Assembly (NCBI GenBank): GCA_030533135.1
Contig: JAUNJR010000002.1
Coordinates: 1 to 43,925 of the forward strand
Source of the DNA: Coriobacteriales bacterium
Lineage (GTDB): Bacteria; Actinomycetota; Coriobacteriia; Coriobacteriales; Atopobiaceae
Reading direction: 5' to 3'
Length of the DNA stretch: 43,925 bases
The first letter of the stretch is position 1. Each line of letters starts with the position of its first letter. Below, piece after piece: positions 1 through 43,925 of the stretch. The notes beneath the pieces are model-generated. The model had not been told where the DNA came from, did no database searches, and saw nothing but the letters and a program-made list of their open reading frames with translations. The translations under genes were made by a program, and so were the position numbers.

Positions 1-75
1 GGTGGGCCCAGAGGGATTCGAACCCCCAACCCAGGGATTATGAGTCCCCTGCGCTGACCGTTGCGCCATAGGCCC
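1..75 (-). tRNA. tRNA-Met (anticodon CAT); elongator type or lysidine-type tRNA-Ile2; terminal CCA cut by window edge
   Basis: The reverse complement folds as a cloverleaf: acceptor GGGCCTA/TGGGCCC, D-stem GCGC/GCGC, anticodon loop CTCATAA and T-arm GGGGG-TTCGAAT-CCCTC. The anticodon stem lacks the three consecutive G:C pairs of initiator tRNA. Confidence 0.85.
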
Positions 76-156
76 GTCGAAGGCATCAGTTACCTTACCA
101 CGAAACGTTCCGTGGGGCTAGCATCACGACGACGTGAAGTACCACCTCAACACAAT

Positions 157-184
157 AAAAAAGACGCCCTCATAAGAAGGCGTC
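157..184 (-). terminator. Rho-independent terminator downstream of tRNA-Ala
   Basis: On the minus strand, stem GACGCCTTC / GAGGGCGTC (9 bp, one G-U) with loop TTAT is followed by TTTTTT. Confidence 0.75.
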
Positions 185-193
185 CGGAAGATT

Positions 194-269
194 TGGTGGA
201 GAATAGGGGGATCGAACCCCTGACCTCATGACTGCCAGTCATGCGCTCTCCCAGCTGAGCTAATTCCCC
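194..269 (-). tRNA. tRNA-Ala (anticodon GGC)
   Basis: The reverse complement is GGGGAATTAGCTCAGCTGGGAGAGCGC...ATTCTCCACCA. It has the G3:U70 alanine identity pair, anticodon loop CTGGCAG and an encoded CCA. Confidence 0.95.
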
Positions 270-342
270 GTGGGTTGGTGCGGCAATTAATATACCAGAC
301 TGAAATTCTCGGTCAAGAACTTTTTTTGTTCACTACACTTAT

Positions 343-774
343 GTGTGGAGAATGCGTGCATCGTTTCTATCCGAGCCTTCTACAGATTGGATTGACATGA
401 ACAAGATTATGAAAAACCTCAAGCTTGCGTGCATCGCCTGCCTGTTCTTGGGTCTCGCGGCTTTGATCGTAGGCGTGGTTTCGGGCATCTCGACCGTCTT
501 TGATACTGACGCCATTGCCACCGTAGCATGCGGACTTGGCTCTGCTCCGGCTGGTGCGCAATCCTCGCGTTTGGCCAACGTTCCGTCAAATGCCGCTCAG
601 GTGAGGGCTATTTCGCTAGTCATCCTGCTGGGAACCACGGTCTTTGCAGTAGCAGCGTATATGCTGGGCAACCCAACACCGCTGCAGCTTGGCGCCTTTG
701 CATTGGTCTGGATTGCGGCGTTGCTCATGGCGATCTTTTCGCACCAAGAGGTTAAGCAGTTGGAGCGCGTGTAG
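343..774 (+). CDS. Small hydrophobic membrane protein, function unknown (start uncertain; ATG at 397 or 409 also possible)
   Basis: ORF with three or four hydrophobic helices (LACIACLFLGLAALIVGVV, AISLVILLGTTVFAVAAYML, LGAFALVWIAALLMAIF). I recognise no family. Confidence 0.5.
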   Translation: MWRMRASFLSEPSTDWIDMNKIMKNLKLACIACLFLGLAALIVGVVSGISTVFDTDAIATVACGLGSAPAGAQSSRLANVPSNAAQVRAISLVILLGTTVFAVAAYMLGNPTPLQLGAFALVWIAALLMAIFSHQEVKQLERV

Positions 775-841
775 TCTTCACGATATCGGCGCAAGTTTTT
801 AGTGCACCCGCGCCAAAGTTCTGCTACCATACCTTCTGCAC

Positions 842-916
842 GGGCGATTGGCTCAGGGGTAGAGCACATCCTTCACACGGATGGGGTCGCTGGTTCGAAT
901 CCAGCATCGCCCACCA
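842..916 (+). tRNA. tRNA-Val (anticodon CAC)
   Basis: Acceptor GGGCGAT/ATCGCCC, anticodon stem-loop CATCC-TTCACAC-GGATG, T-arm GCTGG-TTCGAAT-CCAGC and an encoded CCA. Confidence 0.95.
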
Positions 917-926
917 AGAACTTCCG

Positions 927-955
927 AGGTCGGAGCAAATGCTCCGACCTTTTTT
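927..955 (+). terminator. Rho-independent terminator after tRNA-Val
   Basis: Stem AGGTCGGAGC / GCTCCGACCT (10 bp) with loop AAAT, followed by TTTTT. Confidence 0.85.
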
Positions 956-990
956 GTTAAACGTGCCGCTATTGAGCCGCTAAGGTTCCG

Positions 991-1133
991 CTGCGACGCA
1001 CCTTTCGGATGGCCCGAAAGCCGTGACGCCACCAAGCCACAATGCGACGCTCCTTTCGGATGGCCCGAAAGGTGCGATGTAATCGCAGCCATTTGCATCA
1101 TGACTTTCGGAAAGCCCGAAAACTGTGACGCTA
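991..1133. repeat. Three tandem degenerate 51-bp units, each carrying a CTTTCGG-N5-CCGAAAG hairpin
   Basis: Hairpin left arms start at 1002, 1053 and 1104, an exact 51-bp period. Units 1 and 2 share TGCGACGCNCCTTTCGGATGGCCCGAAAG. Unit 3 is degenerate (ACTTTCGGAAAGCCCGAAAA). Confidence 0.75.
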
Positions 1134-1391
1134 TATCGTCTCATCAAGTCGAGCCAAACCCGCGATGGCGTCGATATGCTCGTCTGGAGCCTCCATCACG
1201 TTCCAACACAGCGCCACGCCCTCGAATGCGTAATCCCGCACAGCGGCTAACGACTCGCGTACATATTTTGCATCGGTGCGTGCGATGTCAGCCAGATAAT
1301 TCACCTCTATGCCAGGGTATCGCTCGCACGAGACCTTGCTTACCGCCTCACGTTGCCGTGCCTTGCTTAGGCCTGAGACAATCTTATCAAG
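1134..1391 (-). pseudogene. 86-codon open frame without an ATG start, directly in frame behind the pfkB stop codon; possible gene remnant
   Basis: My own translation of the minus strand gives LDKIVSGLSKARQREAVSKVSCERYPGIEVNYLADIARTDAKYVRESLAAVRDYAFEGVALCWNVMEAPDEHIDAIAGLARLDETI, then stop (TAG at 1131-1133). The only in-frame candidate start is a GTG at codon 30. I recognise no family. Confidence 0.3.
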
Positions 1392-2309
1392 TTAGTCAAC
1401 CACGGTAACGTGAATCTGCTTTTCGAGCTCATCTACCAGTGCCAGGTCTCCGATGCCGGCGCCCATCGCTACGTTTCCGCCGGTCGCCATGGCCTTCGTA
1501 AGTGCTGGAACCACCGCATCGCGATCGTCGTACCACACGGAGAGGAACGCGGCCAAGCTCGCATCTCCAGCGCAGGTCGTCGAATACATCTTTACCTTTG
1601 CCGCGTTCGCGTAATACACATGCGCGTCGTCAAGGAAGTAGGCGCCATTGCCGCCAAGCGTGCACAGGATGTTGCGCGCACCACGTTCGTGTACCTTGTG
1701 CAGCGCGCGGACAATTGCCTGAGGCGAGTCGACATCTACGCCAAAGATCTCGTTGATCTCCTCATCATTGGGCTTGATAAGCAGCGGCTCGTACGCAACA
1801 AGGTCTGCGAGGTGCGGGTCGGACACGTCAAGTATGAAGTCAACGCCCTTGCGCTGGCACAAGCGCGCGACCTCATCGTAGTAGCTGGTCTCCATCAGAG
1901 GCGCGAGCGACCCAGACACGATGAGCAGGCTGAGGTCTTCGGCACCGTTAATGATGTCAAGCATCTCGAGCTGCTTGTCACGCGGCACGGGCGCTCCAGC
2001 ATTCGGCATCACATACTCGTCGTCTCCAGCGTTAATGAACACGTTCACGCGCGTGATGCCCTCGATATCAATTGCTTTGACCGTGCAGAATTTCGAGACT
2101 TCCTGCTTGAGCCATTCCCCGGTGAACCCACCGAAGAACCCCAGGGCTGTGGATGGCAGTCCATAGTGATCGAGCACGTATGATACGTTCACGCCCTTGC
2201 CAGTGGGAATGTACACGGCGTCCCGCGTGCGCGAAACCCGATTTGGTTGCAGCTTGTCGCAATGCACCACCATGTCGATGGCGGGATTGGTCGTCAGCGT
2301 GTAAATCAT
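1392..2309 (-). CDS. pfkB: 1-phosphofructokinase-family (PfkB) hexose-phosphate kinase
   Basis: The N-terminus MIYTLTTNPAIDM is typical of FruK/LacC-type kinases. The protein has a PfkB-type TLGGNGA segment and a C-terminal ATGGNVAMGAG anion-hole-like segment. It is 305 aa from the ATG at 2309 (RBS GGGGAAGGGG). The 60 upstream codons of the listed ORF were trimmed. Confidence 0.85.
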   Translation of the reverse strand: MIYTLTTNPAIDMVVHCDKLQPNRVSRTRDAVYIPTGKGVNVSYVLDHYGLPSTALGFFGGFTGEWLKQEVSKFCTVKAIDIEGITRVNVFINAGDDEYVMPNAGAPVPRDKQLEMLDIINGAEDLSLLIVSGSLAPLMETSYYDEVARLCQRKGVDFILDVSDPHLADLVAYEPLLIKPNDEEINEIFGVDVDSPQAIVRALHKVHERGARNILCTLGGNGAYFLDDAHVYYANAAKVKMYSTTCAGDASLAAFLSVWYDDRDAVVPALTKAMATGGNVAMGAGIGDLALVDELEKQIHVTVVD

Positions 2310-2482
2310 CGCGTGCCCCTTCCCCTTGCGCCAAAACGCCTTCTCCACGCGTACTGAGAGCACCAAGCTTATGATAACAAGCTGATCGGTCCCGCTGTGC
2401 ATCGTCCAGCAGTACCGTAGCTGACAACGTTGATGGCAGTGGCGCCGCTTCGCCCCGACCTGATTGCCCGATTCGCATGACT

Positions 2483-2511
2483 GGGACAAAGGGGAGTATC
2501 CCCTTCGTCCC
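2483..2511. repeat. Palindromic intergenic element (family copy 1), GGGACAAAGGGGA-GTA-TCCCCTTCGTCCC
   Basis: 13-bp arms with one mismatch, lying between the acyltransferase stop (2524) and the pfkB upstream region. The core AAGGGGAGTATCCC recurs at 41334-41393, and a related core at 37137-37165. Confidence 0.7.
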
Positions 2512-2523
2512 AGGGCTCATCGG

Positions 2524-4464
2524 CTACTCGCCGCAGATGCAGTAGCGCAGCATGTAGACGTAGGCCTCAGCGCCTTCGGGACGCAGATGGGTGCCATCAT
2601 CCCAAAAGTACTCGTCGTGGCCCTCGCTCCAGCTGTACCAGTCAATGACCTCGACGTTGTCATAGTTGGCAGCAACCGTGTAGAACAACTCGTTGTTCAT
2701 GTCCTGCAAGGGGAGCGGAACGCGGGCCGTGACCAGGTACACCTTGCGGTTACCAGCAGACTTGACCATGTTCACGACGTCATCCTCGTTGGCAACACCG
2801 TTGTCACCACACGAGAAGACGACGATAGACTGGTTGTATCCGTAGCTCTGGTCAGCGAGGTAGACATCTGCGGCATCATAGAGCTGTCGTCCGACGACGG
2901 CATCGATATAGCCGTTGGGGAAAACCTCGTAGAACTGATCGACCGCGCCTGCCGGAACCGAATCTCCGATGAGGATGACCGGCGCATCGGTGACGCCAGT
3001 TTCTGGGTCCACAGTCCACGTTGTGTCACGAAGCAGAAGTTGTAGATGTTCAGAGGCCTTGTTGATGGCATCAGACACACTGAGCGATGGCTCCTGAGGA
3101 GCTTCCGGCGTCGGTGCGACCGGTGCCGTTGACTCCGTTTGCGTCGTGTCGGTGGCCTGAAGAAGCGCGCCATCCTGATACCAGAACGGCCCAACGTAAG
3201 TCAGCCCACCACCAACACCGGCAACAACCATCAAGATGACGATGCCCACCCAAGAGGGAATTCCCTCGGGCACCCTGCGCTCCGTATCGGCGCTGTGGGA
3301 CGCGGACCGCTTTGGTGAAAACAGCGCAGCGATCGGTTCCTCGACAAGCCTCCAGGAGAGCTCGACAGCCAGCCCGATGACGCATGCTTCGAGCACCCAG
3401 CCCCAGAACGGGACCTGCGTGGTGCGGGTTGCGGGATTCATAACCAGAAGCAGAGGATAGTGCCAGAGGTAGATGCCGAAGGAACGCTTTGCCACCTCGA
3501 CGAGAGGGCGCAATCCAAGAGGCCTCGCTAGCAGACTGCCCGGCCTCACGATGGCTGCGATGACGATTGCCGTCAGAATCGACACACCCAGAAGCCCACC
3601 GCGATAGAGCAGGGGAGAGTAGCCGTTCATGATGCGGCAGAGCCAACCAATCGCCCCGAGCGCAAGCAATCCTAAGATGTCGGTGACTATGGTGTTCTTG
3701 GTCCCGCCAAGGCGTTCAGCAAGCGCTTTGCCTGCCCCAAACAGTCCGTCGGTCGGCCAGACAAAAGCCAGCCACGCACCAATGAGAATCTCGGCAAAGC
3801 GCGTGTCAGTACCGTAATACACACGGCTGGGATCGCCAGACGGACTGAACAGCACCGCAGCCAAAACTGCAGATATCAGAGCCATAACGCCAATGGCACG
3901 TGCCTGAATCCTGCGCGAAGGGATGGTGCGTGTCAGCAGCAGAACGACCCAAGGCCATATGAAGTAGAACTGCACAATAACCGACAGGAACCAGAAGTGC
4001 GTAAGCGGAGAGGGAAGACCCGATGCGGCAAAGTAGCTCTGTTTGCGAACGATGTAGTACCAGTTCTCCCAGAAGGTAAGCGCGGGGATTGCGTCACCAC
4101 GCATCTTGGCCAGCAAGCTTGGTGAAAAGATGGCGCACAGGATGGCACTTGCGCCGACTACCAAGATCATGAGCGGCCACAGGCGCAGTAACCGACGCTT
4201 ATAGAAACCAATGACGTCAATTGACCCCTCGGTGCGTTTGACCTCGCGTAACAGCGCATCGGTAATGAGGTAACCAGACAGCGTGAAGAAGACCGTTACG
4301 CCCAGGAAGCCACCCGGCAACCACTTCACGTTGGCGTGGTAAACCACAATGGCAAGCATGGCCAGCACACGTAGACCGTCAAGGGCGGTCACACGTCGCG
4401 CGGGGCGGTTCTGTCGACGACGCCTCCTCGTAAGGGGAGGCTGTTCAGTAGTAAATCGCGGCAT
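2524..4464 (-). CDS. Acyltransferase family 3 (OafA-like) membrane O-acyltransferase with C-terminal SGNH/GDSL-like domain
   Basis: The N-terminus LDGLRVLAMLAIVVYH is followed by about 10 hydrophobic helices. The C-terminal soluble part has ILIGDSV (GDS motif) and a DDGTHLRPEG (DxxH-like) block. I chose the ATG at 4464 because the longer ORF overlaps the divergent ABC-F start. Confidence 0.85.
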   Translation of the reverse strand: MPRFTTEQPPLTRRRRRQNRPARRVTALDGLRVLAMLAIVVYHANVKWLPGGFLGVTVFFTLSGYLITDALLREVKRTEGSIDVIGFYKRRLLRLWPLMILVVGASAILCAIFSPSLLAKMRGDAIPALTFWENWYYIVRKQSYFAASGLPSPLTHFWFLSVIVQFYFIWPWVVLLLTRTIPSRRIQARAIGVMALISAVLAAVLFSPSGDPSRVYYGTDTRFAEILIGAWLAFVWPTDGLFGAGKALAERLGGTKNTIVTDILGLLALGAIGWLCRIMNGYSPLLYRGGLLGVSILTAIVIAAIVRPGSLLARPLGLRPLVEVAKRSFGIYLWHYPLLLVMNPATRTTQVPFWGWVLEACVIGLAVELSWRLVEEPIAALFSPKRSASHSADTERRVPEGIPSWVGIVILMVVAGVGGGLTYVGPFWYQDGALLQATDTTQTESTAPVAPTPEAPQEPSLSVSDAINKASEHLQLLLRDTTWTVDPETGVTDAPVILIGDSVPAGAVDQFYEVFPNGYIDAVVGRQLYDAADVYLADQSYGYNQSIVVFSCGDNGVANEDDVVNMVKSAGNRKVYLVTARVPLPLQDMNNELFYTVAANYDNVEVIDWYSWSEGHDEYFWDDGTHLRPEGAEAYVYMLRYCICGE

Positions 4465-4667
4465 GACGCTCCTGCCGTGAGGTATCAGATTCCAGTTAGC
4501 ATAAAGATAGCGCTTATTGACCCGGTCGGAGTGGAGAAGACTGGGAATCCTTTGCAGGTTGAGGGCGTTATGAGTGTGCGGGGTATACTTGATTGTCTGG
4601 TACGTTTGGCATGGCGGTGACAGGATTGCGCTTTCACCGCATTTCGATTTGAAACGAGGACGGTTAC

Positions 4668-6647
4668 GTGATAGCCCTCGCTGACAAGATAACGAAGTCG
4701 TTTGGCGGACAGGTCCTGTATACACAGGCTACGCTGCAGCTAAACGCTGGCGAGCGCTGGGGTCTCGTCGGCCCCAATGGTGCTGGCAAGACCACGCTCC
4801 TGCGCATCATCATGGGTGAGGAGCAAGCCGATGAGGGCACCGTGTTCTTTGCTCGTGACATCACCATTGGATATCTGGAGCAAGAGACGCACCTTGCGGG
4901 CGAGAAGAGCGCCCTTGATGAGGTCGTAGACTCCGCAACTGAGATTCGGCAGCTTGAGGCGCGCATCGAGGAGATGGAGCGCCATATCTCTGATGCAAGC
5001 GAAGGCCCTGCCTTCGAGGCGCTGCTCGAGCGCTATGGCGCCGCGACGGATCGCTTCGAGCGCCTGGGCGGCTATGAGCTGCATGCCCGCGCACGCCAGA
5101 TCCTGAGCGGACTGGGCTTCCCCGTCGAGGACTTTGACAAGCCCGCCAAGGAGTTCTCGGGTGGTTGGCAGATGCGCATCGCGCTCGCAAAGCTGCTGCT
5201 TCGCCATCCCGACTTGTTGCTCCTCGACGAGCCGACCAATCACCTGGACCTCGAGAGCGTACGGTGGCTGGAGTCGTTCCTTTCCACCTACGATGGAGCC
5301 GTGCTGCTGGTCAGCCACGACCGTGCGTTTATGGACGCCTGCGTGAGCCACATTGCTGCGCTCGAGAACCGTCGCCTGACGACCTACACGGGCAACTACA
5401 GCAGCTACCTGAAGCAGCGCGAGGACAACCTTGCGCAGCTGAAGGCCAAGCGCGCAGCACAAGAGCGCGACATCCAGCACATGGAGGTCTTCATCGACCG
5501 CTTCCGCTATAAGCCCACGAAGGCCAAGCAGGTGCAGGAGCGTGTGAAGCGCCTCGAGAAAATCAAGAGCGAACTGGTCGTGCTACCCGAGCAGTCAAAG
5601 AAGGTACACTTCCGCTTCCCCGAGCCTCCGCGTACAGGTGACATGGTCGTCACGCTCGACGATGTGGCCAAGGCATACGGCGACAACCTCGTTTACGAGG
5701 GAGTCTCCCTGAAGCTCTATCGCGGTGACCGTGTTGTGCTGGTTGGCCCTAACGGCGCCGGCAAGTCGACGCTCATGAAGCTGATTACGGGCATCGAGCC
5801 GACAACGCGTGGCCAGGTCGAGCTTGGGCAGAATGTGACACGTGCCTACTACGCGCAGCATCAGCTCGAGACCCTCAACACGGGGAACACGGTTATTGGT
5901 GAGATGGACGAAGTGGCACCTGGCTGGACCTCGTCGGAGGAGCGCCAGCTTCTGGGCGCCTTCCTGTTCCACGGTGATGACGTGCTCAAGCGCGTCTCCG
6001 TGCTCTCTGGTGGCGAGCGTGCACGTTTGGCGCTCGCAAAGATGCTCGTTGCACCCGATCCTCTGCTTTGTCTCGACGAGCCCACCAACCACCTGGACAT
6101 CGAGTCGGTGGACGTTCTTGAGAAGGCACTGTCATCCTTTGCGGGGACCATCGTCCTTATCAGCCATGACGAGCACCTCGTGCGTGCCATGGCAAACAAG
6201 GTCATCGACGTGCGCGACCATACCGTCACGGTATATGAGGGTGACTACGACTACTACCTATGGAAGCGCGCCGAACTCGAAGGTCGTCTGGCTGAGGAGG
6301 CCGCAGCGACGAGTCCAACGGCAAATGTTGAGGCCGAAGCGGCAAAGCCGGTTGGTCGCAACATCAAAACCAAGGAACAGAAGCGTGCAGAGGCGGAGGC
6401 CCGGCAGGCTGCAGCAAAGCTGCTCAAGGAGGAGCGTCGCCGCCTCAAGGAGATAGAGGCCGCACTTGAGCCCATGCGCAAACGATACGACGAGCTCATG
6501 ACCCTCATGGCATCAGAAGAGCTCTATGCAGACACCAACAGCTTTGACAAGGCCATGCGCGAGTACCAGGCTCTGTCACAAAAGATTCCCGCCCTTGAGG
6601 AGGAGTGGCTCGAGCTGACGGCCGTCGTTGAGGAGGCGTTGTCATGA
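4668..6647 (+). CDS. ABC-F family ATPase (two ABC cassettes, no transmembrane domain, C-terminal coiled-coil tail)
   Basis: Walker A is GPNGAGKT and GPNGAGKS, the signatures are FSGGWQMR and LSGGERAR, and Walker B is [12 protein letters not shown] and [13 protein letters not shown] charged linker separates the cassettes and the tail is Lys/Glu/Ala-rich. GTG start with GAGGA RBS. Confidence 0.9.
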
Positions 6648-7399
6648 CGTCACCGCAAGATACTTTGACCCAATGGGATGATGACGCCGATAAGACGAGA
6701 GCACTGCAGTCGCTGGACATGCTCTCTGAGCAGCCAACGGAGGAAGGAAATCCCTGGGCAGTTCCCGACACCACACCAGCTGCGACAACCGTCATGGAAG
6801 GCACGCGTCAACAGGTGACGCCAATTGGGACGCAAACCATGGATGTCGAAGTCATCGGACCGACGGTCGCTGAGATGCCGCCGACGGTGCCGCGTCAGGA
6901 TACCAAGCAGACCGTGCTTCGCCGCAAGCAGGCCACCCGTCGCGCCGAGGCGGATGACGGGCGGGTACTGCATAGAAGGAAGCGTTCTAGAAGAGCCGCT
7001 CAGCCCGTCAATGCGATTCCATCCCAACCGTATGCAGACGGAAGTGTTCCTGGCGCCTCGGCAACGGGAACCATCGCTTCTCGCCCCCCGAGGAAAAGGC
7101 CACACCTCCTGCTCCTCATGTTTGTACTTCTGCTGCGCCTTACCGCAATGGCTCTTTGCGCACTCGTTGTGGTGCTTGCGGTTCCCGCACTCGGTGAACA
7201 GCTGGGTGACAGGCTCTCCCTCATGCGGATAGCGACAGCCGTTGGCTCGCTCATTCCTTCACAGCTCTCGGGACTCGTGGTCATCGCCACGCCATTTGGT
7301 GGGGCCTTCCGTGGTGACTTTGCCGGTACGGCATTTTGTCTGTATGTGATTGACTGGCTTCTCACCAGGTTGCGCTTTCGCCTGAGGCATGCGTACTAG
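6644..7399 (+). CDS. Hypothetical protein: long disordered, basic N-terminal region plus C-terminal transmembrane segments
   Basis: The ATG overlaps the ABC-F stop (ATGA). The C-terminal hydrophobic stretches are [26 protein letters not shown] and [10 protein letters not shown]...[10 protein letters not shown]. No family recognised. Confidence 0.55.
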
Positions 7400-7407
7400 G
7401 GGGAGCC

Positions 7408-8118
7408 ATGAGATTTCAGTTCGACATGATTGACATCGCCATCAAGCTCCTTGCCGTTGGCCTCGTCATTTTCTCTGCATCGTTTCATGAGTTTGGCCAT
7501 GCGTATGCGGCGCATCGCTGTGGCGACGACACGGCCAAAGAGGCTGGACGCATGACGGCCAACCCCCTGGCACATATCGACCCCTTTGGCTCCGTGCTCC
7601 TGCCCGTCCTGTGCGTCATGTCTGGCTTTGGGTATCTCGCATATGCCAAGCCAGTACCGTACAACCCGTGGCGTCTTCGTCACCCCGAGCGCGACGAAGT
7701 CATTGTGGCTATCGCCGGCCCTGCAGCCAACATCATCCAGGCGCTGGTTGGCGCGCTTGCCTACCATGCCTGCCTGCGCATTATGTACGGAACGCCAGAA
7801 TGGCCGTACTACCTCTACTACCTTGAGGCTGACGTGCTGTCCTGGTTGCCCCTGGCTCTGCAGTTGTACATCCAGGTGAACTGCTCGCTTGCCTTCTTCA
7901 ACCTGCTGCCCATACCACCGCTCGACGGATCGAAGCTCCTCCTGCCGTTTTTCAAAGGCGCCTCCCGCGATCGGTATTACCAGATTCAACGCTACGCGCT
8001 CCCGGTGACCATGGCTCTGATTTGGTTCGGCCCCGAAATCCTGGGCATCGACCCCATTGGTGCCTGGCTTGACTTCACAGCAGGCAATTTGTCCGACTTC
8101 CTGATGGGGTGGGCATAG
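7408..8118 (+). CDS. Site-2 protease family (peptidase M50) membrane metalloprotease
   Basis: HEFGH (HExxH) sits in the first membrane helix and is followed by NPLAHIDPFGS. The downstream NLLPIPPLDGSK matches the M50 LDG motif. Confidence 0.85.
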   Translation: MRFQFDMIDIAIKLLAVGLVIFSASFHEFGHAYAAHRCGDDTAKEAGRMTANPLAHIDPFGSVLLPVLCVMSGFGYLAYAKPVPYNPWRLRHPERDEVIVAIAGPAANIIQALVGALAYHACLRIMYGTPEWPYYLYYLEADVLSWLPLALQLYIQVNCSLAFFNLLPIPPLDGSKLLLPFFKGASRDRYYQIQRYALPVTMALIWFGPEILGIDPIGAWLDFTAGNLSDFLMGWA

Positions 8119-8927
8119 TGAGCTACCGAGTCAAGACACAGGCGTACAGCGGGCCCTTTGACCTGCTGTTGCAGTTGGTGAGTCGCCAAAAGGTAGATAT
8201 TGGGCAAGTGGCTATCGCTCAAGTTGCGGATCAGTACCTTACCGAGGTCGACGCCATGGGCGAGCTTGACCTTGACGTAGCCAGCGACTTTTTGCTGGTT
8301 GCTTCCACGCTTCTTGAAATCAAGGCTGCTTCACTTGTGCCCGACGACGAACCTCGACGTCTCAATGATGACGACGAAGAAGACGACCTAGCGGAACTGA
8401 CGCCCGACCAGGCACGCGAGGTACTCATTGCCCGCCTTATCGCTTACAAGCAGTTCCGAAATGCAGGAACCGCCCTGGGCAGCCGTATGGAGGCAGAAGC
8501 CCTCATGGTGCCCCGCACAGTCGGTCCTGACCCTGAGTTCTACGACCTCATGCCGGACTACCTGCAGGGAATCACACTCAGATCTCTGGCGGTCATTTGC
8601 GCTGACCTTGACAGCCGTCGCGAGAGCCTCCTTTTGGAGGCAGAACACGTCGCTCCACGTAGAGCACCCATCGCTCTTACGGTTGCCTCGGTTGACCGCA
8701 TGACAAGGTCACATCCAATACTGACCTTTACCGAGCTTCTTGACGGTCAGCATGCGCCGGAAGTCATCGTCGCAACGTTCCTGGCGGTTCTGGAGCTCTA
8801 CAAACGCGGGTCAATCCGCGTAACGCAGTCGCATGCGTTTGGTGAGATAGATATCGCTCGAGTTGAGGGCGCGCCAGCTTTCGAGTTGGATGACACGGAG
8901 ATAACGAGCATTGAGGAGGATGCCTGA
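8109..8927 (+). CDS. scpA: Segregation and condensation protein A
   Basis: YSGPFDLLLQLVSRQKVDI and a C-terminal winged-helix block (FLAVLELYKRGSIRVTQ) are typical of ScpA. GTG start at 8109 (an alternative GTG lies at 8118). The gene is followed by scpB. Confidence 0.9.
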   Translation: MGIVSYRVKTQAYSGPFDLLLQLVSRQKVDIGQVAIAQVADQYLTEVDAMGELDLDVASDFLLVASTLLEIKAASLVPDDEPRRLNDDDEEDDLAELTPDQAREVLIARLIAYKQFRNAGTALGSRMEAEALMVPRTVGPDPEFYDLMPDYLQGITLRSLAVICADLDSRRESLLLEAEHVAPRRAPIALTVASVDRMTRSHPILTFTELLDGQHAPEVIVATFLAVLELYKRGSIRVTQSHAFGEIDIARVEGAPAFELDDTEITSIEEDA

Positions 8928-9649
8928 TGCGTGAGCTTGCGCAGGTCATGTCGCATTCCGTGAAGGGTGCCCTCGAGGCGCTGCTGTTAGTTTCTACGGA
9001 TCCGGTCCCTGCTACCGACTTTGCACGCGAGTTGGGGATCGCGCCAAGTGAGGCGGCAGAGGCGCTTGCGGAGCTCTCTGCGGAGTATGCCGATGCAAAT
9101 CGCGGGTTCCAGCTGCGAGAGGTTTCTGGTGGATGGCGCCTGTATACGCATCCGGCGTACCATGACGAGGTGGAGCGATATGTGAGGGCATGGGACACCC
9201 GCAAGCTCTCCCAAGCGGCGCTCGAGACCCTTGCCGTGATTGCCTATCATCAGCCGGTTACGCGTGAAGGCGTGAAGGCGGTCCGTGGCGTGAACTCTGA
9301 TGGCGTCATTGCATCGCTCAAGGAAAAGCGCCTGATTCGCGAGGTTGGCCATGAGGCTGACCGGGGCGGTGCAGCCCTTTTTGGCACGACATCAGCGTTC
9401 CTTGAAAAGTTTGGCCTCAAGTCCTTGCGCGAGCTGCCGCCCCTGGAGGACTTTGCGCCGGACGAGGAGGCGCGTCAATTCATCCGCGAGCGCCTGAGTG
9501 GCCGCTCTATCAACCTGTCGCTCGAGGAGACAGCCGACGACCTCGATGAGGAAGCGGCGCTTCTGGACGAGTACCACGAGGGCGACGAGCCAGGCGCTTT
9601 CGATTGGGTAGAAGAAGACCTCTATGGGGACGATGATGACCTCTACTGA
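8927..9649 (+). CDS. scpB: Segregation and condensation protein B
   Basis: ALEALLLVSTDPV, GWRLYTHP and LSQAALETLAVIAYHQPVTR are typical of ScpB. The ATG overlaps the scpA stop (TGATG). The C-terminal tail is acidic. Confidence 0.9.
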   Translation: MRELAQVMSHSVKGALEALLLVSTDPVPATDFARELGIAPSEAAEALAELSAEYADANRGFQLREVSGGWRLYTHPAYHDEVERYVRAWDTRKLSQAALETLAVIAYHQPVTREGVKAVRGVNSDGVIASLKEKRLIREVGHEADRGGAALFGTTSAFLEKFGLKSLRELPPLEDFAPDEEARQFIRERLSGRSINLSLEETADDLDEEAALLDEYHEGDEPGAFDWVEEDLYGDDDDLY

Positions 9650-9665
9650 TGAACGCGTCGTGCCC

Positions 9666-10424
9666 ATGAGGCTTCAAAAGTTCCTGGCCCGTGCGGGGGT
9701 GGCAAGCCGACGTGGCTCGGAGAATCTCATGACTGCTGGCCGCGTTACCGTGAACGGCGTCGTCGTGACCGAGCTGGGAAGCAAGGTCGACCCACTCGTT
9801 GACGAAGTTGCTGTCGATGGCAAGGTGGTCAACCTGGCTGATGGGCATACCTATCTCATGCTCTACAAGCCACGCGGTTACCTGACGACCATGAGCGACG
9901 ACCGCGGTCGGGCGTGTGTTGCGTCGCTCGTTCCTGTGCGGCGCTACCCTGGTCTTTTCCCGGTGGGTCGGCTTGATGCTGACACAACGGGGCTCCTTCT
10001 CTTCACGACGGACGGGGAGCTTGCGGCAAAGATGCTCCATCCCTCATCCCATGTCTGGAAGCACTATGTAGCCCTTGTACGCGGTGTGCCCACGTCACGT
10101 GAGCTCGACATGCTCCGCAGGGGCATTCGGCTTGACGACGGGATGTCCGCGCCTGCTGAGGTTCGCATTCTCGCCGCAGACGACAAGGCAAGCACCCCTG
10201 TCATTCCTGAGGGGATGCCTTATGGACACACCGTGGTAGGCCTTTCGATTCATGAAGGCAGAAAGCATCAGGTGAAGCGAATGCTTTCTGCGGTAGGCCA
10301 CGAGGTAGTCAGGCTGCATCGTGACGAGTTTGGCCCGCTTTTCCTTTCAGACGTGCAACCCGGACAGTGGCGACATCTTACCGACGAAGAGGTTCGAAAG
10401 CTGTCTTTGTCGGAGCGCCGCTGA
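9666..10424 (+). CDS. rluB: RsuA/RluB-family 16S/23S rRNA pseudouridine synthase (alternative start 9624)
   Basis: It has an S4 domain (MRLQKFLARAGVASRR) and the catalytic block GRLDADTTGLLLFT. Confidence 0.85.
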   Translation: MRLQKFLARAGVASRRGSENLMTAGRVTVNGVVVTELGSKVDPLVDEVAVDGKVVNLADGHTYLMLYKPRGYLTTMSDDRGRACVASLVPVRRYPGLFPVGRLDADTTGLLLFTTDGELAAKMLHPSSHVWKHYVALVRGVPTSRELDMLRRGIRLDDGMSAPAEVRILAADDKASTPVIPEGMPYGHTVVGLSIHEGRKHQVKRMLSAVGHEVVRLHRDEFGPLFLSDVQPGQWRHLTDEEVRKLSLSERR

Positions 10425-10481
10425 GCAGAGCATTCTGAGAACGTTACACTTGAGGAGATTCCTGACACGAAGGAGGCAGAC

Positions 10482-11168
10482 ATGAAGGTCGCCATTGACG
10501 GTCCCGCTGGTTCCGGCAAGTCTACGGTTGCAAAGGCCATTGCGAAAAAGTGCGGTTTTACGCTCTTGGACACCGGCGCGATGTATCGCTCGGTTGCGCT
10601 TGCGTGCGTGCAGCGCGGGGTGGATCTGAACGACACCGATGCTGTGGCTCAGGTCGCACGTGAGGTCAAGATCTCGTTCGTGCCAGGCGAAAAAGTTCAG
10701 CGCGTCTTGCTTGACGGGGAGGACGTGACGTCCGACATCCGCACTCCGCTCATCGACAAGGCGGTTACGCCGGTATCCGCCAATCCCGGAGTGCGTGAAG
10801 CCATGGTGGCCCAGCAGCGCGCCATCGGCGAGCAGGGCGACGTAGTGGCAGAAGGACGCGACATCGGAACCGTCGTCTTCCCTGACGCAGAGGTCAAGGT
10901 CTTCCTGACGGCTGACCCCGCTGCCCGCGCGTTGCGTCGTGCCGTGCAGCGTGATGGCGGTGATGCGGCCACAGATGCACATGCGACCGCCGACCAGAGT
11001 GCCGTGGAAGAGATCATGGCAGACCTCATCCGTCGCGACAAAGCTGACTCCACGCGCGAGGCCTCACCGCTGCGCCCCGCGGAGGATGCGGTTCACATTG
11101 ACTCGTCCAACAAGACGGTGGACATGGTCGTAAGCATGATCATCCAGATGATGGAGGGGGCTCGCTAG
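10482..11168 (+). CDS. cmk: Cytidylate kinase
   Basis: AIDGPAGSGKSTVAK P-loop, followed by LDTGAMYR and EGRDIGTVVFPDA. Confidence 0.95.
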   Translation: MKVAIDGPAGSGKSTVAKAIAKKCGFTLLDTGAMYRSVALACVQRGVDLNDTDAVAQVAREVKISFVPGEKVQRVLLDGEDVTSDIRTPLIDKAVTPVSANPGVREAMVAQQRAIGEQGDVVAEGRDIGTVVFPDAEVKVFLTADPAARALRRAVQRDGGDAATDAHATADQSAVEEIMADLIRRDKADSTREASPLRPAEDAVHIDSSNKTVDMVVSMIIQMMEGAR

Positions 11169-11169
11169 G

Positions 11170-11895
11170 ATGCGCGCATTTGCTGGCAACACATATGACG
11201 ATTACTACGAGACTCCCATGTCGGAGTTTCCGCTACCTGGTAAAGCCCTGCTTTGGCTTGCCGCAATTGTCTGCGGGTTCTTTACCAAACTGCTGTGGCC
11301 GTGGACCATCGAGGACAGCCAGAAGCTCTGGAATGACAAGCATGGCCGCGTCATTGTGGGTAACCATGTTTCGATGCTTGAGCCCGTTGCCATGCTTGTC
11401 TCCATGAGGATGCATGGCATTCCTTGCCGTCCCATCTACAAGAGCGAGTTTGACAAGGTTCCTCTGGCCAAGTGGTTATTCTCGCGTCTTGGGGCTATTC
11501 CTGTGGAACGCGGTACTGCTGACGTTAAATGCCTGCGCCGGGCAGAACGCGCACTCAAGAGGGGAGAGTGCATCCTCATCTATCCGGAGGGTACGCGCAT
11601 TCGCACCGACGATCAGCCAGTCGAGATTCATGGCGGCTTTGCGCTCATGGCACGTATGGGCAAGACGGATGTTCAGCCCACTGCCGTCGTTGGAGCACGC
11701 GACATCTCTCCGAAGGGCAAGTTCTTTAAGCGCATCTTTTGCCGGGTCTTCCTGAAAGCCGGAGATTGCATCACGTTTGATGAGATGACCGCAACGGGGC
11801 GTAAGGCACAGTGCGAGGAGATGGAGCGTGTCACTATGGAGCGCGTGTACGCCCTTCGTGACGAGCTTCGCGCCGAGCATCCGGGGAAGTCGTAG
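11170..11895 (+). CDS. plsC: 1-acyl-sn-glycerol-3-phosphate acyltransferase family protein
   Basis: It has an NHVSMLEP (HX4D-type block, here HX4E), FPEGTR-type IYPEGTR, and an N-terminal hydrophobic segment. The position cmk-plsC is common. Confidence 0.8.
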   Translation: MRAFAGNTYDDYYETPMSEFPLPGKALLWLAAIVCGFFTKLLWPWTIEDSQKLWNDKHGRVIVGNHVSMLEPVAMLVSMRMHGIPCRPIYKSEFDKVPLAKWLFSRLGAIPVERGTADVKCLRRAERALKRGECILIYPEGTRIRTDDQPVEIHGGFALMARMGKTDVQPTAVVGARDISPKGKFFKRIFCRVFLKAGDCITFDEMTATGRKAQCEEMERVTMERVYALRDELRAEHPGKS

Positions 11896-11931
11896 ACGCT
11901 CTATGCGAAGCGCATCAGAGATGAGGCCCTA

Positions 11932-12771
11932 ATGAGCATAACGATCGAAGTTGCAAAAGAGGCGGGCGCTTGCTTTGGGGTTGAGCGCGCGCTGACCCTG
12001 GCGCTCAAGACAGCCGAACAGTCTGACGGCCCCGTTCACACCTTGGGGCCGCTCATCCATAACCCGGTGGTCGTGCACGAGCTCGAAACGCATGGCGTGA
12101 CGGCGGTCTCTGACCCTACCGTTCCAGCCGATGCGACGCTCTTGCTGCGTACTCATGGTGTTTCTCCTGATATTGAAAGTGCAGCCAAGGCATCGGGAGC
12201 CACCGTCATTGATGCGACGTGCCCCTATGTCAAGAAGGTACACAAGGCAATCGAGCGTCTTGAGCAAGCTGGCTACCAGGTGCTCATTGTTGGTGAAGCG
12301 GGACACCCCGAAGTTGAGGGAACGCGCGGCCATGCCCCCTCTGCCGTTGTTGTGGGAAGCGCCGAAGAGGTGCGTGAGCTTGAACTGGGTCGTCGCGTTG
12401 GCGTTGTGGTGCAGACCACGATGGCTGAGGCGGTGCTTCAAGATGTCGTGTCCGAGCTTGTCGGCCGCGTCGAGGAGACGCGCGTCATCAACACCATCTG
12501 CACGGCGACTTCTGAGCGACAGGCTGCCGCTGCGGAACTTGCGCTCCGATCCGATGTCATGATTGTGATTGGTGGCAAGAATTCAGCAAATACGACGCAT
12601 CTTGCTGATATCTGTAGGGCTGCTTGCCCCGCAACGCACCATATCGAAACACCAGAAGAACTCAAGGCGTCGTGGTTCGAGGACGTCAACCTCGTCGGGG
12701 TTACCGCTGGCGCTTCTACGCCACAGGCTCATATCGAAGCAGTGGTTTCGGCAATCGAGCGTCTTGGGTAG
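11932..12771 (+). CDS. ispH: 4-hydroxy-3-methylbut-2-enyl diphosphate reductase
   Basis: AGACFGVERA, GPLIHNP, DATCPYV and GGKNSANT blocks are characteristic of IspH/LytB. Confidence 0.92.
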   Translation: MSITIEVAKEAGACFGVERALTLALKTAEQSDGPVHTLGPLIHNPVVVHELETHGVTAVSDPTVPADATLLLRTHGVSPDIESAAKASGATVIDATCPYVKKVHKAIERLEQAGYQVLIVGEAGHPEVEGTRGHAPSAVVVGSAEEVRELELGRRVGVVVQTTMAEAVLQDVVSELVGRVEETRVINTICTATSERQAAAAELALRSDVMIVIGGKNSANTTHLADICRAACPATHHIETPEELKASWFEDVNLVGVTAGASTPQAHIEAVVSAIERLG

Positions 12772-12830
12772 CTGACGGCCCTTAGTTTTGGTCTAATGTG
12801 ACAACACCTGTCCCGTGTCGTCTCAAGCGG

Positions 12831-12906
12831 CGGAATATACGCCGGATGGGACGACACGGACATGATGTGGTCCCAAACAGCGGAGATTACGCCGGATGGG
12901 ACCACA
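12831..12906. repeat. Two 26-nt direct repeats exactly 50 bp apart in the ispH/DUF512 intergenic region
   Basis: CGGAATATACGCCGGATGGGACGACA (12831-12856) and CGGAGATTACGCCGGATGGGACCACA (12881-12906) share a perfect 15-nt core, TACGCCGGATGGGAC. The first copy sits in the loop and right arm of a 13-bp hairpin (12809-12822 / 12850-12862). Confidence 0.6.
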
Positions 12907-13009
12907 ACAGCTCCATGTCGTCACATTGAGCAGACATGTCGGCTGAAAATGATCTCATGGGGTACCATGTTGCCCAAGGAACACCAGCAATTTGCACATG
13001 GGGGAGCCC

Positions 13010-14416
13010 ATGCCCAAGATCGACCCAAAGGAATCCAAGCGCGCTGATTATGCCTCGACACGAGAGCAAGCCGACGGCGCGTGGATAGCGCATGTCGATG
13101 AAGGCAGCCCCGCTTGGGAGGCTGGTCTCGAGGAGGGCATGCGCATCCTGACGGTCAACGGTGTTGAGCTGCGCGACATCATCGACTGGCGCTGGGAAGC
13201 TGATGGCAATGAGGCTGAGCTTGAGGTGCTGATTCCTGGAGATGATGACGTCTACGGATGTGTGTTGGAACGCGTACCTGGTGAAGACTGGGGCGTTGAG
13301 TTTACGGACGTATTGTTTGACGGCATCCGCACCTGCGTGAATGCCTGTCAGTTCTGCTTCATGGCCATGCTTCCCGAAGACGCACGCGCCTCGCTTAGCC
13401 TTCGGGATGATGACTATCGCCTCTCGTTCCTGCAAGGCAATTTCGTTACGCTGACCAACGTGGCTGACGATGAGGTTGACCGCATCATCGAATGTCGTCT
13501 TGAGCCCATGAACGTTTCGCTGCACGCGATATCGCCCGAGGTCCGGCGCTCACTGATTGGCAGGCATGCACAGCGGGGAATCGAGGTCCTCGAGCGGCTC
13601 CTAAAGGCGGGAATTGAAGTTCATGGCCAAATCGTGCTCTGTGCTGGCATCAACGATGGCGACGAGCTGCGACGCACGCTTGATTGGGTCGAGCAATGGC
13701 CAACGTTCACGTCTCTGGCGCTCGTTCCCATGGGGTACACCAAGTATTCAAAGCGATTCTCGTCATCCTTCAGCGAGGATAAAGAGGCTTCGCGAGCTGT
13801 GGTCAAGCTGCTTGAACCTTATCAGGAGCGCGCACGGGCCGAACGGGGCATCACCAGATTCCAGCTTTCGGATGAGTTCTACCTTGATGCCGAGCTGCCA
13901 ATACCCTCAGCCGAGACTTACGACGGCTATCCGCAGTTCTACGACGGCATCGGCATGCTGAGAAGCTTCATTGACGAGACCGATGAAGTGTGCGCCACTC
14001 GGAAGCGCGAGCTTCAAGAGGTGGCCGAGAGCTTTTCACGTCAAGGACTTCGGGTGCTCTTAGTCTGTGGAGAGGCTGCCTCAAGTGTAATCGATGGCTT
14101 CTGTGACGCATGGGCGAACGCCACGTCGACTGGCTGGTCCTGCGCCAAGGGCTATCCCATCCGTAACGACTACTACGGTGGCGACGTCAATGTCACGGGC
14201 CTCATCGTAAGCCGCGACCTGCTAGCCCAGCTTCCCGGGGACCTGCATGGTACGGTCGTAGTCCTTCCCGAAGTCATGTTCAACTTTGACCAGGTAACCC
14301 TTGATGGCGATACCCAAGCACACATCCTTGAAGAGATAAGTGCGCGCGGGGGCATTCCGCTTGTTGCCCAGACCACACCTCACGCCATCTTGGATGCCCT
14401 TCTCACGCTCAGGTAA
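13010..14416 (+). CDS. DUF512 domain protein with N-terminal PDZ-like domain and radical-SAM-like Cys cluster (alternative starts 12992 TTG, 12998 ATG)
   Basis: It has a PDZ-like GSPAWEAGLEEGMRILTVNG, a CVNACQFCF cluster and DDDYRLSFLQGNFVTLTN. In my recollection this family commonly sits immediately upstream of der. Confidence 0.8.
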   Translation: MPKIDPKESKRADYASTREQADGAWIAHVDEGSPAWEAGLEEGMRILTVNGVELRDIIDWRWEADGNEAELEVLIPGDDDVYGCVLERVPGEDWGVEFTDVLFDGIRTCVNACQFCFMAMLPEDARASLSLRDDDYRLSFLQGNFVTLTNVADDEVDRIIECRLEPMNVSLHAISPEVRRSLIGRHAQRGIEVLERLLKAGIEVHGQIVLCAGINDGDELRRTLDWVEQWPTFTSLALVPMGYTKYSKRFSSSFSEDKEASRAVVKLLEPYQERARAERGITRFQLSDEFYLDAELPIPSAETYDGYPQFYDGIGMLRSFIDETDEVCATRKRELQEVAESFSRQGLRVLLVCGEAASSVIDGFCDAWANATSTGWSCAKGYPIRNDYYGGDVNVTGLIVSRDLLAQLPGDLHGTVVVLPEVMFNFDQVTLDGDTQAHILEEISARGGIPLVAQTTPHAILDALLTLR

Positions 14417-14427
14417 GGGACACGCCG

Positions 14428-16119
14428 TTAGTCAGCTCTGAGGTCCAGGTATATATCGTGAAGCACGTTGGCTCGTGATTCCCGGCACGCCTCAAGCACA
14501 GCCTCGCGTAGCGTGCAATCGCTTATCAGACGCCTTCCCGTGGCAAGGCAGAGCTCCGCGAGAGCCTTCTCCGTGCGTGACGGAGGCTCTTCAACGCGAG
14601 CACCCTGTGACGGGTCCGTTGGGAGCCACTGTCCCGTGCGTAGGCCCTCCATCTCCTCAAGGGAATCAACGCAGAGCATGAAGATCTGCATGCCAAGGGC
14701 ATCTTCATGACGCAAGACCGCCTGCTGTAGCTCAGCTGAGCCTTCAGAGAGGTCGATGTCGAATCGGGCAAACGGATGGCTGGGCAGCTTGCCGTCCACG
14801 TCACGCCGCAGCGCCGCATGCATGGAAAATGCCATGCGTATGTAGGCAAAGGCCACCTCATGCCGCGTGCAGCGGTCAATGACCCGTGCCAAGGTAATCG
14901 CGGAGAGACCAGCAGACCCCATTGAGCGTGCATTAAGGAACGGAGCCCAGAAGGCGAGACAGGAGTCATCTGCATCAGAGTCAGCCAACCACTCCATCAC
15001 CAAACGCTGAAAACGGCCACAGAAAGGCCTGTGCGCCTCCTCAGCAATGAGGATGAGCTCACGATACGAGGTGCTCACGAAAGCCTCGACAACCCAGTGC
15101 CGTAGCACCTCGTCACGCGGCGCGTCTCCATCCTCAAATAGGAACGTGCCATACCCAAGGCGAACCAGCGTCTCGAGGCTCTCAAAGCCACGCGCCGCCT
15201 GGACATAGGCCTTTGCGTAGGCGTGACGTTGCACGGGATCAGGATCTTCAAGTGCCTTTCGAAGCGTCTCGACGTCATAGTCGGTGAGCCGCTCTGAAGT
15301 CGCGGCAATCCGCGCTACCGCATGCGCACGCTCCTGGGGAGTCCTGAGAACGCGAAGACGCCACTCGCCAAAAAGGTCGGGCAGCTGCTCGTAACGCTCG
15401 AACGGAATAGCCGTGATACCACGGCTCCTCCACCTGGTGAAAAAGCGGCTCTCATTCTCCAAAACGAAGACGCGGTCCTCAAGCTCCGTGGAAATCGAGC
15501 GCGCGAGGTACTGCATGGGCATGTCGCGCAGGCTGTACCCCACAAGCAAAACGGTAAACCGCGCGAACATCTTGACCAGGAACCGCGCCACCCAGCCGTC
15601 CGAGACGTACGCGGAGCCAAAGTCTGAATCAACAAGAATCATCTCGTCAGGATGACAAATGTCTCCATGCAAGTGCACGATGCCCGTGAAGTCATTACCA
15701 AGTGGAAGCGCAGGGGAGGAGAACGTCCTCAGGTTCAACCCCAGGTTTGCAGCCGCCTGCTCAAAACGAAGGTCATAGTTCGTGGTAACGATGCGCGGAA
15801 TGCCGCCCTCAAACAATTTGACGATGTTTGTATGCAAGACGGACGGAGCGCCTGAGCCCATGACCTCGGCGCACTTGATCTTCATCGTGTGCGCGTCACC
15901 AATTCTTCCGAGGTACGACTCGTAGCGCTCGCTCTCATAACGCTGGGCCACCATTCCATCGGGGCTGACCGTCTTAGCAAGCCCTTCAATCAGCTGCGTG
16001 AAATCGGGAAGGGGATCGGGCGGCTGCATTGATACGCCAGCGCCGGCAAATATGACGAGGTTGTCCTCCTCGATGGCCTTGGTGATCACATCGGGTATCT
16101 CGATTCCCTGAATCTTCAT
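14428..16119 (-). CDS. SIR2-like (SIR2_2-type, predicted NAD+-consuming) protein with an uncharacterised ~350-aa C-terminal region; candidate stand-alone defence effector
   Basis: 563 aa from the ATG at 16119 (RBS AAAGGA). Motifs are NLVIFAGAGVS (aa 20-30), RIVTTNYD (aa 109-116) and GIVHLHGD (aa 146-153). It has no CxxC zinc-ribbon pairs. It is the only minus-strand gene inside a long plus-strand housekeeping run. Confidence 0.8.
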   Translation of the reverse strand: MKIQGIEIPDVITKAIEEDNLVIFAGAGVSMQPPDPLPDFTQLIEGLAKTVSPDGMVAQRYESERYESYLGRIGDAHTMKIKCAEVMGSGAPSVLHTNIVKLFEGGIPRIVTTNYDLRFEQAAANLGLNLRTFSSPALPLGNDFTGIVHLHGDICHPDEMILVDSDFGSAYVSDGWVARFLVKMFARFTVLLVGYSLRDMPMQYLARSISTELEDRVFVLENESRFFTRWRSRGITAIPFERYEQLPDLFGEWRLRVLRTPQERAHAVARIAATSERLTDYDVETLRKALEDPDPVQRHAYAKAYVQAARGFESLETLVRLGYGTFLFEDGDAPRDEVLRHWVVEAFVSTSYRELILIAEEAHRPFCGRFQRLVMEWLADSDADDSCLAFWAPFLNARSMGSAGLSAITLARVIDRCTRHEVAFAYIRMAFSMHAALRRDVDGKLPSHPFARFDIDLSEGSAELQQAVLRHEDALGMQIFMLCVDSLEEMEGLRTGQWLPTDPSQGARVEEPPSRTEKALAELCLATGRRLISDCTLREAVLEACRESRANVLHDIYLDLRAD

Positions 16120-16303
16120 GACGTTCCTTTTGCATCGCAGATGAGATGGCTCCATGCTACCCGTTTGTCGTCTCAGACTCACTGCAAGAAGTGTTTGACC
16201 ACGAGGGGCTCATGAGCAGGTTGTGCAAGGCTCCCTCGAGCGATGCCGTTTGGCCGACAGTGGTAAAGTTATATCTATATGTGAGTTTAGTAGGAGGAGC
16301 GTC

Positions 16304-17626
16304 ATGCCCAAACCTATCGTAGCTGTGGTGGGTCGACCAAACGTAGGAAAATCCACCCTTGTAAATCGCCTTGCTGAGACACGCGAGGCCATCGTTCACG
16401 AGTCGCGTGGCGTCACGCGCGACCGTTCGTATCACACGACCGACTGGAATGGTCGTGAGTTCGTGCTGATTGATACCGGCGGCATTGAATCCGTAAAGTC
16501 CAAGGACGTGTTTGCTCCACGCATTCGTGAGCAGGCGCTCGCGGCGTGCGACGAGGCAGACGTAATCGTCTTTGTCGTTGACGGCACGGTTGGCGTCACG
16601 GATGAGGACGAGGAGGTCGCGCGCGTCGTGCGCAAGGCTGACAAGCCGACGTTCTTGTGCGTCAACAAGCTGGATAACCCGGATAACGAGATGGCAGCTT
16701 GGGACTTCTGGTCGCTGGGTGTTGGTGAGCCGCGCGCCATCAGCGCCGGTCATGGCCATGGCACGGGTGACCTGCTTGATGACATTGTTGCTGCCTTCCC
16801 GCCGGAGACCGACGAGGAAGAGCCCGAGGACGACGCCCTGAACGTCGCCATCATCGGTCGCCCGAATGTTGGCAAGTCCTCGCTGGCCAATCGCCTGTCC
16901 AAGCGCAATCGCTCTATCGTGAGCGATGTTGCGGGCACGACACGCGATGCCATCGACACCATGATCGAGTGGAAGGGACAGCGCTTCCGCTTGGTTGACA
17001 CGGCCGGCATGCGCAAGAAGACGCAGGTACATGAGGACATAGAGTACTACAGCCTCGTGCGCGGGCTTGAGGCTATGGACCGTGCCGACGTGTGTCTGCT
17101 GGTCGTTGACGCTTCGGTTGGCGTGACCGAGCAGGACCAGAAGCTCGTCGGCATGGCCGTTGATCGCGGCTGTGCCTTGGTGATTCTGCTCAACAAATGG
17201 GACCTCATCACCACGGAGCAGCAGCGTGAGGAAGTCGCCCAGTCTCTGTCGCAGCGGATGAACTTCGCCCCGTGGGCTCCCTCGATCAACGTGAGCGCGC
17301 TGACAGGTCGCGCGATTGACAAGGTTCTGGAAGCAGTGGTCCGCGTGGCTGAAAACCATGCCCAGCAAATCCCCACGCCCAAGCTGAACAACCTGCTCAC
17401 GCAGCTGCGTGAATCTGGGCATACCGTCACCGACAAGGGCCGTCGCCTCAAAGTCAACTATGGAGCACAAACGGGAACCAAGCCGCCCGTCTTTACCTTC
17501 TGGTGCAATGCACCCGACCTCGTCGATGACAATTACGAGCGTTATCTTGAGAACCGGCTGCGTGAGGCATTCGATCTCACCGGTACGCCCATCCGCCTGA
17601 AGTTCAGGAAGAAGTCGGAGGACTAA
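16304..17626 (+). CDS. der: Ribosome-associated GTPase Der (EngA), two tandem GTPase domains plus KH-like domain
   Basis: Two G1 motifs are present, GRPNVGKST and GRPNVGKSS, each followed by DTGG/DTAG and NKLD/NKWD. The ATG at 16304 has an AGGAGG RBS. Confidence 0.95.
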   Translation: MPKPIVAVVGRPNVGKSTLVNRLAETREAIVHESRGVTRDRSYHTTDWNGREFVLIDTGGIESVKSKDVFAPRIREQALAACDEADVIVFVVDGTVGVTDEDEEVARVVRKADKPTFLCVNKLDNPDNEMAAWDFWSLGVGEPRAISAGHGHGTGDLLDDIVAAFPPETDEEEPEDDALNVAIIGRPNVGKSSLANRLSKRNRSIVSDVAGTTRDAIDTMIEWKGQRFRLVDTAGMRKKTQVHEDIEYYSLVRGLEAMDRADVCLLVVDASVGVTEQDQKLVGMAVDRGCALVILLNKWDLITTEQQREEVAQSLSQRMNFAPWAPSINVSALTGRAIDKVLEAVVRVAENHAQQIPTPKLNNLLTQLRESGHTVTDKGRRLKVNYGAQTGTKPPVFTFWCNAPDLVDDNYERYLENRLREAFDLTGTPIRLKFRKKSED

Positions 17627-17627
17627 C

Positions 17628-18347
17628 GTGGATGTCTATCTGATCACCGTAGTTGGATGCATGTGTGGTGCGTTCGCAATCTGCGGTATTCCGTTTGGCC
17701 TCATTTTTGCTCAGCGCATGAATGGGGTTGATGTGCGCGAGGTCGGTTCCGGCAACATCGGCATGACCAACGTCGCGCGCTCTGCAGGAGCTTCTGCCGC
17801 CGCCCTCACCTTTGCCTGCGACGTCGGCAAGGGAACTCTAAGCATGTTTCTGGCACGGTGGCTCATCTCCCAGGTGCTTCTTGACGGCGTGACGCTTGAC
17901 GTGACGGCCCCCGGCTTTGCCGCGCTGACGCTCGTCTATGCGAGCTGCCTCCTTGGGCACATCTTCAGTCCGTACCTGAACTTCCATGGTGGGAAGGGCA
18001 TTTCTGTCGGCTTCGGCGCCGCCCTGGGGCTTTATTGGCCCGTGGCGTTGGTGCTTCTTGCGTGCTTCCTGGTAATGGCGATACCGACGCGCTACATCTC
18101 GCTTGGCTCCATCGTGTCGGCGGTCCTCCTTCCAGTCCAATGCCTGTTCCTTTGGCATATGACCACATGGGCAGTCATCCCCGTCACCGTCGTCAGCGCC
18201 TTGGTTATCTGGGCCCACCGCGGCAACATCACCAAACTCCTCAGTGGACAGGAGAGCCACTTCAGCATCAAGCATACCGATGCGAATGATCGTCAGCGCA
18301 GAAGGAGGGTCCCTCCAACCCAGCGTCGTGAGGACGGGGAGGAGTAA
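17628..18347 (+). CDS. plsY: Acyl-phosphate:glycerol-3-phosphate acyltransferase
   Basis: GSGNIGMTNV and FHGGKG motifs in a multi-pass membrane protein. GTG start. Conserved der-plsY-gpsA order. Confidence 0.9.
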   Translation: MDVYLITVVGCMCGAFAICGIPFGLIFAQRMNGVDVREVGSGNIGMTNVARSAGASAAALTFACDVGKGTLSMFLARWLISQVLLDGVTLDVTAPGFAALTLVYASCLLGHIFSPYLNFHGGKGISVGFGAALGLYWPVALVLLACFLVMAIPTRYISLGSIVSAVLLPVQCLFLWHMTTWAVIPVTVVSALVIWAHRGNITKLLSGQESHFSIKHTDANDRQRRRRVPPTQRREDGEE

Positions 18348-18350
18348 CCC

Positions 18351-19358
18351 GTGGGTCACAAGGTTGCCGTCATTGGTACGGGTACCTGGGGAACTGCCGC
18401 ATGTACCCTGATTTCTCAACATGTGGACGAGGTTTGCCTGTGGGCCAGGCGCCCGCAGATTGCCGAATCCATCAATCTCACTCGGCATAACCCTCAACAC
18501 CTCCCTGAACTTGAGCTTCCCGCTAAAGTACAAGCCTCAAGTTCCCTTCAAGAAGCACTTGAGGGTGCTTCTGAGGTGGTGCTGGCGGTTCCTTCGGCCT
18601 TCCTGAGGGCCACGTGCGAGAAGGCGGCGCCGTATGTCCGTGAGGACCTCCCCATTCTGGTGCTCACGAAAGGCATCGAGCCTGGCACGGGCCTTCTGAT
18701 GGTCGATCTTGTTGCCGATGTCTTCGGCCATGTCGAACGCGTTGCCGCGCTCTCTGGTCCAAATCATGCTGAGGAAATAGCTCAGGGAAAGATCTCGGCT
18801 GCCGTCATTGCTGCTTCCGATCAAGCCATCGCCGAGCGTTTTCAGAACCTGTTCGTGTCTCCGGCCTTCCGCGCGTATGCGAGCACCGACCTCATCGGTG
18901 TCGAAGTGTGCGGCGCGGCAAAGAACGTCATCGCCATCGCAGCTGGTGTCACCGCCGGAATGGATGCCGGAGACAATACGCTCGCGGTGGTCATGACACG
19001 TGGCCTTGCAGAAATCGGCCGCTTATCGGTTGCCTGTGGTGGCGACCCGTTGACCTGCATGGGCTTGGCAGGAATGGGTGACTTGGTCGTAACCTGCACA
19101 TCTCGTCACTCGCGAAACCGCACCTTTGGTGAGGCCTATGCAGCAGGAGAGACACTCGCTGAGTATGAGAGCCGCACCGGCATGGTCGTTGAGGGTGCTC
19201 AGGCAGCAATCTCAGTCTGGGAGCTTGCGCGCAAGCATGGTGTTGATATGCCTATCACCGACGCTGTGCACGCCGTGCTGTATGAGGATGTGTTGTTCGC
19301 CGATGTGCTAGACGGCCTGTTGGGTCGAAGGCCACACGATGAGTTCTACGGCATTTAG
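18351..19358 (+). CDS. gpsA: NAD(P)H-dependent glycerol-3-phosphate dehydrogenase
   Basis: VAVIGTGTWGTA Rossmann motif, LSGPNHAEE and GAAKNVIAIAAG blocks. GTG start. Confidence 0.92.
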   Translation: MGHKVAVIGTGTWGTAACTLISQHVDEVCLWARRPQIAESINLTRHNPQHLPELELPAKVQASSSLQEALEGASEVVLAVPSAFLRATCEKAAPYVREDLPILVLTKGIEPGTGLLMVDLVADVFGHVERVAALSGPNHAEEIAQGKISAAVIAASDQAIAERFQNLFVSPAFRAYASTDLIGVEVCGAAKNVIAIAAGVTAGMDAGDNTLAVVMTRGLAEIGRLSVACGGDPLTCMGLAGMGDLVVTCTSRHSRNRTFGEAYAAGETLAEYESRTGMVVEGAQAAISVWELARKHGVDMPITDAVHAVLYEDVLFADVLDGLLGRRPHDEFYGI

Positions 19359-19456
19359 GCTGGCATGACGCTTTTTCATGAGGTTTGCCGCTCCGTCCCA
19401 TGTGATGCGCTACCATGGTTTTCGCACATCTGCACCGCTAACAGAATAGGGGAGAG

Positions 19457-20140
19457 ATGCCCATACAAGAAGACGTACGGATCGCACCATCAATTCTTGG
19501 TGCTGACTTTCTGCGACTCGGCGATGAGCTGGCTGCCATTAGCAACGCCGACTTTATCCACTATGACGTCATGGACGGACACTTTGTCCCCAACCTCTCG
19601 TTTGGGCTTGACATCCTGTCCCAAGTCGCTTCTGCAACCGATGTCCCCGTTGACGCGCACCTCATGATTGCCAATCCTGACACTGACGCCGTGCGGTATG
19701 CCAAGGCAGGCGCCTCCATGGTGACCTTCCACATGGAAGCCACCAATCATGCACATCGCGTGCTCTATGCCATCAAGGATGCCGGTGCTCAAGCAGGCGT
19801 CGTGCTGAACCCCGCCACACCCGTCATCGCACTTGATGCCATCATCGAGCATGTTGACATGGTACTGCTCATGTCGGTGAACCCGGGCTATGGTGGCCAG
19901 AAGTTCATCGACACCACCTGCCGCAAGTTGCGCCAGCTCAGCGCGCTGTGCTTCGAGCGCGGTGTAAACCCGCTCATCGAGGTGGATGGTGGCATTACTG
20001 CCGATAACGTGGAAGAAGTCGTTGCCGCAGGAGCAAACGTGATTGTTGCGGGCAGCGCCGTCTTCCGTAACCCCGACCATGCTGCCGCCGTCGAAGAGCT
20101 GCGCGCCTTGGGTCGCAAGGGAATGGCAAGGGGCCTCTAA
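19457..20140 (+). CDS. rpe: Ribulose-phosphate 3-epimerase
   Basis: IAPSILGADF, HYDVMDGHFVPNLSFG, MSVNPGYGGQKF and VDGGI blocks. Confidence 0.93.
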   Translation: MPIQEDVRIAPSILGADFLRLGDELAAISNADFIHYDVMDGHFVPNLSFGLDILSQVASATDVPVDAHLMIANPDTDAVRYAKAGASMVTFHMEATNHAHRVLYAIKDAGAQAGVVLNPATPVIALDAIIEHVDMVLLMSVNPGYGGQKFIDTTCRKLRQLSALCFERGVNPLIEVDGGITADNVEEVVAAGANVIVAGSAVFRNPDHAAAVEELRALGRKGMARGL

Positions 20141-20143
20141 GCC

Positions 20144-21319
20144 ATGGCAGCACATCGTCTTTATCTGGACTATGCGGCCTCATCTCCGGCTTCTGAAGCC
20201 TCGTTAGCTGCTGAGCGGGCGTACGAAGAGGCTCCCTACGCTGGCGCGAACCCCAACTCGCTTCACACCATGGGGCGCTTGGCGGCTCGCGCGTTAGATG
20301 GCGCCCGAGCGGATCTTGCGCGTGGCTTGGGCGGTGGATTTCGTCCAGCTGATGTGACTTTCACCTCGGGAGGAACGGAATCGAACAACCTTGCGCTCTG
20401 GGGGCTTGCCGAAGGTGCTCGCGCCCGAGACCGAAAGCGGACGCGTGTCATCCTCTCGTCCATAGAGCATGACTCGGTCCTTGATGTGACGCCCAGTCTT
20501 CGTGACCGCGGGTTTGATGTGACGCTGGCGCCCGCACAGCGTGATGGACGTGTGGCGCCAGAGGCGGTTCATGAGCTTCTGGGGCGCGACGTGGCACTCG
20601 TTTCGGTCATGAGTGCCAACAATGAGACGGGCATCGTGCAGGACGTCAATAGGATTGGCAAGCTCGCCCATGATGCCGGCGCCCTCATGCACACCGATGC
20701 CGTGCAGGCTTTTGGCCGCATCCCGCTCGCTCTTTCCAACGTCGATGCCGTGAGCATCGCTGCACACAAGATTGGTGGCCCCGTGGGGGTTGGCGCCCTT
20801 GCCGTGCGGTCGCGCGTTGCCTTGCGTCCGCAGAGCTTTGGTGGCGGACAGGAGCAGGGACGCCGCGCCGGCACCCAAGACGTACGTGGTGCGCTTGCCT
20901 TTGCTGCGGCCGCACGTGATTGTCTTGCTCACCTTGAAGAGCGCCGTATGACCACTGCCCGCAATGCCAGGCATCTTGTCAACGTCCTCTGTGCGCCAGA
21001 TACCGGTATCCACCAAACGGTTGAAATGGGTTTCGATGCAGGCCGTCTTCCTGGCATGGTATCTTTGCTCGTTGATGGTGTTGACTCAGAAACGCTGGTG
21101 CTAACACTTGATGAGGCGGGCTTCGAGGTCTCTGCAGGATCCGCATGCTCGAGCGGCAACCTTGACCCAAGTCACGTGCTACTTGCCATGGGCATTCCGC
21201 GCAATGAGGCATTCAACTCGTTGCGCATAAGTTTTGATGAACGGGTGGACGATCAGGACCTCATGCGTTTCGCAGAAACGCTTATGCAGGTAGTCTCCAC
21301 CAAACGATATGGGAGGTAA
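20144..21319 (+). CDS. Cysteine desulfurase (class V aminotransferase, NifS/IscS-like)
   Basis: LYLDYAASSP, SIAAHKIGGPVGVGAL (PLP lysine) and SAGSACSSG (active-site Cys loop). Confidence 0.85.
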   Translation: MAAHRLYLDYAASSPASEASLAAERAYEEAPYAGANPNSLHTMGRLAARALDGARADLARGLGGGFRPADVTFTSGGTESNNLALWGLAEGARARDRKRTRVILSSIEHDSVLDVTPSLRDRGFDVTLAPAQRDGRVAPEAVHELLGRDVALVSVMSANNETGIVQDVNRIGKLAHDAGALMHTDAVQAFGRIPLALSNVDAVSIAAHKIGGPVGVGALAVRSRVALRPQSFGGGQEQGRRAGTQDVRGALAFAAAARDCLAHLEERRMTTARNARHLVNVLCAPDTGIHQTVEMGFDAGRLPGMVSLLVDGVDSETLVLTLDEAGFEVSAGSACSSGNLDPSHVLLAMGIPRNEAFNSLRISFDERVDDQDLMRFAETLMQVVSTKRYGR

Positions 21320-21321
21320 CG

Positions 21322-22041
21322 ATGTCAGAGGCTAGTTCGCTGTTACGTCTGCAAGAGGTTGACTTGCAGCTTATCCGCTTGCGCAAGACGCTGGCAGCCA
21401 TGCCGCAGCAGGAAAAGCTGCGCGCCATCGCCTTGGCTAAGAAGAAGCTCGCTGGACAGCTGAAGCAAATCATTGGTCAGCGTAAAGACGTCGAAATTGA
21501 GCTGGCAGACAACGAGGCTGACCACGACAAGATTATGCGCATTACCGCCGAGGTGCGCGAGCAGGTCACTGAGCGTGTCCAGAGCTATCGGCAGATACAG
21601 GATCTTGAGTCCCAACTGACCTCCTTGGCAAAGCGGCAGGAAAAGCTCGAGTTCACACGCATCGAGATGGAAGAGCGCTACGAGCGCATGCTGAAGGCCG
21701 AGCACAACGCCCGTGAGCTTGGCGAGAAGCTTCTGGCTGAAGAGAAGGCCCAGATTGAGTCCTTTGAGCAGAACACGGCTGACTTGCAGGCGCAGGTACG
21801 TGTTCTTGAAACTGAGCGCGCCTCGCTTGTTCGCAACATATCTGACGAAGTGCTCTCTGCCTATGACGCAGCCGTCAAGCGATTCGGTGGTCTGGCCGTT
21901 GAGTCACTGAGCTCAAACGTCCCAAGCACCTGCCGCGTGAAGCTGCAGCCGGCCATCTTCCATAAGCTTCAAAGGGGACCCCGCATCACGGAGTGCCCGT
22001 ATTGTCACCGGATGCTCGTGGTATTGGAGGTCGGCGCATGA
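21322..22041 (+). CDS. COG1579-type coiled-coil protein with C-terminal C4 zinc ribbon
   Basis: Long heptad-rich coiled coil (LRLQEVDLQLIRLRK...) ending in ...STCRVKL...ITECPYCHRMLV (two Cys pairs). Confidence 0.75.
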   Translation: MSEASSLLRLQEVDLQLIRLRKTLAAMPQQEKLRAIALAKKKLAGQLKQIIGQRKDVEIELADNEADHDKIMRITAEVREQVTERVQSYRQIQDLESQLTSLAKRQEKLEFTRIEMEERYERMLKAEHNARELGEKLLAEEKAQIESFEQNTADLQAQVRVLETERASLVRNISDEVLSAYDAAVKRFGGLAVESLSSNVPSTCRVKLQPAIFHKLQRGPRITECPYCHRMLVVLEVGA

Positions 22042-23384
22042 GTGCGGAAAAGAAGAAGGTCCTCCTCGGAGTAACGGGAGGCATTGCTGCCTACAAGGCC
22101 TGTGAGGTGTTGCGCGGCCTGCAGAAGGCTGGCTGCGACGTGCGTGTCATGATGACCGAGGATGCCACGCGCTTTGTGGGAACCGTAACCTTCGAGGCGC
22201 TTTCTGGCCACCCCGTTGCAACGGGTTTCTATGACTTCGCAGAGTCCTCGATTCCTCATATCATGCTCTCAGAGTGGGCAGACCTTGTGCTTGTCTGCCC
22301 CTGCACGGCTAACGTCATGGCAAAGATGGCGGCCGGGCTGTCTGACGACCTGATCAGCTCCACGCTCCTTGCTGCTGCTGGCACGGTTTTGATTGCCCCC
22401 GCTATGAATGTGCGCATGTGGGAAAACCCGGCTACCCAGGCAAATCTTCAAACCCTCATGGCACGCGGCGTCCACGTTGTCATGCCCACACAGGGCCGCT
22501 TGGCATGTGGCGACGTGGGAACTGGCAAACTTGCTGATGTCGACGCCATCGTTGCACAAGCTCTTTCCGAGCTTGAGGGTTCTGCTCCTACACCTCAGGT
22601 ACCGGTTGAGGTTGAGCTTCCCCAGAGTTTCGCTGAGGATTCGACAGCGTCTGACCTCCTTACCGCCCTTCGTCTGGCCGCCGCCTCATCAGGTGGAACC
22701 ATCGTCATTGAGGAGCCCCCTCGCGACCTTGAGGGTTGGAAGTTCCTCATTACGGCCGGGCCCACACATGAGGCCATCGACCCAGTCCGCTTTATTGCCA
22801 ATGCCTCAACGGGAAAGATGGGTTACACGATTGCTCGGCGCGCAGCAGAGCGCGGCGCACGTGTGACCATCGTGTCTGGCCCGGTCACGCTGCAGGCACC
22901 TGAGGGCGTCGAGGTTGTCAACGTAACCTCTGCCGCCCAGATGTATGACGCGGCAACCAGCTTGTTCACTCACGATGTTGACTGCGCCATCTGCACGGCC
23001 GCCGTTGCGGATTACACTCCGGCAGCACCTGCAGACCACAAGCTCAAAAAGGGCATCGAGCAGATTGACGTCATTCGCCTGGTTGAGACCAAGGACATCC
23101 TTGCGGCCCTCTCGTCGATGAAGGGTATCGGCCAGATCGTGGTGGGTTTTGCTGCCGAGACTAATGACCTCATTGCCTACGCACAGGCCAAGCTGGCAAA
23201 GAAGGGTTGCGACCTCATCGTTGCCAATGACGTCTCACGTGCTGACTCGACGTTTGGTGCTGACACTAGCCGTATCTCGTTTGTCGACGCCTTGGGAGTT
23301 GAAGAGCTTGACACCATGCCGCTCAACCTGGTTGCAGACGCCATCCTTGACCGCGTCTGCGACATCATGGAGGCTCGCGGCTAG
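22038..23384 (+). CDS. coaBC: Bifunctional phosphopantothenoylcysteine decarboxylase / phosphopantothenate-cysteine ligase
   Basis: The CoaC part has LLGVTGGIAAYKA and PAMNVRMWENP. The CoaB part has ITAGPTHEAIDPVRFIANASTGKMG and KLKK. The ATG at 22038 overlaps the upstream stop (ATGA). Confidence 0.92.
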   Translation: MSAEKKKVLLGVTGGIAAYKACEVLRGLQKAGCDVRVMMTEDATRFVGTVTFEALSGHPVATGFYDFAESSIPHIMLSEWADLVLVCPCTANVMAKMAAGLSDDLISSTLLAAAGTVLIAPAMNVRMWENPATQANLQTLMARGVHVVMPTQGRLACGDVGTGKLADVDAIVAQALSELEGSAPTPQVPVEVELPQSFAEDSTASDLLTALRLAAASSGGTIVIEEPPRDLEGWKFLITAGPTHEAIDPVRFIANASTGKMGYTIARRAAERGARVTIVSGPVTLQAPEGVEVVNVTSAAQMYDAATSLFTHDVDCAICTAAVADYTPAAPADHKLKKGIEQIDVIRLVETKDILAALSSMKGIGQIVVGFAAETNDLIAYAQAKLAKKGCDLIVANDVSRADSTFGADTSRISFVDALGVEELDTMPLNLVADAILDRVCDIMEARG

Positions 23385-23405
23385 AAACGCGGCGAAATGA
23401 TAAAC

Positions 23406-23439
23406 GGGCGGGCTCCAGGGTTTTCCTTGGAGCCCGCCC
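23406..23439. terminator. Strong hairpin between convergent coaBC and the DUF2207 gene (probable bidirectional terminator)
   Basis: GGGCGGGCTCCAGGG-TTTT-CCTTGGAGCCCGCCC, a 15-bp stem with one G-T. The flanking T-tracts are weak. Confidence 0.6.
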
Positions 23440-23454
23440 CTCTGTTAGGAAGCG

Positions 23455-25419
23455 TTAATAGGCGCCGCCACCGCCGCCTCCGCCACCGCCGGAGGAAGCG
23501 CCGCCACCAGATCCGCTGGCACTTGCAGCGCTGCTGAAGCTTGACGAAACGGATTGCGCGGGAGAATGTGCGCCGAGGGCAGGGTCGCACCACATGACCG
23601 TATTTCTGACCATCGGGGACTCAGCGATCTCAGGAAGCACGAGCTTCAGCTGCTCTATGACGCGGTCAGAAACGCCAAGCACAACAGCCATGACCAAAAG
23701 GCGATCCCACAGCACGACGTCGGTGGGGAGGGCCTCTTCGAGCCTCGTGAAGTCCTTCAGCCACCTTCGGAGCGCTTCAAGCTTTGCGTTGATCTCGACT
23801 GCCTCGGAGGAGCGATCAGGCCTTGTGCCCATGAGGATGAAGACTGCCACCAGAACTGCCAGCAGTATCGCAGCTCGAATGCCTACCGCACCCATCATGC
23901 CAACCATGCTGAGGCTGTTGTTAAAGAGGAAGAGGTGTACCGCAGACAAGAAAAGGGCGATAAGGTCGATACCACCCATGACAAGGAGGGGAGTGCCGAT
24001 GCCATCATGCGCATCCTCATCAAGATCACGGAGATCAACCTGATGCGTTATGGCCTCCTTCCACTCGTCTAGGTGCTTTTCGTAGGTTTCAGGCTCCCGC
24101 TCAGCCACACGCTCAAAGTCGGACATGAGCACCGTGTTGTCTGGACGCTCGTTAAGGTTGTCGTACTTCGACGCCTTGGCGCCAACGTAGTCAAACACAA
24201 AGTCAAGTGTCGCGCGGTCAATGGGGTCGGAAACGCGTGCCGCACGGTCATTCACCAGCTCAATGCGCCAATCCTCCTGCTCCTTGGGAGAACGGCCGAA
24301 ACGTTTCTTGAGCGAGGTGATCTTCTCGAGCTTTATGACACCGTCATCCGAGAGGCGCATGAGCGCTGCCGTGAAGTCGGGGCCGTCGCCAACGCTGTTC
24401 TTCCAGAGGTAATACAGGACAGCCGGGTGGTCATCGCTGGGGACATCGCGGAAGTACTTGTCGTCAAAGCTCGCACGGTGAGTACGCTGGTACGAAATGA
24501 ACGAGTACGCCCCAACGGCAGCCGTCGCGACGGACAAAAGGGCCAGGCCCCACTTCTCAATCGTGGCAATCGTGGAAACAAGCTTAAAACGTGCATTTGA
24601 GGATGAAGCCCAGGCGCCTTCCTCATCCAGAATGGTATCGAGCCGCTTTCCCTCGGAGAGCTTTGCGTTGGCAAGCCATTCGGTGGGAAACGCTGCACGC
24701 ACCTCGGCGAACTCGCCTTCGTTGACACGATTCATCGTGATGACAAGGGAGCCGGGATCCCCATCGTTCAGGTCATCCCACGCCGGCACGACACCCGAGG
24801 GAACATCGATGTTGCCAATCAAGGACCGGTTGTGGAGCCAGCCACGCAGATTCTCTCCGGCGGTTATGGTCGCGCCCTCTGGCGCACCCTTGAAGTAGAC
24901 GACACACTGCACGTCGTGAGAGGTACGGTCCCACTGGTTACCCACAAACTTCCAATAGAGCTCTCCGGTGTCTTCCCAGCGAGCCAGTACGCCAGTCATA
25001 ACGTACTGCACGTAGAAGCGTGGCCGCTCATGGTACTTGTCATAGTGAACGTCGATGCGCGTCTCGCCCCTCCGTTCCTCCATGGTCCATACGCCGGGCG
25101 TCGTGTCATTTGAGTTCGATGAATACTCATACGGCGACAGGTATCCCTGGGAATCGACTTCACCAGCAGCCTCGACCTCGATCGAAATGCCACCAAGCTC
25201 ACTGTCATCCGTTGGGATCTTCCAGAAGAATCCATGGAAATGGCCGTCAAGGTCGACGGTTCGCACTTCAATGACATGAAGCGTACCGTCGGTATCGGCT
25301 GTCGCATAGATTCGTGTCGCATCGAGCGAGTAGTCGTCGTCTGCGAAGGCGACGCTCGGAAGGGCCACGAACAGCGCAAGGACACACAGCAATATGGCTA
25401 TCAGTTTGCGCGGCTTCAT
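23455..25419 (-). CDS. DUF2207-like membrane protein with signal peptide and Gly-rich C-terminal tail
   Basis: Signal peptide MKPRKLIAILLCVLALFVALPSVAFA, a large extracytoplasmic domain, several transmembrane helices and a C-terminal SGSGGGASSGGGGGGGGGAY tail. As I recall, this tail is typical of DUF2207 proteins. Confidence 0.7.
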   Translation of the reverse strand: MKPRKLIAILLCVLALFVALPSVAFADDDYSLDATRIYATADTDGTLHVIEVRTVDLDGHFHGFFWKIPTDDSELGGISIEVEAAGEVDSQGYLSPYEYSSNSNDTTPGVWTMEERRGETRIDVHYDKYHERPRFYVQYVMTGVLARWEDTGELYWKFVGNQWDRTSHDVQCVVYFKGAPEGATITAGENLRGWLHNRSLIGNIDVPSGVVPAWDDLNDGDPGSLVITMNRVNEGEFAEVRAAFPTEWLANAKLSEGKRLDTILDEEGAWASSSNARFKLVSTIATIEKWGLALLSVATAAVGAYSFISYQRTHRASFDDKYFRDVPSDDHPAVLYYLWKNSVGDGPDFTAALMRLSDDGVIKLEKITSLKKRFGRSPKEQEDWRIELVNDRAARVSDPIDRATLDFVFDYVGAKASKYDNLNERPDNTVLMSDFERVAEREPETYEKHLDEWKEAITHQVDLRDLDEDAHDGIGTPLLVMGGIDLIALFLSAVHLFLFNNSLSMVGMMGAVGIRAAILLAVLVAVFILMGTRPDRSSEAVEINAKLEALRRWLKDFTRLEEALPTDVVLWDRLLVMAVVLGVSDRVIEQLKLVLPEIAESPMVRNTVMWCDPALGAHSPAQSVSSSFSSAASASGSGGGASSGGGGGGGGGAY

Positions 25420-25544
25420 GAATACCCCCTCTCTCTGTTGGCTTTCGTTCCACCAGAATGATTGTACGTGATGCAAGGATGCGGTATGTGGTAACTCCCA
25501 TGCTATGATGTGTTGTCGCTAAGATACCCATGAGAGGAGCAAAG

Positions 25545-26417
25545 ATGTCACAAGGCCCAAGCCGTTTGGCCATCGGTTGCCATCTTTCGACCTCTGATGG
25601 CTATGCGGCGATGGGGGAGACGGCGATTTCGCTTGACGCCACGACTTTCTCCTTCTTCACGCGCAACCCACGAGGGGGAAACGCCAAGCCTCTTGACCCG
25701 AGTGATGTTGCCACGCTGCGAACGACGCTTGCCGAGCGCGGTTTTGGGGCCTTGGTAGCTCACGCGCCGTACACCATGAATCTCTGCTCCGCAAAGCCGG
25801 AGACGGTCTCTTTTGCCCGTCGAGCCATGGCCGATGACCTGGAGCGAATGGAGAGCCTGCCGGGCAACTACTACAACTTTCACCCTGGCAGCCATGTCAA
25901 GCAGGGTGTAGACGTTGGAATCGAGCTTATCTGCGATGGCTTGAACGAGGTGCTCGTCCCTGGACAGTGCACGACCGTGCTGCTTGAGACTATGGCGGGC
26001 AAGGGCAGCGAGGTTGGGCGCTCGTTCGATGAGCTTGCACGCATCCTTGACGGGGTGCAGCATGACGAGCTGATGGGCGTCTGCCTTGATACCTGTCACG
26101 TGTGGGACGGGGGCTACGACATTGTCGAGGCACTTGATGAGGTGCTTGACGAGTTCGATCGCGTGTTGGGGCTCAAGCGTTTGAAGGCGTTGCACCTCAA
26201 CGACTCAAAGAACCCGCGTTCTGCCCATAAGGATCGTCACGCATGCTTGGGGGAGGGCTTCATCGGACTCGACACCTTCCGTGCCATAGTTAACCACCCC
26301 AAGCTGAAGAGCCTGCCCATGATCCTAGAGACCCCAGGCGGCATGGACGGATATAAGAAGGAAATCGCGCTGCTTCGTACCTATGCGGGAGAGCGTGCCA
26401 AGGGAGAAGAGGCATAG
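25545..26417 (+). CDS. nfo: Deoxyribonuclease IV (endonuclease IV)
   Basis: IGCHLS, AHAPYTMNL, FHPGSH, LETMAGKG, CLDTCH and LHLNDSK blocks. The ATG at 25545 has an AGGAG RBS. Confidence 0.9.
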   Translation: MSQGPSRLAIGCHLSTSDGYAAMGETAISLDATTFSFFTRNPRGGNAKPLDPSDVATLRTTLAERGFGALVAHAPYTMNLCSAKPETVSFARRAMADDLERMESLPGNYYNFHPGSHVKQGVDVGIELICDGLNEVLVPGQCTTVLLETMAGKGSEVGRSFDELARILDGVQHDELMGVCLDTCHVWDGGYDIVEALDEVLDEFDRVLGLKRLKALHLNDSKNPRSAHKDRHACLGEGFIGLDTFRAIVNHPKLKSLPMILETPGGMDGYKKEIALLRTYAGERAKGEEA

Positions 26418-28219
26418 TGGGCATTCTCATTGGTTGTGAGCTGGTAAGCCACGAATGGCCTGGAAAGCATGTACTGGTTGACCAGTCCTTTGGCGTAAAC
26501 GAAGGCGATCGGATTGGCGTCGTTGGCCGCAATGGCGACGGCAAATCGACGCTGCTCCGCATCCTTTCCGGTGAGCTGGAGCCTGACCAGGGAAGCATCA
26601 TCTATCGCGGTGGCATCACCGTGGGGATACTTGGCCAGGATGACTCGTTCTCTGACGACGAGACCGTAGCACATGCCGTAGTTGGAGACACGCCTGAATA
26701 CGTCTGGGCCTCAGATGCCACGAAGCGAGGCATTATCGAACGACTCGTCGGGGATGTGCCCTGGGGTGCCCGCATCGGTGATCTTTCGGGTGGACAGCGC
26801 CGTCGCTGCGACCTAGCGCGTGTTTTGGTCGGCTCATGGGACGTCCTGCTCATGGACGAGCCCACCAACCATCTCGACCTCTCCGCCATCACCTGGCTTG
26901 CCGCGCACCTCAAGAATCGTTTTCCGCCAGAAACGGGTGCCCTGCTTCTCGTCACCCATGACCGCTGGTTCCTCGATGAGGTATGCCTCAACATGTGGGA
27001 AGTCCATGACGGTGTGATCGACCCCTTTGAGGGCGGCTTTTCTGCGTATATCCAGCAGCGTGTCGAACGAGACCGGCAGGCTGCGGTTATTGAGGAGCGC
27101 CGGCAGAACACGCTTCGTAAGGAGCTGAACTGGCTTGCGCATGGCGCGCAAGCACGGACGAGCAAGCCGCGTTTTCGCGTGGAGGCGGCCCGCGCCCTCC
27201 TAGCTGATGATCCACCACTTCGAAATCCCATCGAGCTGAAGCGCATGGCAGTCAGCCGTTTGGGCAAACAGGTCATCGAGATGAAAGAAGTCTCGGTCCG
27301 CTATGGCTCCGATGAGGTGCTCAGCGACATCTCATGGCTCATTGGACCAGGCGATCGCTATGGCATTCTGGGCGAAAACGGCGCGGGCAAGTCCACGCTT
27401 CTTCGTGTGATGACCGGCAGGCAGCTCCCGACACGAGGTACGGTCAAGATCGGCAAATCCGTAAAGTTTGGCTTCATGTCGCAGCAGCTTGATGCGCTTG
27501 GCGAGAAGGACGACTGGCGTGTCTCCGAGTTGCTGGGTACCTTCAAGCGCAGGTATGTGGTCGATGGTAAGGAGCAGTCACCCGAGCAGCTGTTGGAACG
27601 GATGGGCTTCGAACGTCGCGACTTCCCCACATTCATCAAGTCACTTTCTGGAGGTCAAAGACGTCGTCTAGCGCTCATGTGCGTGCTCATGAGCGAACCC
27701 AATGTGCTGGTGCTTGACGAGCCCGGCAACGACCTTGACACCGACATGCTGGCAGTCATGGAGGACCTGCTTGACACCTGGCCAGGAACGCTCCTCCTCG
27801 TCAGCCACGACCGCTACCTGATGGAGCGCGTAACGGACGACCAATTCGCGCTCATCGATGGGCATTTACGCCATGTTCCGGGCGGTGTTGATGAATACTT
27901 GAGGCTTCTTGAAGCTCAAGGTTCAAGGTTACCTTCAAAACCTCAACTAAGTTTCAACAATGTTGAAAAACCCTCAAGTAGGTTGACAAATATCGAGCGG
28001 CGTGAGGCCAAGAAGCGCTTTGACGCAATCTCAAGGAAGCTCGACAAACTCTCAAGTGAGCCAGATCGACTCCGAAAAGAGCTGGCGGAAACAAATGCCT
28101 CAGATTACGAAGCACTTCTTGCCAAGCAGGCCGAGATTGATGCAATGGACCAAGAGATTGCCCTGCTTGAGGAGGAGTGGCTCGAACTCTCGGAGCGACT
28201 CGAAGAATCTGCGGTCTAG
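26417..28219 (+). CDS. ABC-F family ATPase (second paralogue)
   Basis: GRNGDGKST and GENGAGKST Walker A, LSGGQRRR signature twice, [11 protein letters not shown] and VLVLDEPGNDLD Walker B. No transmembrane segments and a C-terminal coiled coil. The GTG start overlaps the nfo stop. Confidence 0.9.
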   Translation: MGILIGCELVSHEWPGKHVLVDQSFGVNEGDRIGVVGRNGDGKSTLLRILSGELEPDQGSIIYRGGITVGILGQDDSFSDDETVAHAVVGDTPEYVWASDATKRGIIERLVGDVPWGARIGDLSGGQRRRCDLARVLVGSWDVLLMDEPTNHLDLSAITWLAAHLKNRFPPETGALLLVTHDRWFLDEVCLNMWEVHDGVIDPFEGGFSAYIQQRVERDRQAAVIEERRQNTLRKELNWLAHGAQARTSKPRFRVEAARALLADDPPLRNPIELKRMAVSRLGKQVIEMKEVSVRYGSDEVLSDISWLIGPGDRYGILGENGAGKSTLLRVMTGRQLPTRGTVKIGKSVKFGFMSQQLDALGEKDDWRVSELLGTFKRRYVVDGKEQSPEQLLERMGFERRDFPTFIKSLSGGQRRRLALMCVLMSEPNVLVLDEPGNDLDTDMLAVMEDLLDTWPGTLLLVSHDRYLMERVTDDQFALIDGHLRHVPGGVDEYLRLLEAQGSRLPSKPQLSFNNVEKPSSRLTNIERREAKKRFDAISRKLDKLSSEPDRLRKELAETNASDYEALLAKQAEIDAMDQEIALLEEEWLELSERLEESAV

Positions 28220-28249
28220 GGGATGGGTCGTAAGCCGGCGTCCTTCGGC

Positions 28250-29620
28250 TTACGAATCCTCCTTCGGGAAATGTACCGTGAAGCGCGTGCCAACACCTTC
28301 ACGCGAAAGAACCTCGATGTTTCCTCCGTGTGCGTCAACGATCCACTTGGCAATCGACAGACCAAGACCCGTCCCGCCCGAATTCTCGACGCGCGCGCTA
28401 TCAGAACGGTAGAAGCGTTCAAAGACATGGCCAGCATCTTCTTCACTCATGCCGATGCCTTCGTCCTGCACGCTGAAGGAGACATCATGCGCGGTCGCAG
28501 ATGCGCCAAGCGTGATGGTCGAACCCTCAGGAGAGTACTTCTGCGCGTTCTGCACGATTACGCGTAGCACCTGCTTGACCATGGCCAGGTCTCCAGAGAA
28601 CTGGTAACGCGCGTCCTCGGCGTCCTGCTCGCTCACCTTGCAGACGTAACGATGGCTTTCGTCAATCATGCAGGACTCATCCCACACCTCGCAGACGATC
28701 TCTGCCATGTTTACGTCGCTGCGTTGCAGGGTGTTTCGACCAGAGTCTCCTCGTGCAAGGAACAGCAGCTGCTCAACGAGCTCCTGCATGTGCTCAGACT
28801 CAGCCTTCAGGGCCTCGATGGACTCGTGCAACACCTCTTCGTCTGTCGAACCCCAACGGTCCAGCATATTTACGTAGCCCTGGATAACGGCAATAGGTGT
28901 GCGAAGCTCGTGGCTTGCGTCGGAAACGAAACGCATCTGCTGAAGCTTTGCCTCTTGCATCTGACGGAGCAACCCGTTCAGGGCAACTTCGATTGAGCGT
29001 AGGTCCTGATCGCCCGTCGTGATGGTAGGGGAGTCAACCGAGGCTCGCGCGATGGCTTGCTCGAGCGTCGCCATCTTCGAGGCGTCGTCAGGGGAGACCA
29101 TGGGGTCAACGACACCGGCCATGCCAATAGCGTCTGCAAGGACCGCAAGATCGTTCAGAGGCTGAAGCTGACGACGTACGCGACGCGTGTCCGAGAAGAA
29201 ATCGAGCAGGTCAAGGACCTGGTAAACAGCGGATGCGATAAGCAGTGGACCGATGCTCTGTACAAAGGGGGCAATCGCAAAGGAGTATGTGATGCCGTCC
29301 CCACCTTGAATCTGGTAGCTCCAGTTTACGAAGTCCCCCATGCTTCCGACAAATCTGATGTTTCGTGGATCGATGACGCTTATGCCGTGGGACCCGTAGG
29401 TGATGCCGTCCAGCGCAGCCGTCGGCAGCCCCTCCGCGCAATGCCACGTGAAGCATGCAGCGAGGATCGTGATCAGGAGCACATCAAAGCAGAGCCATGA
29501 CAGGACTTTTCTCCACCAAAAGCTCCACGTGATGGAGCGCGCAATCGACGCCGTGGGACGCGACCTGAGTGCGGGACGCGCGCTTTGAACTCGCGTGACG
29601 CTATCCCTCTCGGATGACAT
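28250..29620 (-). CDS. Two-component sensor histidine kinase
   Basis: Two N-terminal transmembrane helices, an H-box FVSDASHELRTPIA, an N-box QNAQKYSP, and G-boxes DEGIGM and GTGLGLSI. Confidence 0.9.
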   Translation of the reverse strand: MSSERDSVTRVQSARPALRSRPTASIARSITWSFWWRKVLSWLCFDVLLITILAACFTWHCAEGLPTAALDGITYGSHGISVIDPRNIRFVGSMGDFVNWSYQIQGGDGITYSFAIAPFVQSIGPLLIASAVYQVLDLLDFFSDTRRVRRQLQPLNDLAVLADAIGMAGVVDPMVSPDDASKMATLEQAIARASVDSPTITTGDQDLRSIEVALNGLLRQMQEAKLQQMRFVSDASHELRTPIAVIQGYVNMLDRWGSTDEEVLHESIEALKAESEHMQELVEQLLFLARGDSGRNTLQRSDVNMAEIVCEVWDESCMIDESHRYVCKVSEQDAEDARYQFSGDLAMVKQVLRVIVQNAQKYSPEGSTITLGASATAHDVSFSVQDEGIGMSEEDAGHVFERFYRSDSARVENSGGTGLGLSIAKWIVDAHGGNIEVLSREGVGTRFTVHFPKEDS

Positions 29621-30323
29621 AGCCCACTCCTCTCACGGTGGTGATGAGCTTGATGTTGTAGCGATCATCAATCTTTGAGCGAAGGTGGCGGATGTAGACG
29701 TCGATGATGTTGGTCTCGCCCACGAAGTCGTATCCGCAGGCCAGCTGTGCCAGGCGCTCCCGTGTCATGACGATGTTGAGATTCTCCATCAGGGCCTTGA
29801 GCACCTCGAACTCGCGATTGGTCAGCTCCACCGGCTCACCTTGAGCCATAACCTCATGGCGCTCAACATCGAGCGTCACACCCTTTGCCTGCAGGATATG
29901 GCGATTCGGATCAAGCTCCTCCGACACGGCAGCGCTCTCGGATGCATTAGCCGCAGCGTTGGCCTCGCGGCGCTTCAGTGCCACGCGGATGCGCGCCAAG
30001 AGCTCTTCGATGGCAAATGGCTTGGTGATGTAGTCGTCCGCACCCGCGTCAAGCCCCGCAACCTTGTCCATCACCGCGTCGCGCGCCGTCAGGAGGATGA
30101 CGGGCACGTCCTTCTCGCGACGGATGCGGCGAAGCACCTCCATGCCGTTGAGCTGGGGAAGCAAGATATCAAGGAGTATCAGGTCATAGTCATGGGAAAG
30201 GGCCGCATCGACGGCGGCCCGGCCATTATCGACCTTGTCAACCTCATAGCCCTCGTGCATGAGTTCAAGCTCGACGAAGCGCGCAATCTTTGGCTCGTCC
30301 TCTACCACCAGAATCTTCGCCAT
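29601..30323 (-). CDS. OmpR-family response regulator
   Basis: Receiver domain (KILVVEDE, DLILLDILLP, LTAR..) and winged-helix output domain (LTNREFEVLKAL..., RGVGYVI). It overlaps the kinase start by 20 nt. Confidence 0.93.
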   Translation of the reverse strand: MAKILVVEDEPKIARFVELELMHEGYEVDKVDNGRAAVDAALSHDYDLILLDILLPQLNGMEVLRRIRREKDVPVILLTARDAVMDKVAGLDAGADDYITKPFAIEELLARIRVALKRREANAAANASESAAVSEELDPNRHILQAKGVTLDVERHEVMAQGEPVELTNREFEVLKALMENLNIVMTRERLAQLACGYDFVGETNIIDVYIRHLRSKIDDRYNIKLITTVRGVGYVIREG

Positions 30324-30337
30324 GAGGTCCTCCTTGT

Positions 30338-30366
30338 AAGAAAAGGGCCCGGTTTGAGCCGGGCCC
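30338..30366 (-). terminator. Hairpin plus T-tract between the UBA-like membrane protein gene and the response regulator RBS
   Basis: On the minus strand, GGGCCCGG-CTCAAA-CCGGGCCC is followed by TTTTCTT, and the AAGGAGG RBS of the regulator follows immediately. Confidence 0.6.
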
Positions 30367-30380
30367 AGCTCTATAGTGAG

Positions 30381-30947
30381 CTATTCGTTCGTTTCGTTGT
30401 CCTTGGTAAAGTCGCGCTTGATGCTCTCAGCCATGCCAGCAGCCTTGTCCATGGCATCGTTGACGTCAAACGTCACAGGGCTGGCACCCTCAATGCGGTA
30501 ACGGAACCCGAAGAAGAGGCCGATGATGAGCAGCCACAGGGAGGCGCCCCAGGCCAAAAGACCAATGATGACCAGAATGAGGGGCAGCGCCACTACGCGG
30601 TCACCGTGGCGCTCGGCAATGAAGGTCATGTCGAAGCCCGACCTGATGATGCTGCGTGCCTGATGACGGAACTTATCCCACGTCTCACCAAACTTGGTCT
30701 TGCGGCTCTGCTCGCGGTACTCGGTCTGCGCCTGCTCCATCTCGGGGGAGACGGGACCGGCCTGGCCAGCCGTCGTGGCATAGCGAGCGGTCTTAGGCAT
30801 ATCAACCTTGCCAGCACGCTCAAGCCACACGATTGCGTCCAGCACATCGTAGTCGCAAGCCTCGAGTGCGTTGCGGGCCTCTTCAAAGGTGACACCGGCC
30901 TTCTCGCGTACGAGTTCGACCTTCTCAAGCTTCTCCATGATCTGCAT
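30381..30947 (-). CDS. Membrane protein with N-terminal UBA/EF-Ts-N-like domain (DUF4342-like); start at 30947 or 30938
   Basis: LVREKAGVTFEEARNALEACDYDVLDAIVWLE resembles the UBA-like N-terminus of DUF4342 proteins. A hydrophobic hairpin follows (VVALPLILVIIGLLAWGASLWLLIIGLFFGF). The listed longer ORF starts with TTG. Confidence 0.55.
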   Translation of the reverse strand: MQIMEKLEKVELVREKAGVTFEEARNALEACDYDVLDAIVWLERAGKVDMPKTARYATTAGQAGPVSPEMEQAQTEYREQSRKTKFGETWDKFRHQARSIIRSGFDMTFIAERHGDRVVALPLILVIIGLLAWGASLWLLIIGLFFGFRYRIEGASPVTFDVNDAMDKAAGMAESIKRDFTKDNETNE

Positions 30948-31008
30948 CCTTTCTGGTTGCTCTGGCGCGTTTTCGTCTTCGCCATCTGACAATCCGTATG
31001 ATGCCGTT

Positions 31009-31040
31009 CAAAGATTAACCCTTCTTAGGGCAAAGATTAA
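31009..31040. promoter_or_regulatory. Pair of perfect 10-nt AT-rich direct repeats CAAAGATTAA spaced 22 bp (candidate response-regulator or promoter element)
   Basis: Copies at 31009-31018 and 31031-31040 lie in the divergent intergenic region next to the two-component operon. The function is inferred only. Confidence 0.3.
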
Positions 31041-31147
31041 TCTTGGATGAGTCTTTCTTCGAAACTGAAATACCCACAGTGGGAGCGATAGCGCCATCAT
31101 TGCCGTATCATATGGCTGTTTGTGTTTCTGATGTCTCGGGAGTACCC

Positions 31148-32248
31148 ATGTCCTTTCTTATGCCCTCATATCGCGAGCCCGACTTTGCCTGTGAATCTCT
31201 TGCTAGCGCTCCAAATGCACAGTTTGTCAAAGTGACGCGCGATGGCGTTGCGCCGAGGGGCTTCCACTCGACTTCGATGCATCCCGAGTACTACAAGGTC
31301 AATGGCTCTTGGGTGCTTGCCGAGCACATGATGATGGATGACGTGGTTCGCCTTGAGGCCGATGGCTCATTGACCGTGCTTCCCGCGCGCGACCTTCACG
31401 CGGGCGATCTCGTGGCAGTGGGTCGCTATGAGCGAGGTGAGGAGGGCATCCTCGTTTGGTCTGACGGGTTTGCGCCGTCTGGCAAGGCAGTAGAGGACCA
31501 GTTTTCCTTCCGGCAAGGCCGTAGCCGCGAGACCTCATATGCGCGTGATTATGACCAGCTGGTCGAGCTCCTCCAGTACGAGCGCGAGCACGGCAACATC
31601 CTTTGGGTTGCTGGTCCTGCGTTTACCTTTGATGCCGAGGCGCGCAATGCCATGAGCGCCATTATCAATGCTGGCTATGCGCATGGCCTCATGGGCGGAA
31701 ACGCCCTTGCCACGCATGACCTCGAGGGCGCGCTGCTGCACACGGCGCTCGGTCAGGACATCTATACGCAGGTCTCGCAGCCTGGTGGGCACTACAACCA
31801 TATGGACGTCATCAACGAGGTGCGCCTTTCTGGCTCTATCAGGCAGTTCATCACGGACAACGACCTCAACGATGGCATCATGTGCGCGCTCGAACGTCGC
31901 GGTATACCGTACGTGTTGGCTGGTTCCATCCGCGATGACGGTCCTCTGCCCGAGGTCATCGGCGACGCCTATGACGCGCAGGATGCCATGCATGGCCTCA
32001 TAAAGAATGCGACCACGATCATCTGCATGGCCACGATGCTTCACTCGATCGCGACGGGCAACATGGCTCCTTCGTACCACGTGCTTGAGGACGGAAGCGT
32101 CCGCCCGGTCCTGTTCTACGCCGTTGATGCAACGGAATTTGCCGTCAACAAGCTGCGCGACCGCGGATCGCTTTCTGCGACGACCATTGTCGCCAACGCG
32201 CATGACTTCATCACGCGCCTTGCACGGGGACTTGGCCTCAGCTGGTAA
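31148..32248 (+). CDS. LOR/SDH-like (TIGR00300-type, ornithine-cyclodeaminase-like) protein; start uncertain (31148 ATG with GGGAG RBS; 31112 ATG; 31043 TTG)
   Basis: The C-terminal two thirds match my recollection of the TIGR00300 / LOR-SDH conserved region: GGNALATHDLEGAL, GHYNHMDVINEVR, LAGSIRDDGPLPEVI, MLHSIATGNM and VNKLRDRGS. Confidence 0.55.
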   Translation: MSFLMPSYREPDFACESLASAPNAQFVKVTRDGVAPRGFHSTSMHPEYYKVNGSWVLAEHMMMDDVVRLEADGSLTVLPARDLHAGDLVAVGRYERGEEGILVWSDGFAPSGKAVEDQFSFRQGRSRETSYARDYDQLVELLQYEREHGNILWVAGPAFTFDAEARNAMSAIINAGYAHGLMGGNALATHDLEGALLHTALGQDIYTQVSQPGGHYNHMDVINEVRLSGSIRQFITDNDLNDGIMCALERRGIPYVLAGSIRDDGPLPEVIGDAYDAQDAMHGLIKNATTIICMATMLHSIATGNMAPSYHVLEDGSVRPVLFYAVDATEFAVNKLRDRGSLSATTIVANAHDFITRLARGLGLSW

Positions 32249-32254
32249 CCGTGG

Positions 32255-33394
32255 TTATGGCAAGTCGCTCGTCGACTTGCCATAGTAAGGCTGAAGCTCA
32301 CCCTTCTCAGTGAAATCAAAGGCTAGGCCATCTTCTGCGCAGAGACAGCTACCAAACGTCCCCCTGTCCTTCCAAATAAGGTGTTGTCCAGCCTCCGTGG
32401 CCGCCACCCAATTCCAGTCATGCGACGTGACGGGAGAAGCTTGGTCCGCATAGATCCAGCAATGATGGTTCACGGAGTCATTGCGGAAGTACACGACGTA
32501 TGAGTCATCATTTTCGACGATAACGATGTCATGATCGAAATCGACAACCGCGCTACCGACCTCCTTTATCTCACCCTTATAGCCAATCTCTTGCTCGAGA
32601 TAGGAGTCGCGGTACCTGATACGAAATGGCGCGGCATCTCCCCACGAAAAATGCTCAAGGTAGTAGTGGTCATAGAGGGCATCAATTGATGTGCTCGCGT
32701 TCCTCAGACCAAGTGATTCGTACGAGAGGCCCGCTCGATCACGAATAGCAATGAGTTCCTCGAACGTGAACGCTGTCAAGTTCACGTTATCGCCAGGACG
32801 GACGTAGCAGTTGCAGGCCACCTTGCAACGAGATGAAGGGTCACGAAGCCACGCATCGACATCGTTCACCCCAGCTGGCAGCAGGTAATCAAAGTGCAGG
32901 TATTCGGTAGGCGCCTCACGCGACGATCCCTCTACGAGGAAGGGAACCAGCAGCTCAGCTCTCGGGGCCTCAACTTCCGTATCCGTAGGCAGTCCGAGTG
33001 CCTCGACCAGGTAGCTCGCAATCGCACCGTCAAGCGAGTTGTCCGTATCCTCCAGATAAACGTCCTTGCTAACCACGTTTAGAGCAAAGCGGTACTCAGC
33101 GCCATCGTCGAGATACGTCCCCTCAACATAGTCCGTGAGGTATGACGGACCACTGGGATATACAAAGAGAACGTTATCGCTGGACGTGATGGCCGTCCCC
33201 GGCTTGTTCTCGTCAAGCCAATCCCGCATGAGCTGGGTTCCCTCCTCAAGCGTCGCCGCCGCATCGGCATCGTCGTAACGCTGTCGTGGCATGAATGCCA
33301 GATACACCACCAGACCAAGAATCAAGGCAAGACACAGCAGGATGACTACGAGCACTGCAACCAAGCAGGTAATAATCGTCTTTTTGCGAACCAT
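32255..33394 (-). CDS. Hypothetical membrane-anchored protein (N-terminal transmembrane helix, ~340-aa extracytoplasmic region)
   Basis: The ATG at 33394 has a GAAGGGGA RBS. The sequence MVRKKTIITCLVAVLVVILLCLALILGLVVYLAF forms the anchor. No family recognised. Confidence 0.6.
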   Translation of the reverse strand: MVRKKTIITCLVAVLVVILLCLALILGLVVYLAFMPRQRYDDADAAATLEEGTQLMRDWLDENKPGTAITSSDNVLFVYPSGPSYLTDYVEGTYLDDGAEYRFALNVVSKDVYLEDTDNSLDGAIASYLVEALGLPTDTEVEAPRAELLVPFLVEGSSREAPTEYLHFDYLLPAGVNDVDAWLRDPSSRCKVACNCYVRPGDNVNLTAFTFEELIAIRDRAGLSYESLGLRNASTSIDALYDHYYLEHFSWGDAAPFRIRYRDSYLEQEIGYKGEIKEVGSAVVDFDHDIVIVENDDSYVVYFRNDSVNHHCWIYADQASPVTSHDWNWVAATEAGQHLIWKDRGTFGSCLCAEDGLAFDFTEKGELQPYYGKSTSDLP

Positions 33395-33536
33395 GGAATC
33401 CCCTTCATGGAAGGATGACATGCCTGTTTATCAAGTGAGGACACCAAATAGTATGCCTTAACGCTCATGGTACCGTAACGCCCACACGGTCTGATACGAT
33501 AAGGAGGTCAAAGGGGCACATATCGGTAGGAACACT

Positions 33537-35282
33537 ATGGTTGAACTGCTCAAACGCTTTCTTGGTCCGTATCGTTGGCGTGCGATCGTGGGAGTCGTCG
33601 CAAAGTCAGTAGAGGTCGTCTTCGACCTCTTCACGCCGCTTATCGTTGCGCGAATGATTGATATTGGTGTTGGCGGTCACGACACCGGTGCCGTCTTGCG
33701 CTACGGCCTGCTCCTCATGGCCCTCGCGTTTGTCGGATATGGCTTCACGCTCATATGCCAACACCATGCGGCAATCGTGAGCCAAGGCATGGGCACCGAC
33801 GTGCGCGAGGCGCTCTTTGACAAGGTCAACGAGCTTTCTGCGGCCGAGCTTGACCAGCTTGGCACCGCATCGCTGGTTACGCGCGTCACCAGCGACGTCA
33901 ACCAGCTACAGGTTGCCGTTGCCTTGGCGATTCGCCAAGGCATCAGGTGGCCCGTTCTTGCCATCGGGTCGATGATTGCCGCCCTTCTCATCGACATCCG
34001 CCTCGGTCTGGTGTTCCTCATCTGCACTCCTGCTATTGCCTGGGTCTTTTGGGCTGTCATGAGCCGATCGGTCCCGCTCTTTCGCACCATTCAGGGAAGT
34101 CTTGATGGGCTCACTCGCGTTACCAGCGAGAACCTCAGTGGTGCTCGCGTCATCCGCGCGTTTCGTCGCGAAGATACTGAGGAAGAACGCTTCCGAGGAT
34201 TCGCTCAGGCGCAAACCGCAGGGTCCATCACCGTCGGTCAGCTTTCGGCCTTCCTGAACCCCTCGACCTTTTTGATTCTGAATCTGGGTATCGTCGTCAT
34301 CCTCTGGAGTGGAGCCCTGCGCGTTGACGCCGGCGGCCTCACGCAGGGTCAGGTCGTTGCCTTCGTCAACTACATGACGCAGACCCTTCTTGCCATCGTG
34401 TATGTGGCAAACCTCGTGGTCACCTTTACGCGCGGAGCAGCGTCGGCAACACGCGTGATGGATGTCCTCGCCATCCAACCGAAGGTTCAAGACCATGCTG
34501 AAGGCAGGGTTGAACTTCCCTCAAAACAACCTTCAAGTATCCCTGCAGTAACCCTCAACGATGTCTCTTTTTCGTACGCTGACGACGCTCAGGATGCTCT
34601 ACACAACGTGAGCCTCACCCTCAACCAGGGTCAGAAGCTGGGCATAATCGGCGGAACAGGTTCAGGCAAGTCTACGTTAGCCAGTCTGCTCGTCAGACTC
34701 TATGATCCGCAATCGGGCACTATCGAGCTCTTTGGACACGACTTGAAGTCATATCCCCTCGAACAGCTCCGCAACCTCATCGCACTCGTTCCACAGAAAG
34801 CTTCGCTGGTATCGGGTACCATTCGGTCAAATCTTTGTTGGCGTAACCCCAATGCAACTGACGATGAGCTCTGGGAAGCCTTGCGCATTGCGCAGGCTGA
34901 CTCGTTCGTACACGAAAAGTCCCTTGGTCTCGATGAGCCAGTCGAGGCAGGTGGAAAGAACTTCTCTGGAGGCCAGCGTCAGCGTCTAACCATTGCCCGC
35001 GCATTGGTTGGCAGCCCACACGTGCTTGTCTTAGATGACTCCGCCTCCGCCCTTGATATGGCCACCGACGCAAAGCTCCGCATGGCCTTATCCGAGCTGC
35101 CCAACATCACTTCAATTACCATCTCACAGAGGATCTCGGCCATCATGGACTGCGATCTCATCTTGGTGCTGTACCACGGAAAGATGGCAGGAATCGGAAC
35201 GCATCAACAACTGCTTCAAACCTGCCAGCTCTACCGTGAGATTGCCCAATCCCAGCTGGTGGGAGAGGGGGTGGCTGCATAA
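33537..35282 (+). CDS. ABC exporter, fused permease/ATPase subunit 1 of a heterodimer
   Basis: Six-helix transmembrane domain followed by an NBD with GGTGSGKST, FSGGQRQR and VLVLDDSASALD. Confidence 0.9.
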   Translation: MVELLKRFLGPYRWRAIVGVVAKSVEVVFDLFTPLIVARMIDIGVGGHDTGAVLRYGLLLMALAFVGYGFTLICQHHAAIVSQGMGTDVREALFDKVNELSAAELDQLGTASLVTRVTSDVNQLQVAVALAIRQGIRWPVLAIGSMIAALLIDIRLGLVFLICTPAIAWVFWAVMSRSVPLFRTIQGSLDGLTRVTSENLSGARVIRAFRREDTEEERFRGFAQAQTAGSITVGQLSAFLNPSTFLILNLGIVVILWSGALRVDAGGLTQGQVVAFVNYMTQTLLAIVYVANLVVTFTRGAASATRVMDVLAIQPKVQDHAEGRVELPSKQPSSIPAVTLNDVSFSYADDAQDALHNVSLTLNQGQKLGIIGGTGSGKSTLASLLVRLYDPQSGTIELFGHDLKSYPLEQLRNLIALVPQKASLVSGTIRSNLCWRNPNATDDELWEALRIAQADSFVHEKSLGLDEPVEAGGKNFSGGQRQRLTIARALVGSPHVLVLDDSASALDMATDAKLRMALSELPNITSITISQRISAIMDCDLILVLYHGKMAGIGTHQQLLQTCQLYREIAQSQLVGEGVAA

Positions 35283-37135
35283 TGGCCAATCCGTATGCAG
35301 GTCTTGGGACCGCCTCCGCGACCATGGCAAACGTGCGTGGTGACTCGGGCGACAAGCCCGATGGTGGGCTCGATGGTGGAACCCCCATGTCCTCACGAGA
35401 GGTATTGAAGCGCCTTTCGCCCTATGTCAGGCGTCACCTTCTCGCACTTGTTGCCTCTTTTGTCTGTGCAGCCACAACCGTCGTGCTGCAGCTCTACGTG
35501 CCTATCCTCATCGGTCGCGCGGTCGATACCATCATCGGTGTGGGTGCCGTTGCGTTCGATTTGCTGCTCCCGATCCTCGTACGCCTTGCGCTGGTTATCG
35601 TGATGGCTGCCATCACGCAATGGCTCTTTGGCCGGTTTGTAAGCCAGCTTTCCAATCGAACCATCTGCGACCTGCGCATTGATGCCTTCGGCAAGCTTCG
35701 CCACCTTCCGCTTTCCTTCATTGACGCACATGCCCATGGCGACCTCTTGGCCCGCATCGCCAGCGACGTGGACCAAGTGGGCGATGGCCTGCTCCAAGGT
35801 CTCACGCAGCTCTTCTCAGGTGTGGTGACCATTGTCGGCACGTTGGCGTTCATGTTCAGTATCTCCGTGCCCGTTGGCCTCGTGGTTGTTGTCGTCACGC
35901 CGCTTTCGGTCCTGGTTGCTTCACTGATCGCCAAGCGCTCGTCCTCCGGCTTTGCCGCCCAGCAACAAATACAAGGACAGTTGGGCGGGTATGTACAGGA
36001 GATGGTCTCCAACCAAAAACTCGTGTCCGCCTTTGCGTATGGCAAGCGTTCGATAGCGACATTTACCGACCTGAACCAGCGCCTGCGCGGCGTGGGGGAG
36101 CGTGCCCAATTTGTGAGCTCGCTCTCAAACCCCTCAACCCGTGTGGTCAATAACATCATCTATGCCATCGTCGCCATCGTTGGCTGCACATGCGTCATCA
36201 CCGGCTGGCCGAGCACCCTCACGGTCGGTCAGGTACAGAGCTTCCTGTCATATGCCAACCAGTACATGAAGCCCTTCAACGAGATTTCTGGCGTGGTTAC
36301 CCAAGTCCAGGCCGCTTTCGCATCTGCCCGCAGGCTCTTTGCACTCCTTGACGCTACCGAGGAAAGACGCACGGTAGACCCCATCCGTGAGCTTCCCCCC
36401 GCACAAGGAGACCTCGATTTCGACCATGTGTCCTTTAGCTACGTCAAGGGCACGCCTCTGCTCACCGACATCACCTTCCATGTCTCACCAGGCCAGCGCG
36501 TTGCCCTGGTTGGCACGACGGGGTGCGGCAAGACCACACTCATCAACCTGCTGCTCAGGTTCTATGACCTTGACGGCGGTACCATTCGCGTGGATGGGAC
36601 TGATATCTTTAGCATGACGCGTGAGGACCTTCGTGCTCGATTTGGCATGGTCTTGCAGGAGACCTGGCTCTTTGCCGGAACCGTACGCGAGAACATTGCT
36701 TACGGACGTGACGGTGCCACCACAGAGGATGTCGTTGCAGCAGCAAAACGCGCCCATGCCGATACCTTCATACGGCAACTGCCTCAAGGATATGACACGC
36801 ACATTGGCGAAGACGGTGGCTCACTGAGCCAAGGCCAGCGGCAGCTCCTATGCATCGCACGTGCCATGCTGGCTGACGCGCCTATTCTGCTGCTTGACGA
36901 GGCGACCAGCTCAATCGACACGCGTACCGAGCTCCAGGTGCAGGCCGCTTTCGACGAAATGATGATTGGTCGAACGTCGTTGGTGGTAGCACACCGACTC
37001 TCGACCATTCGACAGGCCGACTGCATCCTCGTCATGGACAAGGGGCGCATTATCGAGCGTGGCACCCATGACGACCTACTCGAACAGGGCGGTTTTTACG
37101 CCAACCTCTACCAGAGCCAGTTTGCCAACCAGTGA
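35282..37135 (+). CDS. ABC exporter, fused permease/ATPase subunit 2 of a heterodimer
   Basis: The start overlaps the upstream stop (TAATG). The NBD has GTTGCGKTT, LSQGQRQL and ILLLDEATSSID. An internal ATG at 35387 is also possible. Confidence 0.9.
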   Translation: MANPYAGLGTASATMANVRGDSGDKPDGGLDGGTPMSSREVLKRLSPYVRRHLLALVASFVCAATTVVLQLYVPILIGRAVDTIIGVGAVAFDLLLPILVRLALVIVMAAITQWLFGRFVSQLSNRTICDLRIDAFGKLRHLPLSFIDAHAHGDLLARIASDVDQVGDGLLQGLTQLFSGVVTIVGTLAFMFSISVPVGLVVVVVTPLSVLVASLIAKRSSSGFAAQQQIQGQLGGYVQEMVSNQKLVSAFAYGKRSIATFTDLNQRLRGVGERAQFVSSLSNPSTRVVNNIIYAIVAIVGCTCVITGWPSTLTVGQVQSFLSYANQYMKPFNEISGVVTQVQAAFASARRLFALLDATEERRTVDPIRELPPAQGDLDFDHVSFSYVKGTPLLTDITFHVSPGQRVALVGTTGCGKTTLINLLLRFYDLDGGTIRVDGTDIFSMTREDLRARFGMVLQETWLFAGTVRENIAYGRDGATTEDVVAAAKRAHADTFIRQLPQGYDTHIGEDGGSLSQGQRQLLCIARAMLADAPILLLDEATSSIDTRTELQVQAAFDEMMIGRTSLVVAHRLSTIRQADCILVMDKGRIIERGTHDDLLEQGGFYANLYQSQFANQ

Positions 37136-37136
37136 C

Positions 37137-37165
37137 GGATCGGAAGGGATGCTCCCTTCCGATCC
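37137..37165. repeat. Palindromic intergenic element (family copy 2), GGATCGGAAGGGA-TGC-TCCCTTCCGATCC
   Basis: Perfect 13-bp arms between the convergent ABC exporter and GNAT genes. The core CGGAAGGGATGCTCCC differs by one base from CGGAAGGGATACTCCC at 41371-41386. Confidence 0.7.
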
Positions 37166-37170
37166 ACCCA

Positions 37171-38088
37171 TCATACGCGCCTCATTTTGACCAAGTACTC
37201 GCTGGTTCCGTCCTCGAGTTCTCGCTCGTCAGTTCGTACGAACCCATGCGCCTCATAGAAGCGGATGGCGTCGGTGTTGCACTCCAAAGCCCAGAGGAAG
37301 CTCACGGGAACATGCTCCTTTGCATACTCGATGAGCGCCCCTCCAATGCCCTGTCCTTGGAAGAAGTAGTCAACGTAGAGGTTAACGATCTCCGAGTTCT
37401 CGATATGCATGAACCCCTTCACGACTCCGTCGTCATACACGAAGAGGTTCGACAGGACGGACGGGTCCGCATACCGCTGCGCCTCGGTAAGGACCTGCAC
37501 ATCCTTGAACGAGTACTCGTCGTCCTTGAAGATGGGCCAGAACTTGAGGCGCTTCACGAAGACATGGATCTCGGCGATACGCGATATGTCCTCGATGGTG
37601 GCTTTCCGAATCACGGGACGTTGATCCACGTGCTCGCTTTGCCAGACGAAGAGCCCATTCGCAGCAGCAAGCTGAGACACAAGCACTAACAGCTGTGGAT
37701 GTGGGTTATAAAGCGCCATGCAGGTGCTGCCATCTGGAATGGAGAGCAGCGCGTCCTCACCTTCGATGAGGAGATTCAGCATGTCCGCGTCCTCAAGCAC
37801 CCATCTCTCGATTTCTGCGGGAGCAGGATTGCGAACAGCCTCAGCGCCGTCCCCACGATAAACCACCACGTTGTAGTAACAGGAGAGGCCCATAACCACC
37901 TTCAAAAAGTTGGACCTGAGTTCAAGTCCCCGCTCGCCTTCGATCAGCCACGGTTCTATGGCAAAGAACCGCTTACCTCGCTCCTTGGGGACTTGCACGG
38001 GAAGTGCGTCAATGACCCAATATGGCTTTGAGAGAAGTTCCTCGATGTAGTCAAGCGACGGTGAAACGTCGACCATATGCTTATCCAA
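37171..38088 (-). CDS. GNAT family N-acetyltransferase fused to an uncharacterised ~150-aa N-terminal domain
   Basis: The C-terminal half has the GNAT acetyl-CoA motif (YVDYFFQGQGIGGALIEYA) and RFYEAHGF. The N-terminal half matches nothing I recognise. Confidence 0.8.
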   Translation of the reverse strand: MDKHMVDVSPSLDYIEELLSKPYWVIDALPVQVPKERGKRFFAIEPWLIEGERGLELRSNFLKVVMGLSCYYNVVVYRGDGAEAVRNPAPAEIERWVLEDADMLNLLIEGEDALLSIPDGSTCMALYNPHPQLLVLVSQLAAANGLFVWQSEHVDQRPVIRKATIEDISRIAEIHVFVKRLKFWPIFKDDEYSFKDVQVLTEAQRYADPSVLSNLFVYDDGVVKGFMHIENSEIVNLYVDYFFQGQGIGGALIEYAKEHVPVSFLWALECNTDAIRFYEAHGFVRTDERELEDGTSEYLVKMRRV

Positions 38089-38187
38089 CCTCCGAAATCG
38101 TCTACCGCTTCAGAGCATTCTACGACACAGCCAACAGTGACAGTGCCGTATCATGTGAGTGTCGAGTACTTGAGAGGAGATACGCGC

Positions 38188-39672
38188 ATGTTTGATGTAA
38201 TCGTCATCGGTGCGGGAGTGTCAGGGTGTGCCATTGCACGAGAGCTTGCACGCTATGACGCACGGGTCTGTGTGGTCGAGCGTGAGGAGGATGTGTGCTG
38301 CGGCACATCAAAGGCAAACTCCGCCATCGTGCACGCAGGCTTTGACGCCCAGCCAGGGACGCTCATGGGAAAGCTCAATGCCGAAGGCAATCGCCTGATG
38401 TACGAGTGGGCCAAGGACCTCAACTTCGGTGTTCTGCCAATTGGCTCCCTGGTCGTGTGCGTGAGCGAATCGGACCTTGCCGGTCTTTACATGCTCCTGG
38501 AGCGTGGAGAGAAGAATGGCGTGCCTGGTCTGCGCATTATTGACCGTAAAGAGCTTCTGGAGATGGAGCCTCACATCGCTGACAAGGCGGTGGCGGCACT
38601 TTGGGCCCCGACTGGCGGCATCGTTGACCCCTTTGGTCTGACCGTGGCGTTGGCAGAGAATGCAGCGTCCAACGGCGTTGAGTTCCGCTTCAACGCACCC
38701 GTGACCACGGTATCGCGAGATGGCGACCACTGGTGCGTCACTGCCGGCGGTGAGACGTTGCAGACCCGCGCTGTCATCAACGCTGCAGGCGTCTATGCCG
38801 ACACCATCCACAACCTCGTGGCTGAAGAGGACGATCGGCTCACCATCGTGCCACGTAAGGGTGAGTATTACCTCCTTGACACCACAGCTGGGGACTACGT
38901 GCACCACACCGTATTTATGCTCCCCACGTCCATGGGTAAGGGTGTCCTTGTTTCTCCGACTGTCCACGGCAACCTGCTCGTGGGACCGACGGCAACCGAC
39001 ATTGACAACAAGGAGGGCACCAACACGACTGCCCTGGGGCTTGCGGAGGTTGCCCTGAAGAGCTCGCTCACCGTCAAGGACGTACCGCTGCGCGAGGTCA
39101 TCACCACCTTTGCCGGCCTGCGTGCGCATCAGGATAAGCACGACTTTGTCATTGGCGAGGTCAAGGGTGCCCCGGGCTTCTTTGACTGCGCTGCCATCGA
39201 GAGCCCTGGCCTGACGAGCGCGCCGGCCATCGGCGTCATGGTCTCTGGCATGGTTGCCGAAGCGCTCTCACTTTCCCAGAAGCCCGAGGGCGTCTTCAAC
39301 CCCACTAGGCCGGGCGTCCCCAACCTCATGAACATGGATTTCGATGAGTGGGACAAGCTCTGCCAGGAGAATCCCGCTTACGGCAACATCATCTGCCGTT
39401 GCTGCCGCGTGAGCGAGGCTCAGATTGTTGACGTGATGCACCGCACGCCGACGCCGCGCTCGCTCGACGCCATCAAGCGCAGGACCAGCGCGACCATGGG
39501 CCGCTGCCAGGGAGGGTTCTGCACACCCAAGATCATGGAACTGCTCGTGCGCGAGCTCGGCATGTCGCCGCAGGAGATCACTAAGCACGGACCAGGCTCA
39601 GAGCTCTTGGTTGGCACCAACAAAGACCATATCAAAGCGCCTGTCCAGGATCAGGAAGGCGGTGAGGCCTGA
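38188..39672 (+). CDS. FAD-dependent oxidoreductase, anaerobic glycerol-3-phosphate dehydrogenase-like, with C-terminal BFD-like [2Fe-2S] motif
   Basis: DVIVIGAGVSGCAIAREL dinucleotide motif and a C-terminal CRCCRV...CQGGFC cysteine pattern. The ATG at 38188 has an AGGAG RBS. Confidence 0.85.
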   Translation: MFDVIVIGAGVSGCAIARELARYDARVCVVEREEDVCCGTSKANSAIVHAGFDAQPGTLMGKLNAEGNRLMYEWAKDLNFGVLPIGSLVVCVSESDLAGLYMLLERGEKNGVPGLRIIDRKELLEMEPHIADKAVAALWAPTGGIVDPFGLTVALAENAASNGVEFRFNAPVTTVSRDGDHWCVTAGGETLQTRAVINAAGVYADTIHNLVAEEDDRLTIVPRKGEYYLLDTTAGDYVHHTVFMLPTSMGKGVLVSPTVHGNLLVGPTATDIDNKEGTNTTALGLAEVALKSSLTVKDVPLREVITTFAGLRAHQDKHDFVIGEVKGAPGFFDCAAIESPGLTSAPAIGVMVSGMVAEALSLSQKPEGVFNPTRPGVPNLMNMDFDEWDKLCQENPAYGNIICRCCRVSEAQIVDVMHRTPTPRSLDAIKRRTSATMGRCQGGFCTPKIMELLVRELGMSPQEITKHGPGSELLVGTNKDHIKAPVQDQEGGEA

Positions 39673-40949
39673 TGACAGCCTTGCTAGAGAACCGCTCCGT
39701 CGTGATCGTCGGCGGTGGACCCGCTGGATTGTCGGCAGCCATCGCGGCATATGAGGCAGGGGAGCACGACGTCCTCATCCTCGAGCGTGACACGCAGCTG
39801 GGCGGCATACTCAACCAGTGCATTCACAACGGCTTTGGTCTCCACACCTTCAAAGAGGAGCTGACCGGCCCAGAGTATGCGGCACGCTACATCGCCCGCG
39901 CAGACGAGCTCGGCATCGAGCGCCGTCTGGGAACCATGGTGATGGACATCTCGGCTGACCGCATAGTCACGGCCGTTTCTGCCGAGCGAGGCATCACGCG
40001 CATTCAGGCCAGCGCTGTGGTGCTTGCCATGGGATGCCGTGAAAGGCCACGTGGTGCGCTTGCCACACCTGGCTATCGTCCAGCTGGCATTTACTCTGCC
40101 GGTACGGCACAGCGGCTCGTCAACATCGAGGGCGAGCTCCCTGGTCGCGAGGTCGTCATCTTGGGTTCCGGTGACATTGGTCTCATCATGGCTCGCCGCA
40201 TGACCTTTGAGGGTGCGCATGTCGCCTGTGTTGCCGAAGTCATGCCGTATTCGGGCGGTCTCAAGCGCAACATCGTGCAGTGTCTTGACGACTTTGGCAT
40301 CCCGCTGCTGCTCAGCCATACCGTCGTTGACATTGAGGGGCGCGATCGCGTCGAGGCCGTGGTCATTGCTGAAGTTGACGAGCGCATGAAGCCCATTCCG
40401 GGGACCGAGGTACGCTACCCCTGTGACACGCTGCTTCTCTCGGTTGGCCTCCTGCCTGAAAACGAGCTCTCGCGAGCCGCTGGCGTCGAGCTCTCGCCCG
40501 TAACGCGCGGTCCTGTCGTCAACGAGTCTTTGGAGACGAGCATCCCCGGCGTCTTTGCCTGCGGCAACGTGCTTCATGTCCACGACCTCGTCGACTACGT
40601 GAGTGAGGAAGCTGCAGCTGCCGGTGCCTGCGCGGCAAAGTACGCACAGGAGGCACAGGCGGCAGAACCTGCACCGCGCATCACAATCAACGCAAAGGGT
40701 GGCGTGCGCTACACCGTCCCCTCGTCAGTTTCCCCAGATCGCATGGACGACACGCTGACCGTCCGGTTCCGCGTAGGCAACGTATACCGAGACCATTACG
40801 TCAGTGTGTACTATGGAGACGAACGCGTGCAGCACCGCAAGAAGCGTGTCATGGCACCAGGAGAGATGGAGCAAGTCACGCTCAAACGTGCGGATCTTCT
40901 CAAGAGGCCGGACGTATCATCCATTACCATCACGCTTGAGGAGGAGTAG
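39672..40949 (+). CDS. NAD(P)/FAD-dependent (pyridine nucleotide-disulfide family) oxidoreductase, partner of the preceding flavoprotein
   Basis: VVIVGGGPAGLSAA and VVILGSGDIGL dinucleotide motifs and a GVFACGNV block. The ATG overlaps the upstream stop. Confidence 0.85.
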   Translation: MTALLENRSVVIVGGGPAGLSAAIAAYEAGEHDVLILERDTQLGGILNQCIHNGFGLHTFKEELTGPEYAARYIARADELGIERRLGTMVMDISADRIVTAVSAERGITRIQASAVVLAMGCRERPRGALATPGYRPAGIYSAGTAQRLVNIEGELPGREVVILGSGDIGLIMARRMTFEGAHVACVAEVMPYSGGLKRNIVQCLDDFGIPLLLSHTVVDIEGRDRVEAVVIAEVDERMKPIPGTEVRYPCDTLLLSVGLLPENELSRAAGVELSPVTRGPVVNESLETSIPGVFACGNVLHVHDLVDYVSEEAAAAGACAAKYAQEAQAAEPAPRITINAKGGVRYTVPSSVSPDRMDDTLTVRFRVGNVYRDHYVSVYYGDERVQHRKKRVMAPGEMEQVTLKRADLLKRPDVSSITITLEEE

Positions 40950-40951
40950 CC

Positions 40952-41317
40952 ATGGCAACCGAGAAACGAGAGCTTACCTGCATCAACTGCCCGTTGGGCT
41001 GCCAGCTCACCGTGACCATCGTCGATGGCGAGGTTATCGAGGTCTCCGGAAACACCTGCAAGCGTGGCGAGGTATACGGCAAGAAGGAGGTCACGAATCC
41101 CACCCGCATCGTAACCACCACCGTGCCGGTGATTGGCTCAGACCACGAGCGCATGGTATCCGTAAAGACAGCCTCAGACGTTCCAAAGGGAAAGATGTTT
41201 GATGTGGTGGCCGCTCTGGCGGAAGTCACCGCCCAAGCACCGGTAGCCATTGGCGACGTGATTCTTGCCAACGTGGCAGACACTGGCGTGGACGTCATCG
41301 CCACCAAGAACGCCTAA
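40952..41317 (+). CDS. DUF1667 domain protein (third subunit of the flavoprotein cluster)
   Basis: CINCPLGCQL...GNTCKRG cysteine motif. The size (~120 aa) and the position after the two oxidoreductases fit the family. Confidence 0.8.
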   Translation: MATEKRELTCINCPLGCQLTVTIVDGEVIEVSGNTCKRGEVYGKKEVTNPTRIVTTTVPVIGSDHERMVSVKTASDVPKGKMFDVVAALAEVTAQAPVAIGDVILANVADTGVDVIATKNA

Positions 41318-41333
41318 CCACACATCGAAGTAT

Positions 41334-41393
41334 GACGAAGGGGAGTATCCCTTCCGTCCCAGAAATGGGACGGAAGGGATACTCCCCTTCGTC
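41334..41393. repeat. Perfect 27-bp inverted repeat (family copies 3a/3b) forming a long hairpin between the DUF1667 gene and the GH1 gene
   Basis: GACGAAGGGGAGTATCCCTTCCGTCCC-AGAAAT-GGGACGGAAGGGATACTCCCCTTCGTC. Each arm is itself related to the 2483-2511 element. Confidence 0.85.
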
Positions 41394-41490
41394 CCACAGG
41401 GGGCGCCCACTCGGCTAGGGACCCTATCAGGCAGCAACGTTTCTGCGGTACGATTACTTTGTCTGTTGTTTTATGAGGAGGGGAGTAAAC

Positions 41491-42984
41491 ATGGGATTTA
41501 GCAAGGACTTTTTCTGGGGCGGAGCGACGGCATCCAACCAGTACGAGGGCGGCGTCTTCGAGGGCGGCGCTGGTCTCTCAACCGCTGACGTCATGACCAA
41601 TGGCGCCCACAAGGTGCCGCGCCAGGTCACCTACCGCATGCCCGACGGCTCTTGGGGCAAGGCCCCGCTGTGCTTCCACAGCGATCTTCGTCACCTTCCC
41701 GACGGCGCGCAAGCGTGCCTCGTGGACGAGCCAGGAATCTACTATCCCAGCCACATCGCGTCTGACTTCTATCATCACTACAAGGAGGACATCCGCCTCT
41801 GCGCCGAGGAGGGCTTCAACTGCCTGCGCTTCTCGCTCAAGTGGAGCCGCATCTTCCCGAACGGCGACGACGCCGAGCCCAACCAGGCAGGCATCGACTA
41901 TTACCGCGACATCTTCGAGACGTGCAAGGAGTACGGCATCGAGCCGCTCGTGACGCTCGAGCACTACGAGAACCCGCTTTCGCTGGCCAACCGCTTTAAT
42001 GGCTGGGACAGCCGCTATCTCGTGGACCAGTTCGTCAAGTACGCCACCACGTGCTTTGAGGCGTTCGATGGCCTGGTGAAGTACTACCTCACCTTCAACG
42101 AGATCAACTGTATCGAGTGGGCCCCGTTTGTCACGGCAGCCCTGATTCACGCCAATCCGCAGAACATCGCCAACGCGACCTTCCATCAGTTCCTGGCGTC
42201 CGCCAAGACGGTTATCGCTGCACACAACTATTGGCCCGACCTCTCCATCGGCATGATGCTCGCCTATGGTCCGGTCTATGGTTACACCTCTGATCCCGCC
42301 GATCAGCTTGCTGCTATGAAGGCGCAGGACCAGAAGCTCTTCTACTCTGACGTGCAGATGCTGGGCGAGTATCCCGTGTGGAAGCTCACCGAGTACGAGC
42401 GTGACGGCATCAAGATCCCCGCGCTGCCTGGTGACTGGGACATCCTCGCAGAGGGCGTATGCGACTTCCTCAGCTTCTCGCTCTATGGCAGTGGCACCGT
42501 GACGACGCATACCGATGACCTCGAGGCTGGCGAGGGCAATGGTGGCGCTGCGGGCATGGTCGCTAACCCGTACCTCAAGACCAACGCATGGGGCTGGGCA
42601 ACTGACCCCGACTGCCAGCGTATCACCCTGAACACCCTGTACAATCGCTATCGCTGCGACCTCTGGTGCGTCGAGAGTGGTATCGGCTGGAACGACGTCT
42701 TCGAGGACGACACGGTTCATGACGACTACCGCATCGATTACATGCGCGCCAACATCAAGAGCATGAAGGATGCCGTCGAGCTGGATGGCATCCCCCTGAT
42801 GGGCTACCTGTACTGGGGCTGCGTCGACATGGTCTCCAACGGCGAGGGCGAGATGGCCAAGCGCTACGGCCAGATCTACGTCGATGCCGATAACTATGGC
42901 CAGGGAACGATGAAGCGCTCGCTTAAGGACAGCTACTTCTGGTACAAGAAGGTCATCGAGAGCAATGGCGAGGACCTCGACTAA
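41491..42984 (+). CDS. Glycoside hydrolase family 1 (6-phospho-beta-glucosidase / beta-glucosidase-like)
   Basis: FFWGGATASNQYEGG N-terminus and LTFNEIN acid/base block. The nucleophile block reads LWCVESGIG. The ATG at 41491 has a GAGGAGGGGAG RBS. Confidence 0.9.
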   Translation: MGFSKDFFWGGATASNQYEGGVFEGGAGLSTADVMTNGAHKVPRQVTYRMPDGSWGKAPLCFHSDLRHLPDGAQACLVDEPGIYYPSHIASDFYHHYKEDIRLCAEEGFNCLRFSLKWSRIFPNGDDAEPNQAGIDYYRDIFETCKEYGIEPLVTLEHYENPLSLANRFNGWDSRYLVDQFVKYATTCFEAFDGLVKYYLTFNEINCIEWAPFVTAALIHANPQNIANATFHQFLASAKTVIAAHNYWPDLSIGMMLAYGPVYGYTSDPADQLAAMKAQDQKLFYSDVQMLGEYPVWKLTEYERDGIKIPALPGDWDILAEGVCDFLSFSLYGSGTVTTHTDDLEAGEGNGGAAGMVANPYLKTNAWGWATDPDCQRITLNTLYNRYRCDLWCVESGIGWNDVFEDDTVHDDYRIDYMRANIKSMKDAVELDGIPLMGYLYWGCVDMVSNGEGEMAKRYGQIYVDADNYGQGTMKRSLKDSYFWYKKVIESNGEDLD

Positions 42985-43005
42985 CGACTTCTGACAATCG
43001 TGAGG

Positions 43006-43035
43006 GGAGGGGCTGCTTACGCAGCCCCTCCTTTT
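43006..43035 (+). terminator. Rho-independent terminator after the GH1 gene
   Basis: GGAGGGGCTGC-TTAC-GCAGCCCCTCC, an 11-bp stem followed by TTTT. Confidence 0.85.
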
Positions 43036-43180
43036 GGTTACGGCAAGGAAGCGCGAATCAAGGGGTATGTCCTGACGTAAATACATCTTTGAAGTAGTCG
43101 TTCTGAAGTTCTTAAAGATGTCGCTTGCCTTAAGCGAGCAATGTGGTAAAGTACTTTCTCGCAAGCAAGAGCTTGTGTAA

Positions 43181-43257
<77 letters not shown>

Positions 43258-43266
43258 GAACTTTCG

Positions 43267-43294
43267 AGGTCAGGGCATATGCCCTGACCTTTTT
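43267..43294 (+). terminator. Rho-independent terminator after tRNA-Pro
   Basis: AGGTCAGGGC-ATAT-GCCCTGACCT, a 10-bp stem followed by TTTT. Confidence 0.85.
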
Positions 43295-43367
43295 GCACCA
43301 AGCGTGCACCAAGGAATCCCGATTTTGCACCAAGCGTGCACCAAACTTTGGCCTCTTCTTGCACCAA
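43291..43367 (+). repeat. Direct repeats of TGCACCAA: two perfect 22-nt copies TTTTGCACCAAGCGTGCACCAA plus a fifth half-site
   Basis: The 22-mers lie at 43291-43312 and 43323-43344, with a period of 32 bp. The 8-mer TGCACCAA occurs at 43294, 43305, 43326, 43337 and 43360. Confidence 0.8.
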
Positions 43368-43520
43368 AACGCGAATCGGCAAGCGGTAGCTGGTTTGGTG
43401 GGCTTGCATAAACTGGCGTCTGATGGCGACGGTGTATCCAACGCGAGGAAAGTCGCGTACTTCTTGACCTCATGCGGGCAAGCATTCTTACGAAAGGTTC
43501 TTGTTACTGTTCTTCTAAGG

Positions 43521-43804
43521 ATGACATCCCTGTCATGGGCTGTATGACAAATCTGTCCGTTTTGGTGACGGCATTGTCTTCGTGACTACAGTCCGTTGAT
43601 GGCGAGTTTGTCCTTGCGCTGACGTTCCTCTGACATGGTGTCATGGGAGAGCCGTTCTGTCTGGCCAACGTATGGCAGGAACGTCACACGGTGAGGATCG
43701 TCCAATCCGTCCACAGAGGGGCGAAGACGGCTCAATGCATGACAATCCTGTCATTCGATGGAATACTCTGGGCTGCTGAAAGCTTCGTATGACAAATGCG
43801 TCAT
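43521..43804. repeat. Family of operator-like palindromes ATGACA-N4-TGTCAT
   Basis: ATGACATCCCTGTCAT (43521-43536), TGACATGGTGTCA (43631-43643), ATGACAATCCTGTCAT (43739-43754) and ATGACAAATGCGTCAT (43789-43804, one mismatch). A half-site GTATGACAAAT occurs at 43542-43552 and again at 43787-43797. Confidence 0.6.
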
Positions 43805-43925
43805 GCGTTGCCGTTGTCCTTGCGCCTCTTCTCCCACTCGACGCGCTCCTTGCGCGTGAGCATGTTCGAGCCGTCCTCGGGCCCCAGACGGGGCACGCAG
43901 AGGGCGTATAAAGCCGTTCGGCCCT
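43801..43925 (-). CDS. 3' end of an unidentified minus-strand gene running off the right edge
   Basis: My own translation gives ...ALYALCVPRLGPEDGSNMLTRKERVEWEKRRKDNGNA, then stop (TGA at 43801-43803). It is open to the window edge, too short for the supplied ORF track, and I recognise no family. Confidence 0.35.
   Translation of the reverse strand, partial: GRTALYALCVPRLGPEDGSNMLTRKERVEWEKRRKDNGNA

Follow-up and report, generated by a model that had tools for sequence, protein, structure and literature searches.

A half-length Dsr1-like SIR2 protein, predicted to be an NADase, encoded by an accessory gene at the DUF512-der junction of Atopobiaceae

Dsr1 is a chain of approximately 1,200-1,260 amino acids in which a large bilobed repeat sensor follows the SIR2 domain (PMC12803255), and the alpha-solenoid is the class of domain to which the repeat sensors of both DSR2 and Dsr1 belong (PMC11850899; PMC12803255). 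ThsA and KomC have been experimentally shown to be NADases that are activated by oligomerisation or filamentation, as described in PMC13454610 and PMC12700824. SIR2_2 proteins are devoid of the zinc module that canonical sirtuins require for deacylation (PMC12700824), and the SIRim/SIR2_2 clade overall has a strong association with defence (10.1101/2024.09.18.613514). The window, by which we mean the whole stretch of DNA analysed (43,925 nucleotides from an Atopobiaceae bacterium of the gut or rumen), contains a single gene of this type. Its product has two domains, an N-terminal SIR2_2 domain and a C-terminal alpha-solenoid of approximately 300 amino acids, and from its homologies the most fitting description is that of a Dsr1-like sirtuin of half length. 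The gene and the predicted catalytic features are as follows.

14428..16119, minus strand: complete coding sequence of the half-length Dsr1-like SIR2 protein, 563 aa plus TAA (translation, Pfam, PADLOC/NCBIfam, AF2)
15346..16119, minus strand: SIR2_2 (SIRim-type) catalytic domain, aa 1-258 (AF2 secondary structure, Foldseek, PDB sequence matches)
16030..16050, minus strand: FAGAGVS NAD-binding glycine loop, aa 24-30 (invariant positions in 46 homologues)
15778..15780, minus strand: codon of N114 in the VTTNYD motif, the predicted catalytic Asn (T112, N114 and D116 invariant; KomC TTNYD aligned)
15667..15669, minus strand: codon of H151 in the IVHLHG motif, the predicted catalytic His (H151 and G152 invariant; aligned with KomC H146)

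The open reading frame at 14428-16119 on the minus strand is translated into 563 amino acids with no internal stops. The open frame reaches upstream to a GTG at 16182, which would give 584 amino acids; the ATG at 16119 is preferred because an AAGGAA Shine-Dalgarno-like sequence lies 5' of it and because homologues align from residue 1 of the 563-aa version. The AF2 model of the whole 563-aa chain has a pLDDT of 92.3.

The catalytic domain matches Pfam SIR2_2 (PF13289) over aa 109-233 with 72.3 bits against a gathering cut-off of 24.5 (E 5.6e-20), and the AF2 model of aa 1-258 shows a Rossmann-type alpha/beta secondary structure. Five residues of the glycine loop (F24, G26, A27, G28, and S30), three of VTTNYD at aa 111-116 (T112, N114, and D116) and two of IVHLHG at aa 147-152, which includes both H149 and H151 (H151 and G152), are unchanged in 46 of 46 homologues. 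The TTNYD motif of KomC lines up with VTTNYD, and KomC H146, the residue mutated in the H146N structure 9xvc, with H151; the domain also has PDB sequence matches to KomC and ThsA. In Foldseek searches, the N-terminal domain matches the SIR2 domains of ThsA, DSR2, and KomC, with TM values of 0.63-0.69 normalised to SIR2-only chains, and its structural neighbours are exclusively such defence NADases; PDB 9V0G in this search is the KomBC complex. No CxxC zinc-ribbon motif was found anywhere in the 563-aa protein, the cysteines of which lie at positions 83, 155, 367, 387, 417, 483, 524, 535, and 545. The sole match to a canonical sirtuin deacylase is a trace (NCBIfam NF001753, E 0.17, 10.8 bits against a 243-bit cut-off). 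The motif positions given in a preliminary description of this DNA were confirmed on translation, as was its statement that the zinc ribbon is absent, and the assignment to SIR2_2 that it had proposed was borne out by the profile search with the motif residues aligned. By family, the protein is classed as SIR2_2-type, hence NADase-type, lacking a zinc ribbon and having a complete set of predicted active-site residues.

The C-terminal region consists of two parts that differ in their conservation.

14620..15345, minus strand: proximal alpha-solenoid, aa 259-500 (representative search, blastp, dN/dS 0.15, C-terminal-only AF2 model)
14431..14619, minus strand: variable tail, aa 501-563, made up of a low-confidence loop and then three helices (pLDDT dip, dN/dS 0.52)

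Modelled separately, the C-terminal region adopts an alpha-solenoid fold with a pLDDT of 93.1, and in both the full-length and the C-terminal-only AF2 models the pLDDT drops at aa ~495-515. Among 1.84 billion representatives, searched exhaustively, the C-terminal ~300 amino acids were found only in the short family itself and in long Dsr1-like sirtuins (P0114-P0120 and P0122, and also fused or split as P0019 and its partner), which leads us to read the 563-aa protein, from these homologies, as the N-terminal half of a Dsr1-like protein, comprising SIR2 and the proximal alpha-solenoid. The counterpart of the C-terminal region is residues ~260-530 of Dsr1-like proteins of approximately 1,165 amino acids (1,160-1,198), to which blastp gives 30-41% identity across aa 1 to ~495-500 and, with P0119, to 553. 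Collinearity with this family extends over its first ~500-570 residues, and the 563-aa protein lacks the distal ~600 amino acids. The preliminary description had treated the C-terminal region as an unknown, stand-alone one; this was not borne out, as the region is homologous to the stretch right after SIR2 in the long proteins. It had also set DSR1 aside on length: the protein is indeed shorter, but length alone misled, because the protein is a half-length Dsr1-like one. In fold searches, the C-terminal region alone retrieved only generic HEAT/ARM solenoids at non-significant E values of at least 0.04, and an assignment to the DSR2 MID or C-terminal domain or to another solved sensor could not be made from them.

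Neither tblastn nor a profile search of the six-frame translation (E<=1) detected any trace of the distal ~600-aa half in the 44-kb window, and the short-family loci likewise lacked it in flanks of up to 8 kb in each direction, as far as the contigs extend; among the loci examined, tblastn and the profile detected it in the split loci L094-L096 and L098 only. If the bilobed sensor of Dsr1 and the C-terminal domain of DSR2 are taken as a guide, the missing half would hold much of the sensor. Some of the ~1,165-aa relatives adjoin integrase, HTH, or other mobile/defence-type genes, and the neighbours of distant relatives include integrase, HTH/ImmA, RelB, AAA_21, Fic, and Schlafen-AlbA_2 genes.

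The surroundings of the gene in the window are defined by the following features.

12992..14416, plus strand: PDZ / radical-SAM-like / DUF512 gene, the upstream flank (Pfam; anchor of the 80-species census)
14417..14427, no strand: convergent-stop spacer of 11 nt between the DUF512 gene and the SIR2 gene (sequence; terminator scan)
16120..16303, no strand: divergent intergenic region of 184 bp separating the SIR2 start codon from the likely ATG of der (presumed site of both promoters)
16304..17626, plus strand: der (EngA GTPase), the downstream flank, followed by plsY and gpsA (Pfam; start from orthologue alignment)

The SIR2 gene is the sole minus-strand gene in a co-directional run from ~4.7 kb to 23.4 kb, and both of its neighbours, DUF512 and der, are housekeeping genes according to Pfam. 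The stop TAA of DUF512 (14414-14416) and that of the SIR2 gene (14428-14430, minus strand) leave a gap of 11 nt, in which the terminator scan found no terminator-like hairpin; similarly tight convergent stops are present in L001 (25 nt) and L099 (13 nt). The most likely start of der is the ATG at 16304 (MPKPIVAVVGRP), and not the GTG at 16223. The resulting 184-bp region presumably holds the promoters of both the SIR2 gene and der; no match to the sigma-70 consensus was found in it, and the promoter and terminator consensus scans around the SIR2 gene gave nothing above shuffle expectation. Among the large ORFs of the window outside the operon, Pfam and PADLOC gave no other specific defence-model match, and none to a TIR family. 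The gene lies outside any defence island, and the remaining window is housekeeping. The single minus-strand gene in a housekeeping run, the spacing of exactly 11 nt between the stop codons, and the lack of a partner gene had all been noted beforehand and were found as described. Furthermore, tRNAs occur only at the ends of the window, and no direct or inverted repeats were found flanking the SIR2 gene. Alignments of the junction DNA with L014 and L015, which are empty, and with L016 are too diverged to reveal the boundaries of an insertion.

The distribution of the gene was examined in a junction census of 80 species-level Atopobiaceae loci with DUF512 as the anchor, in which adjacency was defined as less than 300 bp between DUF512 and der. 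The two genes are adjacent in 45 of the 80 species, in agreement with the adjacency stated in the preliminary description. Other cargo occupies the junction in 13 species, and the SIR2 gene is found there in three lineages only, namely the window, L016/L001, and L099; the junction is also empty in the two closest species, whose Der proteins are 93-95% identical. The gene is accessory and patchy, with presence/absence polymorphism at the DUF512-der junction among the 80 species in place of the universal conservation that had been considered as the contrary outcome. Relatives with 60-63% identity are lone genes in three other genomic contexts. Native GC and GC3 of the SIR2 gene, the absence of bracketing repeats, and a SIR2 divergence across the three junction lineages that tracks the divergence of the flanking genes point to vertical inheritance within a small subclade with one loss. 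This fits a single ancestral insertion in a small Atopobiaceae subclade, which would have been kept in three lineages and lost in one (L014/L015). The earlier idea of an insertion at the junction stands insofar as the gene is accessory (three lineages against 45 empty junctions), but not as a recent arrival, given the native GC/GC3 and the vertical inheritance. The phage, plasmid, and IMG/VR viral-contig records searched contain no close relative, so that a prophage or plasmid origin is unsupported.

The natural lengths of the relatives are 475, 537, and 561-569 aa, and the C-terminal tail is shortened or absent in the 475-aa and 537-aa proteins. The dN/dS ratio is ~0.14-0.15 in both domains, calculated against a homologue with synonymous sites close to saturation, and 0.52 in the tail compared to ~0.14 elsewhere in the gene. 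From these ratios, both domains are judged to be under purifying selection and the tail to be fast-evolving.

For the function of the gene, the explanation that we put forward, with an even chance of being correct, is a self-contained, trigger-activated NAD+ glycohydrolase encoded by an accessory gene collinear with the N-terminal half of Dsr1-like genes. It draws on the SIR2_2 match, the Dsr1 N-terminus as the best model, the invariant catalytic residues and the missing zinc ribbon; on the structural neighbours among defence NADases, the alpha-solenoid fold and a C-terminal region shared only with Dsr1-like proteins; and on the patchy accessory distribution, the purifying selection, the mobile/defence-type neighbours of distant relatives, and the defence association of the clade. 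In the proposed mechanism, the enzyme would be kept inactive in the uninfected cell. A molecule from the invader would bind to the alpha-solenoid; since Dsr1 responds to the major capsid protein and DSR2 to the tail tube, a structural protein of the phage is the likeliest candidate. Once bound, it would make the SIR2 domains change their conformation or their state of oligomerisation. The ensuing hydrolysis of NAD+ would slow or abort phage replication. A role in defence or abortive infection is what we infer on these grounds, and the protein is a plausible minimal variant of a known anti-phage, NAD-destroying family with predicted activity. A more specific version holds that the short form is a complete minimal DSR of ~540-570 amino acids, in which the proximal alpha-solenoid alone would recognise the phage trigger or infection cue and switch on the NADase; we offer this version only tentatively. 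Several points speak against a defence role: the distal half is missing, the gene lies outside defence islands, its GC/GC3 is native and its inheritance vertical, close relatives are lacking on the phage, plasmid, and viral records searched, and the score lies far below the curated Dsr1 threshold.

Part of the same evidence bears on explanations without immunity. Purifying selection in spite of the absent sensor half, native GC/GC3 with vertical inheritance in the subclade, and a position in a housekeeping operon beside der, in a neighbourhood free of defence and mobile genes, would suit a domesticated remnant, that is, a Dsr1-like gene that has been deprived of its distal sensor half and kept for a non-immune, NAD-consuming cellular role, which may be regulatory NAD+ turnover or the ADP-ribosylation or deacylation of a host target. 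The absence of the gene from ~65 other Atopobiaceae species and its apparent loss in the L014/L015 lineage indicate that it is dispensable, paralogous copies stand in unrelated contexts, and the sequence and structural neighbours are all defence NADases; moreover, the lack of the zinc module in SIR2_2 proteins mentioned above argues against deacylation. We consider domestication unlikely. The missing half could also be supplied in trans if the SIR2 protein were the effector of a split system whose sensor subunit, a distal-half homologue, has its gene at another place in the genome. Split arrangements do occur among the relatives, since P0019 (645 aa) is accompanied by a 513-aa downstream ORF on ~10 contigs from several samples, matching the fused proteins P0021 and P0119, and P0017 stops where the window protein does in the alignment, with the distal half then downstream. 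The P0017 split may be artefactual, as it is seen on a single contig, which has 90% identity to a fused protein. The partners of defence systems usually lie side by side, and with the distal half found neither in the window nor in the vicinity of the short-family loci within the limits given above, a split system is decidedly improbable.

A toxin-like selfish module, in which a sensor-less, constitutive NADase is harmless owing to low expression and retained by addiction-like effects, would be in line with the 11-25 nt between convergent stops, lacking a terminator and kept in three lineages, and with the loss of a part of the protein that is possibly autoinhibitory or sensory; interfering convergent transcription from the DUF512 operon may, for example, keep expression low. 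We give it little credence, as no antitoxin candidate is present, lone copies elsewhere are without the convergent arrangement with DUF512, and there is no sign that truncation activates Dsr1-like enzymes, data on the activity of sensor-truncated DSR proteins not having been found in the literature. The half length relative to the nearest long relatives and the occurrence of length variants (475, 537, and 561-569 aa) would be expected of a decaying, functionless pseudogene fragment of a long Dsr1-like gene. This explanation is largely refuted and scarcely credible, because the frame is intact in many species, the dN/dS ratio is low in both domains (with the near-saturated homologue as the reference), the catalytic residues are all invariant, and a confident AF2 fold extends over the whole chain.

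Should the short form of the trigger-activated NADase prove active in defence, no smaller DSR-type architecture would be known, and it would amount to a natural experiment on which helical part of Dsr1-like proteins serves sensing and keeping the NADase off. If it is a minimal receptor, the distal ~600 residues of Dsr1-like proteins would be dispensable or modular, and the short family would constitute a new, compact single-gene defence family that is missed by current defence-finding models. A domesticated or sensor-less remnant, on the other hand, would be an ordinary finding. Model-based defence annotation misses such derivatives, as this one reaches 104.5 instead of 1,400 bits and covers only the N-terminal fifth of the PADLOC/NCBIfam Dsr1 models. 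Moreover, accessory and possibly toxic genes can persist long-term inside housekeeping operon junctions of gut and rumen Actinomycetota, for which, to our knowledge, almost no defence biology is known.

Compared to the known systems, the locus differs from SIR2-HerA, SIR2-pAgo (SPARSA), Avs5, and Kongming in having no adjacent or fused HerA, pAgo, STAND NTPase, or KomA/KomB, and the PADLOC SIR2 (HerA-type) models match only stretches of ~20 amino acids (E>=1e-5). The PADLOC candidate PDC-S25, a single SIR2 protein of ~520 amino acids, was rejected as a counterpart; its match (E 8e-8, aa 73-215 against positions 102-247 of 517) comprises the SIR2 core only. As had been anticipated, no curated defence system in PADLOC, NCBIfam, or Pfam was matched over the full length. 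ThsA and KomC are the closest solved structures and sequences to the catalytic domain. ThsA of Thoeris carries a SLOG domain and requires ThsB, whereas the window protein has SIR2_2 only and is flanked by DUF512/der; KomC of Kongming is a SIR2-only protein of ~270 amino acids that acts with KomA, KomB, and a dITP signal, and no such partners are present here. DSR2 of Bacillus subtilis (PDB 8wy8, 8wy9, and others) shares the SIR2 fold (Foldseek E ~1e-8, TM ~0.65-0.69 to SIR2-only chains) and the order of a SIR2 domain followed by helical regions, and the size of 563 amino acids is close to that of its SIR2 and MID domains together (aa 1-547; PMC11850899). In contrast, there is no PADLOC Dsr2 match at E<=1, no DSR2 chain appears among the 50 matches listed for the C-terminal region alone, and the HEAT-like C-terminal domain by which DSR2 binds the tail tube protein has no counterpart. 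The closest resemblance is to Dsr1, likewise a single polypeptide in which helical repeats come after an N-terminal SIR2_2 domain, and the top-scoring defence model in PADLOC for the 563-aa protein and all its relatives (E 3e-30 and 5.5e-25 for the window protein, with ThsA next at 1e-9). The match to NCBIfam NF041818 (Dsr1) has 104.5 bits against a 1,400-bit cut-off and is confined to model positions 6-231 of 1,263. Dsr1 has ~1,250 amino acids and retains the distal helical half that is missing from the 563-aa protein; the long Dsr1-like family likewise has ~600 extra residues, which neither the window nor any short-family locus contains. In these long proteins, the distal half gives a weak match to positions 921-1121 of the Dsr1 model, and the ~1,165-aa relatives as a whole reach only 121-166 bits with the Dsr1 model, which suggests that the whole clade is a sister family of Dsr1 rather than Dsr1 proper.

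The minus-strand frame of the SIR2 gene is open and encodes 563 aa on translation. It stays open as far as a GTG at 16182, but the ATG at 16119 is the better start, because a sequence resembling a ribosome-binding site (AAGGAA) lies upstream of it and the homologue alignment begins at residue 1. The two convergent stop codons are 11 nt apart, exactly as first described. According to Pfam, the SIR2 gene is flanked by a PDZ/radical-SAM-like/DUF512 gene and, at the opposite end, by der, plsY and gpsA. The wider plus-strand run agrees in gene order with an annotated related contig.

Features of the window
14414-14416: stop codon (TAA) of the DUF512 gene
14428-16119, minus strand: SIR2 gene, with its stop codon (TAA) at 14428-14430
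16304: probable ATG start of der, which would leave a 184-bp divergent intergenic region to the SIR2 gene
18351-19358: gpsA, between plsY and rpe
29685-30989, plus strand: 434-aa ORF, no Pfam family at E<=1e-5
32255-33421, minus strand: 388-aa ORF, no Pfam family at E<=1e-5 and no PADLOC match
1-916 and 43181-43257: four tRNA genes (Met, Ala, Val, Pro) at the window ends, none near the SIR2 gene

Outside the operon, no other large ORF of the window specifically matches a family linked to defence or mobile elements; PADLOC hits just one domain among them, a histidine-kinase ATPase.

The motifs of the catalytic domain lie exactly where the preliminary description had put them (FAGAGVS, aa 24-30; VTTNYD, aa 111-116; IVHLHG, aa 147-152), and its assignment to SIR2_2 is borne out by a profile search (Pfam SIR2_2, E 5.6e-20). 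The zinc-ribbon CxxC is indeed lacking anywhere in the protein, and among models of canonical-sirtuin deacylases only one is touched, at trace level (NCBIfam, E 0.17; 10.8 bits, cut-off 243). In PADLOC it is the N-terminal ~230 positions of two Dsr1 models that match best (E 3e-30 and 5.5e-25); ThsA comes next (E 1e-9). The protein scores 104.5 bits with the NCBIfam Dsr1 equivalog model, whose cut-off is 1,400. By sequence, the nearest solved proteins are KomC, the SIR2 NADase of Kongming, and ThsA; H151 aligns with KomC H146, which has been mutated in structure 9xvc (H146N). Columns invariant in 46 homologues include G26, A27, G28, S30, T112, N114, D116, H151 and G152. The confident AlphaFold2 model built from this alignment (pLDDT 92.3, pTM 0.82) has ThsA, DSR2 and KomC/KomBC, all defence NADases, as its top structural neighbours.

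Fusions of SIR2 domains to helical regions of various kinds are common. Here, aa 259-563 are modelled as all helix except for one small hairpin. Modelled by itself, the C-terminal region (pLDDT 93.1) had no significant structural match in a fold search; HEAT/ARM-type solenoids, among them symplekin, the PP2A A subunit and karyopherins, account for all of the weak ones (E>=0.04). When aa 256-563 were searched exhaustively with HMMER against 1.84 billion cluster representatives, just 11 proteins came up, namely members of the short family of half-length relatives and eight proteins of 1,160-1,198 aa. The homologous stretch of these eight spans residues ~260-530, reaching 568 in one of them (P0119), and the whole window protein is collinear with their first ~500 residues at 30-41% identity (blastp). 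The region had been taken for an unknown helical part of a lone gene's product; this view did not hold, as it is homologous to the stretch following SIR2 in long Dsr1-like proteins. SIR2_2 is the sole Pfam domain of the long proteins, and their best defence model is Dsr1, matched at the N-terminus only (121-166 bits against 1,400). They have the size of Dsr1 and are Dsr1-like without being Dsr1 equivalogs.

Neither tblastn nor a profile search of the six-frame translation (E<=1) found any trace in the window of the distal half of the long proteins, their last ~600 aa. It was equally missing from every locus bearing a short-family member, over up to 8 kb on either side as far as the contig reaches. 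Collinearity and the missing distal half together make the window protein the SIR2 domain plus the proximal-solenoid half (aa 259-500) of a Dsr1-like sirtuin.

In two relatives the distal half is a separate downstream ORF. In ~10 contigs P0019 (645 aa) precedes a 513-aa ORF that corresponds to the distal half, and fused counterparts of the pair exist in P0021 (75-79% identical) and P0119; the pair has the appearance of a true natural split in a DSR-type protein. At L094:6509-10492, as at L095 and L096, an HTH_XRE gene precedes the two ORFs, and the split system at L094 adjoins a phage-type integrase and a NikA-like gene. The other relative, P0017 (578 aa, with a 583-aa downstream ORF), may owe its split to an artefact, because it is 90% identical to the fused P0116 and occurs in a single contig. 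Its distal ORF weakly matches Dsr1 model positions 921-1121, and its C-terminus falls at the same alignment position as the end of the window protein.

A census of the junction covered 80 Atopobiaceae loci, with one genome per species and DUF512 as anchor.

State of the DUF512-der junction in 80 species
DUF512 and der less than 300 bp apart: 45
300-500 bp apart: 7
Cargo of at least 0.8 kb: 13
Rearranged: 4
Uninformative: 11

The proposed presence/absence polymorphism was thus found: the SIR2 gene occupies the junction in one of the 80 loci (L016, same species as L001), and 45 have less than 300 bp there. A third lineage (L099) carries P0004 (72% identical, 475 aa) at the junction. At L099:6001-7428, and likewise in L100 and L101, P0004 is without the last ~90 residues; because only 13 nt remain to the DUF512 stop, this shortening is attributed to a 3'-end deletion and not to a nonsense mutation with a remnant. 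In the nearest species, L014 and L015 (Der 95% and 93% identical), the junction is empty (133-142 bp). Concatenated DUF512 and Der identity to the window is 87.6% for L014, 86.0% for L015, 84.8% for L099, 82.8% for L016 and ~78% for outgroups, and the SIR2 identities (71, 68 and 67%) follow the same order. The most economical history would be one insertion in the common ancestor of the five lineages, followed by a single loss on the branch of L014 and L015, which agrees with the native composition of the gene (GC 0.582, GC3 0.674) and the missing bracketing repeats around it. Phage, plasmid and viral-contig collections contained no close relative of the protein. Between plsY and rpe, gpsA is present in the window, L014, L015 and L099 and absent in L001 (4992-6517)/L016 and several other species; variation in the operon therefore extends to the part downstream of der.

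The junction is a variable, recurrent insertion spot, not a defence island. Its other cargo comprises a GH3-ChW surface protein, an EAL-domain protein and SLH/VgrG3-like_C wall proteins, as well as a pair of proteins in two Olsenella species.

Other cargo ORFs at the junction
L052:7430-10891, minus strand
L044:7377-9281, minus strand
L057:7460-8905, plus strand
L075:7418-9121, plus strand
L083:7400-9376, plus strand
L041:7437-11903, and L047 at the same coordinates: 745-aa beta-propeller protein, then 739-aa TIR_2-WD40 protein (Olsenella sp. An290 and An270)

The PADLOC match of the TIR_2-WD40 protein covers the TIR part only, and the two may be a further candidate defence pair of the NADase type at this junction.

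Elsewhere, a second subfamily (537 aa, 59-63% identical) and a 561-aa member stand alone in three unrelated contexts. The genome of L015 has an empty junction, yet it carries the 537-aa member P0006 at another locus, L013, where a GH1 gene and a MocR-like HTH-aminotransferase gene flank it (both loci from MAG GCA_017460265, RGIG4340). At L007:3851-7906, a 537-aa SIR2 gene adjoins a fragmented GH1 gene (pieces of 119 aa and 247 aa), a Fic/RhuM-domain gene and a methyltransferase ORF of just 132 aa, which suggests a region that is decaying or variable. Schlafen AlbA_2-type genes are often found near defence loci, and a 566-aa Schlafen AlbA_2/HATPase_c_4/HTH protein (L105:414-2114) precedes the distant relative P0016, whose Arg/His-rich C-terminal ~70 residues resemble out-of-frame translation.

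Bacterial SIR2_2/SIRim proteins characterised so far are NAD+ glycohydrolase defence effectors, in which a shift in oligomeric state is the usual activating step (10.1101/2021.12.14.472415; PMC12700824; PMC13454610). The phage major capsid protein triggers Dsr1 via a bilobed repeat sensor (PMC12803255), and the tail tube protein triggers DSR2 via a HEAT-like C-terminal domain (PMC11850899). The likeliest mechanism, to which we give about even chances, is that the window protein would be a trigger-activated NADase with the proximal solenoid as its sensor or regulatory domain; what is shown here is the anatomy and the evolutionary pattern, and we infer NADase activity, a trigger and a phenotype by analogy with these systems. 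A remnant that lost its sensor and was domesticated for a cellular role would suit the housekeeping setting and the missing distal half, while the structural neighbours are all defence proteins; we consider it a real but distinctly less probable account. That the protein is an effector needing a sensor subunit encoded elsewhere is rather unlikely: the P0019 pair offers a precedent, and the loci of the short family hold no distal half.

Control of a toxin-like module by convergent transcription seems more doubtful still, the facing stop codons speaking for it and the solitary relatives in unrelated contexts against it. Least probable by far is a dead fragment. Relatives of 475, 537 and 561-569 aa show that tail length varies, and dN/dS against a 68%-identical homologue is 0.52 in the last 63 residues, 0.14 in the SIR2 domain and 0.15 in aa 259-500, ratios that are rough with synonymous sites near saturation, although pN is still far below pS. 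This substitution pattern indicates that the gene is maintained and is not a decaying fragment.

No description of a half-length Dsr1-like form was found in the literature searched. A conserved, sensor-halved DSR inside a housekeeping operon poses a clear, testable question, namely the purpose of the distal half. Identity with Dsr1, DSR2, ThsA, SIR2-HerA, KomC and PDC-S25 was rejected, as every full-length test failed. In our reading, the protein would work most like a DSR-type single-chain sirtuin, and it descends from a sister family that is Dsr1-like.
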